Shown: positions 1-64,000 of the stretch, one piece after another
Layout of the letters: each line of letters begins with the position of its first letter
How positions within the stretch are numbered: the first letter of the stretch is position 1
Sequence record: PV467749.1
Length of the DNA: 64,000 nucleotides
Origin: a phage
Strand: one strand, 5' to 3'
Made by a program: the position numbers and the translations under genes
The notes under the pieces: generated by a model
What the model saw: only the letters and a program-made list of their open reading frames with translations
What the model was told of the DNA's origin: nothing
Databases searched by the model: none

Positions 1-208
1 TAATTTCACTGTTCAGTGAGGATAAACGTTTGGTCAATGCCATAAACTGTTTAGCGTCTTCTTTGGAACGGTCGTTACGAACTTTATCGGAACTCCAGTT
101 AGAATATGATTGCTCATCTTTTTTGTTAAGAATGTCCCAGTCCAAACGGACTAGTTTTCGTTCTTTCTTAAGTTCGCTTAGGCGAGATTTCATTTCTTCT
201 TTAGTCAT
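1..208 (-). CDS. hypothetical protein, N-terminal part only (continues past left window edge)
   Basis: ATG at 208..206 overlapping upstream stop (TAATG); AAAGGA Shine-Dalgarno about 9 nt upstream; open frame MTKEEMKSRLSELKKERK... to position 1. Not in ORF track because truncated. Confidence 0.4.
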   Translation of the reverse strand, partial: MTKEEMKSRLSELKKERKLVRLDWDILNKKDEQSYSNWSSDKVRNDRSKEDAKQFMALTKRLSSLNSEI

Positions 209-498
209 TACAATGTTCCTTTCATAAAGTCAGGGATAACGATTACGATAGAAGGATTATACTCCACATATCCATTCTTTGTCAATAGACTTTTGATATC
301 AGAAATAACATTATCATGTTGTTCCATATCTTTATCGCAGTGAATTTCCAATTCTTTTAGGAAAGGTTGTTTAACTGAAATTGATTGGGTCAGTGTTTGA
401 ATACGCTGCATCATATCAATTGGATCAGGACTAAACTCATTACCAACATAAAGTGTACCAGATGCATCCTTTTCAAGTAAGACTTCTAAAATTTTCAT
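208..498 (-). CDS. hypothetical protein (96 aa)
   Basis: ORF track; ATGA start/stop overlap with upstream gene; same-strand tight packing. Confidence 0.45.
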   Translation of the reverse strand: MKILEVLLEKDASGTLYVGNEFSPDPIDMMQRIQTLTQSISVKQPFLKELEIHCDKDMEQHDNVISDIKSLLTKNGYVEYNPSIVIVIPDFMKGTL

Positions 499-1325
499 TT
501 TGTACCCTTTAATGTACCAAAATTACGTAGAGTAAATCCAGGAACTGGGAAATATACATCACAGTCAATGTCAGGATTAATTGTCACTACCTCATTACAC
601 ATTATATCACGAATTCCACTTCCGTCTACGATTTTTTGCATTAAATCGTTCCATTCTTTTCGTTCAATAACATATGTGTTAATCAAACACAAGTCATGAC
701 CACGTTTCGAAATATAACCAAGTACTACATCATTGTGGACAACACGTATAGTAACTTTTCCAATTCGAGTTCCTCGTACTGCATTAGTACTAGTATCGTC
801 GTAAATCAGTTCTATCCTAAGTGAACCATTAGATATAAGAGTTGTGGTATATTTTGAAACCATATTCTCAATTTCTTGAGTTAAATCGTCTCGGTTAAGG
901 TACTCAAACACCGAATATGTCAACTCATTTGCATCCAAATATTGGACTGTTGGAAGCTGGGCAACCATATCCAAAGATACAGGTTCTATGTATATTTTTT
1001 CAATATCAGATGTTTTGACGAATAGATACCCTTCTAGCGTCATTGAACTAACAATTTCCGCATAATAAGAGTACAGATAAAAAACATTCGTCTCATTCGA
1101 ATCAGTTTCTACCCAAACCTCTGGCTGTTTCATCTCATATTGTTGTAGAATTCGTTGTGTAAACCCAATGTAAAATCCAAGATTAACATCGGATTGAGTT
1201 TCAAATGGATTAAACATCAAATATGGATATTTGTCAAGATACTCATTGAACTTACGCTGGGTATCTCTATCACAATCAATGATGTACTTTCGGAATTCAG
1301 AAATAATTACTTTTTCCAATGACAT
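495..1325 (-). CDS. hypothetical protein (about 276 aa)
   Basis: ORF track 495..1331 begins at TTG; first ATG is codon 3 (MSLEKVII...), placed just after upstream stop. Confidence 0.5.
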   Translation of the reverse strand: MSLEKVIISEFRKYIIDCDRDTQRKFNEYLDKYPYLMFNPFETQSDVNLGFYIGFTQRILQQYEMKQPEVWVETDSNETNVFYLYSYYAEIVSSMTLEGYLFVKTSDIEKIYIEPVSLDMVAQLPTVQYLDANELTYSVFEYLNRDDLTQEIENMVSKYTTTLISNGSLRIELIYDDTSTNAVRGTRIGKVTIRVVHNDVVLGYISKRGHDLCLINTYVIERKEWNDLMQKIVDGSGIRDIMCNEVVTINPDIDCDVYFPVPGFTLRNFGTLKGTK

Positions 1326-1327
1326 AA

Positions 1328-1525
1328 TCAATCCTCACGATGCATATAGTACATAAACATCGCCAACCATATGCAGAATCCCACGCAACGAAGAAACAGA
1401 TCAACTGTTGGGTCTGTACCACCATTAACTTGGTAAACGATTACTGGGATTAAAGAAATAGCAATAGACACTGTACATAAGATGAATGCAACAAACACCT
1501 CAAACATAAACTTAATCGTTTCCAT
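1328..1525 (-). CDS. small hydrophobic (membrane) protein, 65 aa
   Basis: ORF track; two hydrophobic stretches (FVAFILCTVSIAISLIPVIV, GFCIWLAMFMYY). Confidence 0.4.
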   Translation of the reverse strand: METIKFMFEVFVAFILCTVSIAISLIPVIVYQVNGGTDPTVDLFLRCVGFCIWLAMFMYYMHRED

Positions 1526-2084
1526 TATTATCCTTCAATGTGTAGTGTAGTACATCTAAAAAGTTATACATTGATTCATTACGCATAACCTTGATTGTTA
1601 AATTACCACAACCCAACATACGTTTGAGGCGACGCTTCACAGCAGTTAAATCATGAGAACTATTTGTGTACAGACCATTAACCTGACCCGGAACAGTAGG
1701 AACATGAAGAATGTAATCATAATTCATTAGTAAGCGTTGATTATATTTCTTTAATGCTTGCTTGTATTCTGAAATATTTTCAAAGAATGTACAATAACGG
1801 TCGTAACGATTCATTTTATTCAAAATTGAAATACGAAAAGCGTTACCACTATTCCAATCATCTTCAGTTGGGTTTGGGTTGATATGTGCCATGTTAGCTG
1901 TACTATACCCACCACTTGTGAAAACTTCAGAATATCCATTCTCAAAAACATACAATGTTGCTTTGTGTCCTCGGAATTCTTTACGGTACTTTGACAGAAC
2001 TTGAATGTGATTACGCTTGGACTTGTACATTTCGTAACCTTCATAATCGCCACTGAATTCACAAATTTTATCAACACCAGCCAT
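1512..2084 (-). CDS. hypothetical protein (about 190 aa)
   Basis: ORF track 1512..2099; internal ATG (MAGVDKI...) has GAGGA SD 8 nt upstream, first ATG has none. Confidence 0.5.
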   Translation of the reverse strand: MAGVDKICEFSGDYEGYEMYKSKRNHIQVLSKYRKEFRGHKATLYVFENGYSEVFTSGGYSTANMAHINPNPTEDDWNSGNAFRISILNKMNRYDRYCTFFENISEYKQALKKYNQRLLMNYDYILHVPTVPGQVNGLYTNSSHDLTAVKRRLKRMLGCGNLTIKVMRNESMYNFLDVLHYTLKDNNGND

Positions 2085-2141
2085 TTCGTATATCCTCATT
2101 TGATTAATATAGGAGTATTATACATACTCCATTTTCATGTG

Positions 2142-2285
2142 TCAAGCTTTATAATACGGAAGACTTTTCACTAAAGATTCTGACGTATTATTTTTTACCC
2201 ATGTACTACCGTTGTCATTGGATACATATCCAGTACCATTAACAAACTTACGCATAATACCAGTAAAAATATTAGTATACACCAT
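2142..2285 (-). CDS. small hypothetical protein (about 47 aa)
   Basis: Hand translation: ATG preceded by AAAGGA SD; MVYTNIFTGIMRKFVNGTGYVSNDNGSTWVKNNTSESLVKSLPYYKA. Below ORF-track size cutoff. Confidence 0.3.
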   Translation of the reverse strand: MVYTNIFTGIMRKFVNGTGYVSNDNGSTWVKNNTSESLVKSLPYYKA

Positions 2286-2455
2286 TACTCAGTATCCTTT
2301 GGTTTAGAATGTAAACCATACTTTTCATCATAACGATCATAGGTAGTGCCATTAGTACTAGCTTTGATGCTTTCGGTGCGATTGATTGGTTCGATTTTGA
2401 CACCACGATAACCAATCTCTTCTTTAAATTGTTCCCATGATTCACGTAGACTCAT
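2285..2455 (-). CDS. small hypothetical protein (about 56 aa)
   Basis: Hand translation: ATG with AAGGGG SD; MSLRESWEQFKEEIGYRGVKIEPINRTESIK...; stop overlaps next start (TAATG). Confidence 0.3.
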   Translation of the reverse strand: MSLRESWEQFKEEIGYRGVKIEPINRTESIKASTNGTTYDRYDEKYGLHSKPKDTE

Positions 2456-2471
2456 TTTAGTCCCCTTTTTG

Positions 2472-2615
2472 TTATTTCATACACTCACGTAGGTCAATCT
2501 TTTCAACTGAACCACCGAGTACTAGATAGTGAAAATTAGAATCTTTGTTTGCCATATTCAAAAGATCTGCTTTCTGTTGAAGCGTAAAGCGTGAAGTACT
2601 GTTACGTACTGGCAT
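2472..2615 (-). CDS. small hypothetical protein (about 47 aa)
   Basis: Hand translation: ATG with AAGGAG SD 6 nt upstream; MPVRNSTSRFTLQQKADLLNMANKDSNFHYLVLGGSVEKIDLRECMK. Confidence 0.3.
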   Translation of the reverse strand: MPVRNSTSRFTLQQKADLLNMANKDSNFHYLVLGGSVEKIDLRECMK

Positions 2616-2617
2616 AG

Positions 2618-3061
2618 TTACTCCTTAAAGTAGATATCACGAATTTGCTTAATCATCTCTAACTCTTGAAGTCCTATCATACCAAAGTTTTCTTGAACTG
2701 TCAACTGTTGGAAGTACATTTCCTCTAAATTATTATAAGGAATATCCACTAATGATAAAGGTACTCGTTCTTCACTGAATGCCAGATCTTCAACTAAATG
2801 TTTTATAATCATAACAGTAAATGAATCTTTTTGTATATGAAATTTGTAAAACGTTTGGTTAGTAGTGAACATTGTGTTTGATGGATGGAAACCCATTTCG
2901 ACAAATACTGTATCTTTATCATTATGTGTGCAATATGTACATCTTGAATTCGCAAGAACTTTAGATTTTGGGTAATAAAAATCACCCAGCAACTTCTGTC
3001 GTTTCCAGTCCTCATATACAACTGGATGCTTAACCTTCTTCAATCGGTGCAGTACTGTCAT
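2618..3061 (-). CDS. small protein, EExFFQQST-motif paralog family member
   Basis: ORF track; contains EEMYFQQLTV about 35 aa from C-terminus; ATGA overlap with upstream gene. Confidence 0.5.
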   Translation of the reverse strand: MTVLHRLKKVKHPVVYEDWKRQKLLGDFYYPKSKVLANSRCTYCTHNDKDTVFVEMGFHPSNTMFTTNQTFYKFHIQKDSFTVMIIKHLVEDLAFSEERVPLSLVDIPYNNLEEMYFQQLTVQENFGMIGLQELEMIKQIRDIYFKE

Positions 3062-3441
3062 AGTTTTTTCCAGTCCAATGAATCGAAATCGATTTGTTCA
3101 GGGTTATCAACAGCGACAACTCGTGCATTATGAAGAGTTTCAAAGTAGCCGTTCCACGGTGTTCGTAATGGAACTGTCACATCACCAACTTTAACCAAGA
3201 ATGAATATGCTGGTGATATTGGGTCAAACCACTCTTTTTGTTTAGCATTTTCGACGATGGTTTCGTGTTCTTTTGTATAGCAATTATCTTGCTTCATATA
3301 AAACACCCAATGCTCTTTTAGGCACTGTAAAGCAGCAACTGCTTCCTCTTTAGAAGACCATTGAATATCAATTGTATTAAGAACGTCATAACAATTTTCA
3401 GTATCACCTGTAGTGTAATGTACTTCAATGCAGTATTTCAT
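3058..3441 (-). CDS. hypothetical protein (127 aa)
   Basis: ORF track; sits inside the paralog cluster but lacks the shared motif. Confidence 0.45.
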   Translation of the reverse strand: MKYCIEVHYTTGDTENCYDVLNTIDIQWSSKEEAVAALQCLKEHWVFYMKQDNCYTKEHETIVENAKQKEWFDPISPAYSFLVKVGDVTVPLRTPWNGYFETLHNARVVAVDNPEQIDFDSLDWKKL

Positions 3442-3896
3442 TATTCATCACCTTTTAGTAATTTACAAATTTCAATCATATGATAATAACATGTATTCCA
3501 AAATTGCCCATTAGTACTACCAACATCATGCACAGTACTTTGTTGGAAAACATATTCATCATTGAACAACTTTTTAATGTCATCAATGTAAAATTCTGGT
3601 TTTGAATCATTATTGTATTCAATACTCGTTTCACCATCTGGATCAAGTGAAATTGATGATATGTCGTGAATTCCTATCGGATTTGTTGGACAAATTCTCA
3701 ACGTAAGAGGATAGAAGTCTGGATCGGTTTCATATGTATATCCGATTATGTAATTACCATCTCCAGTGATTGAGTTATATTTAAATTTAGGTTCAAATAC
3801 ATTATGGACATTATAACCTAGTTTATTCATCTCGTTAAGATGTAATAATATTTTATGTAAAGTCCCTAAGACATGAATCAAATTATCAATTTTCAT
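3441..3896 (-). CDS. small protein, EExFFQQST-motif paralog family member
   Basis: ORF track; DEYVFQQSTVHD at residues about 113-124 of 151; ATGA overlap with upstream gene. Confidence 0.5.
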   Translation of the reverse strand: MKIDNLIHVLGTLHKILLHLNEMNKLGYNVHNVFEPKFKYNSITGDGNYIIGYTYETDPDFYPLTLRICPTNPIGIHDISSISLDPDGETSIEYNNDSKPEFYIDDIKKLFNDEYVFQQSTVHDVGSTNGQFWNTCYYHMIEICKLLKGDE

Positions 3897-4408
3897 TTAC
3901 GATCCTTTGAAAAGTTCAGTTTAAAAGATTTACCAAATTCCATTGTAGCTTTACCCAGATTGTTAATATTTTCTTTCAACATTTCTTGCATTTTTCTCAC
4001 ACTTTCATTCCAGGCTTCCTCTTCTTTACGGAGGATTGGTCGCAATCGTTCCTGAATATCGTTAAAACGTGTATTGAGTTCAACCAATGATTCATATGTG
4101 AAATCTTTCATGTCGATGATAGTACTTCGTTGAAAGAATTCTTCTTCGGATAAATTACTCAAAATGATTTTATCACTACCAATAGATAATGTCAATTCAT
4201 CATCTTGATTTTTTTTAATTACAATACGTACAGGTGATTTTATAGTAATGTGAACATCATGATTATTAAAAGTTTCAGTTTTGTTTGACGTTCTGAATTG
4301 TAGTCTTCCGGTTAGTGCGTGTACTGGCATTGGGTTCTTTTTACCAGTAATAACATCTTCCCACGAATCAAGGATATTATTAATAATTTTAACATAAGGA
4401 ACTGTCAT
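3893..4408 (-). CDS. small protein, EExFFQQST-motif paralog family member
   Basis: ORF track 3893..4435; internal ATG (MTVPYVK...) has AGGTG SD, first ATG has none; contains EEEFFQRSTIID. Confidence 0.5.
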   Translation of the reverse strand: MTVPYVKIINNILDSWEDVITGKKNPMPVHALTGRLQFRTSNKTETFNNHDVHITIKSPVRIVIKKNQDDELTLSIGSDKIILSNLSEEEFFQRSTIIDMKDFTYESLVELNTRFNDIQERLRPILRKEEEAWNESVRKMQEMLKENINNLGKATMEFGKSFKLNFSKDRK

Positions 4409-4450
4409 ATATGCACCTATGAAAAATCCACGCATAGCGTGGATCTGTAA

Positions 4451-4981
4451 TTAATCGAGTATAGTAACTTCAATCAAACGAATTTCGATGAATTCGTTTT
4501 CAGTTTCCCATGATGAACCTAATTTCTTATTAAGTTCAGTTTTAACATCACTTTTAAATTTTCCCATAGTATTAGGAATAATTTGTTTGGTTAGTTTGTC
4601 ATAACCACAATAAAACATAGGTTTCTCCCTTCGAGATATTAGCTCAACAAAATCCTTTGGATATGCAGGTATATTATGCATCACTTCATGAATGCACTCA
4701 GTACTTGAATCTTGTACTTTGTACATTACATTAAGTTTACCTTTGAAAGTTCTAATCATATCAACAATAATACCTTTACCAGATTTAAGTAAAGTTCCAT
4801 TCTTTGTATGAGAACAATAGAATACCTCATCACCAATATTAGGATAGTACAAATTAAATTCTAATTCTTCCTTTGATGACTGACGTTGAAATTTCATTAC
4901 ACGTTCAGTATAGGTGGGGTAGTTCTTCATGTTCAAAAGAATATCTCTCTTAGTAAGTGTGATATAACTGGCATAGTCCAT
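4451..4981 (-). CDS. hypothetical protein (176 aa; start uncertain, alternative ATG at 4930)
   Basis: ORF track; overlaps methyltransferase 3' end by 49 nt unless the internal ATG at 4930 (MKNYPTY...) is used. Confidence 0.4.
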   Translation of the reverse strand: MDYASYITLTKRDILLNMKNYPTYTERVMKFQRQSSKEELEFNLYYPNIGDEVFYCSHTKNGTLLKSGKGIIVDMIRTFKGKLNVMYKVQDSSTECIHEVMHNIPAYPKDFVELISRREKPMFYCGYDKLTKQIIPNTMGKFKSDVKTELNKKLGSSWETENEFIEIRLIEVTILD

Positions 4982-6822
4982 CCATTCCCAAGCATTTTGT
5001 ATGCTTGTGTCTTACTAGACACTTTAAAGAAATCTACAGGAATACCCTGTAATTTACAACATTCTACTACACTTAAGTGTCTATAGTCAATATTTCTTTT
5101 ACCATTCTCCAATAGATATTGACGATTAATCGTTGGGTCACGAAACACCAACTGTCGTCTTGATTTATTAAAGTACTGGTTACAATCACCACCCTTAAAA
5201 TAGTTAGCATCTATACAGTACGAAGCGGTTCTGTCAGTGTACCAACCATCTTCAATGATATCTTGAAGTTTAGGGGCATTTGATAATGCAGGTGGTATAA
5301 AAAGCTTATCAGTACTGCACCAGTAGTATCTCTGCCTGAAGTGAGGCGTATAATGCTGGGAATTTATCAGTACTGGTGTCATCTCAAGAACACTATTAAT
5401 GTATTGCTTGAAATCTTCTTTCATCTTAACATTCTCAAAGAGAACTTTCAAGTTAGGATTTAAACTTTTTATGTGTTGGTAGATATCAACCATCGTGTGA
5501 AACAACATTCCACGTGGGTCATTTATACCACCCTGTTTACCAGCAACTGACCATGCTTGACAATTGTGAACAACTATATTATTTGCAGTGTACGTGTTAT
5601 CAACAGCAACTTCAAAATTATATACAGTTTTCCATTCTCCAGTATGAGTGCTAGTTTTTACACCTTTAACCCACGAATAATTTTTGTCATAAAAAGCTTC
5701 CTCTTTTTTCGGTTGGTCTTTTTTATATGACAAAACATAATAAGGTTTTTGGTTAACAACTCGATTTTCAATAACTTTGGTATTCTCTGGTTGAGTATAG
5801 CTTATATTGGAATGCCTTCCATATACGTTCATTATCAATTGTTGAATACCCAATACACAGTTTATTGATGTTGTAGTGAATTTATAACATCCACTATCAA
5901 TATGTCCATCAGCGTCAAAGTAACCATCAAGAAATGCTTTTTGGTTTTTTATGCATTCCGTGAATAGTTCTGGGTGTACTTGTTTGTTAGAAGCACCCTT
6001 TCCCATTTGTTCACAAAATTCAACCAGATCTTTTGAACATATATAAAATTTATATGAAGTTCTTTCTTTAACATAATTATATTTCATATTCATACCATCA
6101 AAACATGAAACTAATTCATTAAATTCGTCATGTGCACAACAGATGAAAACTCTATATTGGTAACTATTGGTTCTATTGTTACGTTTTACTTTATATGTCC
6201 ATCCATCACCCATAAAGCGACCCATAAAATACCAGAATTTTTCATCTTTCGTTGATTTGTTAGATTCAACTGATTTAACATTACACAGAAAATGGTCATA
6301 TGTCAAATCATGTGCCTCTACCCATTCTGGTTCAGAAAAATGACGTTCATATTGTCTAATGTTGTTATTCCACATAGACGTCATTTTTCTTGAATAAAAG
6401 GGATGATTATCGGTACATTCAATTGGAAGGTGACCTTGACCTGTAATAATACGAGTGGGAGCATTTTTAACACCAGTACTCAAAACTGGATGATATTTAC
6501 CAGTATGTGTCAGTACCATGTCACCAACTTGAATGTCTTTTATATCTTTATGACCTTTGTCTGTCATAATCATGGTTCCTGCTGGGAAGCATGGAAATCC
6601 ACCCATTAATAAATCTATTTTATCCCACTCAATATCCCATTCTCTCCATTTAGTTACATCACCCAATTGGGTGATATCAGGAAAGTTAGCTTGAGATTCA
6701 GCTATTGCGTACTTGTCAATTTCGGATGAATAATATTTTTCAACAGGGATACCAGCATCTTTTAATGCCATGTATCCAACACTCATCCCATTAAAAAGAG
6801 ATAGTACTCTGATAGGTTTCAT
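4933..6822 (-). CDS. DNA (cytosine-5)-methyltransferase precursor containing an intein (629 aa precursor; about 285 aa mature)
   Basis: Motif I FNGMSVG, motif IV GGFP|C..CQAWSVAGKQGG...DPRG interrupted after GGFP, motif VI LFENVK, motif X QAYKMLGNGW; AAAGGA SD before ATG. Confidence 0.85.
   Translation of the reverse strand: MKPIRVLSLFNGMSVGYMALKDAGIPVEKYYSSEIDKYAIAESQANFPDITQLGDVTKWREWDIEWDKIDLLMGGFPCFPAGTMIMTDKGHKDIKDIQVGDMVLTHTGKYHPVLSTGVKNAPTRIITGQGHLPIECTDNHPFYSRKMTSMWNNNIRQYERHFSEPEWVEAHDLTYDHFLCNVKSVESNKSTKDEKFWYFMGRFMGDGWTYKVKRNNRTNSYQYRVFICCAHDEFNELVSCFDGMNMKYNYVKERTSYKFYICSKDLVEFCEQMGKGASNKQVHPELFTECIKNQKAFLDGYFDADGHIDSGCYKFTTTSINCVLGIQQLIMNVYGRHSNISYTQPENTKVIENRVVNQKPYYVLSYKKDQPKKEEAFYDKNYSWVKGVKTSTHTGEWKTVYNFEVAVDNTYTANNIVVHNCQAWSVAGKQGGINDPRGMLFHTMVDIYQHIKSLNPNLKVLFENVKMKEDFKQYINSVLEMTPVLINSQHYTPHFRQRYYWCSTDKLFIPPALSNAPKLQDIIEDGWYTDRTASYCIDANYFKGGDCNQYFNKSRRQLVFRDPTINRQYLLENGKRNIDYRHLSVVECCKLQGIPVDFFKVSSKTQAYKMLGNGWTMPVISHLLREIFF
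5563..6591 (-). mobile_element. intein (343 aa) with LAGLIDADG homing-endonuclease domain, inserted at catalytic Cys of the C5-methyltransferase
   Basis: Starts CFPAGTMIMTD (block A), LTHT (block B), two LAGLIDADG-type motifs (FMGRFMGDGW, FLDGYFDADGHI), ends NNIVVHN followed by extein Cys of the PCQ motif. Confidence 0.8.
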
Positions 6823-6859
6823 ATAAAATCCTTTTTATATTGTTAAGGTACTATAATAC

Positions 6860-6868
6860 ATTATAGCA
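6860..6868 (-). promoter_or_regulatory. sigma70-like extended -10 element (TGCTATAAT) upstream of methyltransferase gene
   Basis: TGCTATAAT on minus strand about 38 nt upstream of ATG 6822; motif recurs upstream of other genes (see findings). Approximate coordinates. Confidence 0.3.
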
Positions 6869-6874
6869 TCTTAT

Positions 6875-7126
6875 TTAGAAATCTTCCAGACTTTTTTCAT
6901 CGCACCATCGAGAAGTACAGATGATCGCAGATGCAAGAATTGAAGCACTGGCTCGACCACCACCAAGTAAGTACTGGCTAATGACACCAATCATATTGAA
7001 GACTTTATCATACTCAGCAAGGAGTTCAAAATCCTTCTTCCAACATTGATATTCTTCTTCAGTAACATTAAACTCATCACCAAGTTCATTTAAAATCTTT
7101 TTAAGTACTGCACGATGTTCACTCAT
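6875..7126 (-). CDS. hypothetical protein (start uncertain; ORF track 6875..7165)
   Basis: ORF track begins at GTG; ATG with GGGGAA SD at codon 14 (MSEHRAVLKK...). Confidence 0.4.
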   Translation of the reverse strand: MSEHRAVLKKILNELGDEFNVTEEEYQCWKKDFELLAEYDKVFNMIGVISQYLLGGGRASASILASAIICTSRWCDEKSLEDF

Positions 7127-7204
7127 CTGATTCCCCATATCGTTCGTCGTAAAAATCATCATCACGGTCCAATGGTTCTTTTGGTTTTTCTGCCATATAT
7201 TTCC

Positions 7205-7465
7205 TCACATGGTAAATGTATTATCACCATCCATATCTTCATCTGTAGCTTCAGCTAAGGTCTTAATCGTTAGCAATTCACGCTTCACGTACAACATGAA
7301 GACCTTTTCATAATTACCGAACATCATCTCAGGTGACATGTAATTCTCCGTTACAATGACGATTGGACGGCCCTGTGACAGCATACGAAACATAGTACGG
7401 TATTTGTCAAAGGTGCGAAATTCATCCATGTTCATCATGTGGCGTTTACGAACTACTTTAGTCAT
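7205..7465 (-). CDS. hypothetical protein (86 aa)
   Basis: ORF track. Confidence 0.4.
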   Translation of the reverse strand: MTKVVRKRHMMNMDEFRTFDKYRTMFRMLSQGRPIVIVTENYMSPEMMFGNYEKVFMLYVKRELLTIKTLAEATDEDMDGDNTFTM

Positions 7466-7479
7466 TTTGATACCTTTAG

Positions 7480-7935
7480 TTAATTGAACTCGATTTCTGG
7501 ATAATGATTATAGAACATCTCACGTACTGCGTCAAGCTGTTCTTTAAATTTCTCAATGTCATCAAGAGTTAGTACAGTGTTACTAACTGTACTCAACTGA
7601 AAAAGTGCCTCTTCAGTACTGTTTTCTGATAAATCAAATGTACATGATGAATCATCTGTTATAATATTATCACATATTTCAAATGTGTCAATATGAACAT
7701 CATTGAGTAGATCACCACTATAATCATTATATATGAACACAAAAATGTATGATGGTTTTTTTATCTCAGTTTCTGACTCATAGGCTACTAAATCATATGT
7801 TACGTAACATTTAAAGTCAGGTGAATCGTATTCCATAGATACAATTCCTATATCACGATATTGATTCGCTTCACTGATTAAATCCGGTATAGGTGTAATA
7901 CTAAGTAAATGGAAAAACTGTCCTGGATTTAGCAT
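7480..7935 (-). CDS. small protein, EExFFQQST-motif paralog family member
   Basis: ORF track; TEEALFQLSTVS motif; start overlaps upstream stop. Confidence 0.5.
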   Translation of the reverse strand: MLNPGQFFHLLSITPIPDLISEANQYRDIGIVSMEYDSPDFKCYVTYDLVAYESETEIKKPSYIFVFIYNDYSGDLLNDVHIDTFEICDNIITDDSSCTFDLSENSTEEALFQLSTVSNTVLTLDDIEKFKEQLDAVREMFYNHYPEIEFN

Positions 7936-8384
7936 TTGATTACCTTCGGGTTTTGCTCTGTGATATCAAACATAGATAGAACGAAATCATTTAGCTTTTC
8001 AACACAATTGATTATAGTGCTTAAATCAGAATAACTAACTGTTAAATTTTTAACAAGAGATTCCTGAAAGTATCCTTCTTCAGTTGAGCAATAACTCACA
8101 TTTGAGATAGTCTCATAATGTATATCTTTGCTTGTTTTACATGTTATAATTTCTATTATATCCGATGTTGTGTTATATAATAATATAAATGTTGTTGTTC
8201 GTGAATTCTTATTGTAAAATGCGAGTTCAGTGCTGTCATATGTTTTCTCAATAAGAACATTGTACTCTTCCGAAAACGATGTGGAAATTCTAATTATCTC
8301 TTCTGGATCAGGAACATAAGAGCCATCAAATTTACAAGACAATGCAATTTCAAAATGATTTTTTATTTCATCAATTTTCATCAT
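7929..8384 (-). CDS. small protein, EExFFQQST-motif paralog family member
   Basis: ORF track; TEEGYFQESLVK motif; ATGA overlap. Confidence 0.5.
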   Translation of the reverse strand: MMKIDEIKNHFEIALSCKFDGSYVPDPEEIIRISTSFSEEYNVLIEKTYDSTELAFYNKNSRTTTFILLYNTTSDIIEIITCKTSKDIHYETISNVSYCSTEEGYFQESLVKNLTVSYSDLSTIINCVEKLNDFVLSMFDITEQNPKVIKC

Positions 8385-8776
8385 AGCTCACCATTTAATT
8401 TGCTATTTACATATTCTAATGCTTTTTTAACAATGCCAATTTCGGTAACTCCTATTACATTTTTCTCGATTAACGACAATTGAAATAGTTCATCTTCCTC
8501 AATATCAATACTATGGGTTCTTGACCAATAAACGTTGAAGTCATATGCATATCGTATTGTATTTTCTTTAATATCAAGTACCAATATAACCATACCATTG
8601 TGTAGGTATGTCAGTGTTTTTCCGTATATATTAAAAATTAACCTATCTGGTGTACCCAATGGAAGATGAATTATATTTTGTGTAGTTCCAACAATAACAA
8701 AATCATTATCTATATTTTTATTCAAGTCACCTAGAATGTCATATATAGTAGTCATGTTAATCTTGACCCTCAGCAT
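8381..8776 (-). CDS. small protein, EExFFQQST-motif paralog family member
   Basis: ORF track; EEDELFQLSLIE motif. Confidence 0.5.
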   Translation of the reverse strand: MLRVKINMTTIYDILGDLNKNIDNDFVIVGTTQNIIHLPLGTPDRLIFNIYGKTLTYLHNGMVILVLDIKENTIRYAYDFNVYWSRTHSIDIEEDELFQLSLIEKNVIGVTEIGIVKKALEYVNSKLNGEL

Positions 8777-9161
8777 TTCTGATGATTCGCATTACTTCTC
8801 TGGATACGTTGTATACTTTTTTATAGTACTCAAATGTAACTGAACCAAAATCATTAACAGTACTATCCATGAAGAACGATTCTTCGGTGCAATACACACC
8901 TGTAATTGAAACATGCTCATGATGGAATTTAGCATCTTTCCAGTAACGGAATTCGAAAATAAATTGCCCGTCATGACCAACCCTACAACACTCAGCACGG
9001 TCACTGTCTACGCAGCTAATCACAATATCCCTTTCGGAGTCATACCAGATATTTCCAATATTTGTTTCAATAACTGCATAATCAATTTTTGTAGAATTGG
9101 GAATTACACCTTTTTTTACCAGTACTAGACTGGTATTATCAATATCAAGTAAACTTACCAT
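8757..9161 (-). CDS. small protein, EExFFQQST-motif paralog family member (degenerate motif)
   Basis: ORF track 8757..9176 begins at TTG; ATG at codon 6 with GGGGAG SD; motif TEESFFMDSTVND. Confidence 0.45.
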   Translation of the reverse strand: MVSLLDIDNTSLVLVKKGVIPNSTKIDYAVIETNIGNIWYDSERDIVISCVDSDRAECCRVGHDGQFIFEFRYWKDAKFHHEHVSITGVYCTEESFFMDSTVNDFGSVTFEYYKKVYNVSREVMRIIRNAEGQD

Positions 9162-9162
9162 A

Positions 9163-9573
9163 TCAACTCCCCACAATTACTGTGTTTTTGATTTCTAACA
9201 ATTCACTATACATCTTCTTCAATTGTACAATATCTTCATATAAAATACCACCCATATCATCAATCAAAGAACGTTGGAATAGTGATTCATCTGACTGTAT
9301 CGTGTCCAAATCAGAAATTTTCAATACTGTAACTGGGTTTAGGGTGTTTACAATAAGTTTGTTTGTGTATGGGATGTATGTGATCTTGATATTCATTTCC
9401 GAATCAAGGGCATACAACCTCAAAACAGACAAATCACCACAAAGTTGGATTTTTGGTTCATCAAACTCATCAGACCACCACATAGTACTAGTCATATAAT
9501 TGACGTGTTGGTTCAAATGTGATATATCCAAATCGAAATAATATTTTAGTTCATTGTGTAAATCTAAACTCAT
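9163..9573 (-). CDS. small protein, EExFFQQST-motif paralog family member
   Basis: ORF track; SDESLFQRSLIDD motif; GAGGA SD 8 nt upstream of ATG. Confidence 0.5.
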   Translation of the reverse strand: MSLDLHNELKYYFDLDISHLNQHVNYMTSTMWWSDEFDEPKIQLCGDLSVLRLYALDSEMNIKITYIPYTNKLIVNTLNPVTVLKISDLDTIQSDESLFQRSLIDDMGGILYEDIVQLKKMYSELLEIKNTVIVGS

Positions 9574-9628
9574 AAATTTATCCTCTATGCATCATTATCT
9601 TACAGTGTAGGATAAACCCACGATAATG

Positions 9629-10024
9629 TCAAGATGTGAATTGCTCATACCAGTGATACAGTTCTTTTAATTCTTCAGTACTGAATAGAACATCTTCAAT
9701 CGTTGTTTGTTGGAAGTGGTAATCTTCATTTAAGTACATTGAAATATTTTTATATACTTTTCGATTACATTTCCCAAGAAATGATGTTCTTTTGGATGTA
9801 TATTCAATAAATGTTAACTTATCTAATTCTACATCCAATGACAATTTCATACAGTATTCAGTATCATCTACGTACATAAGTTTATTTGAATAACAATCAA
9901 CTGTGATATATTCTTTATGTGAGAATTGGTATATACCATTAAATTTTTTACCATTTGTACTTCTGAATTTTTCAAGGTAATAAGAGAGTGGTTTAGATAT
10001 TGTACTACCAATAGTATTATTCAT
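9629..10024 (-). CDS. small protein, EExFFQQST-motif paralog family member
   Basis: ORF track; NEDYHFQQTTIED motif; GAGG SD. Confidence 0.5.
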   Translation of the reverse strand: MNNTIGSTISKPLSYYLEKFRSTNGKKFNGIYQFSHKEYITVDCYSNKLMYVDDTEYCMKLSLDVELDKLTFIEYTSKRTSFLGKCNRKVYKNISMYLNEDYHFQQTTIEDVLFSTEELKELYHWYEQFTS

Positions 10025-10043
10025 AGAACCTCAAAATTTAGAC

Positions 10044-10070
10044 AAGAAAAATGCCCCGAAGGTCGGGGCA
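10044..10070 (-). terminator. intrinsic terminator (GCCCCGA-AGG-TCGGGGC hairpin plus U-tract on minus strand)
   Basis: Perfect 7-bp GC-rich stem at about 10053..10069 followed on the minus strand by TTTTT; downstream of gene 10182..10733. Confidence 0.6.
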
Positions 10071-10181
10071 GTACGAAAAAGATTTTGTACGAAAAAGGGG
10101 AATAATACAATAAAATAATAACGCATCATTATTATGTAAGGGAGGAAAGTAACATGATAATGTTAACCATTACTGGTATAA

Positions 10182-10733
10182 TTATTTATCATTTAATTCT
10201 TTTAATTGAGCTTGTATATCACCAGAAAGTTTACGGATTTTCTTGAAACAGTACACGCTATCATCAAGTTCAAGTTCTAGGCCGTGTGTGATTGCATAAA
10301 GCATTTCAGCAAGTACTAGATCCTGACGCATCCAGTTACCATTCTTATAGGTTGTCATTACACAATAAGGACAGTGGCTGTTTCCGGTTTGTTTACCCAA
10401 GAACACAGATTGGATTGTATCATGCTTGAAACCCACAAAAGATTGGTTGATCTTGTTGATTTCAGCTACTACGTCCATTTGTGCACCAGTGTTGATTGCA
10501 AACACTTGGTCACCGTTCTCGGTTTTGTTAATGTTTAGTTCAATATCACTACCAAGTTTACGAACAGCCAATGTATAAAGTAGGATTTCATACATATCAT
10601 AATTGGTTGTTTCGCCATTTGGTGCAGTTACATCGAGACTAACACCATGCATTTTAACTTCAGTACTGAATCCATCTTTATCTGCTAGAAAATCAGTGAT
10701 TTGTTCAGTTAGGATTTTAATTTGGTCAATCAT
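10182..10733 (-). CDS. hypothetical protein (183 aa) with CPYC motif
   Basis: ORF track; flanked on both sides by hairpin terminators; no family assignment possible by eye. Confidence 0.5.
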   Translation of the reverse strand: MIDQIKILTEQITDFLADKDGFSTEVKMHGVSLDVTAPNGETTNYDMYEILLYTLAVRKLGSDIELNINKTENGDQVFAINTGAQMDVVAEINKINQSFVGFKHDTIQSVFLGKQTGNSHCPYCVMTTYKNGNWMRQDLVLAEMLYAITHGLELELDDSVYCFKKIRKLSGDIQAQLKELNDK

Positions 10734-10752
10734 TATTCATATCCTTATGTTG

Positions 10753-10780
10753 GAAAAAGCCCCCATTACGGAGGCTTTTG
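10753..10780 (-). terminator. intrinsic terminator-like hairpin with U-tract
   Basis: AAAAGCCCC / GGAGGCTTTT imperfect stem followed on minus strand by TTTTTCC; between genes 10790..11218 and 10182..10733. Approximate coordinates. Confidence 0.45.
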
Positions 10781-10789
10781 TTAATCTAA

Positions 10790-11218
10790 TTATAGGGAAG
10801 CTTCGTATTCAGCTACAATGTCAACCATCTCATTGACAAAGTTGATGTGGTCATGAGTTACGGTACGGAAATCATAAACCAGTGATTGTTGGAAGAATAC
10901 GTCTTCAGCCAGATTACCTTCAAAGTTCAGGTCGATGTTTTCTTCATCGTTGGTTGGAGCAACTTTGATATTTAGTTGATTTTCATCAACGACCAATTTC
11001 ACTACACAACCCAATGCAATCGCCAGTACATAGGCAGGTTTCTTAGCTGCTTCAGAACGGAATGGAGCACGTAGTGCACAAATGGTGCTGCTAATCTCAT
11101 CATTCAGTTCTTTATATTTAACGTTAATCATCAGTTCTTCAATTTTGACGCTCTCGATTACACGACCAGTTTCAGCAGCGAAGAAAGAGTGGTTACGGAT
11201 AGTTTGTTCGATATTCAT
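10790..11218 (-). CDS. small protein, EExFFQQST-motif paralog family member
   Basis: ORF track; AEDVFFQQSLVYD motif. Confidence 0.5.
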   Translation of the reverse strand: MNIEQTIRNHSFFAAETGRVIESVKIEELMINVKYKELNDEISSTICALRAPFRSEAAKKPAYVLAIALGCVVKLVVDENQLNIKVAPTNDEENIDLNFEGNLAEDVFFQQSLVYDFRTVTHDHINFVNEMVDIVAEYEASL

Positions 11219-11221
11219 GTG

Positions 11222-11416
11222 TTATTCCTTATATAGATTGCTAAAGTTACGAAGATTACGGTTTGCTTTAAACTGTTTTAAATCACCAAATCTATCATCA
11301 ACGATAAAAGTGGCAGACTGTTTTGATTGGCATATTGTACAAATCAACATACCCTGTATTGTATACTCGGTTGAACAATTTGTACAGTACTTTTTTTCAT
11401 AAAGTTCAGTACTCAT
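11222..11416 (-). CDS. small Cys-rich (zinc-ribbon-like) protein, 64 aa
   Basis: ORF track; CTNC...CTIC pairs. Confidence 0.4.
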   Translation of the reverse strand: MSTELYEKKYCTNCSTEYTIQGMLICTICQSKQSATFIVDDRFGDLKQFKANRNLRNFSNLYKE

Positions 11417-11748
11417 AAAACCTTCACATCACTACGTTTATCTCTTTCTTCTTTCTTTACCTCATCGGAGCGGGTATCTTCTAATTGTAACACAACTTCT
11501 TTCAGAATGTCAACATCAATCATTGCTTCTTTGTATTGAAAGTCGTTTACGCCGAAAATATACTTCAATGCAACCCATACACGTTTGTACCATTTTAAGA
11601 AAGGATTCAAACGCATACTCACCAGACATTGACCAAGTTTATCATCTCCATGTTCTTGTGTCAAGTCAAATTGTGAAATGTGAACACAATGTTCCGTATT
11701 ATCGCCACAACTACAACGCACTATAAATTCTTTGCTGTCTTTGCTCAT
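11413..11748 (-). CDS. hypothetical protein (111 aa)
   Basis: ORF track; ATGA-type overlap with neighbours. Confidence 0.45.
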   Translation of the reverse strand: MSKDSKEFIVRCSCGDNTEHCVHISQFDLTQEHGDDKLGQCLVSMRLNPFLKWYKRVWVALKYIFGVNDFQYKEAMIDVDILKEVVLQLEDTRSDEVKKEERDKRSDVKVL

Positions 11749-12167
11749 ACTGGATAAGCCTTCATAAATTGTTTTAGAACTCCAAACTTAGAAGCACTGT
11801 AATCATACTGATAACTTAGCTCACGTTTATCATTCATTCGATAAACCATATGATTGTTTGGATAACCTATTCTAACAGGTTTGTTAGGATTTGCAAGCAA
11901 AATTGCCCATTCTTTTACAGGAAAAACGTTTTCAGATAACATCTTCACATCTTTACTGTAATACTTCATTGCTTGGGTACAGTGCTTGTAATCTTCAGCA
12001 CTCAGTTCTTCACACACAACACTGTGTGTTTCAGTACTGGATACCCATGACTCTTCTTCATAATATAAGTCAATTACATCTTCTACGGTATAGCTATCAG
12101 GTAAATCATAATATACCCAATTACTAAAACCAGAGCTTACACCAACTCGAATTCGATAGTACTTCAT
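11745..12167 (-). CDS. hypothetical protein (140 aa)
   Basis: ORF track. Confidence 0.45.
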   Translation of the reverse strand: MKYYRIRVGVSSGFSNWVYYDLPDSYTVEDVIDLYYEEESWVSSTETHSVVCEELSAEDYKHCTQAMKYYSKDVKMLSENVFPVKEWAILLANPNKPVRIGYPNNHMVYRMNDKRELSYQYDYSASKFGVLKQFMKAYPV

Positions 12168-12331
12168 ATTTTTTTATCATCCGATTTTACATAATAGTAA
12201 CATACAATGCAGTGAATTACAAGAAGAATAATTTCTACTACATTCAGTGCCACAACATGCCCTTGCGGGACCGTAAGTGACAATAACAACATTATAGTAG
12301 GTATTACGAATATTGTCAATGTTTTTTTCAT
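12164..12331 (-). CDS. small membrane protein (about 55 aa)
   Basis: ORF track 12164..12370; ATG at 12331 has AAGGAAATAAA SD, upstream in-frame extension lies in a duplicated segment without SD; hydrophobic MKKTLTIFVIPTIMLLLSLTV. Confidence 0.4.
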   Translation of the reverse strand: MKKTLTIFVIPTIMLLLSLTVPQGHVVALNVVEIILLVIHCIVCYYYVKSDDKKI

Positions 12332-12417
12332 TTTATTTCCTTGTGGGACCGTAAGTGACAATAACAACATTATAGTAGGTATTACGAATATTGTCCATGT
12401 TTTTTCATTTTATTTCC
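12261..12417. repeat. tandem direct repeat, 2 copies of about 78 bp, near-identical
   Basis: 12261..12338 and 12339..12417 align with about 3 differences (C/T, A/C, one T in a T-run); each copy carries AAGGAAATAAAATG. Confidence 0.7.
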
Positions 12418-12641
12418 TTAATGTAGGCAAATGGTAAAAATACAACCTCTACCCCAGGAAATGCAGTTGCGAGTGCATCAACTATAGATTTGTTTTTATT
12501 ACATTGCCATACTTTTGTAACTTTGTGCTGGAATACCTTGCCATCTTTTACTAACCAATACATTTGCATTTTAACAGTACTGTTATCAGATGGTATTAGT
12601 AAATCTTCCATATCATATGAATTAAAGATTCTCTCGTTCAT
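12405..12641 (-). CDS. hypothetical protein (78 aa)
   Basis: ORF track; C-terminus and stop lie in repeat copy 2. Confidence 0.45.
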   Translation of the reverse strand: MNERIFNSYDMEDLLIPSDNSTVKMQMYWLVKDGKVFQHKVTKVWQCNKNKSIVDALATAFPGVEVVFLPFAYIKEIK

Positions 12642-12900
12642 ATAATCTCCTAGTGAAAAAAGCCAGATTCTTTCTTATATATTCGGCGACACAATCAGTA
12701 GTTTGTGTATTTGTGAATGCAACAACTTCATTCGATACACCATTCCCATTACACAATGGACAAATCCCCATATACTTAGGTGTTGGAACTGTATCTAGTT
12801 TATATTTCCCTGAAGATATCATGTATTGTTGTGGTAATACATCCAAAGAAATAATATAATCTTCATCGAATTGCTTACAACATACCCAACATTTACTCAT
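12622..12900 (-). CDS. small Cys-rich protein (92 aa)
   Basis: ORF track; CWVCC and CPLC motifs. Confidence 0.45.
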   Translation of the reverse strand: MSKCWVCCKQFDEDYIISLDVLPQQYMISSGKYKLDTVPTPKYMGICPLCNGNGVSNEVVAFTNTQTTDCVAEYIRKNLAFFTRRLYERENL

Positions 12901-13384
12901 TGTGGTTCTCCTTCAAAACAATTCTTATATCTTCGAATGTTTTAACAAACCAGTCATGTTCATCAGATACATCAACCACCTTCCCACCATAAACATAGTA
13001 ATGGTAGAAGGGTAACTTACTTTTCCTCAATCGTTCAGCAAGTTCTGGGTTTTGAAATATCTTAGCACATATTGCATCCTGGATACGAGAAATGCATTCG
13101 GGTGTCATTTCAATACGGTCGTGCATATACTTGTTCGCCGCTGCTTTTGCAGCAGCACCCGACACTTTTCTAAGATCATCATGTTTCTGGCCTGTTAAAA
13201 ACCAAAAATAAAAAGTTTCTACCGATGGGAACCAACCGTATGGTTCTAAGGTAAAACTATGTGACGAAAAGTTAGATAGATCCCTACCTAACTTAGTTTT
13301 AGCTTTACTATAGATATTAATGTGTCTGTATCCGTCATCAGTAGGGTCAATATAGTTAAATGACTCTTCAGGAAATTCAAACAT
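12893..13384 (-). CDS. NADAR (YbiA/DUF1768)-like protein
   Basis: By-eye match to E. coli YbiA as recalled from memory: INIYS...LSNFS...PYGWFPSVETFYFW and AKIFQNPELAERL versus INFYS...FSNFA...WPTSEHYFQAQKF and AKFEQHAELRALL. Confidence 0.6.
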   Translation of the reverse strand: MFEFPEESFNYIDPTDDGYRHINIYSKAKTKLGRDLSNFSSHSFTLEPYGWFPSVETFYFWFLTGQKHDDLRKVSGAAAKAAANKYMHDRIEMTPECISRIQDAICAKIFQNPELAERLRKSKLPFYHYYVYGGKVVDVSDEHDWFVKTFEDIRIVLKENHNE

Positions 13385-13386
13385 AA

Positions 13387-13740
13387 TTACTCTTCTTCAC
13401 CAGATGGTGTACCACGCAGTTTATCAAAATCAACCCAAATACCATGCTGGTTTTTGAAGCGACATTTCTCATAGTACCAGCTATAGTCGGTTTCAACACC
13501 CTGAGAAATTGAACGAACACTACAGTCATACATATTGTATAAATGTGTACGTACAATGAATGTTCCTATAAGAAGAACAAACACAACAATCCCAGTACAG
13601 ATCTTTGGATGATCCATAATTAGGTCCAACACAGAACTGGTTTCAGTACTATCAATTTTACTACGACCGATAGCAACAACTTTCAGTACTGCTAATGATA
13701 CCAGTAATGAAATAACAAGAACACTCAAATAAATTAGCAT
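13387..13740 (-). CDS. membrane protein (117 aa, two predicted TM segments)
   Basis: ORF track; hydrophobic LIYLSVLVISLLVSLAVLKVVAI and GIVVFVLLIGTFIV. Confidence 0.45.
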   Translation of the reverse strand: MLIYLSVLVISLLVSLAVLKVVAIGRSKIDSTETSSVLDLIMDHPKICTGIVVFVLLIGTFIVRTHLYNMYDCSVRSISQGVETDYSWYYEKCRFKNQHGIWVDFDKLRGTPSGEEE

Positions 13741-13742
13741 AT

Positions 13743-14327
13743 TTAGACTCCTACCCCAAAACGTAAAAGGATGTTATTAACAAACACAAAATCAAATGGA
13801 GACTTTGGTTCAGATACCGAGTACTGGAAAGTTTCAGTGGCAAAATTTTCCCTATTATGCCATGTTGATGAATCGATTAGTAATTGTTTATCACCAATTG
13901 ACGTTGAATGTAATGGGACGTGTGCTGATGAATTTATAGAATACGCATTTAGTTTTCCTTGTTCATCAAATGTAACACAAAGGTAATATCTCTTCTTAAC
14001 ATCAGGAGAACGCTCTTTAATATACGAATATATTGATTCATTCAAATCATCATCATTCCTTGTCTTAGCACCGAGAACTTGAGCAAAAGACAAATTACGT
14101 TTCGGTTGGATCGTTCCTGGTCTTTTTAGAATGAATTCTTTTGTTAAGTAAAAGTTATTGTGTTTTACCTCAATATTAACAGTTTTAAAGTTTGTGATTT
14201 TGTCATATACGTTCCTAAAAACTGTTATATCCCATGAACTAATTTCTTGCATCGTTACCGTAACTAGTTCTTCTAGTTCTTGGATAAATGGCAAATCGTC
14301 TTGATCAAATCTAATCACAGTTTTCAT
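13743..14327 (-). CDS. hypothetical protein (194 aa)
   Basis: ORF track. Confidence 0.45.
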   Translation of the reverse strand: MKTVIRFDQDDLPFIQELEELVTVTMQEISSWDITVFRNVYDKITNFKTVNIEVKHNNFYLTKEFILKRPGTIQPKRNLSFAQVLGAKTRNDDDLNESIYSYIKERSPDVKKRYYLCVTFDEQGKLNAYSINSSAHVPLHSTSIGDKQLLIDSSTWHNRENFATETFQYSVSEPKSPFDFVFVNNILLRFGVGV

Positions 14328-14898
14328 ATACCTTTTTTAAATTCATAATTTCAAGAAGACTATATTCTTTTTCACTAATCAAATCTTCAGTGAGTGCTTC
14401 TGGTTCGGTGTTACAATACAACTTCCCATTAATGATAACATAACCATTGCTAAGATACAACGCACTCATTATCTGTTGTCCTTCTTTTGCATTGACTGCT
14501 ATACCAGCATTTGTTACAACAAGCCCATTGTTTGCAAATGCTGATGTTAGTTCTGACCATTCAACTGATATTAAATCACGATAGTCTTTTGATACTTTTA
14601 TATTAACAATACAAGCAACTCTTGTAATAGATGGAGTACTAATCGTATACATCTGTGGGTGTTGGTAGTTTGAGTTATATGTTTGTGGTGTATTAACAGC
14701 AGTTCCTGAATTCGGAGTTGTTGGCATAATTACTTGATCTATATTTGGAACAGCCGTTCTTAGTGATGCAATACGCCCAGTTTCATCCAATTTCAAAACT
14801 AAACGATGAGTTTTATCCTCAGAGTGATACGGGAATAGACCACCGGAATTCATATTTTGAAGCATTTTAATTAATTCATAAGTATTTTTTAAAAACAT
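14311..14898 (-). CDS. hypothetical protein (195 aa)
   Basis: ORF track. Confidence 0.45.
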   Translation of the reverse strand: MFLKNTYELIKMLQNMNSGGLFPYHSEDKTHRLVLKLDETGRIASLRTAVPNIDQVIMPTTPNSGTAVNTPQTYNSNYQHPQMYTISTPSITRVACIVNIKVSKDYRDLISVEWSELTSAFANNGLVVTNAGIAVNAKEGQQIMSALYLSNGYVIINGKLYCNTEPEALTEDLISEKEYSLLEIMNLKKVYENCD

Positions 14899-14910
14899 AA
14901 TAAATCCTAT

Positions 14911-14936
14911 AGAAAATGGGAGTACAATGTACTCCC
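14911..14936 (-). terminator. hairpin (GGGAGTACA/TGTACTCCC) with U-rich tail
   Basis: Palindrome at about 14918..14936 downstream of gene 14946..15500, followed on minus strand by ATTTTCT. Confidence 0.4.
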
Positions 14937-14945
14937 AGATTTAGA

Positions 14946-15500
14946 TTATAGTTTAATTACTTCTTGGATACCAGTATCCATTGCTTTCTTAGTGCGTGTA
15001 TCAGAAACTACTGTACATAAATGTTCAATATTTTCACTTGGGAATGTGTTAGTATCAAGAATTTTGGAGTTCCAGAAACCTTTACGGAACTTAGCATAAT
15101 CAGTACACTGGTCAATTTTCATTTTCTGAAGATTGTTGAACTGTGTACGTCCTGACTCGATAGTTACCATAAGTTCTTGATAAATCTTAGGATCGAGATT
15201 AGGAACCTGTTGTTGAATCTGTGACATCACAAACTTCTGGTCAACACCTTCACGACCTTTAAAGTATGTTTCGATGGTTTCTTTCAATGCATCCTTATAC
15301 TTATCAGAAACTTGTACTTTTTCTTGAATGACAAGAGTGTATTTACTTAGTTGACTTTCTGATGCATCATAGTACTTTTTAATATTACCTTCAAATTCAA
15401 CAGCACGGTCATGTGCATCTACATACATACTAACTGAACCAATTGCCATAAGACCGAATACAACAACAACACCAATCAATGCAATAATTTTACCATTCAT
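14946..15500 (-). CDS. membrane-anchored protein (184 aa, N-terminal TM)
   Basis: ORF track; N-terminal IIALIGVVVVFGLMAIGSV; ATGA overlap with upstream membrane protein gene. Confidence 0.5.
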   Translation of the reverse strand: MNGKIIALIGVVVVFGLMAIGSVSMYVDAHDRAVEFEGNIKKYYDASESQLSKYTLVIQEKVQVSDKYKDALKETIETYFKGREGVDQKFVMSQIQQQVPNLDPKIYQELMVTIESGRTQFNNLQKMKIDQCTDYAKFRKGFWNSKILDTNTFPSENIEHLCTVVSDTRTKKAMDTGIQEVIKL

Positions 15501-16591
15501 AACTTGTTATCCCTCATATAAAGGCCAATGAAAATAGATACAATCAGTAACAAAATAGAAGCACCGATGAGAACATCTTTACGTGGTTCCATTTTTACAG
15601 ACAAGTACTCGAACTCTTTATTAGAGAGTCTTTCAAACTTTGTGTCAATATTATGCACTTCTTTGCTCAACAAGTCAAGAGTTAATTTTTCATTTAATGC
15701 ATCCATTCGCATCTTAGCATGTAGTTCTTCGTTCTTCATGCCTTGTGCAAAGGAAGTGCTATCAAATTTAACAATCTTCCCATCATTATCAATTCCAAAG
15801 AACATAATAACATCATTCTTCTTACCACCACGCCACGAAGCGAGTGTTGCCTCAACAAAATCTACGTTTTTATAATCATAAACCAAAACTTGGATGTTGA
15901 CTTGTTTACGTGCACCCATAGTTTTTAGTTCTTCACGCAGATACTCATCATAACCATCTACATTATAATTAGTAGTGTTGATTACATGGTGTGTTTTATA
16001 ATAGTCTACCACACTTGGGTATTCTGGTAAAGTACTAAGATATTTCTCATCATACATTTCATGTAATTCACCAGGACTAAACAATGAGTTTTTATCAGCG
16101 AACAGATAGTTAATATAAGAACTTTCTGCGGCAGCATAATCCCCAATGTTAACCTGTTGCCAGCGTGGAGGGGTCATTGTACCCTGACGGTTTACTCGCT
16201 CAATCTCAAACTTCCCTACAGTACTTTTTACATACCAGTCAACTTCGTATGAATAATCAAATACCTTATAGGACTCACATTCACGATGGGATTTCCCCTT
16301 ACTATCATAACGAGTTCTGCATTTCTCGTGCCACGTGTAATGCTTACATGAGCTTGATTGTGTACAAAACTCCTTGTGATTATATTTGGATGTTACCTGC
16401 CCATTTAGAATCTCTACATCGTACAATTGGCTGTAGTTGATTGCATATGAGATACCAAGCACAAGAGCAGCACCAACTATACAACAACCAATATGAATCA
16501 ACAGTTCTTTAGTACTGATATGCTTATCATACATGTATTTCATAACAAATACAACGATAAGTGAAGGAATCAACAGAATAATAAAATTCAT
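15497..16591 (-). CDS. membrane protein (364 aa; N-terminal and C-terminal TM segments, Cys-rich central domain)
   Basis: ORF track; TM-like FIILLIPSLIVVFV, CCIVGAALVLGISYAI, LIGASILLLIVSIFIGL. Confidence 0.5.
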   Translation of the reverse strand: MNFIILLIPSLIVVFVMKYMYDKHISTKELLIHIGCCIVGAALVLGISYAINYSQLYDVEILNGQVTSKYNHKEFCTQSSSCKHYTWHEKCRTRYDSKGKSHRECESYKVFDYSYEVDWYVKSTVGKFEIERVNRQGTMTPPRWQQVNIGDYAAAESSYINYLFADKNSLFSPGELHEMYDEKYLSTLPEYPSVVDYYKTHHVINTTNYNVDGYDEYLREELKTMGARKQVNIQVLVYDYKNVDFVEATLASWRGGKKNDVIMFFGIDNDGKIVKFDSTSFAQGMKNEELHAKMRMDALNEKLTLDLLSKEVHNIDTKFERLSNKEFEYLSVKMEPRKDVLIGASILLLIVSIFIGLYMRDNKL

Positions 16592-16594
16592 GTA

Positions 16595-17284
16595 TTAGTC
16601 CAGTTTAAGTTTATTGAGACAATAGGAGATTTGGATAGCTTCACGTGCTGCATCATACAGAGGGTGATGTAATTCCAAACCATTAATACCACATTTTTCT
16701 ACATACTTCACGAATTTAGCTAACTGCACTGACACAATCTCATCCATTTCGGTGCGAGCTTCTTCATTCAATAAACGCTTCAGGGTTCGTGCGTTTTCAG
16801 GAGCATCATATTTCCACAAATCACCAACATTCAATAGTTTTAAGTGATTAGCTTGTAAAATACTACAGTCGAAGTTGCAGCCATTTCCCCAAATTGAATG
16901 TTCAACCTCTTTACCATAACAATCAAAACGGATATCTTTCCAGAAATCGACAATACCATTAGAAGTAAAGATTTGTTTGGATTTACCATTAGGACCGTAC
17001 AATTCTGGTGCAACAAGTGCCATAGTACTGGCAACTTCAGCATATGCATTAGGATATTCCTTCTGACATGTATTCATCCAGAAATCCATTGCACCTGCAT
17101 CTGATTTCAGCCCAGCGTTGACTTGTGCTTGGTATGGTAACTTAACATATACAAATTGTCTGATATCATGTTCAGGTTTACTTGGAACAACTACTGCTGC
17201 ATAATTTGGAATAATAATATCATAACCAGAGTTTTCAGGAGTGCCGAGAGCTTCAATATCAACACTAACATGACGGCGTTTCAT
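16595..17284 (-). CDS. DEDD-family 3'-5' exonuclease (T4 DexA-like size, 229 aa)
   Basis: Exo motifs VSVDIEALG (Exo I), WGNGCNFD (Exo II), HHPLYDAAREA (Exo III). Confidence 0.6.
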   Translation of the reverse strand: MKRRHVSVDIEALGTPENSGYDIIIPNYAAVVVPSKPEHDIRQFVYVKLPYQAQVNAGLKSDAGAMDFWMNTCQKEYPNAYAEVASTMALVAPELYGPNGKSKQIFTSNGIVDFWKDIRFDCYGKEVEHSIWGNGCNFDCSILQANHLKLLNVGDLWKYDAPENARTLKRLLNEEARTEMDEIVSVQLAKFVKYVEKCGINGLELHHPLYDAAREAIQISYCLNKLKLD

Positions 17285-17311
17285 ATTTCGTTCCTTATCT
17301 GTATATTAAAA

Positions 17312-17355
17312 AAGAGTGCGTTTCAATAAGAACATTATATTGAAAACGCACTCTT
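17312..17355 (-). terminator. long hairpin (about 17-bp stem, 7-nt loop) followed by U-tract on minus strand
   Basis: AAGAGTGCGTTTCAATA-agaacat-TATTGAAAACGCACTCTT; minus strand continues TTTTTT; between 17366.. gene and exonuclease gene. Confidence 0.45.
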
Positions 17356-17365
17356 GTGTCAACTA

Positions 17366-18508
17366 TTACTTGTTAGCTTTTTCAGCAATTTCACGAAGAG
17401 TATCTTCAAGTTCATGAGAGAGTTTTGCGATTTCAATCTTAGCACGCTCACGCTCTTCTTTACCTTTCTTCTCTTCAATCAGTACTGCTTCGATGCTATC
17501 GATCATTGTTTTGTGTACATTACGCAATGTTTTAATATCCACGATACCACGATTATTTGCTTTAGCAGCATCCAACATGTTAGTTGCTACCATTTTAGAG
17601 TTTACTTCGAGTAAACGGTTAGTTTCATTGTCAATCAGATTACCCAACTCATTGTCTTTACGTTGACGTTCGGAAATCAACTGTTCAGCCAATTGTGATT
17701 TCCATGCTGGAATAACAACTGATTTCAAATCCTCAAACTTAGAAACAGTGTTGAGGTTTACTTTCTTCATACTCATCAGGCGAGGACCGCTCAGTTCACA
17801 CATCATGATAAGACGACGAATCTTATCTTCCTGTTTAGAAAGAGCTTCACAAATCATCTTTTGCTCCTGGATTGCAAAAGAATCAACGTCAGGGTTCGCT
17901 TGCATTGCTACCAATTCAGCATCTTGTGCTTTGGTAACTTCTTCCAACTCAACTAACGTATCACGCAATTCAAAGAGATAGTTTTTGTTTTCGTTGTAAG
18001 CAGTGTCTAGCCATGCACATTCCCCATGCTGGCGGTTAATACCAACCTGAAGAGTGTTCATGATTTCATCAATTTGTTCTTTACTGTTTTTGTACTGATC
18101 GCCAACTTTCTGTTTAGCATTAACAAAAAGTTTTTTGACCCATCCTACGATTGATTTATCATCCTGTAGACTATCAATATCAACTGCACGAGTCAATGTC
18201 AAGATAGTAGTAATAGACTTACCGAATTCGGTATTATCATCAGTGACGTTAACTTTTGACATGATTTCATCAGCCAAACGTCCTACACCTGCCCCAGCAG
18301 TGGTTCCGATGGTATTAATATTCTGCACAGTTAACGCCATACTGTTGCCTTTAGTATCTTTCAGTACTGGAAGTGACTTGGACTGTTGTTCGAAGATATC
18401 AGTTGCGTCAATTGTGTGTGCTGCTGTTTTGGTAGTACGTTTGGCAGTTTTGGTTGCTTTGGCTTGTTTAACTGTTGCTTTTTTCGGATTGATTTCTTTC
18501 TCGGACAT
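17366..18508 (-). CDS. hypothetical coiled-coil protein (about 380 aa)
   Basis: ORF track 17366..18583; ATG at codon 26 (MSEKEINPKK...) has GAGGAA SD; Lys/Ala-rich N-terminus, helical repeats. Confidence 0.5.
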   Translation of the reverse strand: MSEKEINPKKATVKQAKATKTAKRTTKTAAHTIDATDIFEQQSKSLPVLKDTKGNSMALTVQNINTIGTTAGAGVGRLADEIMSKVNVTDDNTEFGKSITTILTLTRAVDIDSLQDDKSIVGWVKKLFVNAKQKVGDQYKNSKEQIDEIMNTLQVGINRQHGECAWLDTAYNENKNYLFELRDTLVELEEVTKAQDAELVAMQANPDVDSFAIQEQKMICEALSKQEDKIRRLIMMCELSGPRLMSMKKVNLNTVSKFEDLKSVVIPAWKSQLAEQLISERQRKDNELGNLIDNETNRLLEVNSKMVATNMLDAAKANNRGIVDIKTLRNVHKTMIDSIEAVLIEEKKGKEERERAKIEIAKLSHELEDTLREIAEKANK

Positions 18509-18591
18509 TGTGTATTCCTCAGTTAATTTAAGATAGTGTTGCTCAGTGATAAACATTCTACAGGCAACACTCAGTACTGTCAACTACTTTT

Positions 18592-19719
18592 TTACTCTTT
18601 ATTTCCATACGCTAGGTTGCGAATGATATTGGCAGTATCTTCATCGACTGCTTTACCAGTTTGTGCTTGTAAACGACCTATAATCAATGGGATAGTGATA
18701 GTTTGAATATCAATCATTCGGCTCATATCAATCTGATACTGCTTACTAACACCAACAATACTAGTTTCAGTCATTGCTGTTGAAATACCCATTTTCATAA
18801 TACGTTCAAGCGTTAGTTCATATTCAAATGGATCTTCCAAACGACGAATTGCATATTCACACCCAATCTTACCATACTCAAGTTCATTTTTGATTTCACG
18901 AACTTCATCACGAATTTCAGTGAATAAAGACGTAATACCACTAAACTTGTTAGTATCGTACTTCACGGCCTCATTCAATGCTTTCATTACTTTTGGCAAA
19001 TCAGATGGTTGAACTTTGATATCTGCTTTCCCAAACAACTTCTGTGCAAAGGTAGGTTTCAACGGGAATAACTTTTCCAGTGCTGTTGTAAGGTTACCCA
19101 TTAATAAACGGATATAATCACTGTGTTGTTGTAGTGCTGCGTTCAAATCCAATTGTCGCTCAGAGATCTTCTGAATCTTCATACCAACTTCTTGTGCACA
19201 TACTGGGAGGTTAACATACCAATCCAGTACTTTTACCGAATCTTTTTTAATTGTATCTGGGAATTCCATCCAACGTTCAATGTCAGCAACCATATCACAT
19301 TCAGGATCGATAGGTTTCTTCTTAAGAACAATAGGAGCCGGAACTTCTGGTGAAGTAGCTACTGCTGCCATGTTTGGACGAAGTTTGCCTTCCTTCCAGT
19401 CTCGGTACTCCTTCTCTAACGGAGGAATTGGGAGATCTGGAACGATTCTCACATTTGAGAAATGAATTTTATCTTTCATCAAATCCATTACCTTCAAACG
19501 GCGATTATCAAAATAGATCTCGTCGAGTGAAAGTGAACGGGTGTCGAAATGTGGATTTCCCAATGAATCGTATGTTCTGTCCACAACAATGGTATACATA
19601 TATTTTCGATTCGATGAACGATCATACTGTTTTAACAGTGAGTTAAGAACGTAGTTGAAGTTAAATTCTTTGATTTCAACTTCTTTGCCGTTGTCAATGA
19701 AAAAATATTTTCCTTTCAT
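18592..19719 (-). CDS. hypothetical protein (375 aa)
   Basis: ORF track. Confidence 0.5.
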   Translation of the reverse strand: MKGKYFFIDNGKEVEIKEFNFNYVLNSLLKQYDRSSNRKYMYTIVVDRTYDSLGNPHFDTRSLSLDEIYFDNRRLKVMDLMKDKIHFSNVRIVPDLPIPPLEKEYRDWKEGKLRPNMAAVATSPEVPAPIVLKKKPIDPECDMVADIERWMEFPDTIKKDSVKVLDWYVNLPVCAQEVGMKIQKISERQLDLNAALQQHSDYIRLLMGNLTTALEKLFPLKPTFAQKLFGKADIKVQPSDLPKVMKALNEAVKYDTNKFSGITSLFTEIRDEVREIKNELEYGKIGCEYAIRRLEDPFEYELTLERIMKMGISTAMTETSIVGVSKQYQIDMSRMIDIQTITIPLIIGRLQAQTGKAVDEDTANIIRNLAYGNKE

Positions 19720-19799
19720 TACTAACCTCTTAATTAATTAAAATTGATACGATACGTACATTCTACATACACACGATGTATTTGTCAAACCATTTTTTA

Positions 19800-19830
19800 A
19801 AGAAAAAAAGGACGCACCTTAGTGCATCCT
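19800..19830 (-). terminator. intrinsic terminator (AGGATGCAC / GTGCGTCCT stem plus U7)
   Basis: Hairpin overlaps stop codon of gene 19819..20637; minus strand continues TTTTTTT. Confidence 0.5.
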
Positions 19831-20637
19831 TTTGTTACTCTTGTCCTTGTACCACACAAATGTTTTTACTGGTGGGTACTTTTCATTCTTTGGTGGTTCC
19901 GGCATATCATACACAGTTGCATTTCTGAATTTTAAAATGTATGAATCCATTAAACGAATTATACAATAGTTCATGCACTTTTGTGCACGTTCTTTCCAAA
20001 AATGTTTATATGGTTCTGGACACCCAAGATAATCCAATTTGTACATACCCATAGCAGCTTGCATAAAGCGTTGAGCAGAGAACTTACGCTTGTCTACCTT
20101 ACTAGCTCGATGCTGGTCACATGTCCAACTAGAGATACCAGGGAGATGACAGAATAAATCAAAACTCACCATACTATCAAAGTACTTGTTATGACCGTTC
20201 AACTCTCCATAAAATACCGCTTCGGAAACAGTTTCATATAGTGAGTAATTTGTATGTATATGTTCATTGTCAAATATAGCTTTTAGATCTTTGTAAGTTT
20301 CTGGTACTGGTGGCTCTGGTAAAACTTCACCGAACGTCTCTAAGCACCAAATCTTCCACAAGCCTTTCGTAAATTTTACTTCAAGTTCTTTATCGCTGTC
20401 AATATAAAAAGTTTTCTCATTGATAAAAACTTTTCGTGCCATGTATGCTTTGAATACCGCATCAGGGTCGATATCTTCACGCTTGATATCGTCCCATCCT
20501 TTACCGATTCGAGAAATTTCGAATCGTCTCATATACATCCTACATGCCAAATCTTTAGTTGTACTACGATGATACTTGTCGTCTTGGTGAAGTTTGGTAG
20601 TCTCATGGAGAGATTTAAGCATGTTTAAAATTCTCAT
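19819..20637 (-). CDS. hypothetical protein (272 aa)
   Basis: ORF track. Confidence 0.5.
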   Translation of the reverse strand: MRILNMLKSLHETTKLHQDDKYHRSTTKDLACRMYMRRFEISRIGKGWDDIKREDIDPDAVFKAYMARKVFINEKTFYIDSDKELEVKFTKGLWKIWCLETFGEVLPEPPVPETYKDLKAIFDNEHIHTNYSLYETVSEAVFYGELNGHNKYFDSMVSFDLFCHLPGISSWTCDQHRASKVDKRKFSAQRFMQAAMGMYKLDYLGCPEPYKHFWKERAQKCMNYCIIRLMDSYILKFRNATVYDMPEPPKNEKYPPVKTFVWYKDKSNKRMH

Positions 20638-21314
20638 CGTAACACCAAATACTTCCCATCTTTGCCTACTACATACTGATTACCACTACGTAGGACGCTA
20701 TAACTTTCACCTAGTACCGAACTTAAGCGAGATGTATCTACCTGTGTATCGTTCGATAGAAGCTGTTTTACGTATGCTTCTGACACAAAGCCACTACCAG
20801 TACTGTAATGTAATTTACCATATGCAGTGTTTAGTGCAAGCATGTGACCTTCTTTAACAACTGATACACCAGCAAAGTCTAAAAATTCACTGATGGATTT
20901 AGGAATACCCAAATCGATACGTTGTTGAATTTCATCAAAATCAACATCAATCGGATCATTCACACCATAAAGCTGAATCTTCCAGCCAGGATTTGGGCAA
21001 ATGTTTTCAATAGTTTTGATAAGACGAAGTAGGTTTTCTGGAAATTCCGCATCACGTTCCATTTCAACGAATACCTGATAACGACCATCCAGGTTAGGTG
21101 TTTCAGCAGCTTCAGTATCAACTGCATCAATTGGAGACTTCTCAATAAAAGATGACAGGTCATATGCAGCATCAAAGTTGTTTAGTACTTGAAACATAAC
21201 AACGATATTACTATCTTCAATCTTAGGAGTATATTCATCTACACTAATAATAGGATGAATCAAATCCTTTAGTACTTGTGGACGTAAACCTTGTTCATTT
21301 AGTTTCTTTTTCAT
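20634..21314 (-). CDS. hypothetical protein (226 aa)
   Basis: ORF track; 4-nt overlap with upstream gene. Confidence 0.5.
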   Translation of the reverse strand: MKKKLNEQGLRPQVLKDLIHPIISVDEYTPKIEDSNIVVMFQVLNNFDAAYDLSSFIEKSPIDAVDTEAAETPNLDGRYQVFVEMERDAEFPENLLRLIKTIENICPNPGWKIQLYGVNDPIDVDFDEIQQRIDLGIPKSISEFLDFAGVSVVKEGHMLALNTAYGKLHYSTGSGFVSEAYVKQLLSNDTQVDTSRLSSVLGESYSVLRSGNQYVVGKDGKYLVLR

Positions 21315-21877
21315 TGCATACCACCTTGTTGTACATCATCAGATACTTCTACATCTAAATCAACATCTTCACCAGTAATTGGTTCATCTGATGGTTCTTG
21401 TGCATTCATAGGATTACTATTGAACTCGGAAGCCATTAGTTTGTATTCATCAAAACTTTCAGGGTTGATTAGGTTTCTAGGAATTTGTACACGAACCAAT
21501 AGAACTGGAATTCGTTCATTTTTTGGAATACGAACAGAACCAGATTGCGTTGCCACACTCTTCATATCAGCCTGACGGTTAGGATCTTGAATAGGTGTAA
21601 TTTCATAATCTGCTTTCACATATACCTTAGTCCCGTGCTTCTCAAGAATTGAGAATGCAGTAGGGTCAGGGAAATTCTCACGATAGTATTTGAATGTCAC
21701 AGTACACCAGTACTTACTAACAATCGGACCTTCAACAAGTTCACCTTCGATGATACCATGATATGCGTACAAATCATTATCATCAAAATATTTTTCAACA
21801 GCCAGAAGTATATCTAGCATACCGCTGTTATCATACAACTGCTGGACTGCATTATCTGTATAATCTAAATCATCCAT
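21311..21877 (-). CDS. hypothetical acidic protein (188 aa)
   Basis: ORF track. Confidence 0.5.
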   Translation of the reverse strand: MDDLDYTDNAVQQLYDNSGMLDILLAVEKYFDDNDLYAYHGIIEGELVEGPIVSKYWCTVTFKYYRENFPDPTAFSILEKHGTKVYVKADYEITPIQDPNRQADMKSVATQSGSVRIPKNERIPVLLVRVQIPRNLINPESFDEYKLMASEFNSNPMNAQEPSDEPITGEDVDLDVEVSDDVQQGGMQ

Positions 21878-21943
21878 GTTTTATATTATCCTTAAAAAAC
21901 TAGCACATATAATACTATTTACTACTTTTAAAAAACAATAAAA

Positions 21944-21970
21944 GGGGATTAAATAATCCCCATTGTTTTT
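21944..21970. terminator. bidirectional intrinsic terminator (GGGGATT-AAAT-AATCCCC flanked by A-run and T-run)
   Basis: Perfect 7-bp stem with AAAA upstream and ATTGTTTTT downstream on plus strand. Confidence 0.55.
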
Positions 21971-21976
21971 ACTATA

Positions 21977-22603
21977 TTATTGGTAATATTTCGACAGTAC
22001 TGAATAGATTTTTAAACGTAGTTCATCCCAGTTGTTAACATAGTCATACCCATAACCATTTTTATACATATGATTGTGGGACGCTCGCATCATAACTGAT
22101 GGGATACCCAATTCCATTGATGTTTCAATATTATTGATATAATCATCAATCATCAGTTTTACGTCATATCGTTCTTTTAATTCTACTAGTGCTTCATGCT
22201 TAGATTCATTCATTTCAACAATGATGATTTCATCAAAACATGTCTCACCAAATACATGCATAAGATTAGTATTGCGAAGTACCTCGCTATAACCTTTCTT
22301 ACCACACTTAGTCAGTACTATGAATTTTTCCTTGTAAAAACGATCACGCAGTTCATGCATAATACTTACAGTGTTAGTTTCTACAGGTTTTAGTAATCCA
22401 AACATATACGAACGTTGATTGAATTCAGTAATGATCTCTTGAACTTTTTCTCGTGAAACACCAAACCATTCAGATAAATCGTATGCGAGTGGGTATGGTG
22501 TTGTTGGGTTGATATCATATTGGAGTTTTGCGTATTCTCCTAATGAACCAATGTGATCTAGTAGTACTTCATCACAGTCGAATACAATACAACGGTCTTT
22601 CAT
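21977..22603 (-). CDS. HAD-superfamily phosphatase-like protein (possible nucleotidase)
   Basis: N-terminal VFDCDEVLLD matches HAD motif I (DxDx[TV]); size 208 aa. Confidence 0.5.
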   Translation of the reverse strand: MKDRCIVFDCDEVLLDHIGSLGEYAKLQYDINPTTPYPLAYDLSEWFGVSREKVQEIITEFNQRSYMFGLLKPVETNTVSIMHELRDRFYKEKFIVLTKCGKKGYSEVLRNTNLMHVFGETCFDEIIIVEMNESKHEALVELKERYDVKLMIDDYINNIETSMELGIPSVMMRASHNHMYKNGYGYDYVNNWDELRLKIYSVLSKYYQ

Positions 22604-23556
22604 TACATGTTCCCCGAACAGATTAGGTCAATCTCACACAGTAATGCACTGAGATTCATTTCACGGTCAGACACGGTAGCTTGTTTAACAACAGCGTCAC
22701 GAATCTTAACCTTAATTTTCATTAGAGTAATTTCATCAGTACTGAACATTTCTGCATTACGATACAGATAAGAGAAGAATGCATCCATCTCATCATCAGG
22801 AATGTTTTGCACGATCTGCTCACGCATTTGACGAATGTTACCAGCTTTTAGTGCATCAATAATGGCAGTACGATACCCAGCAGAGTTCTCAATACTGTCT
22901 TCAAGCTTTACAAGTTTACCATCGACTACTGAACTTTGCAATACGTTTAGCGTTTTGCGGAAATCAGGATATGAAGCATTGATGTATTTTTGTACTTGTT
23001 CAATACTTTCATCAGTACTTAGATCTACTCCTTCTGCCAATAGTACGTTGTAGATGCGTGACATGAATTGTTCCATATCATGCTTCTCAATGGTGATGAC
23101 CTGAACACGAGAGATAATAGGTTTCTGAATCTTATGTGGTTCATTACTGGTAAGAATGAAACGAGCATTTTCATGGTAATCTTCCATGACACGTTTCAAG
23201 CTACCCTGTGCTTTGTGGTTCATTTGTTCCATTTCTTCCAGAACAAATACACGATAACGACCAAAACATGATAGTTTTGCTGCTGCATCAATTTTGTCAC
23301 GAACAGCATCGATACCTTCATCTGACATATTCAGTGTTGTTACATCACTAGGGTCAAGGTGTCCGTTAGCTTCCAGACCATTCAGTAGTACTTTGATTGC
23401 TGAAGTTTTTCCTGTCCCTGCTGGTCCAAAAAATCCAATATGTGGGATATCACCAGTGCGAATCCATTCTTCCATCTTCTGACGTAGGGCTTCGTTCTTA
23501 GATACATAATCTTCCATAGTTTGTGGGCGGTATTTTTCAGTCCATAATGTAGTCAT
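22603..23556 (-). CDS. 44: clamp-loader ATPase subunit (T4 gp44 / RFC small-subunit family)
   Basis: WTEKYRP box, Walker A GPAGTGKTS, VLEE Walker B; 317 aa. Confidence 0.8.
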   Translation of the reverse strand: MTTLWTEKYRPQTMEDYVSKNEALRQKMEEWIRTGDIPHIGFFGPAGTGKTSAIKVLLNGLEANGHLDPSDVTTLNMSDEGIDAVRDKIDAAAKLSCFGRYRVFVLEEMEQMNHKAQGSLKRVMEDYHENARFILTSNEPHKIQKPIISRVQVITIEKHDMEQFMSRIYNVLLAEGVDLSTDESIEQVQKYINASYPDFRKTLNVLQSSVVDGKLVKLEDSIENSAGYRTAIIDALKAGNIRQMREQIVQNIPDDEMDAFFSYLYRNAEMFSTDEITLMKIKVKIRDAVVKQATVSDREMNLSALLCEIDLICSGNM

Positions 23557-23582
23557 GTTTTATTTCCTTGTATATTAGGTGT

Positions 23583-23852
23583 TTATGAAATCCAATCTGC
23601 ATAATCATACAACAATGCAGTGAATAAGTCTTCTGTCATTTCAAGTTGATTAAACAAAAAATTAAATGAGTTTGCTTTGTTCTTCACACCCATTGCTTCG
23701 GCCTGGGCTGATACGATAAGTAAGTACTTAAACATATCATGAGAAACTTCATATACGTACTTCGTGTTAGTTCTATCTTCAAACATAAATCGTCCATTTT
23801 TAGAAACTAACGTAACGTCAGAAAAACTATATTTTCCATCATCAGTTATCAT
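23583..23852 (-). CDS. hypothetical protein (89 aa)
   Basis: ORF track. Confidence 0.4.
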   Translation of the reverse strand: MITDDGKYSFSDVTLVSKNGRFMFEDRTNTKYVYEVSHDMFKYLLIVSAQAEAMGVKNKANSFNFLFNQLEMTEDLFTALLYDYADWIS

Positions 23853-23908
23853 GTATTTTCATCCAAATAAAAAGCCCAGATAATATATCCGAGCTTTAGA
23901 TTTATGTT

Positions 23909-24235
23909 TTAACGACCAAATGTTTGAGCAGAGATGCGTGGATCATTGTCAGATACCAAACTTACTGCTGCTGGATAATCCACGAGATTCATTTTAATAC
24001 CATCAATCTCAATAGTTCTCGACCAACGACCGTGGTCAATTAGAATCCATTGTCCTTCTTTGATATCGGTAATGTCTTCACCAACAGAATATACTTTAGC
24101 CCAACGACAACGAATACCACGTATCTTACCATCATCACTTGTCAGTACAATACCACCTGCGGTTTTACGCTCACCATGTTCTAGTTCAGTTACAATAACT
24201 TTACCTTTACAAGCTGTCATTACTTTATTGGTCAT
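23909..24235 (-). CDS. GroES-like co-chaperonin (Cpn10; functional analog of T4 gp31)
   Basis: KTAGGIVLTS matches GroES KSAGGIVLT mobile-loop region; 108 aa. Confidence 0.6.
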   Translation of the reverse strand: MTNKVMTACKGKVIVTELEHGERKTAGGIVLTSDDGKIRGIRCRWAKVYSVGEDITDIKEGQWILIDHGRWSRTIEIDGIKMNLVDYPAAVSLVSDNDPRISAQTFGR

Positions 24236-24238
24236 GAA

Positions 24239-24583
24239 TTACTCCTGATCTTTAGTTTTTGCTCGGCGTGGAGCTTTCTTCTCTTCAGATACTTCAACTT
24301 CTGGTTCTTGTGGTTGAACTTCAAAGCTTTCATCATCCCATACTTCTTCAGTACTATATTCAGCACTGTGAAGTTGGTGTTCAGGAATGAAATCAGGAAT
24401 TTGCATTTCACGTTCTTTTTCTTGGATTAGTTCTTCACGGGTTTTAATGACCGTACCACCTGAACCAATCTTATCACCACGAGCATTTAGGTTTGCATTA
24501 CCTAGTGCTACTTGGTGCTGGTTTTGATACTTTAGCATATCCATATCAATGGTGGTTCCACGATAAGTTGTGTGTTTTGACAT
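24239..24583 (-). CDS. hypothetical protein (114 aa), acidic C-terminus
   Basis: ORF track. Confidence 0.45.
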   Translation of the reverse strand: MSKHTTYRGTTIDMDMLKYQNQHQVALGNANLNARGDKIGSGGTVIKTREELIQEKEREMQIPDFIPEHQLHSAEYSTEEVWDDESFEVQPQEPEVEVSEEKKAPRRAKTKDQE

Positions 24584-24646
24584 ATAAAAATCCTTTTTCT
24601 ATGTGAGTGATATAACGCCTCAAACAACATTATATCACATGTTTTT

Positions 24647-25165
24647 CTACCATTTCAAAAATTCATTTACATCTAGTTTATACTTCAAAGAATCAACCAT
24701 ATGCAAATCAATCAGGAACAAACAATACGAAGCCACTGAACTACCACGCCCAAGACCCCAAAAAATATTGTGCTCTTCCATATAATCAACTAACCAGATC
24801 ATACATCTTAAAAGCTTAGTCATGTTGTAATGTTCAAACAAATCAATCTCATACATTACACGTTCACGGGCTTCATCCGATGTACATTTCTGTAAAAAGT
24901 ACTCACGCAAGTTGATGTTATCGTACACTGGATCATAACGCCATAGCTCATGGTTTTTATCATGTTCTATTGTATAATCCAGCATACGCTGTTCTAAACC
25001 AAATTTTTTACAATTATCGTTAAATTTCAATCGTTCCGGTTCATCAATCTCCTGTAGCTGTAAGTACTGAATATCTGCACCACAGTTGATTGCATACACG
25101 ACTGCATTAAGGTTACATTTTACATCACCATTGGGACTTATAAATCTGTTTCCTTGTACTTTCAT
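24647..25165 (-). CDS. hypothetical protein with DnaE (Pol III alpha) PHP/palm-junction-like motif
   Basis: GLGRGSSVASYCLFLIDLHMVDSLKYKLDVNEFL resembles DnaE [34 protein letters not shown] (recalled from memory, by-eye alignment). Confidence 0.45.
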   Translation of the reverse strand: MKVQGNRFISPNGDVKCNLNAVVYAINCGADIQYLQLQEIDEPERLKFNDNCKKFGLEQRMLDYTIEHDKNHELWRYDPVYDNINLREYFLQKCTSDEARERVMYEIDLFEHYNMTKLLRCMIWLVDYMEEHNIFWGLGRGSSVASYCLFLIDLHMVDSLKYKLDVNEFLKW

Positions 25166-25436
25166 TTTTCTTCTTCTGATCCTCTTCGTTATCCGTTAAG
25201 TAAGAGTTCATGTCAAATATACATGGGTCTTGCTCATCATAGGAGGTTTTTTCTTTTTGTCCCTGACGAATCTCTAATTCAGCATAGCACTGATTCAGAA
25301 CGGTTTGCATGTTACCAACAATCATATCACTCATACCTGCTGCACGAGCAGACGTAATACGCATCGATTGTTCGTTAATTTTCAATTGTAACTCTTTCTC
25401 GGTCATGGTTGATGGATCAAAAAATGGATTGAACAT
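25125..25436 (-). CDS. hypothetical protein (103 aa)
   Basis: ORF track; overlaps downstream ORF by 41 nt in another frame. Confidence 0.4.
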   Translation of the reverse strand: MFNPFFDPSTMTEKELQLKINEQSMRITSARAAGMSDMIVGNMQTVLNQCYAELEIRQGQKEKTSYDEQDPCIFDMNSYLTDNEEDQKKKNESTRKQIYKSQW

Positions 25437-25437
25437 A

Positions 25438-27834
25438 TCATCCTCCTAAATTGCTGTTTTGTAATGAAATCAAAAATGTATCATGAACGTAGTTTTCGAA
25501 TTCATGTGCAAAGAATCCAAACTCAACTCCTGTGATTTCAAACTCAACACCAACCATCTTACCATGTTCATTGTTCTGAAGTAAAGTGTTAAAGAATGCT
25601 TCACCCTTTCCTGGTGCACAATATGCAACTGGAATGATTGGCATAAATTTCTTTTCAACTCCATTTTCTTCGTATGGGTGATTCATGAAGCGAGGAACAG
25701 TGTCAAGCATCTCATCAGAAATTCCTGGTATAGCATCTACATACAAACCACGGTTTTGTAAATCAGTTGGGTCTTTCACAAGGTTAGTTGTGTCTTCGCC
25801 AATTGCTGCAAAAATATTTTGACGCAAGCCAAATATTTCACCGAGTGTTCCGTTATCAATTTGCGTGTAACTTCTTGGATTCTTAGAAACCGACACCAAT
25901 GAACCTGCGGGTAAAACTTCACGGTATAATATATCATACTGCAAGTTACCTTGGTTGTCAAGTGCTGACATTACTTTATAGTTGCCCATTACCATTCTAA
26001 ATTTTCCATCAGGTATAGTTGCACCAGATTGGTTTATGATATTTTCCCTAAGTACTTTTTTAATATCACTCAACGTAGTGTAAGTATAGTTCTGACTCAA
26101 AAAGTTTTCTTTTAATAGAATACGTGGTACTTTTTGTAACCCGTATCTATCATCTGATTGACGATGGAAAGCTTGTTTTGTAAATGATGGTGTACTAATA
26201 CACTTAAACCATTCACGTTCAAAATAAACAGAAGGTACAATATGTGCACTTAAGTAGTTTTGTCCAAAACCACGTACAATTTTCAGTTTAAATAACTTGG
26301 ACGCAACACCACCTTCAGTGTCATATGCTTTGATGTTGAATTCTAATTTTATATCATCATTTGCACTGAAATCTAAACTTTTTGCATATGCCGTCCCGAC
26401 CAAGAACCCATCTGCGGTGAGGTCCAAACCATATTTGCGAATATCATCAGGCCCACCATCTAATACATAAGATACCTGATTAGTACTGGTAGTTTGTATT
26501 TGTGGATAAGTACTGTGACCGAAATATTCACCCACATGAATACTACCTAAATCACTATCAGTTGTGAAGTCTATTGAGTTTCCTTCTTCTGCGTTCACTA
26601 GAACACGGAACATCTTCTCTTCACCTATAATATTCTCACCTAAGCTTGAATCATAATATCCTAAATCAATCCAATCTGAACTTTTAAACACTGGCTTTGT
26701 TTCACCTAGATCATATTCACCAGAGATTACATATGGATATACAACGTTATCTTTCAACTGATACAAATGATTAGGTAAAGGTTTATCACCATCAGCGTAT
26801 ATACCATCTACATTGTCTGGACATACCCACATTTGATATGCTTTGAAACGTTGGTTTATAGCGAAGCGGTCAGTGTCATAACTATATGTACTCAAAATAT
26901 CAACAATTTCAACTTTGAAATATGCATCACATGCATCAGAGTCATATAGGAATGTTTGCAGAAATTGTCCATTTGGGTTGAAAACCAATCCTGAATCTAG
27001 TAACTCCCCAGAGCTAGTTTGAATATTAACCTTAATTTCTTTATTAATACCAAATACAGGCCATATATTATCAATAGGACGTAGGATTGCATAATCATCA
27101 GTAATGTGGCGAGCAGGAACTTCTGCTGGGGTCATATCGAGTAGACGATACGCTGGATAAAATACTCTAGGAGATAGGTCAGTTGATGTATCCGTTCCTA
27201 AAATAAATGGACGACGACGACCAAATCCCTGTACAAATAAAGTACTGTTGGAACCGTATTCAATATCACCAATACAATATAATTTGTCATCATCACCGAT
27301 TTCGATTCCAGGAGTAACCCACACTTCCTGACTATCATATTCAATTGTTACTTCATTTGAACCAATTTCACCACTAGGGGAAATGTTACCATAGTACATA
27401 ACATTTACTGCTTGAAGATAGAAGTTAATCTGTTCAGAGTTGTTAAATGTACCATCATCTTTACAATGCAATTTAATAAAATAAACATCTTCGGTATTAG
27501 TGCTTGCCGATAGATCAAATTGAGTTTTATCAATTTTACATTTGTGCTTACCATTAATCAACTTGTTACCAGTAATACCTGATGATATAGGTGTGAGATT
27601 AGATTCATCATTACCAACATACACTGCGTAGTGATCTTCTGGTTGAAATACTGCATCAGAACTATCCAAACCCTGAATAGTTAGAATCATCTCTAAGTAT
27701 TCGTTTTCATTAAGTATATAACTATCATCCGTTGTGGTTTCTTTGTTGATACTCAAACGCACAAGAATGTCTTGTCCTTCTTGTATATATCGAGCATCGG
27801 CTTTTATATCCCATCTAGGGGTAAAAGTTGTCAT
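25438..27834 (-). CDS. large protein (about 798 aa), probably late-expressed / structural
   Basis: ORF track 25438..27861; ATG at 27834 has GGAGA SD; T4-type late promoter TATAAATA lies about 40 nt upstream. Confidence 0.55.
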   Translation of the reverse strand: MTTFTPRWDIKADARYIQEGQDILVRLSINKETTTDDSYILNENEYLEMILTIQGLDSSDAVFQPEDHYAVYVGNDESNLTPISSGITGNKLINGKHKCKIDKTQFDLSASTNTEDVYFIKLHCKDDGTFNNSEQINFYLQAVNVMYYGNISPSGEIGSNEVTIEYDSQEVWVTPGIEIGDDDKLYCIGDIEYGSNSTLFVQGFGRRRPFILGTDTSTDLSPRVFYPAYRLLDMTPAEVPARHITDDYAILRPIDNIWPVFGINKEIKVNIQTSSGELLDSGLVFNPNGQFLQTFLYDSDACDAYFKVEIVDILSTYSYDTDRFAINQRFKAYQMWVCPDNVDGIYADGDKPLPNHLYQLKDNVVYPYVISGEYDLGETKPVFKSSDWIDLGYYDSSLGENIIGEEKMFRVLVNAEEGNSIDFTTDSDLGSIHVGEYFGHSTYPQIQTTSTNQVSYVLDGGPDDIRKYGLDLTADGFLVGTAYAKSLDFSANDDIKLEFNIKAYDTEGGVASKLFKLKIVRGFGQNYLSAHIVPSVYFEREWFKCISTPSFTKQAFHRQSDDRYGLQKVPRILLKENFLSQNYTYTTLSDIKKVLRENIINQSGATIPDGKFRMVMGNYKVMSALDNQGNLQYDILYREVLPAGSLVSVSKNPRSYTQIDNGTLGEIFGLRQNIFAAIGEDTTNLVKDPTDLQNRGLYVDAIPGISDEMLDTVPRFMNHPYEENGVEKKFMPIIPVAYCAPGKGEAFFNTLLQNNEHGKMVGVEFEITGVEFGFFAHEFENYVHDTFLISLQNSNLGG

Positions 27835-27872
27835 TATAATTCTCCATAGCCAAGCTACCATTATCTATAGAT

Positions 27873-27880
27873 TATTTATA
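27873..27880 (-). promoter_or_regulatory. T4-type late promoter core TATAAATA
   Basis: Exact TATAAATA on minus strand upstream of the large ORF; only exact occurrence found by eye in intergenic regions. Confidence 0.45.
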
Positions 27881-27922
27881 TAAAGGACAAGGAAGACCCA
27901 TAAAGGTCTTCCCTGTTTATAA

Positions 27923-29335
27923 TCAATCTTCAGTTTTTGGCGTGAAGTCAATCTTACGTAGTTCTTTCAACTCATCTTTATAGATGTTCCAAATCAAATC
28001 ATGATTCGACAGGAGATTGTTATATTCATCCATTAAATCCAAGTTATGTTGAATATCAGCTAGTACTGATTGATAATTGTCTTGGGTCCAACGATATGAT
28101 GGGAAGTTTACGATGCTTTGAATATTCTCATCGGTTGCTTCGATTTCAGTGTTTAATGATTTAACAAACTCAACCATTTCTGAACGGTTAGCAAAACCCT
28201 TAACCTTAGCAATCATATCATTATCAAAACATTCTTTGATTAGAATCTTATAACGTACTTCAGCAGCACAATCATCAAGTTTCTTCTCATAGCGTTTCAC
28301 ATAGTATTTGAAACGGAATTCAACAAAGTCCTTAATCAAATCCATTGTGTTATCATAGACTTTAACCTTACCATTCTCACCTAGAACAGTTAGGATTTGT
28401 GTCATCTTCTTATGAATGCCAAAGTATTCAATTACATCTTTCTCCACCCATTTAGCAGATGTTCCGCGTGGCAATTTGATTGTAATATCAATAACATCAG
28501 TACTATCATTATCATAATCACGAATATCACCATCATCGCTCATCTTAATGAGTTTCTCGATGAATTTCTCAATACTGTAGTTAGGTGGTAGACCTGTTAC
28601 TTTAACAGTACTGGCATCAATTACTTGTGCTTTACCATAGAACTCATATTTGTTTTCATCAAGCTTAGTTACGATATCACTTGCACCACATGAAACATAG
28701 TATGGAGTCATTTCTTTTAATGGTTTTTTATCAATAGCACGAATACAGTTATCAATAACATCTTCAATCTTATGTGGTAGAATTGTACTCTTATAACCTA
28801 CTGACATACTATCGTTACCAAACAAAGATAGTGGGATAATAGGTAAAAAGAAACTTGGTTCCATTGTAGTACCATCATAGTTCTCTTTCATTGGAATAAT
28901 GTCAGAGTCACGCAGTACTAACATTTCAGTACTTTTATTCTTTTTAACATAAGTATAACGAGCAGAAGCTGGAGTACTGTTTACTTGTGTACCAAAACCA
29001 CCACGTTTACCAATGAGTGGGTAGTTGTTTACGACTGGTGATGCTAGGTTCTGAAGAGTACCAGATGCAGATGCATCACCGTGTAGATAGATACCATCAC
29101 TAATCATTTTACCAGCACATGATACAGTTTTGATTTCACCACTAACTTTTGAGAGGGTGAAGATTGCTTTACGCTGTGAACTCTTAAGGCCATCAATCCC
29201 AGGGATTGCACGGTCTAGTGTGTACATTGAATATTCTAGTGATGTGGTATTCACATAATCAGAACTGTTATAATCTAGTAGAGTTAGTGTTTGGTTATCG
29301 ATGCTTTGATTTTCGGTTTTTTTACTTTTAGCCAT
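27923..29335 (-). CDS. 52: DNA topoisomerase II medium subunit (GyrA-like cleavage domain; T4 gp52 family)
   Basis: EYSMYTLDRAIPGIDGLKSSQRK matches the type II topoisomerase A-subunit N-terminal signature; 470 aa. Confidence 0.8.
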   Translation of the reverse strand: MAKSKKTENQSIDNQTLTLLDYNSSDYVNTTSLEYSMYTLDRAIPGIDGLKSSQRKAIFTLSKVSGEIKTVSCAGKMISDGIYLHGDASASGTLQNLASPVVNNYPLIGKRGGFGTQVNSTPASARYTYVKKNKSTEMLVLRDSDIIPMKENYDGTTMEPSFFLPIIPLSLFGNDSMSVGYKSTILPHKIEDVIDNCIRAIDKKPLKEMTPYYVSCGASDIVTKLDENKYEFYGKAQVIDASTVKVTGLPPNYSIEKFIEKLIKMSDDGDIRDYDNDSTDVIDITIKLPRGTSAKWVEKDVIEYFGIHKKMTQILTVLGENGKVKVYDNTMDLIKDFVEFRFKYYVKRYEKKLDDCAAEVRYKILIKECFDNDMIAKVKGFANRSEMVEFVKSLNTEIEATDENIQSIVNFPSYRWTQDNYQSVLADIQHNLDLMDEYNNLLSNHDLIWNIYKDELKELRKIDFTPKTED

Positions 29336-29356
29336 TCCATTGTCTCTTTGTAAAAG

Positions 29357-29375
29357 GGGAACACCATGTTCCCCA
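29357..29375 (-). terminator. hairpin GGGGAAC-ACCAT-GTTCCCC between topoisomerase subunit genes
   Basis: Perfect 7-bp stem; short T-run (TTTT) follows on minus strand; may attenuate or be a processing/regulatory structure. Confidence 0.4.
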
Positions 29376-29385
29376 TTAATCTATA

Positions 29386-31350
29386 TTATTCCATCCAGTT
29401 CTTACGATCATCAGCACGTTTCTTGTTGAAAATCAAATCAAGAGTTTCACCAAGGCGACCATCATCTGTAATCGCTACTGCAACACTGTTAGTGAATGCA
29501 TCACGGAAGTTTGCTTTTTCTAACGTACCCAATCCTTTCGCACGGGTTGCTTTCCAACCTTTCCAATCATCTGGGTTGTATTCATGTACATCATGACCAT
29601 AGTAGTACTTGGATTCCTTACCTTTCTCTAGAATGATGAATGGTGTTTTGAATATATACACAAATGGATTCTCTGGGTCTTGGAATAGTTCAGGCCAGAA
29701 TTTGTATAGGAAGTTACATACTAAAGCACCAATGTTCTTTCCATCCTCATCTTCATCGGCACAGATATAAAGCTTACCATAGTTAAGGTCTGCTCTTTCC
29801 GCTTTTACACCAGGAATCAGGTTGATACTCGCCATTATATCATGCAATGCCATTGAATCCATTAATTCTTTGGTTTTCTCATTACCACTGACGTTCATAA
29901 TTTTACCACGCAATGGTAGAATACCATGAACTTTAGGATCACGAGCACTCGCCATGTTGGAAATAGCAGAATCACCCTCAGCAATTAGTAGGATGCATTT
30001 GGAACGATCCGTGCCTGTACTGTCCAGTAGTTTTGCAACTTTACCTTTCAGTAGTTTTTTAGCTAGACGGCGATCTTCTTCTGCATCTTTCTTGTTGGTA
30101 CGAGCAGCACAGCGTTCAAAAATTTCATCAATCCACTCTTTGTTCTTCTTGACTAATTCATCGAACCATTCAGAATTCATCGCTTGTTGAATTGGACGAA
30201 TAACGTTTTCGTTGGTTAGTTTTGATTTAATCTGTGAGTTGAATGATGGTGCTTTCATCGTTGTTACGTTATAAATCAACAGACCTTCTTCAATATCAGA
30301 GCGGTTAGGTTTCATCTTGCGTTTCTTTGATTCTTTCTCTAGAGCAGTTCCTACTCCTAATGAGAAGAATTTCTTGAATGTATCAAGATGTGTACCACCA
30401 TCAAATGCTGGGGCATTGTTAACCAAACCATGCATATGGAAGTTAGTGTTCATACCCGATACTGCATTAGGAACAATGTAGAAAGTACTGTTAAAGTTGA
30501 ATGATTCATCTTTAACGTTCAATTGCATCAGTTTAGATGCGTTGAATAGTGCTTTTTCAGTAGTTCCTTTAATTGCAATACGCTTACCGTTAAGGAAAAT
30601 CTTATAGGTAGGGTTAGCAGCAGACATTTCTTTCAAAATACTGTATAACAATTCGGTTGGCAGTTTACGGTTAGGAAATACCTCAGAACTCAGAGTGAAG
30701 CGAATTGTTGTTCCAGTCTTATCTGCTTGAACCTTACGAATAGTTGGTTCATGTACATGAAGTTCAGGAAACATAATAGTTCCTTCTTCGAACTTCTGAT
30801 TGAACTTATAAAAACCGTCATATCCGTCATTGCTACTTTGTGTTTTATACGGGCGACCTTGGCGATGGATTTCAAGTTCAGCTTTAGAACTTACAATCAT
30901 TGCAACTGAACCACCCAATCCATTCTGACCGATTGTTTCATCACGCTTCGAGTCATCAAAGTTGCGACCAGTTTTAGTTTCAGTCATTACCATTGTACAT
31001 AGATTTTTCTGATACTCAGGAACATAGTCAATTGGAATACCACGACCATTATCACTGATCTCAAAGGATAACTCTTCTTCATTGAAATCAACTTTGAGTA
31101 CTGGTTCTTTTGTGCCAGCTTTTTTAAATTCATCTAAGCTGTTATCGATAATTTCACGAGTAGCAGTTAGAATTGCAGGAACCCACTCAACGTTTTTAAC
31201 TTCATATCCAGACTCACCAAAGATCAGTACTTGACTTTCGTGAACAGAACGTGAACCCAGATACATCTCAGTACGTAAGCGAGCATGTTGATAATCGTTT
31301 AGACGTTGTACATCATGTTCCTGAAGAACAGCACTTTCTTTCTTAGCCAT
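29386..31350 (-). CDS. 39: DNA topoisomerase II large subunit (GyrB-like ATPase plus TOPRIM; T4 gp39 family, single polypeptide of 654 aa)
   Basis: GHKL motifs EIIDNSLDE, DNGRGIP, QNGLGGS; TOPRIM EGDSA. Confidence 0.85.
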   Translation of the reverse strand: MAKKESAVLQEHDVQRLNDYQHARLRTEMYLGSRSVHESQVLIFGESGYEVKNVEWVPAILTATREIIDNSLDEFKKAGTKEPVLKVDFNEEELSFEISDNGRGIPIDYVPEYQKNLCTMVMTETKTGRNFDDSKRDETIGQNGLGGSVAMIVSSKAELEIHRQGRPYKTQSSNDGYDGFYKFNQKFEEGTIMFPELHVHEPTIRKVQADKTGTTIRFTLSSEVFPNRKLPTELLYSILKEMSAANPTYKIFLNGKRIAIKGTTEKALFNASKLMQLNVKDESFNFNSTFYIVPNAVSGMNTNFHMHGLVNNAPAFDGGTHLDTFKKFFSLGVGTALEKESKKRKMKPNRSDIEEGLLIYNVTTMKAPSFNSQIKSKLTNENVIRPIQQAMNSEWFDELVKKNKEWIDEIFERCAARTNKKDAEEDRRLAKKLLKGKVAKLLDSTGTDRSKCILLIAEGDSAISNMASARDPKVHGILPLRGKIMNVSGNEKTKELMDSMALHDIMASINLIPGVKAERADLNYGKLYICADEDEDGKNIGALVCNFLYKFWPELFQDPENPFVYIFKTPFIILEKGKESKYYYGHDVHEYNPDDWKGWKATRAKGLGTLEKANFRDAFTNSVAVAITDDGRLGETLDLIFNKKRADDRKNWME

Positions 31351-31410
31351 TTGAATTCCTTTTTAATGTCTCTTTGTCATGCAACATTGTATCATCAATG
31401 CTTTGTTTGT

Positions 31411-31442
31411 CTCAAAAAAATATCGGGACATTAAATGCCCCG
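31411..31442 (-). terminator. intrinsic terminator (CGGGGCA-TTTAA-TGTCCCG plus U7)
   Basis: Stem at about 31424..31442; minus strand continues ATATTTTTTTGAG. Confidence 0.5.
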
Positions 31443-31449
31443 ACAATTA

Positions 31450-32243
31450 TTATTTTACCAGAAGTAATTGTAATTCAGCACTAGGACTAAATTCATCATC
31501 ACTCCAGTACTTGTGAACCTTCTCTGGACTAGCCTTAGCCAATACTTCACCACCACCTACAATGTAGACTTGGTGTGAACCAATCAATCGGGTCCAGAAT
31601 TTAATTGCATCATCTGTGTGAAGACTGTCACTTAGTACTTTAATACCATGAGAAACCATATCCATAAAGATATTATAGATGATACCTTTAGTACCAGTTT
31701 TAGAGGCCGTAGCAGAAATCTCAAACACTTGTGGTACACCAACCACTGCATCATTCGACAAATGTCCACTAACGATAGCAAGCTGTTTACCCGCTTTATC
31801 ATAGGCAATAAACCCAGTACCATTCTTATTCATAAACACATCATAATCTTTGTGTTCTGCGAACTTAACCATGTTGTGCTTACCTGTCATCTCGGCAGTT
31901 TTGTCAACGAACTCGTCACGGTCTTGGCCTTGGAAACTATCGAAACGTTGTGGCATTTCTTCCAATTTCTCTTTATGGTCTTCTTCACATGAATCCATTA
32001 TATCACTAGTTCTGTCTTCTGTATCAGCTAATTCTGCATCTTGTACAATATCAACCAAACCACGCATACTAGATTCTTTTACTTTATTAGGGAGTTTTGA
32101 ACCTTTCTTAAGATTTCCCTCTTTTTCATCGGCTGCATTCCACTCTTTTGCTGCACTTTGTGAAATCCCTGCTTTTTTGGCGAATTCAGGATTATGGGCA
32201 GCAGCAGCGAAGAATTTCGCTTGGCTTTTACTTTTACTTGGCA

Positions 32244-32244
<1 letters not shown>
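31450..32244 (-). CDS. hypothetical protein (264 aa)
   Basis: ORF track; Lys/Ala-rich N-terminus. Confidence 0.5.
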
Positions 32245-34411
<2,167 letters not shown>

Positions 34412-34424
34412 AGGTTATATACTG

Positions 34425-35487
<1,063 letters not shown>

Positions 35488-35556
35488 GTAATAAAAGCTC
35501 CGATATGGTTTTAATGTTCAATTCGATAGTAATTATAGCTAAGAACTAATGTTCTG

Positions 35557-35751
35557 TCAAGCACTATCATTATGTTTTTTAATTGCTTCACAGATTGCTT
35601 GAACTTGCACTAGATAAGTTTTAGCAAACTCTGCTTGAGTACGCACACGTGGATTTGGTGCGTCTTTGATCATAAGTTCTAAATCATAAACTACTTTATC
35701 GAAAACACCCTTGTCTTCAATAATACGATCATAAAAGGTTTTGTCAGTCAT
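35557..35751 (-). CDS. hypothetical protein (64 aa)
   Basis: ORF track. Confidence 0.35.
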   Translation of the reverse strand: MTDKTFYDRIIEDKGVFDKVVYDLELMIKDAPNPRVRTQAEFAKTYLVQVQAICEAIKKHNDSA

Positions 35752-35774
35752 GTCAAGAACTCCATGTGGTTAAA

Positions 35775-36365
35775 TTATAATTTTACGTAAGAAACTACAG
35801 CAGCATCAGTTACAGAAGGTACGTTTAAGTACACATTCTCGTACTCAATGAAATCAACAGTGGTAGTAGATAGTGCATCTTTAACACGTTGGATTGTTTT
35901 CTGTACAGAAATTTCTTGATTCTCAATTGCATTAGTACCATCACCTTTAAGTGATTCGTTTAACAATTCTTGAATAACTTCTGCTGCTTTAGCAGTTTTA
36001 AGATCAACAGTGGTTAGTGCAGCTTGTTCTTCAACGCTTAGAGTGCTTAGGAATGGCTCGTAGCTGATATAACCCACATTGATGGTTGCACCAGTTGGAA
36101 TAGTTGCTGCTGTGCCTGGGGTAGCAAATTCAACAGTACAATACACTGGGACAGAATAAGTTGATAGTAGGCGTGTAACCTGTAGGTAACGTAGTAGTGC
36201 TACAGACTTGTCAATTGTTTGTTGGTCGGTTGGTGCAGTTGTTGGGGAAGATGAATCATAATCTTCATACATATAATAAGGAATATTATCTAGATTTGTC
36301 CCTGCAACTTCAATTTTGAATACTTGTAGTAAATTGTTCATTGTATATTCTTCTCCATAATACAA
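35775..36365 (-). CDS. hypothetical protein (196 aa), Thr/Ala/Val-rich
   Basis: ORF track. Confidence 0.45.
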   Translation of the reverse strand: MYYGEEYTMNNLLQVFKIEVAGTNLDNIPYYMYEDYDSSSPTTAPTDQQTIDKSVALLRYLQVTRLLSTYSVPVYCTVEFATPGTAATIPTGATINVGYISYEPFLSTLSVEEQAALTTVDLKTAKAAEVIQELLNESLKGDGTNAIENQEISVQKTIQRVKDALSTTTVDFIEYENVYLNVPSVTDAAVVSYVKL

Positions 36366-36424
36366 AACACTTTTGATTATTTATTGTTAAGAATCAAAAT
36401 TATTTATGTATATCATTTAGTCTA

Positions 36425-37768
36425 TTAGAATCGTGCATTCTGACGCAACATAACATTGTAACGCGGTCGTGTCATAGCAGTGTATAGGATTCTGCATTTT
36501 GTATCGTTAGTTCCGATACGCTCAATAAAATCAGTATCAAACCAGATGTTATCGAATGTACTTCCTTGTGATTTGTGAACAGTTGTTGCATAAGGATAGT
36601 TGATAATATGTAATTTGTTTTTAATCACATAGTAATCTTGCCACATATATGGTTTCTTTGTCAATGGGTTGATTTCTTTTTTCTCAATGTTTTTAACTAG
36701 TTCATCGAGTTTAGCTTCCATTGCAATTCTCGTTTCTGGTCCTACACCTAAGATGTAGCTACCATTTGGCAAACGGAATTGCCAACAATCAATACCCATG
36801 AAACTTTCGGTTTTCACATCAGGACATTGGATGATTTGCTGAACCACATATGGACTGTTCTCAGTAATGCTTTCAAAGACAATCGGTTCACCTTTTGTGA
36901 ATTCCTCTGGTACTTCGAACAATTGGCTACGAATGTAGATGTTAGCCAAGTTCACACGGTAGTTGGTGTATGCCAAAATTTTATTTTCATTAACAAAATC
37001 AAATATCTTCTTAGCTGAACCTTTGTTCTCCATAATGAATTCACGGTAAACTTCCAAGAAAAGATCTTCATCTTCAATTGGTGTAATAGTACTCAAACCA
37101 TGTGTCTGGTGCATAATATCAAACGGGTTCTTGGAAGTACCTATGCACTCACGAATTGCAGTTGCAATTGCAAGTATAGGGTTATCCAACGCTTGACGTA
37201 AAACTTCTGTTAATTCATATTGTACTGGAACATCAAAAGTAGGGGAAAGCTTAGTTTCTCCTATTGTGCCTTCTGATTCAACTGGAGGCAACTGACAGCG
37301 ATCACCGATGAATAAAACCGCTCGGCGAACACGCCACAATTGATCCTGAATGTGTTGAAACAGTTCTTCTGAAATCATACTACATTCATCGACAATTAGA
37401 ATATCAACATTAGTATTACTAACTTTACTTTGTGGGTCATGCTTCAGTACTTGACGATTCTTTTCATATACTAGTTTTAAACCTAGAAATGAGTGAATAG
37501 TACTAACCTGTGCATCTTCTTTAGTTAACCCAGCATTGTTGATTAGCATATTGCGAATAACAGAGTTTGCCTTGTGTGTTGGCGATGTTACTGCAATATT
37601 GTAATTTTTACATAGTGCTTTAACAATCTCAGCAGTAGTGAAAGTTTTACCTGTACCCGCTGGTGCTGACAGTACAGATATAGTTTTACCTGCATAATTA
37701 TAAACACGATCTACAAAATTATCAAAAATTTCTTGTTGCTTATCCGTAAGCTTGATTTTACTCATCAT
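36425..37768 (-). CDS. dda: SF1B DNA helicase (T4 Dda / RecD-like)
   Basis: Walker A SAPAGTGKT, Walker B ILIVDECSM, C-terminal VHKSQGSTFD; 447 aa (T4 Dda about 439 aa). Confidence 0.8.
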   Translation of the reverse strand: MMSKIKLTDKQQEIFDNFVDRVYNYAGKTISVLSAPAGTGKTFTTAEIVKALCKNYNIAVTSPTHKANSVIRNMLINNAGLTKEDAQVSTIHSFLGLKLVYEKNRQVLKHDPQSKVSNTNVDILIVDECSMISEELFQHIQDQLWRVRRAVLFIGDRCQLPPVESEGTIGETKLSPTFDVPVQYELTEVLRQALDNPILAIATAIRECIGTSKNPFDIMHQTHGLSTITPIEDEDLFLEVYREFIMENKGSAKKIFDFVNENKILAYTNYRVNLANIYIRSQLFEVPEEFTKGEPIVFESITENSPYVVQQIIQCPDVKTESFMGIDCWQFRLPNGSYILGVGPETRIAMEAKLDELVKNIEKKEINPLTKKPYMWQDYYVIKNKLHIINYPYATTVHKSQGSTFDNIWFDTDFIERIGTNDTKCRILYTAMTRPRYNVMLRQNARF

Positions 37769-37790
37769 TCCCTCGACTGATTATTACACT

Positions 37791-39099
<1,309 letters not shown>

Positions 39100-39176
39100 T
39101 TATTACTTTAACTCCATATAAACTATCAAAAAAACGTAAATTTGGGTAAATACTTTATAAAAATAACAATAAGATT

Positions 39177-40632
<1,456 letters not shown>

Positions 40633-40634
40633 AA

Positions 40635-42039
<1,405 letters not shown>

Positions 42040-42074
42040 TCATTATAGCACAGTTCTGGTGTTTGTCCTAAATT

Positions 42075-42269
42075 TTATTCGGTTGGTACAAACATGACAA
42101 TGTGTGCCTGAACGACTCTAGTACCATCAACCAGTACAAGACCATTGGGACAAACATCAGATACTGCACCAGTTACCTTAAATCCACCAGTTAGGTAGAA
42201 GTCATAGATAACATTACGCTCAATTGTAAAAATATCACTCATATAAATTCCATAAGAAAAGGGATTCAT
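42075..42269 (-). CDS. hypothetical protein (64 aa)
   Basis: ORF track. Confidence 0.35.
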   Translation of the reverse strand: MNPFSYGIYMSDIFTIERNVIYDFYLTGGFKVTGAVSDVCPNGLVLVDGTRVVQAHIVMFVPTE

Positions 42270-42290
42270 AGAATCCCTGTTAGTTTTATT

Positions 42291-43415
42291 TTATAGTTTA
42301 AATGGCGAGAATGTATCTCCTTGGATATCATTCACAATACCACCAATGATATAAGAACTGATTTCAGTTTCTTGTGGTGCTACCTGTACAGAACTACCAC
42401 TTACCCAGTGTTCAGTCCACGGTAGTGGGTTACTCTTGGATACAGTATATGGACATTTGATACCAAGTGCAGTCATACGCTTAGAACCAATCCAGCGAAC
42501 ATACTGTTTAAGAATTTCAGAGTTCAATCCAATAATAGAACCATCTTTAAAGAGGAAATCTGCCCATGCTTCTTCTTGGCGAATAGCAGACATAAACATT
42601 TCCAGTACTTCATCATAGCACTCTTCGGCAATTTTTACCATATCTGGATCTTCTTTCTTTAGAAGACGTAAAATCATTTGTGTTGCTGCGAGATGAAGGT
42701 TTTCATCACGACAAATTAGACGAATAATCTTTGCATTACCTTCCATGAGGTTGTTCTCTGCAAATGCCCATGAACAAGCAAAACTAGCATAGAAACGAAC
42801 ACCTTCAAGAATGTTAATACTATTCAAACATAACCATAGTTTTTTCTTTAGATCATACATATTAATTTCAATAGTTTTACCATTAACAGTATGAGTACCT
42901 TCACCTAATGCACGATACAATGTTCCTAGTTCATCAAGGTCATCATAGTATTTTGAAACATCAGCAGCACAATCAGTGATTTCTGGAATGTCCAACATAG
43001 TATCAAAAACTTCAGATGGATTAGGATAAATGTTACGAATAATATGTGTATATGATTTACTATGAATAGCACCTTCAAAGAACGCCCATGTTTCAATAAA
43101 GTTTTCAAGTTCAGGTAGAGATGCATATGGCAGTAGCATTAGATTAGGACCACGACCTTGAACTGAATCAAGAAGGATTTGACGTTTTAAGTTTGATGTA
43201 AAGATATGCTTCTCAGAATCATTGAGGTTAGCAAAATCAATTTTATCTTTAGATACGTCAACTTCACCTGGTGTCCAGAAGAAACTTTTCTGTTGTTCAG
43301 TTAGTTTTTCAAGTGTAGAGTATTTGTTACTTTCAAATCGTTGAATATCAACACTTTCATCAAAAAACATATTCTTTTCTAGGTGAGACTTCTCATTAAT
43401 TTTGAAAACTGACAT
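42291..43415 (-). CDS. nrdB: ribonucleotide reductase small subunit (class I R2)
   Basis: R2 signatures GVRFYASFA, ICRDENLHL; 374 aa, uninterrupted. Confidence 0.85.
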   Translation of the reverse strand: MSVFKINEKSHLEKNMFFDESVDIQRFESNKYSTLEKLTEQQKSFFWTPGEVDVSKDKIDFANLNDSEKHIFTSNLKRQILLDSVQGRGPNLMLLPYASLPELENFIETWAFFEGAIHSKSYTHIIRNIYPNPSEVFDTMLDIPEITDCAADVSKYYDDLDELGTLYRALGEGTHTVNGKTIEINMYDLKKKLWLCLNSINILEGVRFYASFACSWAFAENNLMEGNAKIIRLICRDENLHLAATQMILRLLKKEDPDMVKIAEECYDEVLEMFMSAIRQEEAWADFLFKDGSIIGLNSEILKQYVRWIGSKRMTALGIKCPYTVSKSNPLPWTEHWVSGSSVQVAPQETEISSYIIGGIVNDIQGDTFSPFKL

Positions 43416-43427
43416 ATATATATTCCT

Positions 43428-44201
43428 TTATGTATTAATTTTATGACCCAATTTATATGATAGCCAATGGATATCACTAATTCCTTCTTGTGAACCCAAG
43501 TGTAGTGTAAGTAGTTCATTCCATGTCAAAACTGTATTATTGTCCGGTGTATGAGCATTGTATCGAGCCATACCATCGGCACATGGGTCCAACGCGAGTA
43601 TTTGATTACCCGTAATAGTTTTTGCTGGTGCTTCTAACCCCATCAATGAGCGTATATCATCCGATAGTATTTGAAATGCGGATACTGCTGCAACATTTAA
43701 TGCAGTAATATTATCTTTGATAAAATCAACCGTTAAAGTTTGATAATATGAAATATAGTTCTTATCAATATAATCCCATTTATCTTTAATGAAATCAAGT
43801 GTTAGTTTTTGGTATCTGGAAATTTCCGACATTACACCATCTCTAAATTCAACAAGGTCATTCCATTTGTCTTGAATAAAATCTTGTGTTAGTTTTTGAT
43901 ACTTAGCAACAGTATCCAGAAAGTTATCTTTGAAGTCATTCCATTTTTCCATAATCAATTCCATTGGCATGACTACATATTGTGCAATAACATTTTTATC
44001 AAACCACTCCCACTTTTCTTTAAGAAAATCAGTTGTCATTGTTTGATATCGAGCTAACATATTAGGGTTCATTTTATCAAAATGTTTTTTTATAAAGTCT
44101 TGTGGGAGTTTTTGATAGCGAACAATCATATCCATATCAAGATCATCCCAAAATTCTTCTATGAATCCAATATCTATTGGACTACGATAGTCAACTTTCA
44201 T
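43428..44201 (-). CDS. tandem-repeat protein (six or more 22-aa repeats) between nrdA and nrdB
   Basis: Repeats of [RK]YQ[KT]LTxDFIKDKW (RYQKLPQDFIKK, RYQTMTTDFLKEKW, KYQKLTQDFIQDKW, RYQKLTLDFIKDKW, YYQTLTVDFIKD). Confidence 0.55.
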   Translation of the reverse strand: MKVDYRSPIDIGFIEEFWDDLDMDMIVRYQKLPQDFIKKHFDKMNPNMLARYQTMTTDFLKEKWEWFDKNVIAQYVVMPMELIMEKWNDFKDNFLDTVAKYQKLTQDFIQDKWNDLVEFRDGVMSEISRYQKLTLDFIKDKWDYIDKNYISYYQTLTVDFIKDNITALNVAAVSAFQILSDDIRSLMGLEAPAKTITGNQILALDPCADGMARYNAHTPDNNTVLTWNELLTLHLGSQEGISDIHWLSYKLGHKINT

Positions 44202-44209
44202 TATATCAC

Positions 44210-44240
44210 TCCTATGAAATAAATCCCGCCGAAGCGGGAT
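44210..44240 (-). terminator. intrinsic terminator (ATCCCGC-TTCG-GCGGGAT, UUCG tetraloop, U-rich tail)
   Basis: Perfect 7-bp stem immediately downstream of nrdA stop; minus strand continues TTATTTC. Confidence 0.55.
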
Positions 44241-44246
44241 CTTTAA

Positions 44247-46565
44247 TTAGATCTTACAACTATCACAATCACCTTCATCTAAGTCAGGTAGTGTAGGCAA
44301 CACAAACTGTCCTGATTCTGGTTTTGCAGCTTCTTTTAGTACTTTCTCAACATCAACTTCATCAGAACCATCATTAGTATTATGATAGTACAGATTTTTC
44401 AAACCAACTTTGTATGCATACATTAATTCAGTTAGTAGTGTTGACATTGGCAACTTACCATCAGGGAAGTGTGCTGGATTGTAACTGGTATTCACACTGA
44501 TACTTTGGTCAATGTATTTCTGAAGAACACCACAGATTTGTAGATAACCGATGTTATCTTTCTGGTCCCACAATAAATCATATTTGTTTTTCAACTTATT
44601 GATTTCAGGAACTACTTGTTTCAGAATACCATCTTTAGATAGTTTCTTAGTTACAAGTGAACGAGGTTTCTCAATACCATTAGTACTGTTACTGATTTGT
44701 GCACTAGTTTCTGCTGGCATCAGTGCCATAGTTGTTGCGTTACGAATACCATATTGTTTGATATCCTGACGCAATGTTTCCCAATCTTGTTTTAGTTCAG
44801 GAGATACCAACGCATCAATATCTTCTTTATAGGTATCAATTGGTAAAATACCTTTAGCATATTTTAGTGTGTCAAAACCTTCACACTTACCTTTCTCTTT
44901 AGCAAGCTGAACAGAAGATTTAATTAGATAATAAGACCATGCTTCAGCCCACTCGTTAACTGTTTCCAATGCAGCTTCATTGTAACGCAAACCACGTTTA
45001 GCAAGGAAGTATGCAAAGTTAATTATACCAACACCTAATGGGCGATACATTTTAGTTGCACGGTCAGCATGAACTACTGGGTAGTCTTGATAATCCAATA
45101 GAGAATCAAGAGCACGTACAGAAAGATCACAAGCAGTTTCCATATCTTCTGGGCGGTCAAAGTTACCCCAGTTGATTGCACTCAAAGTACATAGACTAAT
45201 CAAACCTTCGCCAGTATTAATATCATCAAATGGCACAGATGGTAGTGCGATTTCTTGACACAAGTTGGATTGTTCAATTGGTGCAATTGATTCAATAAAG
45301 GTTGAGTGTGTGTTTGCATGGTCAATGTTTTGAATATAGATACGACCAGTTTCTGCACGCTCAGTCATTAGAGTACTGAATACTTCAACAGCAGATACAG
45401 ATTTTTTACGAATGCTTGGATCAGCTTCATACTTCTTGTACAGCTTTTCAAATTCTTTTTGGTTAGAACAGAATGCTTCATATAGCCCAGGAACTTCATT
45501 AGGACTAAAGAATGTAATATTCTTGCCATCCACTAAACGTTGATATAGTGTTTTGTTCACTTGGAAACAATAGTCAAGTTGTCGAACACGGTTGAACTCA
45601 GTACCTTTGTTATTTTTCAGTACTACAAGATTGTCAAATTCCAAATGCCACAATGGGAAGTGGACTGTTGCTGCACCACCACGCACACCACCTTGAGAGC
45701 AACTTTTAACGGTCTTAGCAGTTGATGCAATGAAAGGAATCAAACCAGTGTGTACTGCATCACCTGAACGAATCTCGGAGTCCAGAGCACGAATGCGGCC
45801 CATATTGATACCAAGTCCAGCTTTACGGGAAATATAACGTAGGATAGCGTGGTTAGAAGAACCAATACTATCTAGACTATCCCCAACGTTTAGTACTACA
45901 CAAGAACTAAACTGACGTGTATTGGTACGTAGACCAGCCATGATAGGAGTCGGGAGACTGATATCAAAGTTACTAACAGCATCATAAAACTTCTTAACAT
46001 AAGACATACGTACAGAGCGATCATACTCCATAAAGATGATTGCTGCAATGGTCATATATGCCATTTGTGGAGTTTCGTAGATTTTCTTAGTTACGCGATT
46101 CTTATATAGATACTTTCCTTCCCACTGACGCATAGCAACATAAGTGAATTTATCATCACGTTTATGTTTGATGTAACGTCCAAGCTCTTCAATTTCTTGA
46201 AGTGTGTATTTCTCAAGAATTTCTGGATCATAGATTTTTGTATCTACCATTTCTTGTAGATGTGCAGTGTACTTGATAGGGTCATAGTCACCATACACTT
46301 GCTTACGGATACTATAATTTAGTAAGCGACCAGCAACGTATTGGTAGTTTGGTGTATCTTCAGAAATAAGTTCTGCTGCTGATTTAATCAGAATATCATG
46401 AATAGTATTTGTTTCAATACCTTCAAAGAATTGAAGTTGTGCACGAATTTCAATTTCGGAAACAGATACACCACTCAGCCCTTCGGCAGCAAAAAATAAA
46501 ATTTGATGGATCTTATCCAAAGATAACGGTTCTTTTTTTCCATTACGCTTGGTTACGTTAATCAT
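44247..46565 (-). CDS. nrdA: ribonucleotide reductase large subunit (class Ia R1)
   Basis: N-terminal ATP-cone (VTKRNGKKEPLSLDKI), catalytic-core motifs, C-terminal CDSC; 772 aa, uninterrupted. Confidence 0.9.
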   Translation of the reverse strand: MINVTKRNGKKEPLSLDKIHQILFFAAEGLSGVSVSEIEIRAQLQFFEGIETNTIHDILIKSAAELISEDTPNYQYVAGRLLNYSIRKQVYGDYDPIKYTAHLQEMVDTKIYDPEILEKYTLQEIEELGRYIKHKRDDKFTYVAMRQWEGKYLYKNRVTKKIYETPQMAYMTIAAIIFMEYDRSVRMSYVKKFYDAVSNFDISLPTPIMAGLRTNTRQFSSCVVLNVGDSLDSIGSSNHAILRYISRKAGLGINMGRIRALDSEIRSGDAVHTGLIPFIASTAKTVKSCSQGGVRGGAATVHFPLWHLEFDNLVVLKNNKGTEFNRVRQLDYCFQVNKTLYQRLVDGKNITFFSPNEVPGLYEAFCSNQKEFEKLYKKYEADPSIRKKSVSAVEVFSTLMTERAETGRIYIQNIDHANTHSTFIESIAPIEQSNLCQEIALPSVPFDDINTGEGLISLCTLSAINWGNFDRPEDMETACDLSVRALDSLLDYQDYPVVHADRATKMYRPLGVGIINFAYFLAKRGLRYNEAALETVNEWAEAWSYYLIKSSVQLAKEKGKCEGFDTLKYAKGILPIDTYKEDIDALVSPELKQDWETLRQDIKQYGIRNATTMALMPAETSAQISNSTNGIEKPRSLVTKKLSKDGILKQVVPEINKLKNKYDLLWDQKDNIGYLQICGVLQKYIDQSISVNTSYNPAHFPDGKLPMSTLLTELMYAYKVGLKNLYYHNTNDGSDEVDVEKVLKEAAKPESGQFVLPTLPDLDEGDCDSCKI

Positions 46566-46608
46566 GTGTCATCCTTGTTATATTGTTTATACAGTTCTTA
46601 AATTTTGT

Positions 46609-46633
46609 GGAAGAAAAAGGCGGGACGCCTTTT
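46609..46633 (-). terminator. hairpin with U-tract overlapping stop of upstream gene
   Basis: AAAGGCG-GGA-CGCCTTT stem; minus strand continues TTTTTCTTCC. Confidence 0.4.
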
Positions 46634-47213
46634 AAGGTTTGTCCCACCCACGATATACAAATTCTATGTGGTATCCTGAATTTAAATAATCCGCATTAAC
46701 TATGTCAAATTGCATATTTCCAGTACTTGAATCATAAACTGGATTACTAAACAGAATAGATAAAATTGCATCAGTACGGCTTGTGTTATTTGACTGTGCA
46801 ATCATAGTTGAAGAACCAGCAGCAACAATTTGCACTGTGCCTGATTCTAAAATAGTCTCATTGCTATTATACGCGATGTAGTCGATGAATACACGACTTT
46901 CACTTTCAATAATAACTTCAACACTCTCTTGGTTTTGTGGAATGTCTACTTCAAATGGACGGTTGATGATTTTGGATACCGTTCTCCACGGTGAGAATTC
47001 GGTAATTATTTCCACGTTCTCTTTACCAGAGTTTGGATCAGTTTCCCATGTACGCCCAGCAACTAAGCTTGCTGGGTCTGATGAGGAAGGTAGGCCGATG
47101 AATACACGACCCACATCAGTACTGAATCCTATCTGGCCTTTTTCCAACGCGTCTGGTAAGTCACGTTGCTTACCAGTTCTTACTTGCTGTAACGCAATTT
47201 GTTGTTGTGCCAT
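46632..47213 (-). CDS. hypothetical protein (193 aa)
   Basis: ORF track; GGAGA SD 9 nt upstream of ATG. Confidence 0.5.
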   Translation of the reverse strand: MAQQQIALQQVRTGKQRDLPDALEKGQIGFSTDVGRVFIGLPSSSDPASLVAGRTWETDPNSGKENVEIITEFSPWRTVSKIINRPFEVDIPQNQESVEVIIESESRVFIDYIAYNSNETILESGTVQIVAAGSSTMIAQSNNTSRTDAILSILFSNPVYDSSTGNMQFDIVNADYLNSGYHIEFVYRGWDKP

Positions 47214-47241
47214 AAAAACTATCTCCTATAGTATTATAGGA

Positions 47242-47799
47242 TTATTTAGCGTTTTCTTTAACTTCAGCAATACGCTCATTGATTAGTTGAGATACAACAG
47301 AGCTATCAACGGAAGAAAGAATTGATTCAGGAACTAGGGATTTCAAGTGTTTTACATAGTTTGCAACACTTTTTAGTTCTTTGGTTTTTAGTGCTTCTTT
47401 GATAATATCCAAATCTTCTTTTGAAGCTTCAACACGTTCAATAACAACAACGTCTTCTTCTTCAACAACAGGTGCTAGTTCTTCAGCGATTACTTGTACT
47501 TCTTCAGATACTTTAATTTGTTCTTCAGTATCTACTACATATGATTCGATTACTTCTGGTGCAACATTACGAGATACTTCATCAACACTAATATCTTCAG
47601 CAATTTTCTCTTTGATTACTTCTACTGGTTTTGCACCGCGAGATTTATAATCTTTAATATTAACTAGAAGTTTATTTGAAAGTTGTAGTTTGTCAATTTC
47701 TTCATCACTTAGTTTGATTACTTCATCTAAGGAGTAGCCTTTACTTTCTAGTGCACGAATTGTATATAGGTCTTGTTTCATTTGTTTATGCTGTTCCAT
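47242..47799 (-). CDS. acidic hypothetical protein (start uncertain: 47799 or 47781)
   Basis: ORF track 47242..47886 overlaps upstream gene by 101 nt; internal ATGs at codons 30 and 36 give minimal overlap. Confidence 0.4.
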   Translation of the reverse strand: MEQHKQMKQDLYTIRALESKGYSLDEVIKLSDEEIDKLQLSNKLLVNIKDYKSRGAKPVEVIKEKIAEDISVDEVSRNVAPEVIESYVVDTEEQIKVSEEVQVIAEELAPVVEEEDVVVIERVEASKEDLDIIKEALKTKELKSVANYVKHLKSLVPESILSSVDSSVVSQLINERIAEVKENAK

Positions 47800-48505
47800 T
47801 TGATTCAATTTCTCCACGTAAAATATAGTATTGTTCAACTCTACCAATCCACATATCAACCGCATCCTTGAAGTCTTGTCCTTCAATAACGAATTCTTGA
47901 TATTGTAAATTGTTAGGATCTTTTCTTACACAGATGAAAATTACACCACGCTCAATATTTGTTCCAAACATTTGATTATGCGATAGTGCATATGCAGCGA
48001 TTTGCATACGGTAATTTTCGATATGTTCCCATGTCTTTAATTTACGGGAATTCTTATAGTCCATGATAGAAGGAATACCATCATGAACTCCAACTAAGTC
48101 AGTTGTTCCAGCCCATAATCCTTCATAGAATAATGGAACTTCCTGACCCCACACTTCATTGATTCTAGGCCATGCTTCTTCTTGAATTTTGTCAGCCATT
48201 CTACGGGCCAGAACTCGTATCGGCATACCACCTTGGTGGTCTGGCTTTCCATCCAGACGATATTCTAAGTTCTCGTGCATAAAAGTACCAACAGTACATG
48301 CTTCTAATGTAATCTCATTAGCTTTCTCTTCACCAACAAATTCTCTCCATTTTTTCAACCCCTCATTGTCAGAGGTGGCACTAAGAATTGTTGTTACTGA
48401 CGGCAGATTCCCTGTTGGAGTTGAATAAAGGCGACCTTCGGGGCCGCCTTCAATTCTTTTGTAATCAACGTATGTATATCTGCTAACAATTGGTGGTGTG
48501 TACAT
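47786..48505 (-). CDS. PD-(D/E)xK-family nuclease-like protein
   Basis: GTTDLVGVHDG...SIMDYKNSRK fits the D...(D/E)xK arrangement; AGGAG SD; 239 aa. Confidence 0.5.
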   Translation of the reverse strand: MYTPPIVSRYTYVDYKRIEGGPEGRLYSTPTGNLPSVTTILSATSDNEGLKKWREFVGEEKANEITLEACTVGTFMHENLEYRLDGKPDHQGGMPIRVLARRMADKIQEEAWPRINEVWGQEVPLFYEGLWAGTTDLVGVHDGIPSIMDYKNSRKLKTWEHIENYRMQIAAYALSHNQMFGTNIERGVIFICVRKDPNNLQYQEFVIEGQDFKDAVDMWIGRVEQYYILRGEIESNGTA

Positions 48506-48551
48506 CCGTGTACTCCTAATTATAGCATCGTATTTTTGTTTGTCTCAGTTT

Positions 48552-48881
48552 TTATTGCTTATTTGCTGCAACAGCAGCTTTTGTTGCCCAATCTTCAACT
48601 TGGTCTTCAGAGTTCTGTTCAACTTCACCAGTACTTTCTGAATCATTACCAGTAAATGTTACAACATCCGAATTCGCATCTTGCACAAATGGCAAAGAGT
48701 TTAGAATATCCATCATAACATTATAAGGAACATCAATGTTGGTTCGCTTTTTGATTTCAGCGATTAAAGATTGTAGGTTCACTTCTTCGCGACCCGATGA
48801 TACTAAAGACAACGCAATAGTAGTAATCATATTGCGTATGTCTTTACCAGGAGCCTCTTCTGTAAGATCTTGAAATCTCAT
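48552..48881 (-). CDS. hypothetical protein (109 aa)
   Basis: ORF track. Confidence 0.4.
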   Translation of the reverse strand: MRFQDLTEEAPGKDIRNMITTIALSLVSSGREEVNLQSLIAEIKKRTNIDVPYNVMMDILNSLPFVQDANSDVVTFTGNDSESTGEVEQNSEDQVEDWATKAAVAANKQ

Positions 48882-48897
48882 TTAGATTCATCCTTAA

Positions 48898-49530
48898 TTA
48901 TTTTTTAACGTATCCTAGTACACGTTTAACTTTCTTCTCGTTCTCAGATAGCCAAGTTTTCATTTCTTCTTTGTTTTTGAAGAATTTAGTACCTACAGTA
49001 CCGCGAACACTTTCCATCTTAATACCAATTTGAGTTGGTTTTACAGATTCTTTCATTTCACGTTCAGTTGGTACTGGCTCAGAAATAATATCTTCTTCGA
49101 AATCAGCATCAGCACCCATGTCGAACGTTGGGGTGTCAGCAGCAATGTCGATATCAACATCTTCACTACCAATATCAGAAACTGCTGGACCATCAGTGAT
49201 ATCACCAGTTAGTTTTAAAGTTTCAGTACTGATTTTGTCTTTAACATCCATTAGAGTAGTAACTGCATGTTGAAGTAGGTGGCGAACACTATCACTAAAG
49301 TTCTGTGCAGCATCAAGACCTTGTTCCGCTTTGATACGGTCAAGTAGTGGGCCTAGAACGTCAACGCCCATGTTGTTGATTACTTCAGACTGACGTTGTA
49401 GTTTGTCAACGATTTCACCTTTAACAGAGAGAACGATTTCAGCTTTCTCAATATTAGATTCGTTCAATTTGATGAACTTCATTGCTTCAACACGTGAAGC
49501 AGATTCCATTAGTTTTTTGTAGTTAGACAT
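48898..49530 (-). CDS. hypothetical acidic protein (about 210 aa)
   Basis: ORF track 48898..49554 begins at GTG; ATG at codon 9 has AAGGAAA SD. Confidence 0.45.
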   Translation of the reverse strand: MSNYKKLMESASRVEAMKFIKLNESNIEKAEIVLSVKGEIVDKLQRQSEVINNMGVDVLGPLLDRIKAEQGLDAAQNFSDSVRHLLQHAVTTLMDVKDKISTETLKLTGDITDGPAVSDIGSEDVDIDIAADTPTFDMGADADFEEDIISEPVPTEREMKESVKPTQIGIKMESVRGTVGTKFFKNKEEMKTWLSENEKKVKRVLGYVKK

Positions 49531-49563
49531 TTGAATTTCCTTATAAAATATCACTAAATTTAT

Positions 49564-50241
49564 TTACTTTATATAACCTTCACTCTTTAGAAAGTTCAGT
49601 ACACGCTCTTTGAGTTTGTATGCTTCAGCTTTCTTTTCAGCGATGATGATATCTAAATCTTTTGCTTCATCGTACTTCGACTCATTCAGAACACGTTGAC
49701 GTTTCTGTGCAGCCTTCAATGCTTCGGTAATTACATTGGTGTATTGTAAACCGGAACTGATGATACCAAGAACTTTTGCATCTGTCAACATTCTTCCTTC
49801 GTTGAGAAGGTTTACTAGTGTTAGTGCAGCTTCATACATCATAATATTATTCATGATAACTTGAGAACTATGATTACATTTAACACTGTATACTTTTGTT
49901 GATTTAGTACCTTGAATTTTTTCTTCTACTAAACTCCAGTTAGTTTTAGGTTTAGCAGGTGCACGTTGTACAACAGGTTGTGCTAGTTGGTGACCAAGCA
50001 TGTGTTCATTGTATGGGGCGTGGAATGGAACAACATGTGGATGTGTCTGTTCTGGATCAACACCATAATTCATACCAGCTTCATTTAATGATGTCAAAAT
50101 GTCGGTCATTGCACCGATATCACCACCTGACTTGTAAGGAACACCAGACGCATTATGGGTTGCACCAGCTTCAATGTCATTCAAACCGCTTAACAAATCA
50201 GCCATCTGATTAACTGATTGTTGATCGTACTCGTAATTCAT
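49564..50241 (-). CDS. hypothetical protein (225 aa)
   Basis: ORF track; ATGA overlap with upstream gene. Confidence 0.45.
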   Translation of the reverse strand: MNYEYDQQSVNQMADLLSGLNDIEAGATHNASGVPYKSGGDIGAMTDILTSLNEAGMNYGVDPEQTHPHVVPFHAPYNEHMLGHQLAQPVVQRAPAKPKTNWSLVEEKIQGTKSTKVYSVKCNHSSQVIMNNIMMYEAALTLVNLLNEGRMLTDAKVLGIISSGLQYTNVITEALKAAQKRQRVLNESKYDEAKDLDIIIAEKKAEAYKLKERVLNFLKSEGYIK

Positions 50242-50456
50242 TTATTACTCCTAACAGTTGAATACTCTTCAGTACCGTCATCTTTCTCAACAATATTTAG
50301 GACTCCACGAGATACCATTTTATCCGCTAGTTCCTGATAGTATTCGTTTACTTTTTCAACTGGCACGGAACCTCGTGCCTTAATTTTCTGTAATAGTCGA
50401 TATTCTTCGTTGGAAACCATAGTGTTGTGACCATGAACATTAGGTACAGTTCTCAT
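50238..50456 (-). CDS. hypothetical protein (72 aa)
   Basis: ORF track; TAATG overlap with upstream gene. Confidence 0.35.
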   Translation of the reverse strand: MRTVPNVHGHNTMVSNEEYRLLQKIKARGSVPVEKVNEYYQELADKMVSRGVLNIVEKDDGTEEYSTVRSNK

Positions 50457-51418
50457 TATCGGCCTCGCATACGGTGACAGAAATCAATGATTTGATCTAC
50501 CATCTCATCATTCTCTTGTTGTGCAGAGTTTGCCATTACACTTTCATCACCATAGATATCATCTTCTTTTTCGATATCAGCGATTGCATGAATCATTTCA
50601 CCCATACCTGGTGCGTGTTGTGTTAGTGGAGATGGTGAATTTGGATTACCGTCTGGTTCCATACCAGGCTCACCCATCACTTCACTATTAATTTCTTGTG
50701 GTGATTTCTCTTCACGAATTGTAGTACTTTGATTTTGATTGTCAACTGGAGTTACATCATCCAAAGGGAAAACATTCAATTCGTTTGGCTTAGTGCCACT
50801 TTTAGTTACTACTAAAGATTGCTGTGGGTTTTGTCCAGCATCGATACCAACAACAGGTTCAATTGAATCAGTACCGCTTTGATTCCCAGGGACGCTAACT
50901 TTAATGTTATTAGCATTACGTTGTAGTTCTGCTTGTTTAAGTTTAGCTTGGGTTTGTGGGTTCACTTGCTGTTGTTGCTGTGACACATTCATTTTAGCAA
51001 TCTGTGTAGATTTTAATTGATTTTCTGGATTTTCCAAATTAGAGGATAAATCTTCAAACACAATAGTTTTTAATTCTTGAATACTCAACTTAGAAACATC
51101 AGAGTATGTGAAGTTACTTTTGTATGCTTCAACTAAGTCTTTCATTGTCATAGAATCAACTGTCTTATGCCAATCAGAACTTTCAACAATATGTTTAGTT
51201 ACATTATCAGTACTGAAATATGAGAAACTTTCGCTCATTTGTGCTTTGTACTTTTGTAGAATTTGAAAAATTTCACGGTTATCTGAATTATCCATAGCGG
51301 CATTTAGTGTGATGAAATCACCCGCATCCATATTATCCAGTACAACAGAAACATCAACATTCAAATTATGTGCGTCAGCAAACTTCTGTAGCTCCGCTGC
51401 TGTTTGGTTTATATTCAT
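50456..51418 (-). CDS. hypothetical Gln/Asn-rich protein (320 aa)
   Basis: ORF track. Confidence 0.45.
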   Translation of the reverse strand: MNINQTAAELQKFADAHNLNVDVSVVLDNMDAGDFITLNAAMDNSDNREIFQILQKYKAQMSESFSYFSTDNVTKHIVESSDWHKTVDSMTMKDLVEAYKSNFTYSDVSKLSIQELKTIVFEDLSSNLENPENQLKSTQIAKMNVSQQQQQVNPQTQAKLKQAELQRNANNIKVSVPGNQSGTDSIEPVVGIDAGQNPQQSLVVTKSGTKPNELNVFPLDDVTPVDNQNQSTTIREEKSPQEINSEVMGEPGMEPDGNPNSPSPLTQHAPGMGEMIHAIADIEKEDDIYGDESVMANSAQQENDEMVDQIIDFCHRMRGR

Positions 51419-51475
51419 AATTACTCCATATAAAATAAAAAAGACCTCTGTCTTGCTTTATGATATTTATCACAA

Positions 51476-51868
51476 TTAAGAAAAGGTCTGTTTGCTGATG
51501 CTAATATTTGTATCATTACCTGTTGTGATAAATTTTGTAATTCTTTTACCATTTAATTCTGTCGGTAAAACTAATGGTATTCCATTCAAACGCAAGTCAA
51601 CATCCATTGGTATTGCGAATTTGAAAGTACTAAGAGTACATTTACCCCATGAAACTGGAAGATTATAGAAAGATGCGTTGTTATCTTTATATAGATCTAC
51701 TTCAGTTTTTACTACACTTACCATCATGGGATAATCATGTGCCATAATAGCCTCCAACAATCTCGACAAATTCATAGCACCAGTGAACTTAGAATCGATG
51801 ATTGTTGGAGTTGTACCATCACCTATATCTACAACAGTATTAATTGTGTAGAAAGTATATGGTTTCAT
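51476..51868 (-). CDS. hypothetical protein (130 aa)
   Basis: ORF track; ATGA overlap with upstream gene. Confidence 0.45.
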   Translation of the reverse strand: MKPYTFYTINTVVDIGDGTTPTIIDSKFTGAMNLSRLLEAIMAHDYPMMVSVVKTEVDLYKDNNASFYNLPVSWGKCTLSTFKFAIPMDVDLRLNGIPLVLPTELNGKRITKFITTGNDTNISISKQTFS

Positions 51869-52032
51869 TCCTTATCCTTATTTTTAGTCTCAACAACTTT
51901 ATATCCAAAGAAATTTGTAGGAGGCATTCTTCGAAGTAATGGGTAATTTAATCCAGTACTGACTGATGCTACTGCACCTGCTGATGTTGCACCAGCAGAA
52001 GCATTTTCTTTTAGTTTAGTTTTCTTCTTCAT
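51865..52032 (-). CDS. small hypothetical protein (about 55 aa)
   Basis: ORF track 51865..52062 begins at TTG; ATG at codon 11 has AAGGGAA SD and follows upstream stop. Confidence 0.35.
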   Translation of the reverse strand: MKKKTKLKENASAGATSAGAVASVSTGLNYPLLRRMPPTNFFGYKVVETKNKDKE

Positions 52033-52033
52033 A

Positions 52034-52306
52034 TCAATTCCCTTTATTACGTTTTTCATCAAGTGCTATGTTCTCCAAGCCCTTCTGAAACTTTTTATAA
52101 TCTCGGTTCTTAATACTAAGAAATAAACGTTTCTTCAAATCTTCAGCATCAGTTTGGTTAAATTCATCTTCGATACTCTCCAATAAATGAATAACAGAGT
52201 TGATTGCATGATCTGCACGATTACCAAAACTCTGTAATGTATCTTTCTCTGGTGTATAGTCAACTATACTATCAAGTAGATTCTTTTTATTGGATTTACT
52301 AGACAT
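52034..52306 (-). CDS. hypothetical protein (90 aa)
   Basis: ORF track; AAAGGAAATAA SD region overlapping end of helicase gene. Confidence 0.4.
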   Translation of the reverse strand: MSSKSNKKNLLDSIVDYTPEKDTLQSFGNRADHAINSVIHLLESIEDEFNQTDAEDLKKRLFLSIKNRDYKKFQKGLENIALDEKRNKGN

Positions 52307-52309
52307 TCA

Positions 52310-53830
52310 TTATTTCCTTTGATTTAACCATTGCTTCATTGCATTTACACGATCAGTACCAATGTGAGGCTGTTGAGGCTGGGATTCAGTTTGTGTAGAA
52401 GTGATTGGATCACTATCTGTATTTAGTGTTACGCTTTCAACACTCGGTGTAGTGCTTGGTTTAGGAGCACCAGAAAGCGTATGACGCAGTGTTTGCATTG
52501 TACTTGGTGGCATTGCCATGTTACCACCGCCGACCTTAGAGATGCCACTGTGACGGAATCCTGACCCATCAGTTTCGAATTGTTGGATTGTGGTTGCGTG
52601 GTCTAGTACACGAAGTGAATCGATATCATATGACATACGCAAACGTGAACCAACTGCACTACTGTTACGTGTTTTCTGGAAGTCAAACCAAAGTTCGCCA
52701 GTTTCTTTACGTGCTTCAATGTAGATAACGTTATCCGCAGTATAGATTTTAGAAATACCACCAGCAATCTGACTTTGACTTTTCTTATCTTCATCCATAC
52801 CACTACGGTTAAACTGTGACGCAGTGAAGACGGTCAAATCCATTTTGGTTGCTAGTGCACGCAATTCTTCAGATACAAATTTATCTTTTGTAAATGTATT
52901 AGATTTATCATTAGGACCAAGACGATTTGATGTTAATAGGTCAAGGTAGTCCACACAAACATAATCTAATTTGACTTCCATTTTAATTTGCAATTCACGA
53001 AGATAACTTTCAATATCATCAGTGGTTGTTACGGATTCTGGTAAACGTTTAATACGCAATATACCACTATCCTTGCCTTCCATTTGAACTCGTAGACCAA
53101 TCTTTTCAGCTTCGTTCTTAACGTTACTTAGCTTAGATTCAGTCATCATACCATAGATACGAACGGCTACCAACTCTTCTGCTAGTTCTAGTGAAATGTA
53201 TGCACCATTCATACCAGCCTTAGCAAAGTTAACTGCTAAGTTCTGTAGTACTACTGATTTACCACCACCAGACGCGGCTGCAAAGATTTCAAGTTCACGG
53301 CGACCAAAACCACCGAATAGTTTATAGTCAAGGGTTTCCCATCCACTCTTGAATGAACCTTGCATAGTGCTCAATGAACGAATGGTATCTTCTGGATTTT
53401 CAAAGATATCAAGACCCAACTCATTCTGTACAGATACTAACATAGCTTCACGAATGAGTTCTTCGATGCCACCATATTTTTTCTGATGTACTAATTCCAT
53501 ACCTTTCTCTACTGCTAGAGCTAGAGCTTTGTGACGGCAAAACTCACTACAGGTATCCAGTACTGCCTGTTTATGAAGTTCTTGTACTTCATAATGATCA
53601 TACTGATAACCACCTTTCACTTCGATATCTTTCAGTGTAGGGGATGAACTATATTTTGCTGCATAATCATGAACGTACTGAATACTTTCATGAAATGTTT
53701 TATCAAAATATTCTGGCTTTAGAATATTTTTACAACGTACAAATAAATCTGGATTACTGAAAACTTGGGATAGTAAGTATTGTTGTGCATTAATCCCATA
53801 CTGTTTGACGTCCACTGTGCTTTGAATCAT
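52310..53830 (-). CDS. 41: replicative DNA helicase (DnaB family; T4 gp41-like)
   Basis: Walker A FAAASGGGKS, DnaB-like N-terminal domain, Walker B-like LDYVCVDYLD; located directly downstream of primase as in T4 61-41. Confidence 0.85.
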   Translation of the reverse strand: MIQSTVDVKQYGINAQQYLLSQVFSNPDLFVRCKNILKPEYFDKTFHESIQYVHDYAAKYSSSPTLKDIEVKGGYQYDHYEVQELHKQAVLDTCSEFCRHKALALAVEKGMELVHQKKYGGIEELIREAMLVSVQNELGLDIFENPEDTIRSLSTMQGSFKSGWETLDYKLFGGFGRRELEIFAAASGGGKSVVLQNLAVNFAKAGMNGAYISLELAEELVAVRIYGMMTESKLSNVKNEAEKIGLRVQMEGKDSGILRIKRLPESVTTTDDIESYLRELQIKMEVKLDYVCVDYLDLLTSNRLGPNDKSNTFTKDKFVSEELRALATKMDLTVFTASQFNRSGMDEDKKSQSQIAGGISKIYTADNVIYIEARKETGELWFDFQKTRNSSAVGSRLRMSYDIDSLRVLDHATTIQQFETDGSGFRHSGISKVGGGNMAMPPSTMQTLRHTLSGAPKPSTTPSVESVTLNTDSDPITSTQTESQPQQPHIGTDRVNAMKQWLNQRK

Positions 53831-53856
53831 TTATGTTCCCTCATTTATATCCTGTG

Positions 53857-54912
53857 TTACATCCACTTATCCGTTTGTGCTTTAATATAGAAAGGCTCGT
53901 CAACTATACTATCATGTATCAGTTGTAAACAAAATAATCTTCCAAATCTAGCACATGCTTCGTCAAAATCTTTAATGTGACGTATAGTACTTCCAACACG
54001 TACTGCCCCAAAATCTGGGAAAGAAACACTAAATCCATATTCTAGTGCTTGTTCGATTGTTTGTAATCCATCCTTATCACGGTCTGGTACGATAACAATC
54101 TTTTTACCTTTTTCTTGTGCAGCTTTAAGTACATCTATTTGTACTGCTGACAATTTAAAGTTATTTGCAGAAACACCACCCATTAGTGCTGCATCCATTG
54201 GACCTTCACAAACTAATATAGTTTTAATTCGTTCATCTTGTAACAGATCATAATTATATAGAATATTAGTACTGACCTGATTAATAAAACGATAGGTACT
54301 TCCTGGGTCTTTAAGTTTGTGTCTAGCAGTATATCCGATAATTTTACCGTTCATAACGTATGGTATGATAAATCGGTCATACATTTTATGTTCTTTAGCT
54401 GGACTCCAATACAATTCTAAATCTAATAGATATGGATTTCGCTCATTCACATGATTCAGAACACTAATAAATTCTTGTGGTATTTGCTCTTCTGGTAACG
54501 ATGCCCATTCCCAGAATGTTTTTGAGTTCGGTGGTAATTCACGAACAGTTACACGTTGATATAGTTTAGATGCAGTAGTTTCTTGTTCTGCAAAGTCTCC
54601 ACTATCAACCATTTCTTTAATGTAAAATTTAGCTAGTTCTATTTCCTTATCCTGTGCACCAAAAGAAATGAGCAAAGACTCCATATCTTTGCTCATATAT
54701 TTTCCAGGTTGCCACCCAGTTTTTAGACTACAGTTAAAACAGTTATAAGAAACAGAACCATCTGCGTTAAACATATGATTGCCGCGATTTTTAGTATCGG
54801 GGCGTGAATGACCACGGAACACACAAGCAGGACAATTGTGATGTGTCCACATACCAATTCCTGGTACTGGGTCATTCATGATTTGTGCCATGATGTTTTG
54901 TACAGCGTTCAT
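53857..54912 (-). CDS. 61: DNA primase (zinc-finger plus TOPRIM; T4 gp61-like)
   Basis: Zinc-binding HHNCPAC...CFNC, TOPRIM VCEGPMDA and VPDRDKDG. Confidence 0.8.
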   Translation of the reverse strand: MNAVQNIMAQIMNDPVPGIGMWTHHNCPACVFRGHSRPDTKNRGNHMFNADGSVSYNCFNCSLKTGWQPGKYMSKDMESLLISFGAQDKEIELAKFYIKEMVDSGDFAEQETTASKLYQRVTVRELPPNSKTFWEWASLPEEQIPQEFISVLNHVNERNPYLLDLELYWSPAKEHKMYDRFIIPYVMNGKIIGYTARHKLKDPGSTYRFINQVSTNILYNYDLLQDERIKTILVCEGPMDAALMGGVSANNFKLSAVQIDVLKAAQEKGKKIVIVPDRDKDGLQTIEQALEYGFSVSFPDFGAVRVGSTIRHIKDFDEACARFGRLFCLQLIHDSIVDEPFYIKAQTDKWM

Positions 54913-54941
54913 AATTTAATCCTTGTTATTTCTCACAAATG

Positions 54942-54950
54942 ATTATAGCA
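54942..54950 (-). promoter_or_regulatory. sigma70-like extended -10 element (TGCTATAAT) upstream of primase gene
   Basis: TGCTATAAT on minus strand about 30 nt upstream of ATG 54912. Approximate coordinates. Confidence 0.3.
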
Positions 54951-54967
54951 CAAACACTTGTTTTGTC

Positions 54968-55945
54968 TCACCTGCGAATCAAAATTTTAGGAACTGACAG
55001 TAGTGGGTCATAGACTTTTCTTACTGCCGCATAGTCATAAGGAACTGGAACGATCTTAGGATGAATACAAACAACCAATCGCAACCACATGTAATTACCT
55101 TTAAAATTAAATGCTTGAATCCCATCTAACGCTTTAGGGAATCCATTTTCATCAATATCATTTTCGATATATTCTTTACCATCCAATTTAACAATAAACC
55201 ATTTATAGTTTTCGTTATCAGTTGGTGCGTTATTACACAAACATCCTTGTAATTGAATTCTACCAATGAATTTATCAAAGTACATTGCAATAGTACTAAG
55301 ACCATCAACTAATCCGTACTGCATTTGTGCAGGAAGGGGAGATGTTGCCATTATATCAAATTCACCAATAACGCCACGAGCGATTGGTTCATGATACAAG
55401 CGTTTGATGGTAGTCCATGCTGGGTTTTTATTAACAGATACTTCAATACTTGGCACAAACACAGGAGCAGCTTGGTCGGAAATGATCAATTCAGCAGAGG
55501 CTTCATAATCAAGACCAGTGTATAAGTACTGTGTAGGTTCAATCAAGGAACCATCCATTGTTACTTTAGTAATACTCCATCTATATTTTGAACCAGGACT
55601 AGTATCCTGAATTACACCAGCAGGAACAATACATCCATAATATACTTTTTTACTATTGCCTAATGTTTGTCTTGCTTGTCCACTTTCTGATAGCCATGAT
55701 GGTTTTTGTTTATCCAAAACTACATCGAATAATTTAGTATTGTTTCTAGCATCAAAAATCATGAATGTTAGATATTCGTTATCTTTTAGTAATGTATATT
55801 TTCCATCAGCGTTATGCACTGTGAATGATAAATTGTTATTTGCACCTCTGTATATTGTAAGTTTCTCATTGCTATATGGCATATTAAAATTGCCCAATGA
55901 TACTTCTTGGTTATAAGGGTACATAAACACGCCGTGATGAGCCAT
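54968..55945 (-). CDS. hypothetical protein (about 325 aa)
   Basis: ORF track 54968..56179; ATG at codon 79 (MAHHGVFMYPY...) has AAGGA SD; upstream extension overlaps a divergent plus-strand gene. Confidence 0.5.
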   Translation of the reverse strand: MAHHGVFMYPYNQEVSLGNFNMPYSNEKLTIYRGANNNLSFTVHNADGKYTLLKDNEYLTFMIFDARNNTKLFDVVLDKQKPSWLSESGQARQTLGNSKKVYYGCIVPAGVIQDTSPGSKYRWSITKVTMDGSLIEPTQYLYTGLDYEASAELIISDQAAPVFVPSIEVSVNKNPAWTTIKRLYHEPIARGVIGEFDIMATSPLPAQMQYGLVDGLSTIAMYFDKFIGRIQLQGCLCNNAPTDNENYKWFIVKLDGKEYIENDIDENGFPKALDGIQAFNFKGNYMWLRLVVCIHPKIVPVPYDYAAVRKVYDPLLSVPKILIRR

Positions 55946-55970
55946 AGTTTTTCCTTCCATAAATAATAGG

Positions 55971-55982
55971 TATAAATTTATA
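55971..55982. promoter_or_regulatory. palindromic TATAAATTTATA element in divergent intergenic region
   Basis: Perfect 12-bp palindrome giving TATAAATT (7/8 match to T4 late core TATAAATA) on both strands, between divergent genes 54968..55945 and 56003..56356. Confidence 0.3.
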
Positions 55983-56002
55983 CTAATATTTATGGAACTC
56001 AT

Positions 56003-56356
56003 ATGAATCAATATAATACTATTCCACCATTTATCACGGTAGTTCAGTGTGATGGTAAAACTTTCATTGGTATTATCAAGATAAAAAGTAAACAGTATAC
56101 TACTCTTTACTGCTTTGATGATATGGATGAACCAATGCAAGATGAATTGTTGGGTATAGCACATGATTGGTGGTGGCAAAGCAACAGGTCAATTCCAGTC
56201 TGTCTATTCTTCCAAGAAGAGATGGAGAAATTTGAACCTTACACACAGAGATTCGATACCCCTGCGGTGAATTTCGTTTGTGGTCCAGTAGTTTCTTTAA
56301 GTGATTTGCCACAAAAACGCATCAAGCGTCGTAATGTGGCTCTTAAGAAGAAGTAA
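56003..56356 (+). CDS. hypothetical protein (117 aa), plus-strand
   Basis: ORF track; ATG start; Trp-rich HDWWWQ and basic C-terminus; convergent with 56343..56981. Confidence 0.45.
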   Translation: MNQYNTIPPFITVVQCDGKTFIGIIKIKSKQYTTLYCFDDMDEPMQDELLGIAHDWWWQSNRSIPVCLFFQEEMEKFEPYTQRFDTPAVNFVCGPVVSLSDLPQKRIKRRNVALKKK

Positions 56357-56981
56357 GATGTTCAACTAAAGCGTTAAGTTGAACTACAATCATTAAGCTG
56401 TATGCATAAGCATGTGGCTTTTTGAAATATCGTAACTTATTTCCTGCTTGGTCTGTGCCAATAGTACTGTAATCCCATATAGTGGATTCAACTTCACTCC
56501 ATGTATTCATACTTTGGCACTGCCTTTTTCCAGGACGAATCATTGCAATAAACATTGCAAGTTCATCAATGGATTTAGGTTTCCACACATTTAATAATGT
56601 AACGTGTTTTTTAATCTGTGAAAGATGTTCAACTATTTCTGGTTCTAACAGAAGATCCCAATTAGGTTCCTGATTCATTAGTTCTTTTAAATGTGCTCTA
56701 TCACGAACATACTGGTAAGCCGATTGTGACAGGATATCTACCTTTTGATATCCCAAGCGTTCGGCTTCTTTATATTGTATGCTGGCTAAACCAGTGATAG
56801 GGTCAATTGGTATATTATCAAAATGAACACCACTGTTATGGGGGATTAAACCATCCTCCGTAATTTTTTCTGTACTTCGCACACAAGGAAGCTGTGCAAT
56901 CACTGACTTACTATCTTTAAAGTCAATGTCGATATCTGTTCGTGCTTTACGGTACGAATTAGAATTTGTCGAATCCTGCAT
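56343..56981 (-). CDS. hypothetical protein with DnaE fingers-domain-like motifs
   Basis: IDELAMFIAMIRPG and KKPHAYAYSLMIVVQL resemble DnaE ...FEDMIALVALFRPGP and GFNKSHSAAYALVSYQ (recalled, by-eye). Confidence 0.45.
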   Translation of the reverse strand: MQDSTNSNSYRKARTDIDIDFKDSKSVIAQLPCVRSTEKITEDGLIPHNSGVHFDNIPIDPITGLASIQYKEAERLGYQKVDILSQSAYQYVRDRAHLKELMNQEPNWDLLLEPEIVEHLSQIKKHVTLLNVWKPKSIDELAMFIAMIRPGKRQCQSMNTWSEVESTIWDYSTIGTDQAGNKLRYFKKPHAYAYSLMIVVQLNALVEHLTSS

Positions 56982-57288
56982 TTTTGATTTGCTCCTGCAA
57001 TTTGTTTACAGTGTTAGATAATTTGGTTACCTGATTTTCTAACATTGTACACTTTTGTTTGGTCTTTGACAACTCTTGACTTAGACCAAAGAATCTTTCC
57101 TCATGTCTTTCAACCATACTGATAATTTTTTCTACACGAACAGGATCGTGCACCTGAAAGGTTTTACCATCAAGTGTAATTTCAGTTATAGAACCCTGTC
57201 TAAGCAATGATAAAGATTTAGATTTATCTGCTTTAGGCACAGGTACATACCCTTCTGGTATTTTATTATATATACTTTTTCCATTCAT
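56959..57288 (-). CDS. hypothetical protein (109 aa), C-terminal coiled coil
   Basis: ORF track. Confidence 0.4.
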   Translation of the reverse strand: MNGKSIYNKIPEGYVPVPKADKSKSLSLLRQGSITEITLDGKTFQVHDPVRVEKIISMVERHEERFFGLSQELSKTKQKCTMLENQVTKLSNTVNKLQEQIKNAGFDKF

Positions 57289-57995
57289 AATCCAGCCTCA
57301 CGTAGCATACTTTTTATTTCATCACATTCCTTTTTGTACTTTATAGTTTTAACCTCAAAGTAACTAGGATCAATGTATTTAAGTATATACTCGATTTCAG
57401 AGTTAGAGAGATTCTTGAAAAACTTATTAGTACTTTCTTTTGGTGCTAACCAGATAATCCAAGGTGAAATCTTACCACTCTCAATCCATGCAATTGCACG
57501 GGCAGAACTCACATTGGAAAAAAACTTATTCCACTCCAAGTTCAGATTCTGACCCCATTCCACCATCGCAACAACACTACGGGAAACCGCAGCATTGGGA
57601 GATTCTGAACGAATACAATCTAATATCCATTCATCCTTTGCTTTATAAGTACTCCATTCCATAATAGGACGGTTTCTTACAATTAGACTTTTTACAAAAC
57701 CATCAATATCTAAAATATCACGGTTGTTCAAATAATAAATTGCAAAATCATAAAAATCACTAAAGTACTTTGATTTTATAAAAGCCATTAATGGTTCAAC
57801 TCCCTTCTTGAAAGGGAAATGGTTTAACTCCATGAATTGCATATAAATGCGAAAAGCCTCCCTCATGGGGCGGCTATCACGATCTTCGTAGCGGTCACGT
57901 TTAACACACTTATGTGTGTTAACTGTGTCTTCGCGTTTAAATTCTTTATCACAGAACTTACATTTGTATACGGGACTACTTGATTTCTTTGCCAT
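57285..57995 (-). CDS. hypothetical protein with N-terminal C2H2-like zinc finger
   Basis: YKCKFCDKEFKREDTVNTHKC. Confidence 0.5.
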   Translation of the reverse strand: MAKKSSSPVYKCKFCDKEFKREDTVNTHKCVKRDRYEDRDSRPMREAFRIYMQFMELNHFPFKKGVEPLMAFIKSKYFSDFYDFAIYYLNNRDILDIDGFVKSLIVRNRPIMEWSTYKAKDEWILDCIRSESPNAAVSRSVVAMVEWGQNLNLEWNKFFSNVSSARAIAWIESGKISPWIIWLAPKESTNKFFKNLSNSEIEYILKYIDPSYFEVKTIKYKKECDEIKSMLREAGL

Positions 57996-58821
57996 ATTTC
58001 TTACATTCTTCTTTAAATAATTTCATCATTGATTTCATTTCTTTCTCTTGTAAACCTATGTCTTCAAGGAAAGACTCGAATGTTTTTTTGTTATATTGCA
58101 ACAAAACAATTTTATATTCATCTTCGTTCATTTGAGTTGCGATTGAATCTGGCTGTGTACTTTTAATGAGTTCAAATAATTCATTATTAGCACGCTTAAA
58201 ACTCTTGGAAAAGTTTAACCAGTTTCGTGGCAATTCCTTACCACCCAACATATCATGAACAGAACATAGTAGTTGATATACAAGTTCAGGGTGTTCTTTC
58301 ATATCCCAGAACCCATCATTAACCATATCATTCAACATAATCAACTGATAACGTACAACGTCACTGTCAACCAATGAGATGATCTGTCCACCAGCAATAC
58401 TAAATTCAGTCATTGCTGCAATCAACTTGTTAGCATCATCATTGCTTTGTACGGCAAACTTGATACGCCAATCATAGTCACTGTGACAGTACTTAGTAAC
58501 TGATGTTACATTAACACCAGTGCTATTGAGTTCTTTGACAAGTTCAGTTAGTGCTTCTTTACCACCAGCTTTCCACTTACCAAATACGTTTTCCACTTTA
58601 CTACTAGGGAAAGTCACTTGAAGTGAGTCATCAAGTGAACTTACCCAACGAAGTACAGTATAAGGCGTAAATTCCTTACGCTCATCTTCGGTCATGTCAT
58701 TATAGTATTTGTAATCTGCACGGTCAATATGTTTTAGAAATTCAGCAATAGAAAATGTATGCTGGGTTGGTTTATCGTTTTCGTCTACTGACTTAGCTTT
58801 AATATTACTGAAATCTAACAC
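57976..58821 (-). CDS. hypothetical protein (281 aa)
   Basis: ORF track. Confidence 0.45.
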   Translation of the reverse strand: MLDFSNIKAKSVDENDKPTQHTFSIAEFLKHIDRADYKYYNDMTEDERKEFTPYTVLRWVSSLDDSLQVTFPSSKVENVFGKWKAGGKEALTELVKELNSTGVNVTSVTKYCHSDYDWRIKFAVQSNDDANKLIAAMTEFSIAGGQIISLVDSDVVRYQLIMLNDMVNDGFWDMKEHPELVYQLLCSVHDMLGGKELPRNWLNFSKSFKRANNELFELIKSTQPDSIATQMNEDEYKIVLLQYNKKTFESFLEDIGLQEKEMKSMMKLFKEECKKYGKEIK

Positions 58822-58823
58822 TA

Positions 58824-59321
58824 TTACACTCCTAGATACAAATCTTGAATTTTCTCGTTCTCATCTGCAAAGTAAACACAAGGTGGATTATCACCACTGT
58901 GCAGAGGAACACATAGTAAGTTCTTCTTAGGCAGCATAGGGATCTGCCACTTAGTAGTGAGTGCGAATACACGCAGTACTTTTACAGGTTCAAACTTAGG
59001 ATACATCGAACGGATTGGATTGTAAACAAAAGCTTTAGGTTCTTTCATATTAAGAATGTTTTCAATGGTACACATCTCAACCATACCCGTCTCTTCATCA
59101 CCCAACATGATTTGCCAACCCAATGGTACTTGGATAATCTTTTCACCAATCTGCAAATCAGCACTGATACTATTAAATGATACAGTGTTCAAAATGTGGC
59201 GAAAATAAAAGTCAGAGTCACCGTTTGGACTCAAATCTAAAACACAATACATTTCTGATGGAATGTGTTCAGTTACTAAATCCATATCAAATGAATTATT
59301 TTCTGGGGTTAATACGTTCAT
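58824..59321 (-). CDS. hypothetical protein (165 aa)
   Basis: ORF track. Confidence 0.45.
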   Translation of the reverse strand: MNVLTPENNSFDMDLVTEHIPSEMYCVLDLSPNGDSDFYFRHILNTVSFNSISADLQIGEKIIQVPLGWQIMLGDEETGMVEMCTIENILNMKEPKAFVYNPIRSMYPKFEPVKVLRVFALTTKWQIPMLPKKNLLCVPLHSGDNPPCVYFADENEKIQDLYLGV

Positions 59322-59330
59322 CTCATCTCC

Positions 59331-59759
59331 TTAGTACTGGGAATCTTCATCTTCATCGTAGTAATCTTCTTCATCTTCATCGGATGTACCATAGAATTCA
59401 AGACCATACGTTTCACACATTTCTTGAATCTTATCAACATCGGTATCTAAGTAAGAATCAAAATTACCACTAAGACTAACAACATCAATAAACGTTGTAG
59501 TATCAGTACTTGCATAGATGATATCATATTTTAATGATTCAACTTTCGAGTCAATTCTGGTTTGCAATTCATAGATATTAATCCATGAATTAGTGTCAAT
59601 ATTACATCTCCAAACATTAGTATCGTCAGTTTCTAGTTCAGGTATATAGTCAAGTGAAGATACCATGTCATCCATAATACCATCATCATTCAACAATACA
59701 TCAATTACATCTAACGTTTCTTGGTCACAGATAAAAGCAATACTAGATCTTAATTCCAT
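59331..59759 (-). CDS. hypothetical protein (142 aa) with highly acidic C-terminal tail
   Basis: ORF track; C-terminus SDEDEEDYYDEDEDSQY; AAGGAAG SD. Confidence 0.45.
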   Translation of the reverse strand: MELRSSIAFICDQETLDVIDVLLNDDGIMDDMVSSLDYIPELETDDTNVWRCNIDTNSWINIYELQTRIDSKVESLKYDIIYASTDTTTFIDVVSLSGNFDSYLDTDVDKIQEMCETYGLEFYGTSDEDEEDYYDEDEDSQY

Positions 59760-59815
59760 TTTTATTTTACTTCCTTGTTGTTGTCATACGACACATTATA
59801 TCATGTACAGCGGGA

Positions 59816-61300
59816 TTATCCCGCTGTATTTTCCCAATCCTTAACATCTATGATACTATGAGGATATTGTGCTTCCTTATAGTATTGTAAACGTTCACGT
59901 AAGTGTTTTGCACTATATTTGTTTGTACCACTGATATCAAAGATTTCCACGTGGTCTTTGTCTTCTGCACGACGCAACCCACGACCAATGGACTGTATTG
60001 TACGAACGAAGCTTTTTCCTGGTTCGATTAGAACGACATTATACAAACGAGAAATACTGATACCAGTACTTGCTACCCCATAGGTTGCAATGAGTATTTT
60101 GTTATCAGCCCAGCGAATTTCACCATATGAAGATTCACGGTCTTTCTTTTTGGTTTCCCCACGAACAAATTCTGACTTAGGAATACCCAAAAATTCACAA
60201 AGCAATTCACCAGCTTCAAGTCTATCAACCAGTACTAAAGTGTTTCCAGATTCTGCTAACGCACCTATCAGTGATGCTACATATGCCATTCTATCACGGT
60301 CAGTAACTAAGTACTTCAATTCTTCTGCATATGACGCGAACTTTAAATTACTTTTAAGTTTAATACAGTTCACATTACATGTGCTTAGTATTTTTTTATC
60401 TTGTAATTCTTTAGCTGTGATTTTAAATATCACATCACCAACGTTACATTTAATCTTCGCAGCGACAACTTGGTCTTTAGGGATTGTACCAGTTAATCCC
60501 CAGCGAAGTGGGACGTTATTCATAACTTTAGAGAGTACTTGAACTAATGCATCACCACCAGCACCTTGACACTCATCGACAATCACACAAACCACACCAT
60601 CAATAAAGTCATGAACGTCTTGTTCAGTCAGTTCAATTTCACCTTTCTTTGTTTTCTTCCACAAAGAGTTGAATGACTGCCAGGTAGTGATTGTGTGTTG
60701 GTGACCAAAGTCTTTCTGTGCACCATAGAACACTCCAGTGTCAAGACCACACATAACATAGTCATCATATGTTTGCTGCACCAAATCAGTACTAGGTACG
60801 ATAATCACAGAACGTCCATACTCTTGTACCTTCTTGGATAATGCCGCTGTGATGAGCGTTTTACCAGCCCCTGTAGCTGCTAATAATAAACCATGTGGGT
60901 TTGCAAGGCAAGCATTAACTGCGTTCACCTGATGCTCTCTGAGCTTGATTGACTTACCTTCCATGTGGTGTCCAGCACCAAACACAACATCACTAAAAAT
61001 ATCTTCATCAATTGGTTCAAAATTGAATCCGTAATTGACACGATGATCTTCAAGTTCAATATCAATTTTTGCTTCATCTAAGATTGGCAACAACTTATCC
61101 AACATGTGGTAGTAAGTACTGCCACCTAAGTTCATAAACTGTACCTTACCATCCCAACGACCAATACGACCAGCAGGGGTGAACTTAGCGTATGGAAGTA
61201 CATATTCTGTTGCACGAATCATCTTCTGACGAATTGAGGGATCTAGTCCCTCAAATTTACAATTAACCTCGTCCAGTAAGGTTAGCTTACAAGTTTTCAT
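59816..61300 (-). CDS. uvsW: SF2 DNA helicase (T4 UvsW-like)
   Basis: Walker A ATGAGKT, DECQ box, TGT motif, arginine finger region QSIGRGLRR; 494 aa. Confidence 0.8.
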   Translation of the reverse strand: MKTCKLTLLDEVNCKFEGLDPSIRQKMIRATEYVLPYAKFTPAGRIGRWDGKVQFMNLGGSTYYHMLDKLLPILDEAKIDIELEDHRVNYGFNFEPIDEDIFSDVVFGAGHHMEGKSIKLREHQVNAVNACLANPHGLLLAATGAGKTLITAALSKKVQEYGRSVIIVPSTDLVQQTYDDYVMCGLDTGVFYGAQKDFGHQHTITTWQSFNSLWKKTKKGEIELTEQDVHDFIDGVVCVIVDECQGAGGDALVQVLSKVMNNVPLRWGLTGTIPKDQVVAAKIKCNVGDVIFKITAKELQDKKILSTCNVNCIKLKSNLKFASYAEELKYLVTDRDRMAYVASLIGALAESGNTLVLVDRLEAGELLCEFLGIPKSEFVRGETKKKDRESSYGEIRWADNKILIATYGVASTGISISRLYNVVLIEPGKSFVRTIQSIGRGLRRAEDKDHVEIFDISGTNKYSAKHLRERLQYYKEAQYPHSIIDVKDWENTAG

Positions 61301-61315
61301 CCATGAATACCTTTA

Positions 61316-62134
61316 TTAATTAGTTCGAGTATTATATTCGTACTCAAATGTATATACTAAATCTTTATCACAGTTTGGGTTACTTGCATCAAGGATATCA
61401 CTGTTAGTAATCATCCATTCAATATAGTTCAATGGAACAGTTTCCATTGGTTCGCCTTTGTGTTTACCAAATGGCATGAATTTATAACGCATTGGTGTAT
61501 TACAGAATGTTACTATTTGTTCACCAATGTCACCATTAGGGTCAATATGACCACGTTCAATAGCAACTTCAATCAATTTGATTAGAACTTGGTAACACAT
61601 GAATACGTCATCTTTTGCTGCGTGAGCATTCACTGCACGATGTACGTCACGATAGCAACCAAATTTATACCACAAATAACTTAGAGTTAAGTTTTTGAAT
61701 TCAGTGTCTTCTGCAAACATCTTCTTAGCTAAACGAAGAGTACAAATCCATTTATCTTCATCGAGCAAGTACTGTGAAACTGAGTTACGATATTTATATT
61801 CGTTATCTACCATCATTCGGCGGTCAAATTGAACGTTGTGTCCAATAAAATAATCACGACAGCCCATGAGTGCGTCGATGTTTTCTAAGTCATCTTTATA
61901 ACCAATGCAGTTTGCTACATCTTCAGTACTGATAAAATGCACAGCACTTGCTTCTGGTGGTATATCTTTTAGTGGTTTATAACGCAAAGTGTAGTTATCA
62001 ATAGTATCAATATTCTCATGTGCACCGTGAGGATATGAAATACTAAATTCAATAATATCATCTTCACTTTCTACACCAGTCGTTTCGGTGTCTAGTACTG
62101 ATACGTTTGATAGAAACTCATCTAATTTTGTCAT
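61316..62134 (-). CDS. DnaQ-like DEDDh 3'-5' exonuclease with C-terminal FGKHKG-containing domain
   Basis: Exo I LDTETTG, Exo II HNVQFD, Exo III HRAVNAHAAKDD; C-terminal MPFGKHKGEPMETVPLNYIEW. Confidence 0.65.
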   Translation of the reverse strand: MTKLDEFLSNVSVLDTETTGVESEDDIIEFSISYPHGAHENIDTIDNYTLRYKPLKDIPPEASAVHFISTEDVANCIGYKDDLENIDALMGCRDYFIGHNVQFDRRMMVDNEYKYRNSVSQYLLDEDKWICTLRLAKKMFAEDTEFKNLTLSYLWYKFGCYRDVHRAVNAHAAKDDVFMCYQVLIKLIEVAIERGHIDPNGDIGEQIVTFCNTPMRYKFMPFGKHKGEPMETVPLNYIEWMITNSDILDASNPNCDKDLVYTFEYEYNTRTN

Positions 62135-62147
62135 TTTATTCTCGCAT

Positions 62148-62172
62148 AGAAAAAGGACGCAGAATGCGTCCT
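62148..62172 (-). terminator. intrinsic terminator (AGGACGC-ATTCT-GCGTCCT plus U-tract)
   Basis: Perfect 7-bp stem; minus strand continues TTTTTC; between 62182..62643 and exonuclease gene. Confidence 0.55.
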
Positions 62173-62181
62173 TATGGATAG

Positions 62182-62643
62182 TTATTCTAAACGTGCATCT
62201 TCAATACCAGCAGCACGTAGTCTCACAATATTGTTTAACTGAAAAGCTTTCATCTCTAAGGATTTAACAATACTGGAAAACGTATTACGGATATATGATA
62301 CTTCATTTATTAGTTCGGATAATTCACAAACTTCTTTATCACCTTCAACATACTTTTTACAGTCAGAAGATGATAGTGCTCGACGATATGCTTCAAGGAA
62401 ATATTTAAACTTTTCAGCTTGTAGTTGACGCATTTCAATTTCTAGCATTTCAAGTACCGCTTCTAGTTCTTGAAGCTGACTGAGACGAGTCTCATGCCAG
62501 CCTGGAATCTCCTGAGCAATCTTTTCAATGATGCCAATCTTTTTAACTTCACGACGAGCTTCTTCAGTTTCTTTTTCGAAGTGTTCAATCATGTCGATTA
62601 TTTTAGATTTATCATCTTTGATGATCCAATGCCAAGGTTTCAT
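62182..62643 (-). CDS. hypothetical coiled-coil protein (153 aa)
   Basis: ORF track; 1-nt overlap with uvsX stop. Confidence 0.45.
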   Translation of the reverse strand: MKPWHWIIKDDKSKIIDMIEHFEKETEEARREVKKIGIIEKIAQEIPGWHETRLSQLQELEAVLEMLEIEMRQLQAEKFKYFLEAYRRALSSSDCKKYVEGDKEVCELSELINEVSYIRNTFSSIVKSLEMKAFQLNNIVRLRAAGIEDARLE

Positions 62644-63761
62644 TATTCCTCACTACTTCCAATATCAGTACCAAATGATTCATCACCTTTTTCTTCTTCT
62701 TTGACTTCTTCAATCAAAGGGTGACGTTTGAATTGATTCATAACTAAATCAAGGCAAGAATCTTCGTTACGCATCCATTCTTTACGATATTTTAGAATCT
62801 GTTCACCAGTGTCAATATCAACGTACATTAGACGGTTACCAGATTTAACGATAAGTTCATATTTCTCGAACATATCTAGTAGACCACTGCGTGGGTCCAT
62901 ACCTTTATCCCAAGGAATTTTAATCTCAACATCTTCAAATGGTTTGTTGTAACGAGTCTTCATGACTTTACATTTAGAACGAATACCACTTACATCTGAA
63001 GTCTTGTTGCCTTCTTCATCTTCTTTAAGTTTTAGTTTACCCATTGCGATAACCATAGAAGATGCATAAATCAAACCACTACCACCAGATACTTTTGGAT
63101 CAGGGTTGAACATATCTTGGGATTCATAACTATGGTTTACACAAACCATACCAATGTTAAGTGAACCAATCGAGTTTACGCAGTTGGTGATGTAAGCTTT
63201 AAGCTGTTTAGGTTTGTGACCCATATCACCTTTCAAGTTACCAGCTTTCATCTGGTCATTAGCAACTTCAGTATTCAACATACCAATTGAGTCGATAATG
63301 AATAATACTTTTTGACGTTCTTCTTTAGGAGTATTTTCGTATTCTTTACGATACCCTTCGATGAACTCATAGGTAAATTTAGCAACATCACCAATCATAC
63401 CCATGTTTACTTTTAGTAGTTTTTCTTCTGAAGTGTCTACACCTAGTGCTTGTAGCCAATCTGAATCCAATGCGTTCTCGGAATCAATCATAACAACAAA
63501 GATACCTTGTTGTTGTGCTTCACGGGCGATGTTTCCAGAAACGATAAATGATTTACCAGAACCAGATTCACCAGCAAACATTGTTACTTTACCTAGTGGA
63601 ATACCACGGTCAAAATAACCACTAATACGATAGTTCAAAGCAAAGTTACCAGTACTAATCCATGTATCAGGATCATGAAAGCCTACGCTAACACCAGTAT
63701 TCTTTTTAACGCTACCAGTACTATTTTTTAGAATGTTTGCAAAACCACTTGTCATTTTCAT
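62643..63761 (-). CDS. uvsX: RecA-family recombinase (T4 UvsX-like)
   Basis: Walker A GESGSGKS, RecA-fold core, acidic C-terminus; 372 aa. Confidence 0.85.
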   Translation of the reverse strand: MKMTSGFANILKNSTGSVKKNTGVSVGFHDPDTWISTGNFALNYRISGYFDRGIPLGKVTMFAGESGSGKSFIVSGNIAREAQQQGIFVVMIDSENALDSDWLQALGVDTSEEKLLKVNMGMIGDVAKFTYEFIEGYRKEYENTPKEERQKVLFIIDSIGMLNTEVANDQMKAGNLKGDMGHKPKQLKAYITNCVNSIGSLNIGMVCVNHSYESQDMFNPDPKVSGGSGLIYASSMVIAMGKLKLKEDEEGNKTSDVSGIRSKCKVMKTRYNKPFEDVEIKIPWDKGMDPRSGLLDMFEKYELIVKSGNRLMYVDIDTGEQILKYRKEWMRNEDSCLDLVMNQFKRHPLIEEVKEEEKGDESFGTDIGSSEE

Positions 63762-63782
63762 AATTCGCTCCTTGAATTTTAT

Positions 63783-63812
63783 GAAATAAAACGGGGCAAA
63801 CTCCGTTGCCCC
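63783..63812 (-). terminator. intrinsic terminator (GGGGCAA-CGGAGT-TTGCCCC plus U-rich tail)
   Basis: 7-bp stem downstream of partial gene stop (63831..63833); minus strand continues GTTTTATTTC. Confidence 0.5.
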
Positions 63813-63830
63813 TTAACTTTTCAAATACTA

Positions 63831-64000
63831 TTACTTACCTTGTTGTTTCAAACGAGCAACTAGTGCAGATGCAGAAAGTTGTTCTTTTGGAGCTTCAGCT
63901 ACTGGTGCTGGTGCAGCAGCTACTGGTTCAGCAGCAGGAGTAGGAGTAGCTACTGGTGCTTGCGGAGCAGGAGTTTGTGCAGGAGCAGGTTGTTGTACTG
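63831..64000 (-). CDS. hypothetical protein, C-terminal part only (Pro/Ala-rich linker; continues past right window edge)
   Basis: Hand translation ...QQPAPAQTPAPQAPVATPTPAAEPVAAAPAPVAEAPKEQLSASALVARLKQQGK-stop; open to window edge. Confidence 0.45.
   Translation of the reverse strand, partial: VQQPAPAQTPAPQAPVATPTPAAEPVAAAPAPVAEAPKEQLSASALVARLKQQGK

Follow-up and report, generated by a model that had tools for sequence, protein, structure and literature searches.

Results

The methyltransferase gene and its genomic setting

A stretch of 64,000 nucleotides from sequence record PV467749.1 (hereafter the window) was analyzed. It derives from a jumbo phage of the genus Asteriusvirus (PBECO4/121Q group) that infects E. 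coli and has a genome of about 350-385 kb. An open reading frame of 629 codons plus stop is located on the minus strand at positions 4933-6822; all features described below lie on this strand. Its product is a predicted orphan phage C5 DNA methyltransferase that carries a putative in-frame intein. The Pfam profile DNA_methylase matched the open reading frame at 6e-32, and the methyltransferase could be aligned with DNMT3A/B, M.HhaI, and M.HaeIII.

The N-extein (amino acids 1-77; 6592-6822) contains motif I, FNGMSVG (amino acids 10-16; 6775-6795), and the first half of motif IV, GGFP (amino acids 74-77; 6592-6603). It is followed by an insert of 343 residues, after which the reading frame continues with CQAWSVAGKQGG...DPRG. 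The C-extein (amino acids 421-629; 4936-5562) begins with the second half of motif IV, CQAWSVAG, and harbors motif VI, ENV within LFENV (amino acids 461-465; 5428-5442), motif VIII, RQRYYW (5320-5337), and motif X, GNGW within MLGNGW (from amino acid 610; 4966-4995). Hence, all of the conserved motifs I, IV, VI, VIII, and X are present, motif IV as GGFP-CQ after splicing. The codon of Cys421 is located at 5560-5562; this residue, which pairs with Cys81 of M.HhaI in the alignment, serves motif IV as catalytic cysteine and the intein as +1 splice nucleophile. A previous sequence-only reading had quoted motifs I, VI, and X and a catalytic motif split behind GGFP by 343 residues; all of these motifs were located in the translation, and amino acids 78-420 correspond exactly to nucleotides 5563-6591.

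Upon excision of the insert in silico, the DNA_methylase (PF00145) match became contiguous and its score rose from 111.8 to 132 bits (cut-off 22). The score against TIGR00675 (cut-off 100.65) was 99.3 bits for the precursor, which is below, and 119.2 bits for the spliced form, which is above. The compact methyltransferase expected by the earlier reading was thus recovered, its length being 286 amino acids and not 285. The exteins showed dN/dS values of 0.03-0.10, indicating strong purifying selection.

The gene is flanked by a long series of small genes of unknown function; T4-like replication genes (topoisomerase II, clamp loader, RNase H, helicase, and ribonucleotide reductase) are found about 17-40 kb away. 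The setting had been described as a T4-like replication module with a C5 methyltransferase as unusual cargo. Neither description applied: the genome is that of an Asteriusvirus jumbo phage and not of phage T4, and a methyltransferase is annotated at the locus in many of the 30 related records listed. Altogether, 37 related phage records matched the locus, and all six intein-less records examined encode the enzyme there. Neither GC content (0.28-0.37 for the insert, 0.30-0.39 for the flanks) nor skew along the window set the insert apart. A local HMM built from the intein family detected no intein in the 64,000 nucleotides besides the one at 5563-6591.

The splicing domain

The insert (CFPAGTMIM...NNIVVHN; 5563-6591) has the features of a class 1 intein with an embedded LAGLIDADG endonuclease. 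Block A, CFPAGTMIMTDKG, is located at 6553-6591 with Cys1 at amino acid 78, and block B, TDNHPF, at 6397-6414 with Thr137 and His140 (intein T60 and H63). Blocks F and G, VYNFEVAVDNTYTA NNIVVHN, occupy 5563-5625 and end with His419-Asn420. The residues of a class 1 intein (Cys1, TxxH, His-Asn, and Cys+1) are complete, and C1, T60, H63, and N343 were invariant in an alignment of 11 related inteins. Blocks A, B, and G, which had been recognized before, are therefore all present with invariant key residues. Block F (VYNFEV) contains Asn where many inteins carry Asp, and the His at the usual position is absent; these deviations do not exceed the variation known for inteins, though splicing might be slower as a result.

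The assignment was examined further with profiles and a structural model. Pfam Hint_2 matched the insert with 34-35 bits (cut-off 28.4). Profile searches of the PDB returned VMA inteins (3e-13), PI-PkoII (2e-12), PI-SceI (1e-10), and also the gp41-1 intein. The AF2 model of the intein reached a pLDDT of 90.6 and a pTM of 0.88, and a Foldseek search with this model identified the TliVMA intein as best match (3e-18, TM-score 0.68), followed by PI-SceI, PI-PfuI, and I-DmoI; E-values for the TliVMA, PI-SceI, and PI-PfuI inteins ranged from 1e-13 to 3e-18.

The homing endonuclease domain

Judged from the secondary structure of the model, the endonuclease domain comprises approximately intein residues 110-290 (about 5722-6264) and adopts an alpha-beta-beta-alpha-beta-beta-alpha fold. 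Both LAGLIDADG motifs reported earlier were found with their acidic residues: motif 1, FMGRFMGDGW (amino acids 199-208; 6199-6228), with Asp206, and motif 2, FLDGYFDADGH (amino acids 297-307; 5902-5934), with Asp305. At least 90% of the 11 related inteins retain the motif 2 Asp, and an acidic residue, Asp or Glu, is present in every relative that has motif 1. Pfam LAGLIDADG_3 matched with 29-31 bits (cut-off 22.5); hence, intein and endonuclease profiles, against which a comparison had been suggested, both exceeded their cut-offs. The fold of I-DmoI was matched with an E-value of 2e-8 and a target TM-score of 0.60-0.67, and the profile matches to PI-SceI and PI-PkoII extend over the endonuclease region.

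The dN/dS ratio was 0.08 for the intein and 0.07 for the endonuclease domain at a dS of 0.75, with the flanking genomes being 98-100% identical. The intein is under purifying selection; in the endonuclease domain, such constraint may stem from a function unrelated to homing.

Intein-less alleles and a mosaic tract

Megablast comparison of the window with phage fEgEco12 revealed collinearity over 46 kb at 98.7-99.3% identity. The only break is located at 5563-6589; the alignment gap amounts to 1027-1029 nucleotides, as its boundary is ambiguous by 2 nucleotides. Intein-less alleles of 286 amino acids in phages BF17, PBECO4, 121Q, G17, and fEgEco12 are joined exactly at GGFP/CQAW (the slash marks the junction). 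These natural alleles read GGFP/CQAWSVAGKQGG, as does the product spliced in silico, while other positions differ; the flanks restore a contiguous motif IV (GGFP-CQAWS), as the sequence-only reading had proposed. At the nucleotide level, the intein-less site of BF17/fEgEco12 and PBECO4 is centered on GGATTCCCA/TGTCAAGCC. The insert was thus shown to be a precise in-frame addition of 1029 nucleotides relative to intein-less alleles, with a Hint plus LAGLIDADG fold. Together, the profile scores, the intein-less alleles, and the genome collinearity go far beyond what chance would give.

Most relatives are intein-less, with the intein occurring in just 4 of the 30 related phage records listed. Besides the phage studied here, the intein-bearing isolates are TH47, JNE01, ph0011, and UE-S1, and it is inserted at the same codon in all four. 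The inteins of the window and of TH47 differ by 14%, their flanks being 98-100% identical.

Divergence from phages that are otherwise 99-100% identical is concentrated in 5380-6802, a recombinant tract composed of the intein, about 183 nucleotides of C-extein, and about 211 nucleotides of N-extein. Compared to fEgEco12, 41 mismatches were counted in 5380-5554 and 32 in 6595-6802; outside the tract there were none in 4782-5379 and three in 6803-7900. The C-extein reads INDPRGMLFHT in all five intein-bearing alleles and LNDIRGQLFLV in all six intein-less ones. The best match to the C-extein tract among the sampled phages was 84-87%, and its donor was absent from this sample.

From these comparisons we infer that 5380-6802 is a co-conversion tract left by recent homing of the intein. 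Parsimony over the sampled alleles favors a gain of the intein by the lineage of the window phage; the opposite direction, in which the intein-less clade replaced an intein-bearing allele, could also account for the pattern.

Related inteins in motif IV of C5 methyltransferases

A word-index search for homologues with the intein returned 11 proteins and missed near-identical phage alleles; only an exhaustive profile search, which gave 4,925 cluster representatives at E <= 1e-30, revealed how common the family is. When the 149 nearest representatives of clusters at 50% identity were inspected, 109 of them had a related intein at the same P/C site. Judged by this count (at least 109 clusters among the best 149 matches), inteins of C5 methyltransferases seem to be inserted at motif IV as one of their main sites; predicted inteins at the exact P/C site are widespread, and this kind of insertion is already common in these enzymes.

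These uncharacterized relatives from public genomes and metagenomes were compared by sequence alone. The inteins of P0026, P0031, P0054, P0096, and Paenibacillus cisolokensis P0008 share the insertion point, xxxP/C...HN/C(Q/T)xxS, and the relatives P0001-P0010 from the first search belong to the same intein family with 28-53% identity. The domain order is the same, the DNA_methylase match being split at profile position 71/72. P0012, P0019, P0021, and P0030 differ by a second intein at ENV/C, which the protein of the window phage does not have.

Discussion

Nature of the insertion and alternative explanations

Taken together, the insert, which separates Pro77 from Cys421 in motif IV (PCQ) of the orphan C5 DNA methyltransferase, is very probably a class 1 intein with a two-motif LAGLIDADG homing endonuclease. 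An artefact of assembly or sequencing that joined unrelated sequence, for which no supporting observation was found, has a negligible probability, since the identical 629-amino acid protein occurs on nine contigs, 16 proteins from independent samples fall into its 90%-identity cluster, and four independently sequenced phage isolates carry an intein at the same codon. A domain insertion that does not splice, or an inactivated methyltransferase pseudogene, would agree with the label 'hypothetical protein' given to the gene in several records. This explanation is scarcely credible, however, as the frame is open through 629 codons, the splice-site residues are all kept and invariant in the family, the exteins are constrained, and the P/C...N/C architecture is kept throughout the 109 of 149 cluster representatives. 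Recurrence, open frame, extein constraint, and invariant splice residues thus led us to reject artefact, pseudogene, and non-splicing insertion alike.

A more serious alternative, although a rather unlikely one, is that splicing is intact and the endonuclease is no longer active in homing, the intein being a vertically inherited passenger or having been moved by general recombination between co-infecting phages. Endonuclease decay does occur in this lineage: the metagenomic allele P0002 has an intein of 264 amino acids that has lost motif 1 and the acidic residues of motif 2. Furthermore, jumbo and T4-like phages recombine frequently, and mosaic tracts can therefore arise without a targeted break. 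Several observations argue against an inactive endonuclease in the window phage. Both catalytic Asp residues and a conserved Lys are intact, the domain is under constraint equal to that of the exteins, and the mosaic tract is centered at the insertion site in genomes that are otherwise almost identical. Additionally, the divergence between the inteins of the window and TH47 within their nearly identical flanks points to repeated site-specific import.

Proposed splicing and homing

For an active homing intein we propose the following steps, those of splicing by analogy to the established class 1 mechanism. After translation, an N-S acyl shift would occur at Cys78, the N-extein would be passed to Cys421, cyclization of Asn420 would free an intein of about 40 kDa, and an S-N shift would yield the native enzyme of 286 amino acids with an intact GGFP-C-QAWS loop. 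With 343 residues inserted into its catalytic loop, the unspliced precursor is presumably inactive as a methyltransferase. As the comparative data suggest, the free intein would cleave intein-less alleles at the site encoding GGFPCQAW during co-infection, and repair of the break would carry the intein and about 200 nucleotides of flanking extein into the cleaved genome. Homing with co-conversion would account for the mosaic tract 5380-6802 as well as for the scattered occurrence of the intein.

It is also conceivable, although we regard it as improbable, that the intein is more than a parasite and that splicing, as a timer acting after translation or as a redox switch, gates the onset of DNA methylation in the jumbo phage. 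This idea stems from the +1 nucleophile being the catalytic cysteine and from a possible disulfide between Cys1 and Cys+1. The linked haplotype (DPRGMLFHT vs. DIRGQLFLV) would then represent a co-adaptation to splicing or to cleavage immunity and not simply a hitch-hiker of co-conversion.

Comparison with known systems

In TliVMA (7qsu/7qss), PI-SceI (1vde, 1lws), PI-PfuI (1dq3), and PI-PkoII (2cw7), a Hint domain is likewise split by a two-motif LAGLIDADG endonuclease; Cys1, TxxH, the terminal His-Asn, and Cys+1 are common to these inteins and that of the window phage. They, too, interrupt enzymes acting on nucleic acids or nucleotides within a catalytic motif. E-values of the profile and fold matches to the solved inteins ranged from 1e-10 to 3e-18, with a sequence identity of just 13-18%. 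The phage intein is more compact (343 amino acids as compared to 430-540) and has no obvious additional DNA-recognition region like that of PI-SceI. The hosts of the solved inteins are archaeal or yeast ATPases, polymerases, or reductases, whereas the host protein here is a C5 methyltransferase of a bacteriophage.

The homing endonucleases I-TevI, SegF/G, and MobE of T4-like phages are known for co-conversion of flanking markers in mixed infections. Their genes, which code for GIY-YIG or HNH enzymes, lie in introns or in intergenic regions and are removed as RNA or not removed, whereas the element described here would be removed at the protein level. The mode of spread appears alike, namely a break in a naive allele during co-infection followed by co-converting repair, which fits the tract 5380-6802.

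Inteins with a LAGLIDADG endonuclease have also been found in orphan DNA methylases of mycobacteriophages and actinophages, where they are likewise patchily distributed among related phages and transfer between divergent methylases is evidenced. The hosts of the mycobacteriophage DNMT-1/2 inteins are methylases of the N6_N4 type, PF01555 (Kelley et al. 2016, PMC5050341), and differ in fold family and insertion site from the methylase described here. A Dorothy_75-type actinophage methylase intein was reported with the methylase class not stated (Gosselin et al. 2023, PMC9957025), and an actinophage survey named N-6/N-4 and C-5 methylases among intein hosts (2025 preprint, bioRxiv 10.1101/2025.01.02.630785). 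All of these are phages of Actinobacteria, whereas the present one is an E. coli jumbo phage. A literature search for inteins in C5 methyltransferases and in Asteriusvirus/PBECO4 or E. coli jumbo phages yielded solely the mycobacteriophage N6/N4 and actinophage methylase cases and the preprint mention of C-5. PMC6266608 and PMC11437467 were discarded as precedents, since a reference or a ribonucleotide reductase is the sole context in which they mention inteins. In the consulted literature on phage methylase inteins, the PCQ catalytic cysteine was not found described as an insertion site, and the motif IV site seems little described explicitly in the searchable literature.

The accepted view of how inteins work is left unchanged by this example. 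In deposited annotations, the 629-amino acid protein and its relatives are named 'hypothetical protein' or 'DNA cytosine methyltransferase' and carry no intein feature; the unspliced precursor scores just under the NCBIfam cut-off. Culturable E. coli jumbo phages that are nearly identical either bear the intein (TH47, JNE01, ph0011, UE-S1, and the phage studied here) or lack it (BF17, fEgEco12, PBECO4, and 121Q). As their host is tractable, crosses between them would allow homing of the intein, the length of co-conversion, and the cost to fitness to be measured. Two endonuclease variants were found at the same insertion site.

Structure of the methyltransferase precursor

The longest open reading frame overlapping the insert (positions 4933..6822, - strand) encodes a precursor of 629 aa. 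In its translation, GGFP (residues 74-77) is followed by CFPAGTMIM, and NNIVVHN closes the insert at residue 420, after which CQAWSVAGKQGG follows. Residues 78-420, i.e. 343 residues, map exactly to nt 5563..6591 of the same strand; therefore, the coordinates and strings of the sequence-only reading were correct. Its sole numerical slip was a length of 285 aa for the spliced product, which actually comprises 286 aa. When its longest start is taken, a downstream reading frame (4451..4981) shares 49 nt (4933-4981) with the 3' end of the methyltransferase gene; related records annotate either this overlapping start or a shorter one.

A Pfam search identified the precursor as a C-5 cytosine DNA methylase (6e-32), with the match broken into three stretches. 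After excision of the insert in silico, the score increased from 111.8 to 132 bits and the match became a single contiguous stretch spanning the junction. Likewise, the precursor scored 99.3 bits against NCBIfam TIGR00675 (dcm), just below the cut-off of 100.65, and the spliced form 119.2 bits; the intein alone may suffice to exclude the gene from automatic naming. A sequence search of the PDB aligned Cys421 with residue 81 of M.HhaI, the catalytic nucleophile (Cys81) of that enzyme. The 286-aa methyltransferase (spliced extein, 4936-6822) is very compact, with a short target-recognition region. Its best matches among solved structures were the eukaryotic DNMT3A/3B catalytic domains (E 3e-19), those to bacterial M.HaeIII and M.HhaI being far weaker (about 1e-10).

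The exact 629-aa protein is present in GenBank (P0161, GAB0881717.1) as 'hypothetical protein [Escherichia coli]'. The other members of its cluster carry the label 'DNA cytosine methyltransferase', and no intein label was found in the database annotations of P0161 or these members. The contigs on which they are located reach 354 kb and are filed as E. coli; hence, whole Asteriusvirus genomes appear to be contained in assemblies labelled as the bacterium. The present analysis corrects the annotation of this gene and its intein.

Identification of the insert as an intein

Both Hint_2 (34-35 bits, cut-off 28.4) and LAGLIDADG_3 (29-31 bits, cut-off 22.5) were detected in the insert by Pfam. Alignment A1, comprising the insert together with ten relatives, served for a PDB profile search and for AlphaFold2 modelling. 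Its profile matched VMA inteins (3e-13), PI-PkoII (2e-12) and PI-SceI (1e-10) as well as the gp41-1 intein and PI-PfuI. The model reached a pLDDT of 90.6 and a pTM of 0.88; a Foldseek comparison with the PDB retrieved the endonuclease-containing TliVMA intein as top match (E 3e-18, TM-score 0.68), followed by PI-SceI, PI-PfuI and PI-PkoII, with I-DmoI matching the central domain. Cys1, Thr60 and His63 (the TxxH of block B) and the terminal Asn are invariant in A1. At least 90% of the sequences keep the acidic residue in LAGLIDADG motif 2, and that of motif 1 is present in every relative still having this motif. Profile scores, model, fold matches and invariant residues together identify the insert, by all sequence and fold criteria, as a class-1 intein containing a monomeric endonuclease of the two-motif LAGLIDADG type, for which splicing and cleavage are predicted. 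The earlier interpretation as a LAGLIDADG intein at the catalytic Cys of a C5 methyltransferase was thereby supported, with corrections concerning taxonomy, context and rarity.

Given what is known of the PCQ loop, the precursor would be unable to methylate DNA because its catalytic loop is split by 343 residues. Splicing would follow the class-1 pathway, namely an N-S acyl shift at Cys78, trans-thioesterification onto Cys421, cyclisation of Asn420 and a final S-N shift, which would yield the 286-aa enzyme and the free endonuclease. During a mixed infection, the endonuclease would then cleave an intein-less genome at the site coding for GGFPCQAW, and recombinational repair would copy in the intein along with adjoining extein sequence.

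Occupied and empty sites in related phages

The 37 phage records matched by Megablast of region 4400-7400 are all from jumbo phages of Escherichia or Salmonella. Ten of them were examined in detail: nine are assigned to the genus Asteriusvirus (the PBECO4/121Q group, with genomes of about 350-385 kb), and the tenth, fEgEco12, is filed to Caudoviricetes only. Among the 30 records listed of these 37, only TH47, JNE01, ph0011 and UE-S1 covered the intein region. Alleles of 861 nt (286 aa) in BF17, fEgEco12, CMSTMSU, PBECO4, 121Q and G17 carry the junction GGFP/CQAWSVAGKQGG, identical to that of the predicted spliced product, in which the flanks of the insert rebuild a contiguous catalytic motif. 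The inteins of TH47 and JNE01 (343 aa) share 88% protein identity with the window intein; the intein of ph0011 and UE-S1 is a 340-aa variant with similar splicing ends and an endonuclease core just 45% identical.

The genome of fEgEco12 is collinear with the window across 46 kb at 98.7-99.3% identity, the single interruption being 5563-6589. Compared with fEgEco12 and BF17, substitutions cluster in 5380-5554 (41 sites) and 6595-6802 (32 sites), with none in 4782-5379 and only three to four in 6803-7900. This clustering indicates that a 1.4-kb segment, made up of the intein with about 200 nt to either side, differs in history from the remaining genome, which is 99-100% identical. Furthermore, the C-extein haplotype INDPRGMLFHT is common to all five intein-bearing alleles, and LNDIRGQLFLV to all six intein-less ones. 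Between the window and TH47, flanking genes are 98-100% identical, yet 145 of the 1029 nt of the intein are different (dS 0.75); the dN/dS ratio amounts to 0.08 in the intein and to 0.07 in its endonuclease domain. Together, these are the signatures expected of endonuclease-driven homing with co-conversion, from which we infer probable repeated acquisition from a diverse intein pool by way of a putatively active enzyme. The closely related metagenomic methyltransferase P0002 (contig L012, 4053-5708) has, at the same site, an intein of 264 aa that lacks LAGLIDADG motif 1 as well as the acidic residues belonging to motif 2; judged from these losses, it represents the stage of the homing cycle at which the endonuclease decays. 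The phages offer a culturable, naturally polymorphic E. coli system usable for homing experiments.

Distribution of related inteins

Catalytic residues of nucleic-acid enzymes are the usual insertion place for inteins. Inteins have been published for mycobacteriophage N6/N4 DNA methylases (PMC5050341) and for one family of actinophage methylases (PMC9957025), and C-5 methylases (IPR001525) are listed among actinophage intein hosts in a 2025 preprint (bioRxiv 10.1101/2025.01.02.630785). Our literature search found no paper describing an intein at the PCQ-cysteine site or in any Asteriusvirus phage. A word-index search with the intein retrieved ten relatives of 28-53% identity, nine of which are located at G(G)xP/C...N/CQxxSxAG in other C5 methyltransferases. 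An exhaustive profile search yielded 4,925 cluster representatives at E <= 1e-30, and 109 of the best 149 of these showed the context xxxP/C[238-374 aa]N/C(Q/T)xxS; the ten proteins sampled all proved to be PF00145 members in which position 71/72 of the profile is the point of the split. In C5 methyltransferases, motif IV appears to be a heavily used intein site, and the published methylase inteins together with these many relatives mark the window intein, correctly and cleanly identified, as a new member of a kind already known. Some metagenomic C5 methyltransferases (P0012, P0019, P0021 and P0030) contain two inteins of this family, one in motif IV (P/CQ) and one directly past motif VI (ENV/C...HN/CGAFSS).

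Genomic context

In fEgEco12, the methyltransferase gene is embedded in an extended series of small hypothetical genes, 17-40 kb away from T4-like genes of replication and nucleotide metabolism (topoisomerase II subunits, clamp loader, RNase H, helicase, ribonucleotide reductase and dihydrofolate reductase). Thus, its assignment to a T4-like replication module was only loosely right: such genes exist, but at a distance. The methyltransferase had also been regarded as unusual cargo. However, its locus was matched in all 37 records and the enzyme is encoded by all six intein-less records examined; it appears to be a regular gene of Asteriusvirus-type phages. In the window, the gene is flanked by an array of small reading frames of about 130-150 aa each (3441-3896, 7480-7935, 7929-8384, 8381-8776 and 8757-9176, - strand), which look paralogous, contain a common motif of the type F(Q/M)xS(T/L)(V/I) and are all annotated as hypothetical in related phages. 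A similar small-gene array is present on contig L012, which encodes P0002. Finally, region 12261-12419 gave two overlapping megablast matches of about 82 nt to fEgEco12 (96-98% identity), which suggests a short tandem duplication or repeat.

What the first reader, a model, noticed from the sequence alone, without database searches (positions are those of the whole stretch)
12261..12417. 78-bp tandem duplication spanning a gene junction, creating a second ribosome-binding site and start
Two adjacent near-identical copies (about three differences, including one in a T-run that shifts frame). Each carries AAGGAAATAAAATG. Copy 2 encodes the C-terminus and stop of gene 12405..12641; copy 1 provides the SD and start of the small membrane gene 12164..12331. 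The duplication therefore generated an in-frame upstream extension and a short dead-end ORF (MKKHGQYS). This looks like a recent duplication or slipped recombination that may be unstable or phase-variable.
Basis: seen in the sequence. Interest (0 to 1): 0.45.

Follow-up and report, generated by a model that had tools for sequence, protein, structure and literature searches.

The report
Inherited 78-bp duplication doubling a promoter
A jumbo E. coli phage carries a real, inherited 78-base tandem duplication at a gene junction; besides a ribosome-binding site and start codon, it copies a likely host-type promoter hidden in the start of a small membrane-protein gene, an ordinary kind of event with a possible regulatory side effect.

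Summary
Window 12261..12419 holds two head-to-tail copies of a 78-bp unit (77 + 78 nt, plus a closing AAGG) with exactly three differences.

The window is an Asteriusvirus jumbo coliphage with its genes on the minus strand. Seven other independent assemblies carry the same junction, and six of them the same A7-to-A6 frameshift. All outgroups I aligned, and most close relatives, have one copy. So it is a derived, inherited allele and not an assembly artefact. It probably arose by illegitimate recombination at a 4-bp AAGG microhomology.

- Downstream copy: TTGACA-N17-TATAAT, 12 of 12 matches.
- Upstream copy: TGGACA-N17-TATAAT, 11 of 12 matches.

Such sites are strongly enriched, and only on the coding strand. 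This one sits at the same place in the gene in distant relatives.

In the single-copy state the promoter lies inside gene B. After the duplication, one copy sits 37 nt upstream of an intact ribosome-binding site and start codon of gene B. The frameshift turns the upstream start into an 8-codon dead end, so the native 55-aa protein is still made.

Promoter activity is inferred, not shown. Phase variation is not supported. Interest is low to moderate.

The parts
12405..12641 (-). Gene A (78 aa, homologue of 121Q gp75, unknown function). Its last four codons and its TGA stop lie in the upstream repeat copy and are unchanged by the duplication.
   Evidence: ORF list. Matches phrog_13902, function unknown, E = 3e-30. 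Annotated in all relatives.
12343..12419 (-). Upstream repeat copy (77 nt). It contains AAGGAA, the ATG at 12408, an A6 run, TGGACA-N17-TATAAT and codons 15-21. As a coding start for gene B it is dead.
12265..12342 (-). Downstream repeat copy (78 nt). It contains AAGGAA, the ATG at 12331, an A7 run and TTGACA-N17-TATAAT. It provides the working start of gene B.
12261..12264 (-). Closing AAGG. Together with the AAGG at 12419..12416, it is the 4-bp microhomology that brackets the unit in the single-copy ancestor. The junction AAGG is at 12342..12339.
   Evidence: Alignment of single-copy and duplicated genomes.
12382..12408 (-). Dead-end ORF MKKHGQYS-stop. It is opened by the upstream ATG, which overlaps the gene A stop (ATGA), and results from the A7-to-A6 frameshift at 12400..12405.
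   Evidence: Sequence. Six of the seven other carriers also have A6; Ecwhy_1 has A7.
12369..12397 (-). Predicted promoter P-up: TGGACA (12397..12392), N17, TATAAT (12374..12369), 11 of 12 matches. Predicted transcription start near 12362, which is 31 nt before the gene B ATG.
   Evidence: Transcription not measured.
12291..12319 (-). Predicted promoter P-down: TTGACA (12319..12314), N17, TATAAT (12296..12291), 12 of 12 matches. It lies within codons 4-14 of gene B. Predicted transcription start near 12284, which would serve the next gene.
   Evidence: Transcription not measured.
12164..12331 (-). Gene B (55 aa, homologue of 121Q gp76). A small protein with two hydrophobic segments, under purifying selection, function unknown. 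Its ribosome-binding site AAGGAA is at 12342..12337.
   Evidence: dN/dS 0.11-0.31 for comparisons with the window's gene, and hydropathy profile. No Pfam or PHROG family.
11745..12167 (-). Next gene (140 aa, homologue of 121Q gp77). It is the first complete gene downstream of P-down.
   Evidence: Matches phrog_15599. Its start lies 123 nt after the -10 hexamer of P-down.

Best explanation
This is a real, heritable 78-bp tandem duplication in an Asteriusvirus jumbo coliphage.

How it arose (inferred). Illegitimate recombination or replication slippage joined two AAGG tetranucleotides that bracket the unit in the single-copy ancestor.

What the unit holds. It carries the last codons and the stop of gene A, and the ribosome-binding site, start codon and first 21 codons of gene B. 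Embedded in codons 4-14 of gene B is a sigma-70-type promoter preceded by an A-rich tract.

Consequences:
1. Gene A is unchanged.
2. A 1-nt loss in the A-run of the upstream copy disconnects that copy from gene B. It leaves an 8-codon dead-end ORF that takes over the ATGA coupling with gene A. The native 55-aa protein is made from the downstream start, rather than an 81-aa protein with an extra hydrophobic segment.
3. The embedded promoter is doubled. In the single-copy state its transcripts start inside gene B and can only serve the next gene. After the duplication, the upstream copy lies 37 nt ahead of an intact ribosome-binding site and ATG of gene B. Gene B therefore gains a promoter of its own, which is promoter capture by tandem duplication.

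Shown: the anatomy, the derived state, inheritance, recombinational spread, and the enrichment and conservation of the promoter motif. Inferred: promoter activity, the transcription start sites, and any fitness effect.
For: The repeat is real.

It is derived. The 13 single-copy relatives in the alignment are Turkey3, WPEC3, vB_Ec-M-J, CMSTMSU, TH47, ph0011, 121Q and UE-S1. A4 is also single copy, as are 17 further Logan, ENA and NCBI loci.

It is inherited. Eight carriers share the same junction, and seven share A6. The carriers are the window, fEgEco12, Ecwhy_1, EC.P1, BF17, WPEC5, ENA ERZ27268735 and GCA_022711855.1. Recorded countries of origin include Finland, China, Poland and Thailand.

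It has spread by recombination. Four-gamete patterns occur with SNPs 270 bp to the left and 900 bp to the right. Its distribution does not follow whole-genome similarity: fEgEco12 is 91.4 similar to BF17 (duplicated) but 94.4 to vB_Ec-M-J (single copy) (PMC13070987).

The AAGG microhomology is visible in the single-copy sequences.

Promoter evidence:
- The two sites score 12 of 12 and 11 of 12.
- The window has 5 sites at 12/12 and 16 at 11/12, all on the coding strand. Simulated sequences give 0.11 and 3.8 for both strands together.
- Eleven such sites lie inside gene bodies, against 0.97 +/- 1.02 in codon-order shuffles, with a maximum of 4 in 200 shuffles.
- About half of the sites lie 17-67 nt before a gene start. 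P-up lies 37 nt before gene B.
- The 20 nt upstream of the -35 hexamer hold 15 A. The other sites average 9.0 and random 20-mers 6.9.
- Phage A4, only 70% identical in this protein, has a perfect TTGACA-N17-TATAAT at the same place. TATAAT is unchanged in every locus examined, although codon 11 encodes T, I, A or V.
- Related jumbo phages are reported to use such promoters: CBB by prediction (PMC5259590), and PA5oct with RNA-seq start sites and rifampicin sensitivity (PMC7318152).

Gene B is a real gene. dN/dS is 0.11-0.31 for the comparisons involving the window's gene; 121Q against UE-S1 gives 0.60.
Against: - No transcription data exist for this phage group at this locus. Promoter activity and start sites are predictions.
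- TATAAT overlaps the conserved Ile-Met codons, so part of its conservation could be a coding constraint.
- In UE-S1 the -35 hexamer is poor (TGGATT), so the promoter is not universal in the genus.
- Most natural isolates do without the duplication, so any benefit is small or conditional.
- TTGACA also occurs in single-copy alleles (L014, L015, L018). The change to a perfect -35 is therefore not tied to the duplication.
- Nothing shows whether gene B needs more or earlier expression.
Confidence: 0.6

Rival explanations
1. A neutral scar. The duplication is a real microhomology-mediated accident with no regulatory consequence. The frameshift merely restored the original protein, and the allele drifts and hitch-hikes in a recombining phage population. 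The promoter-like motif is either inactive or makes no difference when doubled.
For: - Most relatives have a single copy.
- The copies differ mainly at sites that are ordinary population polymorphisms.
- The transcript shows no RNA structure signal: z-scores 0.64, -0.46 and -1.25.
- Gene A and gene B products are unchanged in seven of the eight carriers.
Against: - Consensus sigma-70 sites are about 11-fold enriched inside genes on the coding strand, and this one is conserved in phage A4. An inactive motif is therefore unlikely.
- Both promoter copies stay intact in all eight carriers. In two of them the upstream copy has even become 12 of 12.
- The allele persists across countries and genomic backgrounds.
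Confidence: 0.3
2. An unstable or phase-variable switch. Copy number of the 78-bp unit, or the length of the A-run, changes at high frequency. The phage would then toggle between the 55-aa protein, an 81-aa three-segment fusion, and the single-copy state.
For: - Ecwhy_1 has A7 in the upstream copy, giving an annotated 81-aa fusion.
- Single-copy alleles identical to the downstream copy exist (L014, L015, L018). They could be deletion revertants from a crossover in the first 20 nt of the unit.
- The two copies share a perfect 51-nt stretch, which could support recombination between them.
Against: - Seven of eight independent carriers have the identical A6 state.
- From general knowledge, a run of 6-7 A is short for a contingency tract.
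- The single-copy alleles that match the downstream copy sit on three different flanking haplotypes. Both of their diagnostic SNPs also segregate separately in single-copy phages, so they are at least as well explained as pre-existing alleles.
- No assembly shows three copies.
- Ecwhy_1 is an UNVERIFIED record, and the T20M change in its upstream copy also occurs in a single-copy allele (L019). That points to recombination rather than slippage.
Confidence: 0.07
3. Low-level ribosomal -1 slippage, or transcriptional slippage, on the A6 run restores the frame. A minor 81-aa isoform would then be made alongside the 55-aa protein.
For: A single -1 shift on AAA-AAA directly after the ATG at 12408 restores the gene B frame (sequence). 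The full-length 81-aa frame is otherwise open, as Ecwhy_1 shows.
Against: - There is no stimulatory structure: folds are not better than shuffles.
- The site is at codons 2-3, which is atypical for programmed frameshifting.
- A6 is a short tract.
- There is no conservation argument, because the state is only as old as the duplication.
- fEgEco12 and GCA_022711855.1 have TGA as the fifth codon of the zero frame (MKKH-stop). That does not block the -1 frame, so it does not decide the question.
Confidence: 0.03

Closest known systems
Promoter capture by microhomology-mediated tandem duplication in bacteria. Examples: activation of horizontally transferred genes (PMC6614815, PMC11111574) and, as cited in PMC6614815, activation of the silent citrate transporter gene in the E. 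coli long-term evolution experiment.
   Same: A head-to-tail duplication with a few bases of microhomology at the break points places an existing promoter upstream of a complete coding region that previously lay upstream of it, or around it.
   Different: - Here the unit is only 78 bp.
- The promoter lies inside the very gene it would now drive.
- The event is seen as a natural polymorphism in phages, not under laboratory selection.
- Increased expression has not been measured.
RpoD (sigma-70)-type early promoters of RaK2/121Q-like jumbo phages: CBB, predicted, with an UP-like element (PMC5259590), and PA5oct, TTGAC / TATAATA motifs at RNA-seq start sites with rifampicin-sensitive growth (PMC7318152).
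   Same: TTGACA-N17-TATAAT consensus with an A-rich upstream tract. The sites are arrayed on the coding strand in a block of short genes of unknown function.
   Different: This site lies within the first 14 codons of a gene rather than in a spacer, and it is present as a tandem pair 77 nt apart. No start-site data exist for Asteriusvirus.
ATGA stop/start overlap (translational coupling) between adjacent phage genes. This rests on general knowledge.
   Same: In the single-copy state the gene A stop TGA overlaps the gene B ATG, as in many compact phage operons.
   Different: In duplication carriers the overlap now leads into an 8-codon dead-end ORF. The real gene B start lies 51 nt beyond the stop of that ORF, behind its own ribosome-binding site, so coupling is presumably lost.

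Membership tests
Microhomology-mediated tandem duplication | Two head-to-tail copies with no spacer | tested here: met
   TRF period 78, 2.1 copies, 96% matches. The copies abut at 12343/12342.
Microhomology-mediated tandem duplication | A short direct repeat brackets the unit in the unduplicated sequence, and a single copy of it sits at the junction | tested here: met
   AAGG lies at both ends of the unit in Turkey3, WPEC3, vB_Ec-M-J and TH47. In carriers the pattern is AAGG, unit, AAGG, unit, AAGG.
Microhomology-mediated tandem duplication | The single-copy state is ancestral (present in outgroups) | tested here: met
   ph0011, 121Q, UE-S1 and A4 are all single copy. The 121Q-clade hits span about 1915 bp instead of 2001.
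Sigma-70 (RpoD) type promoter | -35 TTGACA and -10 TATAAT separated by 17 +/- 1 bp | tested here: met
   12 of 12 matches at 12319..12291 and 11 of 12 at 12397..12369, both with a 17-bp spacer.
Sigma-70 (RpoD) type promoter | More frequent than chance and biased to the coding strand in this genome | tested here: met
   21 sites at 11/12 or better, all on the coding strand, against about 3.9 expected on both strands. Eleven are intragenic against 0.97 in codon-order shuffles.
Sigma-70 (RpoD) type promoter | Conserved in relatives beyond what the coding sequence requires | tested here: inconclusive
   A4 has 12/12 at the same position despite a diverged spacer. TATAAT is invariant, and the third base of codon 11 is always T although the amino acid varies. 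However, the -35 is weak in 121Q (10/12) and poor in UE-S1, and the Ile-Met codons constrain the -10.
Sigma-70 (RpoD) type promoter | Transcription starts 6-8 nt after the -10 hexamer and depends on host RNA polymerase | not testable with these tools
   Needs 5'-end mapping or reporter assays. Only related phages have such data (PMC7318152).
Promoter capture by duplication | After the event a promoter lies upstream of a complete ribosome-binding site and ORF that it did not precede before | tested here: met
   In the single-copy state the -10 lies inside gene B, at codons 12-14. In carriers the P-up -10 ends at 12369, 37 nt before the ATG at 12331, with AAGGAA in between.
Promoter capture by duplication | Expression of the captured gene rises | not testable with these tools
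   No expression data.
Phase-variable (contingency) locus | Repeat-tract length or copy number differs among closely related isolates or within a population | tested here: inconclusive
   Upstream A-run: A6 in 7 carriers, A7 in 1 (an UNVERIFIED record). Unit copy number is 1 or 2 among isolates, but it follows an inherited haplotype. Variation within a population could not be tested because no reads are available.
Phase-variable (contingency) locus | A long, mutation-prone simple repeat, typically 8 or more units of a homopolymer | tested here: not met
   The runs are 6 and 7 A. The threshold is from general knowledge.

The most novel reading that the evidence does not exclude
The duplication is an adaptive regulatory rewiring that is spreading by recombination among co-circulating Asteriusvirus phages. 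By copying a promoter embedded in the first codons of gene B, the phage gave this small membrane protein its own early, host-polymerase-driven transcript and doubled the promoter for the genes downstream. The A-run frameshift was then selected because it removes a harmful 81-aa three-segment fusion. This would be a natural example in a phage of a gene capturing the promoter that sits inside it.
Probability: 0.2. Interest if true: 0.5.

Novelty: new member of a known kind. Interest (0 to 1): 0.3.

Why it matters
- Annotation. Four different gene calls for the same small gene (55, 68, 77 and 81 aa) sit in public records of near-identical phages. The comparison shows that the 55-aa reading is the conserved one.
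- A usable natural experiment. Isolates on the same host that differ in this allele, such as WPEC3 and WPEC5, could show whether a 78-bp duplication can re-wire early transcription in a jumbo phage. They could also show how often promoters embedded in coding sequence are functional.
- Limits. It does not touch a long-standing open question, and the mechanism class is well known.

Tried and rejected
- Exact searches for the junction 27-mer and for a 36-mer of the unit found nothing in IMG/VR, JGI metagenome contigs or GTDB genome contigs. All comparative data therefore come from GenBank phages and the protein-indexed assemblies.
- Rfam found no family anywhere in the window.
- No intrinsic terminator-like site lies in 11000..14000.
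- RNA folding of the predicted 5' leader, the whole repeat and the leader of the next gene was no better than shuffles. An attenuator or riboswitch-like reading was dropped.
- Pfam and PHROG scans gave no function for gene B. There were only sub-threshold hits to RseC_MucC and DUF6007, which reflect hydrophobic segments. Gene A matches only an unknown-function PHROG.
- 'The differences between the copies measure the age of the duplication' was rejected. Both substitutions segregate in single-copy alleles in all combinations.
- 'Single-copy close relatives are deletion revertants' was considered. It is unlikely for the A7 / TGGACA / CCCAC alleles, because no single crossover between an A6-type upstream copy and the downstream copy yields that combination. 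It cannot be excluded for the TTGACA / CCCGC single-copy alleles.
- Collapse of the repeat by a k = 31 assembler was also considered for those alleles. It was judged unlikely by reasoning alone: carriers' reads contain no k-mer joining the upstream flank to A7 + TTGACA.

Full report
**What the window is.** A 2-kb stretch around the finding is 99.4-99.8% identical to the Escherichia jumbo phages fEgEco12, Ecwhy_1, EC.P1, BF17, Turkey3, WPEC5, WPEC3 and vB_Ec-M-J. It is about 81% identical to the 121Q/PBECO4 group, genus Asteriusvirus. The whole 64-kb window is a one-directional block of about 91 mostly short genes on the minus strand, about 92% coding. All features below are read on the minus strand.

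- Tandem Repeats Finder gives 12261..12419, period 78, 2.1 copies, 96% matches, score 295. No other array in the window scores above 56.
- Upstream copy: 12419..12343 (77 nt). Downstream copy: 12342..12265 (78 nt). A closing AAGG follows at 12264..12261.
- The copies differ at exactly three places: A6 (12405..12400) against A7 (12328..12322), G at 12396 against T at 12318, and A at 12344 against G at 12266.
Gene A (12641..12405) stops at a TGA that overlaps the upstream ATG at 12408. That ATG opens MKKHGQYS-stop. Gene B, 55 aa with two hydrophobic segments, starts at 12331. An in-frame 68-aa ORF starts at 12370.

**Derived, inherited, not an artefact.** I aligned the junction from 13 annotated relatives.
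- One copy: Turkey3, WPEC3, vB_Ec-M-J, CMSTMSU, TH47, ph0011, 121Q and UE-S1. A4 is also single copy.
- Two copies: fEgEco12, Ecwhy_1, EC.P1, BF17 and WPEC5, all with the same junction (...GGTCCCACAAGGAAATAAAATG...).
- The protein search and contig look-ups added two more carriers: an ENA metagenome contig and a contig of GCA_022711855.1. They also added 17 more single-copy loci.
- In total there are eight independent assemblies with the duplication. Recorded origins include Finland, China, Poland and Thailand. This excludes an assembly artefact.
- Seven of the eight share the A6 frameshift in the upstream copy, which argues for a single origin.
- In the single-copy sequences the unit is bracketed by AAGG on both sides, and one AAGG sits at the junction of the duplicated form. 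This is the signature of illegitimate recombination or slippage at a 4-bp microhomology. The mechanism is inferred.

**Population picture.**
- Flanking SNPs are mosaic. All four combinations of duplication state and flanking allele occur with sites 270 bp to the left (11997) and 900 bp to the right (13238).
- The duplication does not follow whole-genome similarity. fEgEco12 is 91.4 similar to BF17 (duplicated) but 94.4 to vB_Ec-M-J (single copy) (PMC13070987). The allele has therefore been moved among co-circulating phages by homologous recombination, or is an old polymorphism.
- Both substitutions that distinguish the copies also segregate among single-copy phages. All three of TGGACA+CCCAC, TGGACA+CCCGC and TTGACA+CCCGC exist in single-copy form.
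- Only the A6 run is specific to upstream copies. The differences between the copies therefore do not date the event. It may have arisen between two different alleles in a mixed infection, or the copies may have been converted later.
- The carriers fall into at least four sub-haplotypes: the window type, fEgEco12, GCA_022711855.1 and Ecwhy_1.

The consensus scan found a perfect sigma-70 promoter in the downstream copy: TTGACA 12319..12314, a 17-nt spacer, then TATAAT 12296..12291. The upstream copy scores 11 of 12, with TGGACA at 12397..12392. This is unlikely to be coincidence:
- Across the window there are 5 sites at 12/12 and 16 at 11/12, every one on the coding strand. Simulated sequences give 0.11 and 3.8 for both strands together.
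- Eleven sites lie wholly inside gene bodies. Shuffling codon order within genes gives 0.97 +/- 1.02, with a maximum of 4 in 200 shuffles.
- About half of the sites lie 17-67 nt ahead of a gene start.
- Their upstream 20 nt are A-rich, averaging 9.0 A against 6.9 for random 20-mers. The repeat's own sites are the most A-rich, at 15 of 20.
- Phage A4, only 70% identical in this protein, has a perfect TTGACA-N17-TATAAT at the same codons with a diverged spacer.
- TATAAT is unchanged in every locus examined, including the third base of codon 11, although that codon encodes T, I, A or V.
- Related jumbo phages are reported to use such promoters for blocks of short early genes: CBB by prediction (PMC5259590), and PA5oct with RNA-seq start sites and rifampicin sensitivity (PMC7318152).

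**How it most likely works.** In the single-copy state the promoter occupies codons 4-14 of gene B. Its transcripts would start near codon 16, so they can only serve the next gene, which starts at 12167, 123 nt after the -10 hexamer. After the duplication:
- The upstream promoter copy ends at 12369. Its predicted start, near 12362, lies 31 nt before the intact AAGGAA and ATG (12331) of gene B. This is the same geometry as the window's other promoter-gene pairs. Gene B thus gains its own promoter, and the downstream genes see two promoters in tandem.
- On read-through transcripts from further upstream, the ATGA overlap now leads into the 8-codon ORF. Gene B must then be initiated independently at its own ribosome-binding site, 51 nt beyond that ORF's stop.
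- Without the frameshift, the product would be an 81-aa protein with an extra N-terminal hydrophobic segment and a lysine-rich linker, as annotated in Ecwhy_1. It probably has an altered membrane topology. I infer that the frameshift was favoured because it restores the native 55-aa protein.
- Gene B is a genuine gene under purifying selection. dN/dS is 0.11-0.31 for the comparisons involving the window's gene; 121Q against UE-S1 gives 0.60. Its function is unknown.
- Promoter activity, start sites and any benefit are inferred, not shown.

**Rivals.**
- Neutral scar: the most serious alternative, at about 0.3. Most natural isolates lack the duplication, and no expression data exist.
- Unstable or phase-variable locus: not supported. 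Seven of eight carriers share the A6 state, and the runs are short. The single-copy alleles that resemble the downstream copy sit on three different flanking haplotypes. Still, they could be deletion revertants, and variation within a population could not be examined.
- Slippage-generated 81-aa isoform: possible in principle, with no supporting feature.
- Assembly artefact: excluded.

**Comparison with what is known.** Microhomology-mediated tandem duplications that capture promoters are well documented in bacteria (PMC6614815; PMC11111574). Arrays of sigma-70-type early promoters are described for related jumbo phages. This locus is a small natural example of these known kinds. Its unusual feature is that the captured promoter lies inside the gene it would now drive. 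The fEgEco12 genome paper mentions neither the duplication nor promoters.

**Verdict.** The duplication is real and inherited. It is best described as a duplicated module of ribosome-binding site, start codon and embedded promoter, with its upstream coding start disabled. Interest is low to moderate (0.3). It is a new member of a known kind.

Noticed in passing
window, whole length, minus strand (for example 35560..35532, 17362..17334, 2145..2117, 285..256): There are 21 sigma-70 consensus sites with 11 or 12 of 12 matches, all on the coding strand and none on the other. Eleven lie inside coding sequences, an 11-fold excess over codon-order shuffles. The block looks like an early region driven by host RNA polymerase, with promoters embedded in genes.
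   Followed up: partly
L002 (Ecwhy_1, MH791411.1), upstream repeat copy, locus about 1430-1510: Ecwhy_1 has three private differences inside the 78-bp upstream copy: A7 instead of A6, plus two non-synonymous changes (I7L, T20M). It has none in the other ~2.9 kb compared. The result is an annotated 81-aa three-segment fusion. T20M also occurs in a single-copy Logan allele (L019). The clustering is unexplained, and the record is flagged UNVERIFIED.
   Followed up: partly
L001, L003, L004, L006 and L002, annotations of the gene B homologue: Near-identical DNA is annotated with four different gene B products. They are 55 aa (BF17, WPEC5), 68 aa (EC.P1), 77 aa from a TTG start (fEgEco12) and 81 aa (Ecwhy_1).
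   Followed up: yes
L009 (CMSTMSU, MH494197.1): This record shows several 1-nt homopolymer deletions relative to all relatives, including A6 in its single-copy gene B start, and its gene calls are fragmented. These are probably sequencing errors, so I did not use its A6 as evidence.
   Followed up: partly
Protein cluster of P0003, member P0018 (ENA, 525 aa): A 525-aa protein is grouped at 90% identity with the 55-aa gene B family. It may be a fused or mis-called ORF on a 30-kb metagenome contig.
   Followed up: no
window 12622..12900 and 12893..13384 (minus strand): The 92-aa Cys-rich protein is labelled 'DNA primase/helicase' in fEgEco12, and the 163-aa protein 'NADAR domain-containing' in Turkey3. 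Neither gave a Pfam hit at E <= 0.1 here; both matched only unknown-function PHROGs.
   Followed up: partly
window 63896..63937 and 32001..32041: Two short 21-bp, two-copy tandem repeats (TRF scores 56 and 52). The first consists of CAG/GCA-rich codon-like units.
   Followed up: no

Follow-up and report, generated by a model that had tools for sequence, protein, structure and literature searches.

NADARs are a recently recognised class of enzymes in counter-defence, known as such from the action of T4 AdfN against DarTG1. The biochemistry available so far concerns four families, all featuring a Ser-Glu-Lys core. AdfN strips ADPr from DNA and defeats DarTG1 (PMC11257639), and G-ADPr is hydrolysed in vitro by all four described families (PMC12945103). 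[quoted passage not shown] The jumbo-coliphage ORF analysed here encodes a member of the NADAR superfamily that falls outside all four described families. It belongs to a large clade which escapes detection by Pfam and NCBIfam, and which lacks the lysine considered essential.

The ORF and its surroundings

The ORF was identified in a stretch of 64,000 nucleotides, hereafter the window, from the sequence record PV467749.1. Its 163 codons, read on the minus strand from the ATG at 13384-13382 to the TAA at 12895-12893, fill exactly the span 12893-13384 attributed to the gene in the first-pass annotation. The translation carries HINIYSK, DLSNFS, PYGWFPSVETFYFW and AKIFQNPELAERL. The features discussed below are listed in Table 1.

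Table 1. Coordinates of the ORF and of its main features in the window
Feature	Position	Strand	Remark
CDS, 163 aa (19.2 kDa, pI about 6.0)	12893..13384	minus	stand-alone NADAR-fold domain, PHROG 652 clade
Shine-Dalgarno-like GAAGAAGAG, purine-rich	13390..13398	minus	consensus resemblance only
D17-G18-x2-H21-I-N23-x-Y25-S26-K27, clade-specific N-terminal motif	13304..13336	minus	strand beta1 and preceding loop
L36-S37-N38-F39, NADAR 'LSNF' motif with superfamily serine	13268..13279	minus	invariant in A1
E56, counterpart of the glutamate at the distal ribose (Pn E43, E. coli C7 E88, AdfN E36)	13217..13219	minus	175/175
L63, site of the diphosphate-binding Lys (Glu+7) in characterised NADARs	13196..13198	minus	Lys absent
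G76-x-x-A79-K80, 'GxxAK' motif	13145..13159	minus	G76 175/175, K80 174/175
H128-Y129-Y130, C-terminal beta-hairpin	12995..13003	minus	H128 173/175, Y129 171, Y130 171

The ORF starts 2 nt past the stop of the preceding gene, and its own stop overlaps by 8 nt the ATG of the next gene; it is therefore closely packed among genes of the same direction. The Shine-Dalgarno-like GAAGAAGAG, located 6-14 nt 5' of the ATG, falls within the 3'-terminal part of the preceding gene. No convincing promoter was found by the sigma70-like scan directly upstream of the block (14898->12405). The sites at 17362-17334 and at 12319-12291 match the sigma70-like consensus perfectly, and a terminator-like hairpin spans 14937-14917. 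The overall number of promoter-like sites, 50 versus 40.8 +/- 7.2 expected from shuffled sequences, is close to chance.

ORFans, TelA, a Rv2179c-like exonuclease and a methylase are found within 10 kb on either side of the ORF. Neither ART, Macro, SLOG, DUF4326 nor Nudix domains figure among the 25 listed of the 45 Pfam families matched in the 64-kb window, no linkage to DarT or another ART was detected within ±10 kb or among the same listed families, and no second NADAR-type ORF was found in the window. With ORFan neighbours, and no ADPr-type partner among the listed families, the local context adds nothing to the interpretation of the gene. The gene is not annotated as encoding a virion protein in WPEC3, and is not mentioned in the fEgEco12 genome paper.

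The product of a conserved upstream gene (ph0011, 117 aa) is labelled in UniRef as a 'WWE domain', which, if correct, would have tied the locus to ADP-ribose binding. The label was rejected, as no Pfam WWE match was obtained. The model of this protein (pLDDT 82.6) is made of two long helices and a 3-stranded mini-sheet, and a Foldseek search against PDB returned 0 matches at E<=1e-3.

Relationship to NADARs and spread of the clade

The relationship of the ORF product to NADARs is visible solely by profiles and structure. Neither PF08719 (NADAR) nor any NCBIfam model matched the ORF, even at E<=10, PF08010 (Phage_30_3) gave no match in the Pfam scan, and a single-sequence search of PDB was similarly negative. 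Among 27 relatives, weak matches to PF08719 were found in two (best E 0.024). Clade members hit PF08010 more often than any other Pfam model, in 8/27 cases below threshold; the best-scoring relative reaches 27 bits against a gathering cut-off of 36 bits. The family profile retrieved from PDB by hmmsearch, as top two entries, 8BAU (E 1.9e-4) and 2B3W (E 5.4e-4). In profile-profile comparisons by hhalign, the clade matched the AdfN/gp30.3 family with 97.2% probability (E 3.5e-11) over 140 columns, near full length, and canonical NADARs with 96.3% probability (E 1.3e-9). Features of solved NADARs, an alpha-helical core plus two small flanking beta-sheets, are found in the ORF model, which corresponds to the NADAR core only. 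Residues 1-8 are disordered in it, the first strand spans residues 21-23, and the C-terminal beta-hairpin is formed by predicted strands 126-132 and 135-138. The ORF product thus has the NADAR fold. PADLOC gave no match for the ORF, and the result is uninformative because T4 AdfN, used as positive control, was likewise negative.

The NADAR/YbiA likeness noticed by eye in the first-pass annotation is real, as INIYS, LSNF and SVE of the ORF align with INFYS, FSNF and TSE of YbiA in the profile match to 2B3W. The NADAR domain there proposed holds at the level of superfamily homology, which emerged on profile-profile comparison, and fails as a direct Pfam or NCBIfam assignment. The qualification 'YbiA-like' must be abandoned, since the protein is of the histidine type, and closest to phage gp30.3 (H128 aligns with H123). 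Nor is the gene one of a set of small, variable accessory genes, being conserved genus-wide in 36 genomes of Asteriusvirus-like jumbo coliphages.

The ORF is a genuine gene and is conserved: it has matches to PHROG 652 (E 3e-45) and PHROG 11222 (E 2e-31), and homologs were found by tblastn in 503 phage records. The surrounding 5 kb are kept in the 36 Asteriusvirus-like genomes, with coverage of at least 80% in 34 of them. At E<=1e-3 the family profile collects 2,100 cluster representatives (50% identity). According to tblastn, the homologs belong to jumbo phages, to Ackermannviridae, and to phages of Vibrio, Erwinia and Ralstonia, not to T-even phages; the clade is common in large myoviruses, jumbo phages and Ackermannviridae among them. 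Profile comparisons place this large, phage-centred clade nearest, as a sister group, to T4 gp30.3/AdfN.

Conserved residues and the missing lysine

Residue counts refer to 175 clade members, unless a smaller clade set (n=27) is indicated. The N-terminal motif is highly conserved (D17 170/175, G18 174, H21 170, N23 175, Y25 168, S26 169), and the K27 column features K or R in 155/175 members. Y25-S26 align with Y20-S21 of YbiA; the gp30.3 family shows no conservation at the equivalents of D17, H21 and N23. The LSNF motif aligns with LSNF of 8BAU and gp30.3 and with FSNF of YbiA, and the S37 column features S in 156 members and T in the remaining 19. GxxAK aligns with AKKLGR of 8BAU and GxxAK of gp30.3; K80 corresponds to K75 in Pn, K115 in E. 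coli C7 and K117 in SCO5665, and roles of this lysine have been described (PMC11543638, PMC12945103). H128 is aligned both to H123, invariant in gp30.3, and to E125 of 8BAU, and corresponds to the charged/polar catalytic residue of the last strand. The residues that in solved NADARs lie around the distal ribose and the N-glycosidic bond to be cleaved are retained, namely S37, E56, K80 and, in place of Glu/Asp, H128. In the modelled topology, where beta1 is paired with the C-terminal hairpin, D17, H21, N23, Y25, Y129 and Y130 should face the same pocket. The strict conservation of so many polar residues favours catalysis rather than mere binding.

Other parts of the canonical active site are missing. 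In characterised NADARs the residue at Glu+7 is a lysine (AdfN K43, E. coli C7 K95, P. nicotianae (Pn) K50), which AdfN and DarG1 cannot do without. The substitution K95A abolishes the function of E. coli C7 NADAR (PMC11543638), and K43A that of AdfN (PMC11257639). The column features K in 25/27 gp30.3 members versus K/R in 0/27 clade members. In the larger set K/R is found in 16/175, the column being populated mostly by S (43), L (39), G (36), K (15) and A (14); an alternative alignment puts a gap at this position. The basic residue nearest to L63 is K67, and some K/R is present within positions 62-68 in 139/175 members, at a loose position. No clear compensating residue for the lost lysine was revealed by covariation (K135, K/R in 62% vs 82%, n=16). 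The residues holding the adenosine diphosphate in 8BAU (R79, Y84, W89, R93) similarly have no conserved equivalents in the ORF. No clear D..WG motif can be made out; W145 may be the counterpart of W133 in an ambiguous alignment.

The catalytic residues expected from solved NADARs are therefore kept at S37, E56, K80 and H128, and lost at Glu+7. Guanine-ADPr on DarT1-modified DNA is not to be assumed as the substrate of a protein in which the equivalents of R79, Y84, W89 and R93 are not conserved. As a whole, the reading of the first-pass annotation is partly supported; the two outcomes that it named as refuting, no NADAR profile match and loss of conserved catalytic residues, are both formally touched, by the negative Pfam and NCBIfam scans and by the lost lysine.

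Predicted function and candidate substrates

The ORF product is most likely a ribosyl N-glycohydrolase used in counter-defence. The full reading, according to which the protein would be a small stand-alone NADAR-fold enzyme hydrolysing ribosyl N-glycosidic bonds, by which the phage counters an NAD+-dependent attack by the host, is given a probability of roughly one half. The bond cleaved would be that of an ADP-ribose-type adduct, most probably ADP-ribose on a DNA or RNA nucleobase, as for every NADAR family tested, and the phage would use the enzyme to undo or pre-empt the attack. The lysine needed by all studied NADARs is absent. Its lack throughout the clade, together with the lack of R79, Y84, W89 and R93 equivalents in the ORF, implies that the substrate handle would be recognised otherwise than in lysine-bearing NADARs; specificity would hence be expected to differ from that of AdfN and DarG1 (guanine-N2-ADPr).

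The clade includes 90 long members, in which the domain is fused to DUF4326 (27), YAcAr SLOG (21), Macro (6) and DUF488-N3a (6), and also to Metallophos or a canonical NADAR. Domains are arranged as Macro-DUF4326-[domain], DUF4326-[domain]-YAcAr or [domain]-YAcAr-DUF4326, and in P0244 a canonical NADAR and the clade domain are found in a single polypeptide. The same partners have been described in two surveys for viral NAD+/ADPr-processing systems (PMC9503650, PMC7824862). Fusions to Macro, SLOG, DUF4326/DUF488 and NADAR tie the clade to ADP-ribose/NAD biology. As to gene neighbours, one homolog abuts an ADP-ribosyltransferase gene (see below), another is located near a DUF4326 gene, and another near a CTP_transf_like (NMNAT-type family) gene.

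A bolder reading, less likely than not, is that the clade represents a fifth NADAR lineage, for which Pfam has no model, with a rebuilt active site, acting on a substrate outside the range of all characterised NADARs, and countering a defence other than DarTG1. The diphosphate lysine, and in the ORF also the ADP contacts, would have been dropped, and the invariant D-x3-H-x-N...HYY gained. Candidate substrates would be an adduct on a base other than guanine, for instance thymine-ADPr of the DarT2 type or adenine-ADPr of the CmdT type, or else a ribosyl N-glycoside in soluble form, e.g. a nucleotide-derived immune signal.

A specific anti-DarT role is plausible. That the protein is an orphan antitoxin of the AdfN kind, which would free the guanines of phage DNA from ADP-ribose and so neutralise the DarT1 toxin of DarTG1, looks nonetheless rather unlikely. 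AdfN/gp30.3 is the nearest characterised relative (97.2% in hhalign), with the same histidine-type last strand, and AdfN, NADAR-Bas32 and NADAR-Bas60, which represent three NADAR branches, all counter DarTG1 (PMC11257639). G-ADPr is moreover hydrolysed by all tested families (PMC12945103), and DarTG systems are present in E. coli strains. Against this, the lysine whose replacement kills function in AdfN (K43A) and C7 (K95A) is the one that the clade lacks, the R79/Y84/W89/R93 equivalents are absent in the ORF, and the coexistence of both domains in P0244 argues that they are not redundant. The frequent fusions to SLOG, Macro and DUF4326 are also not reported for AdfN or DarG1.

It is likewise doubtful that the enzyme degrades a soluble ADPr- or nucleotide-derived molecule within a network of the SLOG/Macro/DUF4326 type. 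Molecules to be considered are an immune signal of the cyclic-ADPR type, ADPr-1''-phosphate, or some other ribosyl N-glycoside. In favour of such a role, relatives are fused to SLOG, Macro, Metallophos and the phosphatase-like DUF4326/DUF488 domain, and the loss of ADP-gripping residues around a preserved ribose centre fits another substrate handle. The Aravind-lab surveys predict precisely such a function for NADAR, SLOG, Macro and DUF4326 of phages (PMC9503650, PMC7824862), and YbiA, according to work cited in PMC11125620, has ribosyl-phosphate N-glycosides of riboflavin intermediates as substrates. Yet no NADAR has been shown so far to cleave a soluble immune signal, all biochemical tests to date reveal hydrolysis of nucleic-acid base-ADPr (PMC12945103), and SLOG, Macro and DUF4326 do not figure among the 25 of 45 Pfam families listed for the window.

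A role in reversing or tuning ADP-ribosylation by a phage-encoded ART of the T4 Alt/Mod type, rather than by a host enzyme, is very unlikely. In a T4-like contig, a clade member and a convergent ADPrib_exo_Tox ART gene are 65 nt apart, T4 gene 30.3 is about 3 kb from alt, and early co-expression of NADARs and ARTs in T4-like phages is noted in a survey (PMC9503650); but the adjacency was found in 1/8 sampled neighbourhoods only, and no ART is among the 25 of 45 families listed for this 64-kb window of a ~360-kb genome. That the lost lysine marks a catalytically dead protein, serving as binder, sponge, decoy or structural component, is highly improbable: the essential residue is indeed absent, and another phage NADAR protein needs no enzymatic activity, as mentioned in PMC11257639, but E56, H128, H21, N23, D17, K80 and Y129/Y130 are near-absolute in 175 diverse members, multidomain enzymes included, the lysine position is freely variable, with no specific replacement residue, and the gene is not annotated among virion proteins in WPEC3.

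If the ORF product is active as a ribosyl N-glycohydrolase, NADAR chemistry does not require the Glu+7 lysine, and the substrate range of the superfamily is probably extended. If it is aimed at another defence based on ADP-ribose, the protein could serve directly as a probe of that system. The label 'hypothetical protein', carried at present by hundreds of phage genes, could be replaced by an annotation as NADAR-fold and gp30.3-related.

Comparison with described NADAR systems

Canonical NADAR/YbiA proteins (PF08719; 2B3W, 8BAU) differ from the ORF product, which has His for the last-strand Glu, no Glu+7 lysine, and no conserved counterparts of the ADP contacts of 8BAU. DarG1, the antitoxin of the DarT1-NADAR pair (PDB 8BAT), features an N-terminal beta-beta-alpha DNA-binding extension that the ORF lacks; the last-strand Asp and the lysine of DarG1 are in the ORF replaced by His and missing, respectively.

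Multidomain relatives of the ORF share exactly the partners of the viral SLOG-Macro-NADAR-DUF4326 assemblies described in comparative-genomic surveys (PMC7824862, PMC9503650). Since the partners match the survey architectures, the 'NADAR' domain of those surveys very probably includes the ORF clade; neither the missing lysine nor the clade-specific motifs are described in the survey text consulted. The ORF differs from these assemblies in being a single-domain protein, none of the partners figuring among the Pfam families listed for the window.

The closest system is gp30.3/AdfN (PF08010), like the ORF product a small stand-alone phage protein consisting of the NADAR core only. The ORF lacks an equivalent of K43 and gives no PF08010 match, and its clade features the invariant DG..H.N.YS and HYY motifs that the gp30.3 family does not have. 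Common to the two proteins are LSNF, the glutamate (E56/E36), GxxAK, the last-strand histidine (H128/H123) and a C-terminal arginine (R154/R149).

The NADAR-like gene and its surroundings

The NADAR-like gene is real. The ORF and the short amino acid strings reported by the first-pass annotation fall in a single minus-strand frame, whose product contains all the strings, and the exact frame and its conservation in relatives confirm the observation. The gene belongs to a long array of small, closely packed genes, all in the same direction: its start, preceded by GAAGAAGAG, follows the upstream stop codon by 2 nt, and there is an 8-nt overlap between its stop and the ATG of the next gene. Over 5 kb around the ORF, seven Asteriusvirus-like jumbo coliphage records, among which fEgEco12 (375 kb), Ecwhy_1 and BF17, are 99.4-99.7% identical to the window, and CMSTMSU 98.6%. 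This 5 kb tract, ORF included, is found at a coverage of at least 80% in 34 of 36 related genomes. Homologs were detected by tblastn in 503 phage records, chiefly of jumbo phages and Ackermannviridae, the hosts being Salmonella, Vibrio, Escherichia, Klebsiella, Erwinia, Serratia, Pseudomonas and Ralstonia.

The gene is flanked on one side by a replication and nucleotide metabolism module (RNR, DHFR, gyrase, DnaB-like helicase, RecA-like protein, RNase H, clamp loader), and on the other by a block of ORFans. The window hosts no second NADAR-type ORF, and no ADP-ribose-related family is found among the 25 Pfam families listed for it, out of 45 matched. The promoter-motif scan identified no promoter for the six-gene block including the NADAR-like gene. 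A hairpin and a promoter-like site found further upstream (see table) suggest a putative transcription unit running from 17362 to 14917, and ending just before this block.

The protein encoded directly upstream features two long hydrophobic helices, as a two-helix membrane protein, and an almost invariant C-terminal module of about 50 aa, LYNMYDCSVRS...YSWYYEKCRFKN..GIWVDFDKLRGTPS, with two conserved cysteines. A gene of this type is still directly upstream in a distant relative, found at locus L012, where identity drops to 27%, versus 50% for the NADAR-like gene. The label "WWE domain" given to this protein in phage ph0011 and in UniRef is unsupported by Pfam, the AlphaFold2 model and Foldseek.

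Other features of the window are listed in the table. Alignments shorter by 77 nt (4924 vs 5001 nt) indicate that Turkey3, WPEC3 and vB_Ec-M-J carry a single copy of the 78-bp repeat. The methyltransferase features a split PF00145 domain, Hint_2 (77-134), Intein_splicing and LAGLIDADG_3 (294-356) domains; the close relatives Turkey3 and metagenomic locus L009 carry an intein-less allele of 286 aa, and the intein is therefore polymorphic within the phage group.

Coordinates of the NADAR-like gene and of other features of the window
Feature	Position	Strand	Description
NADAR-like gene	12893-13384	-	163 codons; ATG 13384-13382, TAA 12895-12893
117-aa protein gene	13387-13740	-	directly upstream of the NADAR-like gene
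Tandem duplication	12261-12419		78 bp, 2.1 copies, 96% identical
Sigma70-type promoter, one copy of the duplication	12397-12369	-	TGGACA-17-TATAAT, near-perfect
Sigma70-type promoter, other copy of the duplication	12319-12291	-	TTGACA-17-TATAAT, perfect
Repeat-containing ORF	12164-12370		odd ORF created by the 78-bp duplication
Terminator-like hairpin	14917-14937	-	9-bp stem, T-rich tail; between LemA-like gene and six-gene NADAR block
Promoter-like site	17334-17362	-	perfect TTGACA-17-TATAAT; intergenic gap upstream of Rv2179c-like exonuclease gene
C5 cytosine DNA methyltransferase	4933-6822	-	629 aa, split by intein with LAGLIDADG homing-endonuclease domain
IF3 homolog	34984-35487	-	167 aa, full-length bacterial translation initiation factor; IF3_N E 4e-16, IF3_C E 3.5e-12
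KTSC-domain protein gene	33805-34350		adjoins the IF3 homolog gene

Relationship to the NADAR superfamily

Direct searches gave little. Pfam, even at E<=10, and NCBIfam returned no match for the ORF product, so that the NADAR profile match anticipated by the first-pass annotation was not found; nothing meaningful emerged from the PDB searched with the single sequence, and none of 29 homologs from a large protein collection carried a precomputed NADAR domain. The sole direct matches, PHROG 652 (E 3e-45) and PHROG 11222 (E 2e-31), are both of unknown function. The identical gene of Turkey3 is named "NADAR domain-containing protein" in GenBank, and a distant Kuttervirus homolog "putative N-glycosidase"; both names were taken as leads.

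A profile built from 27 members of the family (A1) retrieved from the PDB, as top two matches, the P. nicotianae NADAR structure 8BAU (E 1.9e-4) and E. coli YbiA, 2B3W (E 5.4e-4), both spanning positions 20-118. The AlphaFold2 model obtained from A1 is confident (mean pLDDT 90.1, pTM 0.83), and is organized as beta1, a beta2-beta3 hairpin, five helices and a beta4-beta5 hairpin. Predicted viral structures most similar to it are clade members, followed by NADAR-annotated proteins of giant viruses and phages. Aligned by hhalign to a small canonical NADAR set (8BAU, YbiA and the PF08719 domain of the clade protein P0244), A1 scored 96.3% (E 1.3e-9, 121 columns). Taken together, these results establish that the ORF product shares fold and homology with the NADAR superfamily; membership thus holds at the level of profiles and structure, not of direct Pfam or NCBIfam matches.

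Within the superfamily the clade is nearest to gp30.3/AdfN, the anti-DarTG1 factor of T4. The Pfam model most often matched by the 27 members is Phage_30_3 (PF08010; 8/27, all sub-threshold), PF08719 being matched by two. Alignment of A1 to a gp30.3 family alignment (A2) extends nearly end to end (97.2%, E 3.5e-11, 140 columns), and pairs LSNF to LSNF, E56 to E36, GxxAK to GxxAK, H128 to the invariant H123, and R154 to R149 of gp30.3. In the literature, the family of a NADAR is defined by the charged residue of its last strand: phage gp30.3 proteins have His there, DarT-associated NADARs Asp, and the YbiA/NADAR family Glu (PMC11543638; PMC11125620). H128 is kept in 173/175 members of an enlarged clade alignment (A1 plus the 150 best representatives from an exhaustive search), and the clade falls on the histidine, phage side. 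The protein is accordingly of histidine type, and not YbiA-like as had been proposed.

Active-site residues

Structural papers describe three residues as highly conserved superfamily-wide: the Ser of LSNF, a Glu, and a Lys at Glu+7 (PMC11543638; PMC11257639; PMC12945103). The catalytic set implied by a NADAR assignment is kept in part. S37, E56 (175/175) and K80 are present, and H128 occupies a Glu site, but the Glu+7 Lys is replaced by L63. This Lys, which is K43 in AdfN, K50 in 8BAU and K95 in E. coli C7, is the diphosphate-binding residue, and when it is mutated both hydrolysis and rescue from the toxin are lost (PMC11543638; PMC11257639; PMC12945103); E36A and K43A AdfN mutants are inactive (PMC11257639). 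Lys is found at Glu+7 in 25/27 gp30.3 family members, whereas Lys or Arg occur in 0/27 clade members and in 16/175 of the enlarged set (S43, L39, G36, K15, A14...). The column is variable, with no fixed substitute, and an alternative alignment places a deletion there. Covariation among the 175 members revealed no clear compensating basic residue; some Lys or Arg is found at positions 62-68 in 139/175 (K67 in the ORF), and R72 and K80 are fixed.

The residues that contact ADP-ribose in the 8BAU co-crystal were mapped onto the ORF by profile alignment. E43, K75 and E125 have kept equivalents in E56, K80 (174/175) and H128. R79 corresponds to N84 in the ORF, a position held by R/K in 127/175 members, and Y84, W89 and R93 to D89, M93 and C97. 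By these correspondences, residues at the distal ribose and scissile bond are kept, and those holding the adenosine diphosphate are lost, at least in the Asteriusvirus subclade. Near-invariant residues peculiar to the clade are D17, G18, H21, N23, Y25 and S26, on or before beta1, and Y129 and Y130, after H128. They plausibly face the H128 pocket, since, judging from the topology, beta1 is expected to form a three-stranded sheet together with the C-terminal hairpin.

Neither PF08719 nor PF08010 is matched by the ORF product above its curated Pfam threshold; the Lys is missing, and so are all the DarG1 hallmarks. The clade is therefore filed separately, as a distinct lysine-less, histidine-type NADAR branch nearest to gp30.3/AdfN and outside the four described families. 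An anti-DarT1 role, in line with the reversal of DarT-type modification proposed by the first-pass annotation, would suit the kinship to AdfN; given the residues lost, it is unlikely.

Fusion partners and proposed function

When 1.84 billion cluster representatives were searched exhaustively with the family profile, 2,100 matched at E<=1e-3, of which 1,660 had E<=1e-10 and 683 had E<=1e-30. Among the best 150 of the 2,100, many have lengths of 200-1,415 aa. Of 90 long members scanned with Pfam, 27 carry DUF4326, 21 YAcAr SLOG, 11 DprA-like SLOG, six each Macro and DUF488-N3a, and one each canonical NADAR, YpsA SLOG, Metallophos and Rv2179c-like exoribonuclease. The clade domain lies C-terminal in P0177 (Macro-DUF4326-domain) and P0232 (Metallophos-domain), central in P0161 (DUF4326-domain-YAcAr), and N-terminal in P0234 (domain-YAcAr-DUF4326). 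P0244 (1,415 aa) hosts a canonical PF08719 NADAR (10-143, E 1e-20), a lysine-less clade domain (547-698) and DUF4326 (1185-1274); the coexistence of both types in one polypeptide argues that they are not redundant, and do different jobs. The clade domain is evolutionarily coupled to ADP-ribose-handling domains.

Stand-alone members are mostly surrounded by ORFans. A DUF4326 protein gene is found 1.8 kb upstream of one homolog, and a CTP_transf_like protein, of a Pfam family including NMN adenylyltransferases, two genes from another. DNA ligase and an Rv2179c-like exonuclease are encoded near one homolog, which recalls T4, where 30.3 adjoins the ligase gene 30, about 3 kb from alt.

These same combinations have been described for "NADAR" in comparative surveys of jumbo phages and of viral NAD+/ADP-ribose systems, which predict processing of ADP-ribose derivatives (PMC7824862; PMC9503650). 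The clade has thus very probably been noticed at superfamily level; in the literature examined, no mention was found of the lost lysine or the motifs peculiar to the clade. A soluble substrate derived from ADP-ribose or a nucleotide, in line with such surveys, is an improbable alternative, as all four characterised NADAR families hydrolyse nucleobase ADP-ribose in vitro (PMC12945103). Reversal of marks set by a phage-encoded transferase would fit a metagenomic T4-like contig (L010, 6001-7678), in which the 144-aa clade protein P0019 is encoded 65 nt from a convergent 392-aa ADP-ribosyltransferase (PF03496, ADPrib_exo_Tox), and is quite improbable for the ORF. An inactive binder is the least credible option, being disfavoured by the invariant polar constellation, a pattern typical of an enzyme.

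A NADAR protein in a jumbo phage is no surprise to the specialist; a very large, unmodelled clade that does without the "essential" lysine offers a concrete starting point for tests of how NADARs work and of phage counter-defence. The favoured reading, with a probability of about one half, is that the ORF product would cleave the ribosyl N-glycosidic bond of an ADP-ribose-type adduct, most probably ADP-ribose on a nucleobase, the substrate of the four families in vitro and of the nearest relative in vivo, and that the phage would so reverse a NAD+-dependent host attack. Since the diphosphate Lys is gone in the clade, and several ADP contacts are lost in the ORF, its specificity is expected to differ from that of AdfN and DarG1.

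Follow-up and report, generated by a model that had tools for sequence, protein, structure and literature searches.

The window analysed here is a stretch of 64,000 nucleotides of phage DNA (sequence record PV467749.1), and the gene at its positions 24647 to 25165 encodes a protein of 172 amino acids that resembles a part of DnaE, which is the DNA polymerase III (Pol III) alpha subunit. A second DnaE-like gene is located 31,177 nt away. The question raised by this locus is what two such small proteins represent: the debris of a captured polymerase gene, fragments with separate roles, or the parts of one enzyme. The two genes, hereafter designated as the N-half and the C-half of a putative mini-DnaE, are the following:

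24647..25165, minus strand, N-half of the split mini-DnaE, 172 aa
56343..56981, minus strand, C-half of the split mini-DnaE, 212 aa

Jumbo myophages of E. coli (350-386 kb), among them Ecwhy_1, WPEC3, fEgEco12 and TH47, match the region at 99-99.5% identity, and the Asteriusvirus phages PBECO4 and 121Q are about 82% identical to it. On the basis of these nucleotide matches the window can be assigned to an Asteriusvirus-like jumbo phage. Nearly all genes of the window are located on the minus strand. The phage fEgEco12, which is 99.3% identical to the window over a 2-kb query, encodes an intact PolB of 1001 aa (g356) and a sliding clamp (g359) at positions just beyond the window edge. A clamp loader, gp32, UvsX, a DnaQ-like exonuclease (61316..62134), a primase and a DnaB-like helicase are encoded in the window or beside it. 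Since the phage has its own PolB replicase, mini-DnaE would represent an additional enzyme.

The C-family polymerases are large, single-chain and essentially bacterial replicases, and they are rare in phages (PMC3919608). The genome paper of phage CBB mentions a 'truncated' Pol III alpha of 172 aa (PMC5259590), and the paper on phage Atu_ph07 describes homologues of Pol III alpha and epsilon as conserved in Rak2-like phages (PMC6102473). Both half families bear the label 'DNA polymerase' in PHROGs. A few GenBank records, for example those of Phosso and Turkey3, annotate both ORFs as DnaE-like, and the 212-aa protein is found under the names 'hypothetical', 'putative membrane protein' or 'DNA polymerase'. 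The main text of the PA5oct omics paper mentions neither half gene, and a split mini-DnaE is absent from the searchable text of surveys on jumbo-phage or viral replication and on C-family polymerases. Our literature search, with subscription-only papers outside its range, retrieved only these mentions of a Pol III alpha termed 'truncated' or 'conserved', and no description of a split. The 'truncated' DnaE-like protein of 172 aa was known before; the split mini-DnaE appears to be new.

Correspondence of the two proteins to Pol III alpha

The motif coordinates used for comparison are those of the E. coli K-12 DnaE. The N-half is composed of a family-specific N-terminal region (residues 1-85) followed by palm helices and the triphosphate loop G139-R-G-S142 (residues ~85-172). 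The ORF encodes precisely the protein quoted in the sequence-only reading. It matches the Pfam family PF07733 (DNA_pol3_alpha) with an E-value of 5.8e-9 and 36.4 bits, the gathering score being 23.9, and its residues 90-171 are aligned to positions 15-95 of the 260 positions of this profile. A family profile built from 29 diverse homologues detects in the PDB only chains of Pol III alpha, at E. coli residues 320-393, and hhalign aligns the N-half to residues 321-395 of E. coli DnaE with a probability of 86%. These three results confirm the resemblance to DnaE that had been proposed by eye in the sequence-only reading and place it well above chance, so that the reservation expressed there, that the similarity might be spurious, can be dropped; the segment of E. 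coli DnaE used for that comparison was essentially correct. The N-half has the Pol-beta-like palm with a G-[GS] triphosphate loop, its G139-R-G-S142 corresponding to G361-R-G-S364 of E. coli. Its end, E168-F-L-K171-W-stop, corresponds to R390-F-L-N393. The AF2 model of the N-half alone is confident, and the C-terminus is among its low-confidence parts.

The C-half is nearly invisible to sequence profiles. Pfam yields only a finger-domain match (E=0.04), the family profile has no matches among the PDB sequences, and the hhalign alignment to the single E. coli DnaE sequence is weak (probability 1.7%), with K-x-D and RPG aligned correctly. Owing to these weak scores, the homology of the C-half was established from structure searches, from fused homologues and from a concatenated profile. 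Its AF2 model has a pLDDT of 91.7, residues 1-16 being among the low-confidence parts, and the best 10 matches found with this model by Foldseek in the PDB are all Pol III alpha. The C-half is thus predicted to have the palm and fingers fold of a C-family polymerase, and the relationship of this second fragment to DnaE, also proposed beforehand, is upheld. In the sequence ...RKART-D16-I-D18-I-D20-F, the residues D16, D18 and D20 correspond to D401-F-D403-V-D405-F of E. coli, in which D401 and D403 are the catalytic pair. The third catalytic Asp is included in K80-V-D82 (K553-F-D555 in E. coli). The finger motifs R149-P-G and K188-P-H190 correspond to R639-P-G and K758-S-H760, and H48-N-S-G51 is probably the counterpart of H511-A-G-G514. 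The catalytic triad (D401, D403 and D555 in E. coli; D16, D18 and D82 here) is consequently carried by a polypeptide other than that of the GS loop, and the previous statement that the 172-aa protein is no polymerase by itself is in agreement with this distribution.

The N-half terminates where E. coli has F391-L392, and about 15 residues of the C-half precede the counterparts of D401/D403. A metagenomic protein of 375 aa (P0293) aligns to residues 5-171 of the N-half (32% identity, E=2e-24) and then to residues 15-202 of the C-half (36% identity, E=1e-32), the two parts being connected by a linker of 9 residues. This protein also matches positions 357-462 of the profile of full-length phage DnaE (phrog_405), unbroken over the junction (E=6e-15). 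A concatenated profile was made of the paired halves from the window, PBECO4, RaK2, CBB and Slickus01 together with the fused proteins, and was compared with a DnaE profile composed of E. coli DnaE and the spliced dnaE of two phages. The match has a probability of 98.4% (E=7e-15) and is continuous over the junction: query positions 85-327 are aligned to E. coli 303-645 and positions 356-375 to E. coli 754-773. The break site is located in the surface loop NPERxxMP, between the sequences ...ERFL and PDxDxDF of DnaE. These three independent comparisons indicate that the two proteins correspond to adjacent, non-overlapping parts of one colinear mini-DnaE of 384 aa, and we consider it very probable that they are complementary halves of one conserved enzyme core. 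The sequence-only reading was right about the relatedness of the two fragments and missed their adjacency as parts of one catalytic core. As to annotation, the 'truncated' Pol III alpha of 172 aa and the variously labelled protein of 212 aa belong together.

Compared with the bacterial Pol III alpha (~1160 aa), mini-DnaE is reduced to ~384 aa encoded by two genes 31 kb apart, and it spans E. coli residues ~303-780 minus about 170 residues. Both have in common the Pol-beta-like palm, the GRGS loop, the DxDxD motif, the third Asp with its preceding Lys (K553), and the RPG and (N/K)K-x-H motifs of the fingers; structures of Pol III alpha are the best and only significant structural matches of mini-DnaE. 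The thumb (E. coli ~433-510) has apparently been deleted: DxDxD and H-x-x-G are separated by ~27 residues in the C-half versus ~105 in E. coli, with a low-confidence placement of these residues. About 80 residues of the fingers also appear to be deleted, RPG and K-x-H, both invariant, being 35 residues apart in the C-half versus 115 in E. coli. The corresponding stretch of E. coli DnaE includes R709 and R710, which we take to be contacts of the incoming dNTP and for which K152 or R153 of the C-half might substitute. The position of E. coli R390 is occupied by an invariant Glu (E168) in the N-half family. No PHP domain was matched with Pfam, and the N-half has just ~85 residues ahead of the palm; the fused homologues begin where the N-half begins, or later in the case of P0369. 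The beta-clamp-binding motif, the HhH, the OB fold and the C-terminal, tau-binding parts of Pol III alpha are absent, the C-half ending at about E. coli residue 780. The six-frame translations of the window, searched with both half-family profiles, contain no further DnaE pieces at the sensitivity of this search, which very divergent pieces could escape.

Conservation and distribution of the pair

In the alignment of 29 homologues of the N-half, with identities down to 29%, the residues G137, G139-S143, S146, Y147, E168 and F169 are invariant, and all sequences terminate a few residues from FLK. The 28 aligned homologues of the C-half (down to 40% identity) have thirteen invariant residues: D16, D18, D20, H48, G51, K80, D82, R149, P150, K152, K187, H190 and Y194. 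The comparison of the window with PBECO4, RaK2 and CBB gives dN/dS values of 0.01-0.13 for the two halves, with pN of 0.03-0.19 and pS of 0.53-0.82, the synonymous sites being near saturation. Both halves are under strong purifying selection.

Homologues were searched in 5.8 billion proteins and 1.84 billion cluster representatives. Each half has hundreds of homologues, nearly all with a length of ~170-190 aa for the N-half and of ~190-220 aa for the C-half. Co-occurrence was analysed by tblastn against 50,697 phage records. Both halves were found in phages of the genera Escherichia (34/34), Pseudomonas (11/11), Klebsiella (10/11), Salmonella (8/8), Erwinia (8/8), Xanthomonas (4/4) and Yersinia (4/4). 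The pair is present in Rak2-like, PA5oct-like and Atu_ph07-like phages and in smaller myophages. Two phages seemed at first to have only the C-half: in Slickus01 (141 kb) the N-half is WGH49842.1, at 10.8 kb (E=1e-17), and in RsoM2USA it lies ~4-5 kb away, which is the closest spacing found. In these records the two halves are always at separate loci, 4-224 kb apart, with the following spacings:

this window: 31 kb
RaK2, CBB and XaC1: 33-34 kb
PA5oct: 44 kb
Xoo-sp13 and CM1: 14-15 kb
Atu_ph07: 182 kb
Phosso: 224 kb

Lineages differ in how the halves are ordered on the coding strand. Among metagenomic contigs, those with an N-half and those with a C-half pair up by identical size. Adjacent halves, as an intermediate state, were not encountered in these genomes, and the neighbours of the C-half in Slickus01 and in the metagenomic locus L016 differ from the N-half. 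The split is ancient and stable.

The sequence-only reading had considered that the fragments may be decayed remnants. The small size of the proteins, the loss of large parts of DnaE and the term 'truncated' applied to the 172-aa protein (PMC5259590) would suit the debris of a captured host or phage dnaE. This explanation is refuted by the low dN/dS values, by the invariance of the catalytic motifs, by lengths and ends kept in hundreds of homologues and by the retention of the pair in a very deep phage clade, from phages of 141 kb to phages of 490 kb; neither relaxed selection nor variable truncation nor sporadic retention was observed in the two families, and we attribute practically no probability to it.

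Fused forms are rare and metagenomic, with four clusters: P0293, P0380 and P0381 (375-376 aa) and P0369 (336 aa). The P0293 group occupies the locus of the C-half, with the convergent ORF described below and the structural-gene neighbours seen in L016, whose split relative is 65% identical to this group. The P0293 group resembles a later re-fusion of separate halves more than an ancestral form. P0369 may stem from a lineage that never underwent the split.

Nature and origin of the break

The start of the N-half is overlapped by another gene:

25125..25436, minus strand, ORF of 103 aa (phrog_15348), sharing 41 nt of its 3' end with the start of the N-half

This overlap, which includes an A-rich stretch, is kept in PBECO4, RaK2 and CBB. 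The frame of the N-half is +1 relative to the 103-aa ORF (25436 - 25165 = 271). The ORF has no Pfam match and no similarity to DnaE or PHP, and it evolves faster than either half (dN/dS of 0.24-0.29). A fusion of the two frames through a frameshift, which had been put forward for checking, is unsupported, given the +1 shift that it needs and the faster evolution of an ORF without DnaE or PHP similarity. The distant homologues of ~172 aa and the fused homologues are all devoid of an N-terminal extension. The overlap more likely reflects translational coupling, and the 103-aa ORF is outside the polymerase core.

The cyanobacterial DnaE is encoded by dnaE-n and dnaE-c and is reassembled through a naturally split intein. 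As in mini-DnaE, two genes far from each other encode a C-family polymerase, and their products need to meet. In cyanobacteria, however, the break is located further downstream, the products carry intein halves and trans-splicing gives a covalent, full-length protein, whereas the break of mini-DnaE is inside the catalytic palm, without intein sequence, and the product would be a mini-core. The N-half ends 1-2 residues past FLK, only ~15 variable residues lie ahead of DxD in the C-half, and neither half contains a segment of the size of an N-intein (~100 aa) or of a C-intein (~35 aa). An interruption by an intron or a homing endonuclease was likewise rejected for the window, the halves being 31,177 nt apart, in permuted order and between unrelated conserved genes. 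It would nevertheless be conceivable that one polypeptide is made from the two genes through trans-splicing, by a split intein or at the RNA level, or through a programmed frameshift with 25125..25436, in view of the cyanobacterial precedent (cited in PMC3919608) and of the conserved 41-nt overlap with its A-rich stretch at the start of the N-half. The break is devoid of intein-sized sequence, the Rfam search of the window returned no intron or other match, the genes are permuted and 31 kb apart, a +1 shift is needed and the fused and distant homologues are devoid of an N-terminal extension; such a joining is extremely improbable.

Two full-length phage dnaE genes are interrupted at or near the same site. 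In the Bacillus phage vB_BceM_WH1 the gene is interrupted right after ...PDVDTD and a second time, elsewhere, at ...GYG|FN-x-SH, and the two inserts match the group I intron model with 32 and 29 bits (E=5e-5 and 6e-4), below the gathering score of 50. In the Clostridium phage CS266P1 an insert with a gene for an I-HmuI-like HNH endonuclease is found between ...RFMRKEKKKLP and DIDVDF. The interruptions of both genes at DxD indicate that mobile elements repeatedly target the coding sequence of the DxD strand. These interruptions lie within a few codons of the break of mini-DnaE, at or just before DxDxD; the WH1 and CS266P1 genes are full-length with adjacent exons, presumably joined by RNA splicing, whereas the halves of mini-DnaE are separate and dispersed. 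The split probably arose at this site, and the insertion of a mobile element there, followed by the loss of splicing and then by the dispersal of the halves, would be a plausible way to it. That the break coincides with sites of introns and homing endonucleases in other phage dnaE genes suggests a concrete way in which mobile elements could give rise to dispersed 'genes in pieces'.

Phage genes in pieces include the T4 topoisomerase gp39/gp60, the split NrdA and split gp43 of Aeromonas phage Aeh1, and the split beta and beta' subunits of the RNA polymerases of phiKZ-like jumbo phages. Such split enzymes reassemble non-covalently, and their division typically followed the arrival of a mobile element in a conserved position. 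To our knowledge, no such case has been described for a C-family polymerase. Mini-DnaE is likewise divided into separate polypeptides, its assembly being predicted; the pieces of the T4, Aeh1 and phiKZ-like enzymes are mostly adjacent, whereas the halves of mini-DnaE are 4-224 kb apart with an order that varies by lineage.

Gene neighbourhood and predicted activity

The C-half and the N-half belong to different gene strings of the window, in permuted order, the C-half being transcribed first. The genes around the C-half are the following:

57285..57995, minus strand, zinc-finger protein of 236 aa (phrog_11058), upstream of the C-half in one gene string
56003..56356, plus strand, ORF of 117 aa (phrog_11637), convergent with the C-half, with a 14-nt overlap at its 3' end
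53857..54912, minus strand, primase (phrog_47 DNA primase, E=9e-29)
52310..53830, minus strand, DnaB-like helicase (Pfam DnaB_C, E=4e-17)

The primase and the helicase are located two genes downstream of the C-half, and this linkage is also found in Slickus01. The string composed of the zinc-finger protein, the C-half, the convergent ORF, the primase and the DnaB helicase is conserved far past the Rak2-like phages and was seen in the window, in PBECO4, RaK2, CBB and Slickus01 and in the metagenomic loci L015 and L016. The gene of the fused protein P0369 overlaps a Replicase gene (PF03090) by 4 nt on a contig of 8 kb. This neighbourhood points to DNA replication, and more specifically to priming.

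In the Pol-beta-type nucleotidyltransferases, the GS loop holds the triphosphate, and the DxD strand together with a third acidic residue binds two metals. According to the mechanism that we propose, the N-half would supply the palm helices and the GRGS loop, and the C-half would supply the beta-sheet with the three catalytic Asp and the Lys, plus a reduced fingers domain; the non-covalent association of the halves would rebuild one composite active site. Such an association would be required, since neither half has a complete active site and no intein is present. In DnaE, the palm helices and the palm sheet pack against each other, and the break of mini-DnaE separates these two parts. The resulting heterodimer of ~44 kDa would be active in nucleotidyl transfer and would most probably serve as a short-patch DNA polymerase, working alongside the PolB replicase in the primase-helicase module, for example in primer extension before hand-off. 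In all, we favour a split and miniaturised C-family (DnaE-like) core that probably acts as a non-covalent nucleotidyltransferase or polymerase of two subunits with an accessory role in replication; that the halves form an active heterodimer is, taken separately, likely to nearly the same degree. The rarity of the fused forms, with a P0293 group that seems to be re-fused, counts against this reading, and two further observations speak against a heterodimer: each half folds confidently alone in AF2, and co-expression is only presumed, because the genes are 31 kb apart in different strings and permuted, with the C-half first.

The separate folding and the distance between the genes would suit two fragments domesticated independently for separate, non-catalytic roles, as decoys or inhibitors of the host Pol III or as structural adaptors of the replisome, in a phage that has its own PolB. 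The invariant residues are however precisely those of catalysis and nucleotide binding, distributed over the two proteins, and mini-DnaE lacks the very regions of DnaE to which epsilon (PHP), beta and tau bind. The halves are moreover found together in every genome examined and are sometimes fused. Independent domestication is for these reasons improbable.

The absence of the thumb, the apparent loss of the R709/R710 segment, the replacement of R390 by Glu and the absence of clamp-binding, HhH and OB parts make a template-directed polymerase activity uncertain, and the chances that the pair is a templated DNA polymerase working with the primase and helicase appear to us slightly below even. 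The intact PolB of 1001 aa and the sliding clamp leave no obvious need for a second polymerase. The same losses would suit a heterodimer active as a non-templated Pol-beta-type nucleotidyltransferase on another substrate, which might for example perform untemplated tailing, add nucleotides to a primer of protein or RNA, or produce a nucleotide signal; the set of retained elements (GS loop, DxD and third Asp) is exactly the minimal one of Pol-beta. Yet the DnaE-specific motifs RPG and K-x-H-x-x-x-Y and the next helix are invariant outside this minimal core, and the genes linked to the pair are those of replication (primase, helicase or Replicase), with no signalling or defence genes among them, which leaves this alternative unlikely, if less so than domestication.

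Coming back to the favoured DnaE-like core, DnaE-type enzymes acting beside a different main replicase are known: in Bacillus, DnaE assists PolC. Mini-DnaE is comparable in this respect to the Bacillus DnaE3 with PolC and to DnaE2/ImuC; these enzymes are full-length, single-chain and clamp-binding, unlike mini-DnaE, and the analogy can only suggest a similar role. A bolder and more doubtful proposal, to which we give roughly one chance in three, is that the pair is the smallest known C-family DNA polymerase, a heterodimer of ~44 kDa with an active site across two polypeptides and devoid of PHP, thumb, clamp-binding and OB domains, dedicated to primer extension or hand-off, tied to the primase and helicase and distributed in a large clade of myophages distant from T4. 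If so, the phage would run a replisome with two polymerases, PolB and mini-DnaE. In a variant of this proposal, the remodelled pocket (R390 replaced by Glu, R709/R710 lost) might perform a chemistry not seen in DnaE. An active mini-DnaE would represent the minimal catalytic core of the C-family and would show that the palm can be interrupted between the loop that binds the nucleotide and the strand that binds the metals. It would offer a compact scaffold for engineering, and the replication model of the Rak2-, PA5oct- and Atu_ph07-like jumbo phages, which include several candidates for therapy, would gain a second polymerase.

The other members of the string around the C-half are also conserved. 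In L016, the C-half is immediately preceded by a homologue of the zinc-finger protein (phrog_11058, E=1e-17) on its upstream side, and a CxxC-containing ORF is in its position in Slickus01. Homologues of the 117-aa ORF, convergent and overlapping, are at the equal position in PBECO4, RaK2, CBB, the split L016 and the fused L015, the counterpart of Slickus01 being a weak match. The 117-aa convergent ORF is a possible partner or regulator of the C-half.

Genes overlapping and neighbouring the mini-DnaE halves

Four ORFs of the window were considered beside the two halves of the split mini-DnaE, the N-half (bearing the GRGS loop) and the C-half (bearing the DxDxD motif).

Window genes overlapping or close to the mini-DnaE halves
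23909..24235, minus strand, GroES/gp31-like co-chaperonin, 108 aa (Pfam Cpn10, E=1e-4)
25125..25436, minus strand, 103-aa ORF (PHROG match, phrog_15348)
54968..56179, minus strand, virion structural protein, 403-aa ORF as listed (PHROG match, phrog_14467)
56003..56356, plus strand, 117-aa ORF (PHROG match, phrog_11637)

The start of the N-half shares 41 nt (25125..25165) with the 103-aa ORF, whose C-terminal peptide ...KKNESTRKQIYKSQW is constrained by this overlap. The same 41-nt overlap is kept in four phage genera, and the ORF carries no annotation in the record of the closely related E. coli phage fEgEco12. The 3' end of the C-half gene overlaps by 14 nt the convergent 117-aa ORF, which is the sole plus-strand gene in this stretch and encodes a product with a basic C-terminal tail (...KRIKRRNVALKKK). 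Homologues of this ORF, likewise convergent and overlapping, are found in the phages PBECO4, RaK2 and CBB and in two metagenomic loci, one with a fused mini-DnaE gene (L015) and the other with the split form (L016); in the relative Slickus01, a weaker match occupies the corresponding convergent position. The product may be a partner subunit, or the ORF may act as an antisense regulator.

The listed ORF of the virion structural protein begins with a TTG codon. Since phrog_14467 covers only residues 79-403, the true start is probably an internal Met near residue 79. The phage has two co-chaperonin genes: the one listed above, situated two genes downstream from the N-half, and a second (fEgEco12 g361) outside the window.

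Fused, shortened and possibly split polymerases elsewhere

The following locus contains a single-chain homologue:
L005 1516-4181 (including a Replicase gene), JGI metagenome contig Ga0669126_0033275, single-chain mini-DnaE P0369, 336 aa

P0369 lacks the N-terminal ~80 residues, and its gene overlaps by 4 nt the gene of a 552-aa PF03090 'Replicase' protein on this 8-kb contig; the two genes may together make up a small mobile element's minimal replication module. In the PHROG library, the fused homologue P0293 matched the partial-DnaE PHROGs 13169 (463 aa), 21652 (476 aa), 7513 (461 aa) and 11165 (782 aa), whose partial nature suggests that other phage groups have DnaE in pieces or in shortened form. 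Pseudomonas phages of the PB1-like group, among which many 'DNA polymerase III alpha' matches were obtained, may be an example. In some relatives the PolB-type DNA polymerase, too, appears to be encoded by two adjacent ORFs: WGH49721 and WGH49722 in Slickus01 (L017, 2558-5196), and gp276/gp277 in Atu_ph07 (PMC6102473). Splitting of polymerase genes may be a general habit in this clade of phages.

Interrupted full-length dnaE genes

Interruptions of full-length phage dnaE genes
L020, 3742-4355 and 5440-5764, Bacillus phage vB_BceM_WH1
L021, 3771-4573, Clostridium phage CS266P1

In both phages an interruption falls at the DxDxD codons, and WH1 dnaE has another at its FNKSH motif. The two inserts of WH1 are similar to group I introns, matching Rfam RF00028 below the gathering score, and the CS266P1 insert contains an ORF for an I-HmuI-like HNH endonuclease. 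In GenBank, the exons of both genes appear as separate proteins, annotated as 'DNA polymerase III alpha' or hypothetical.
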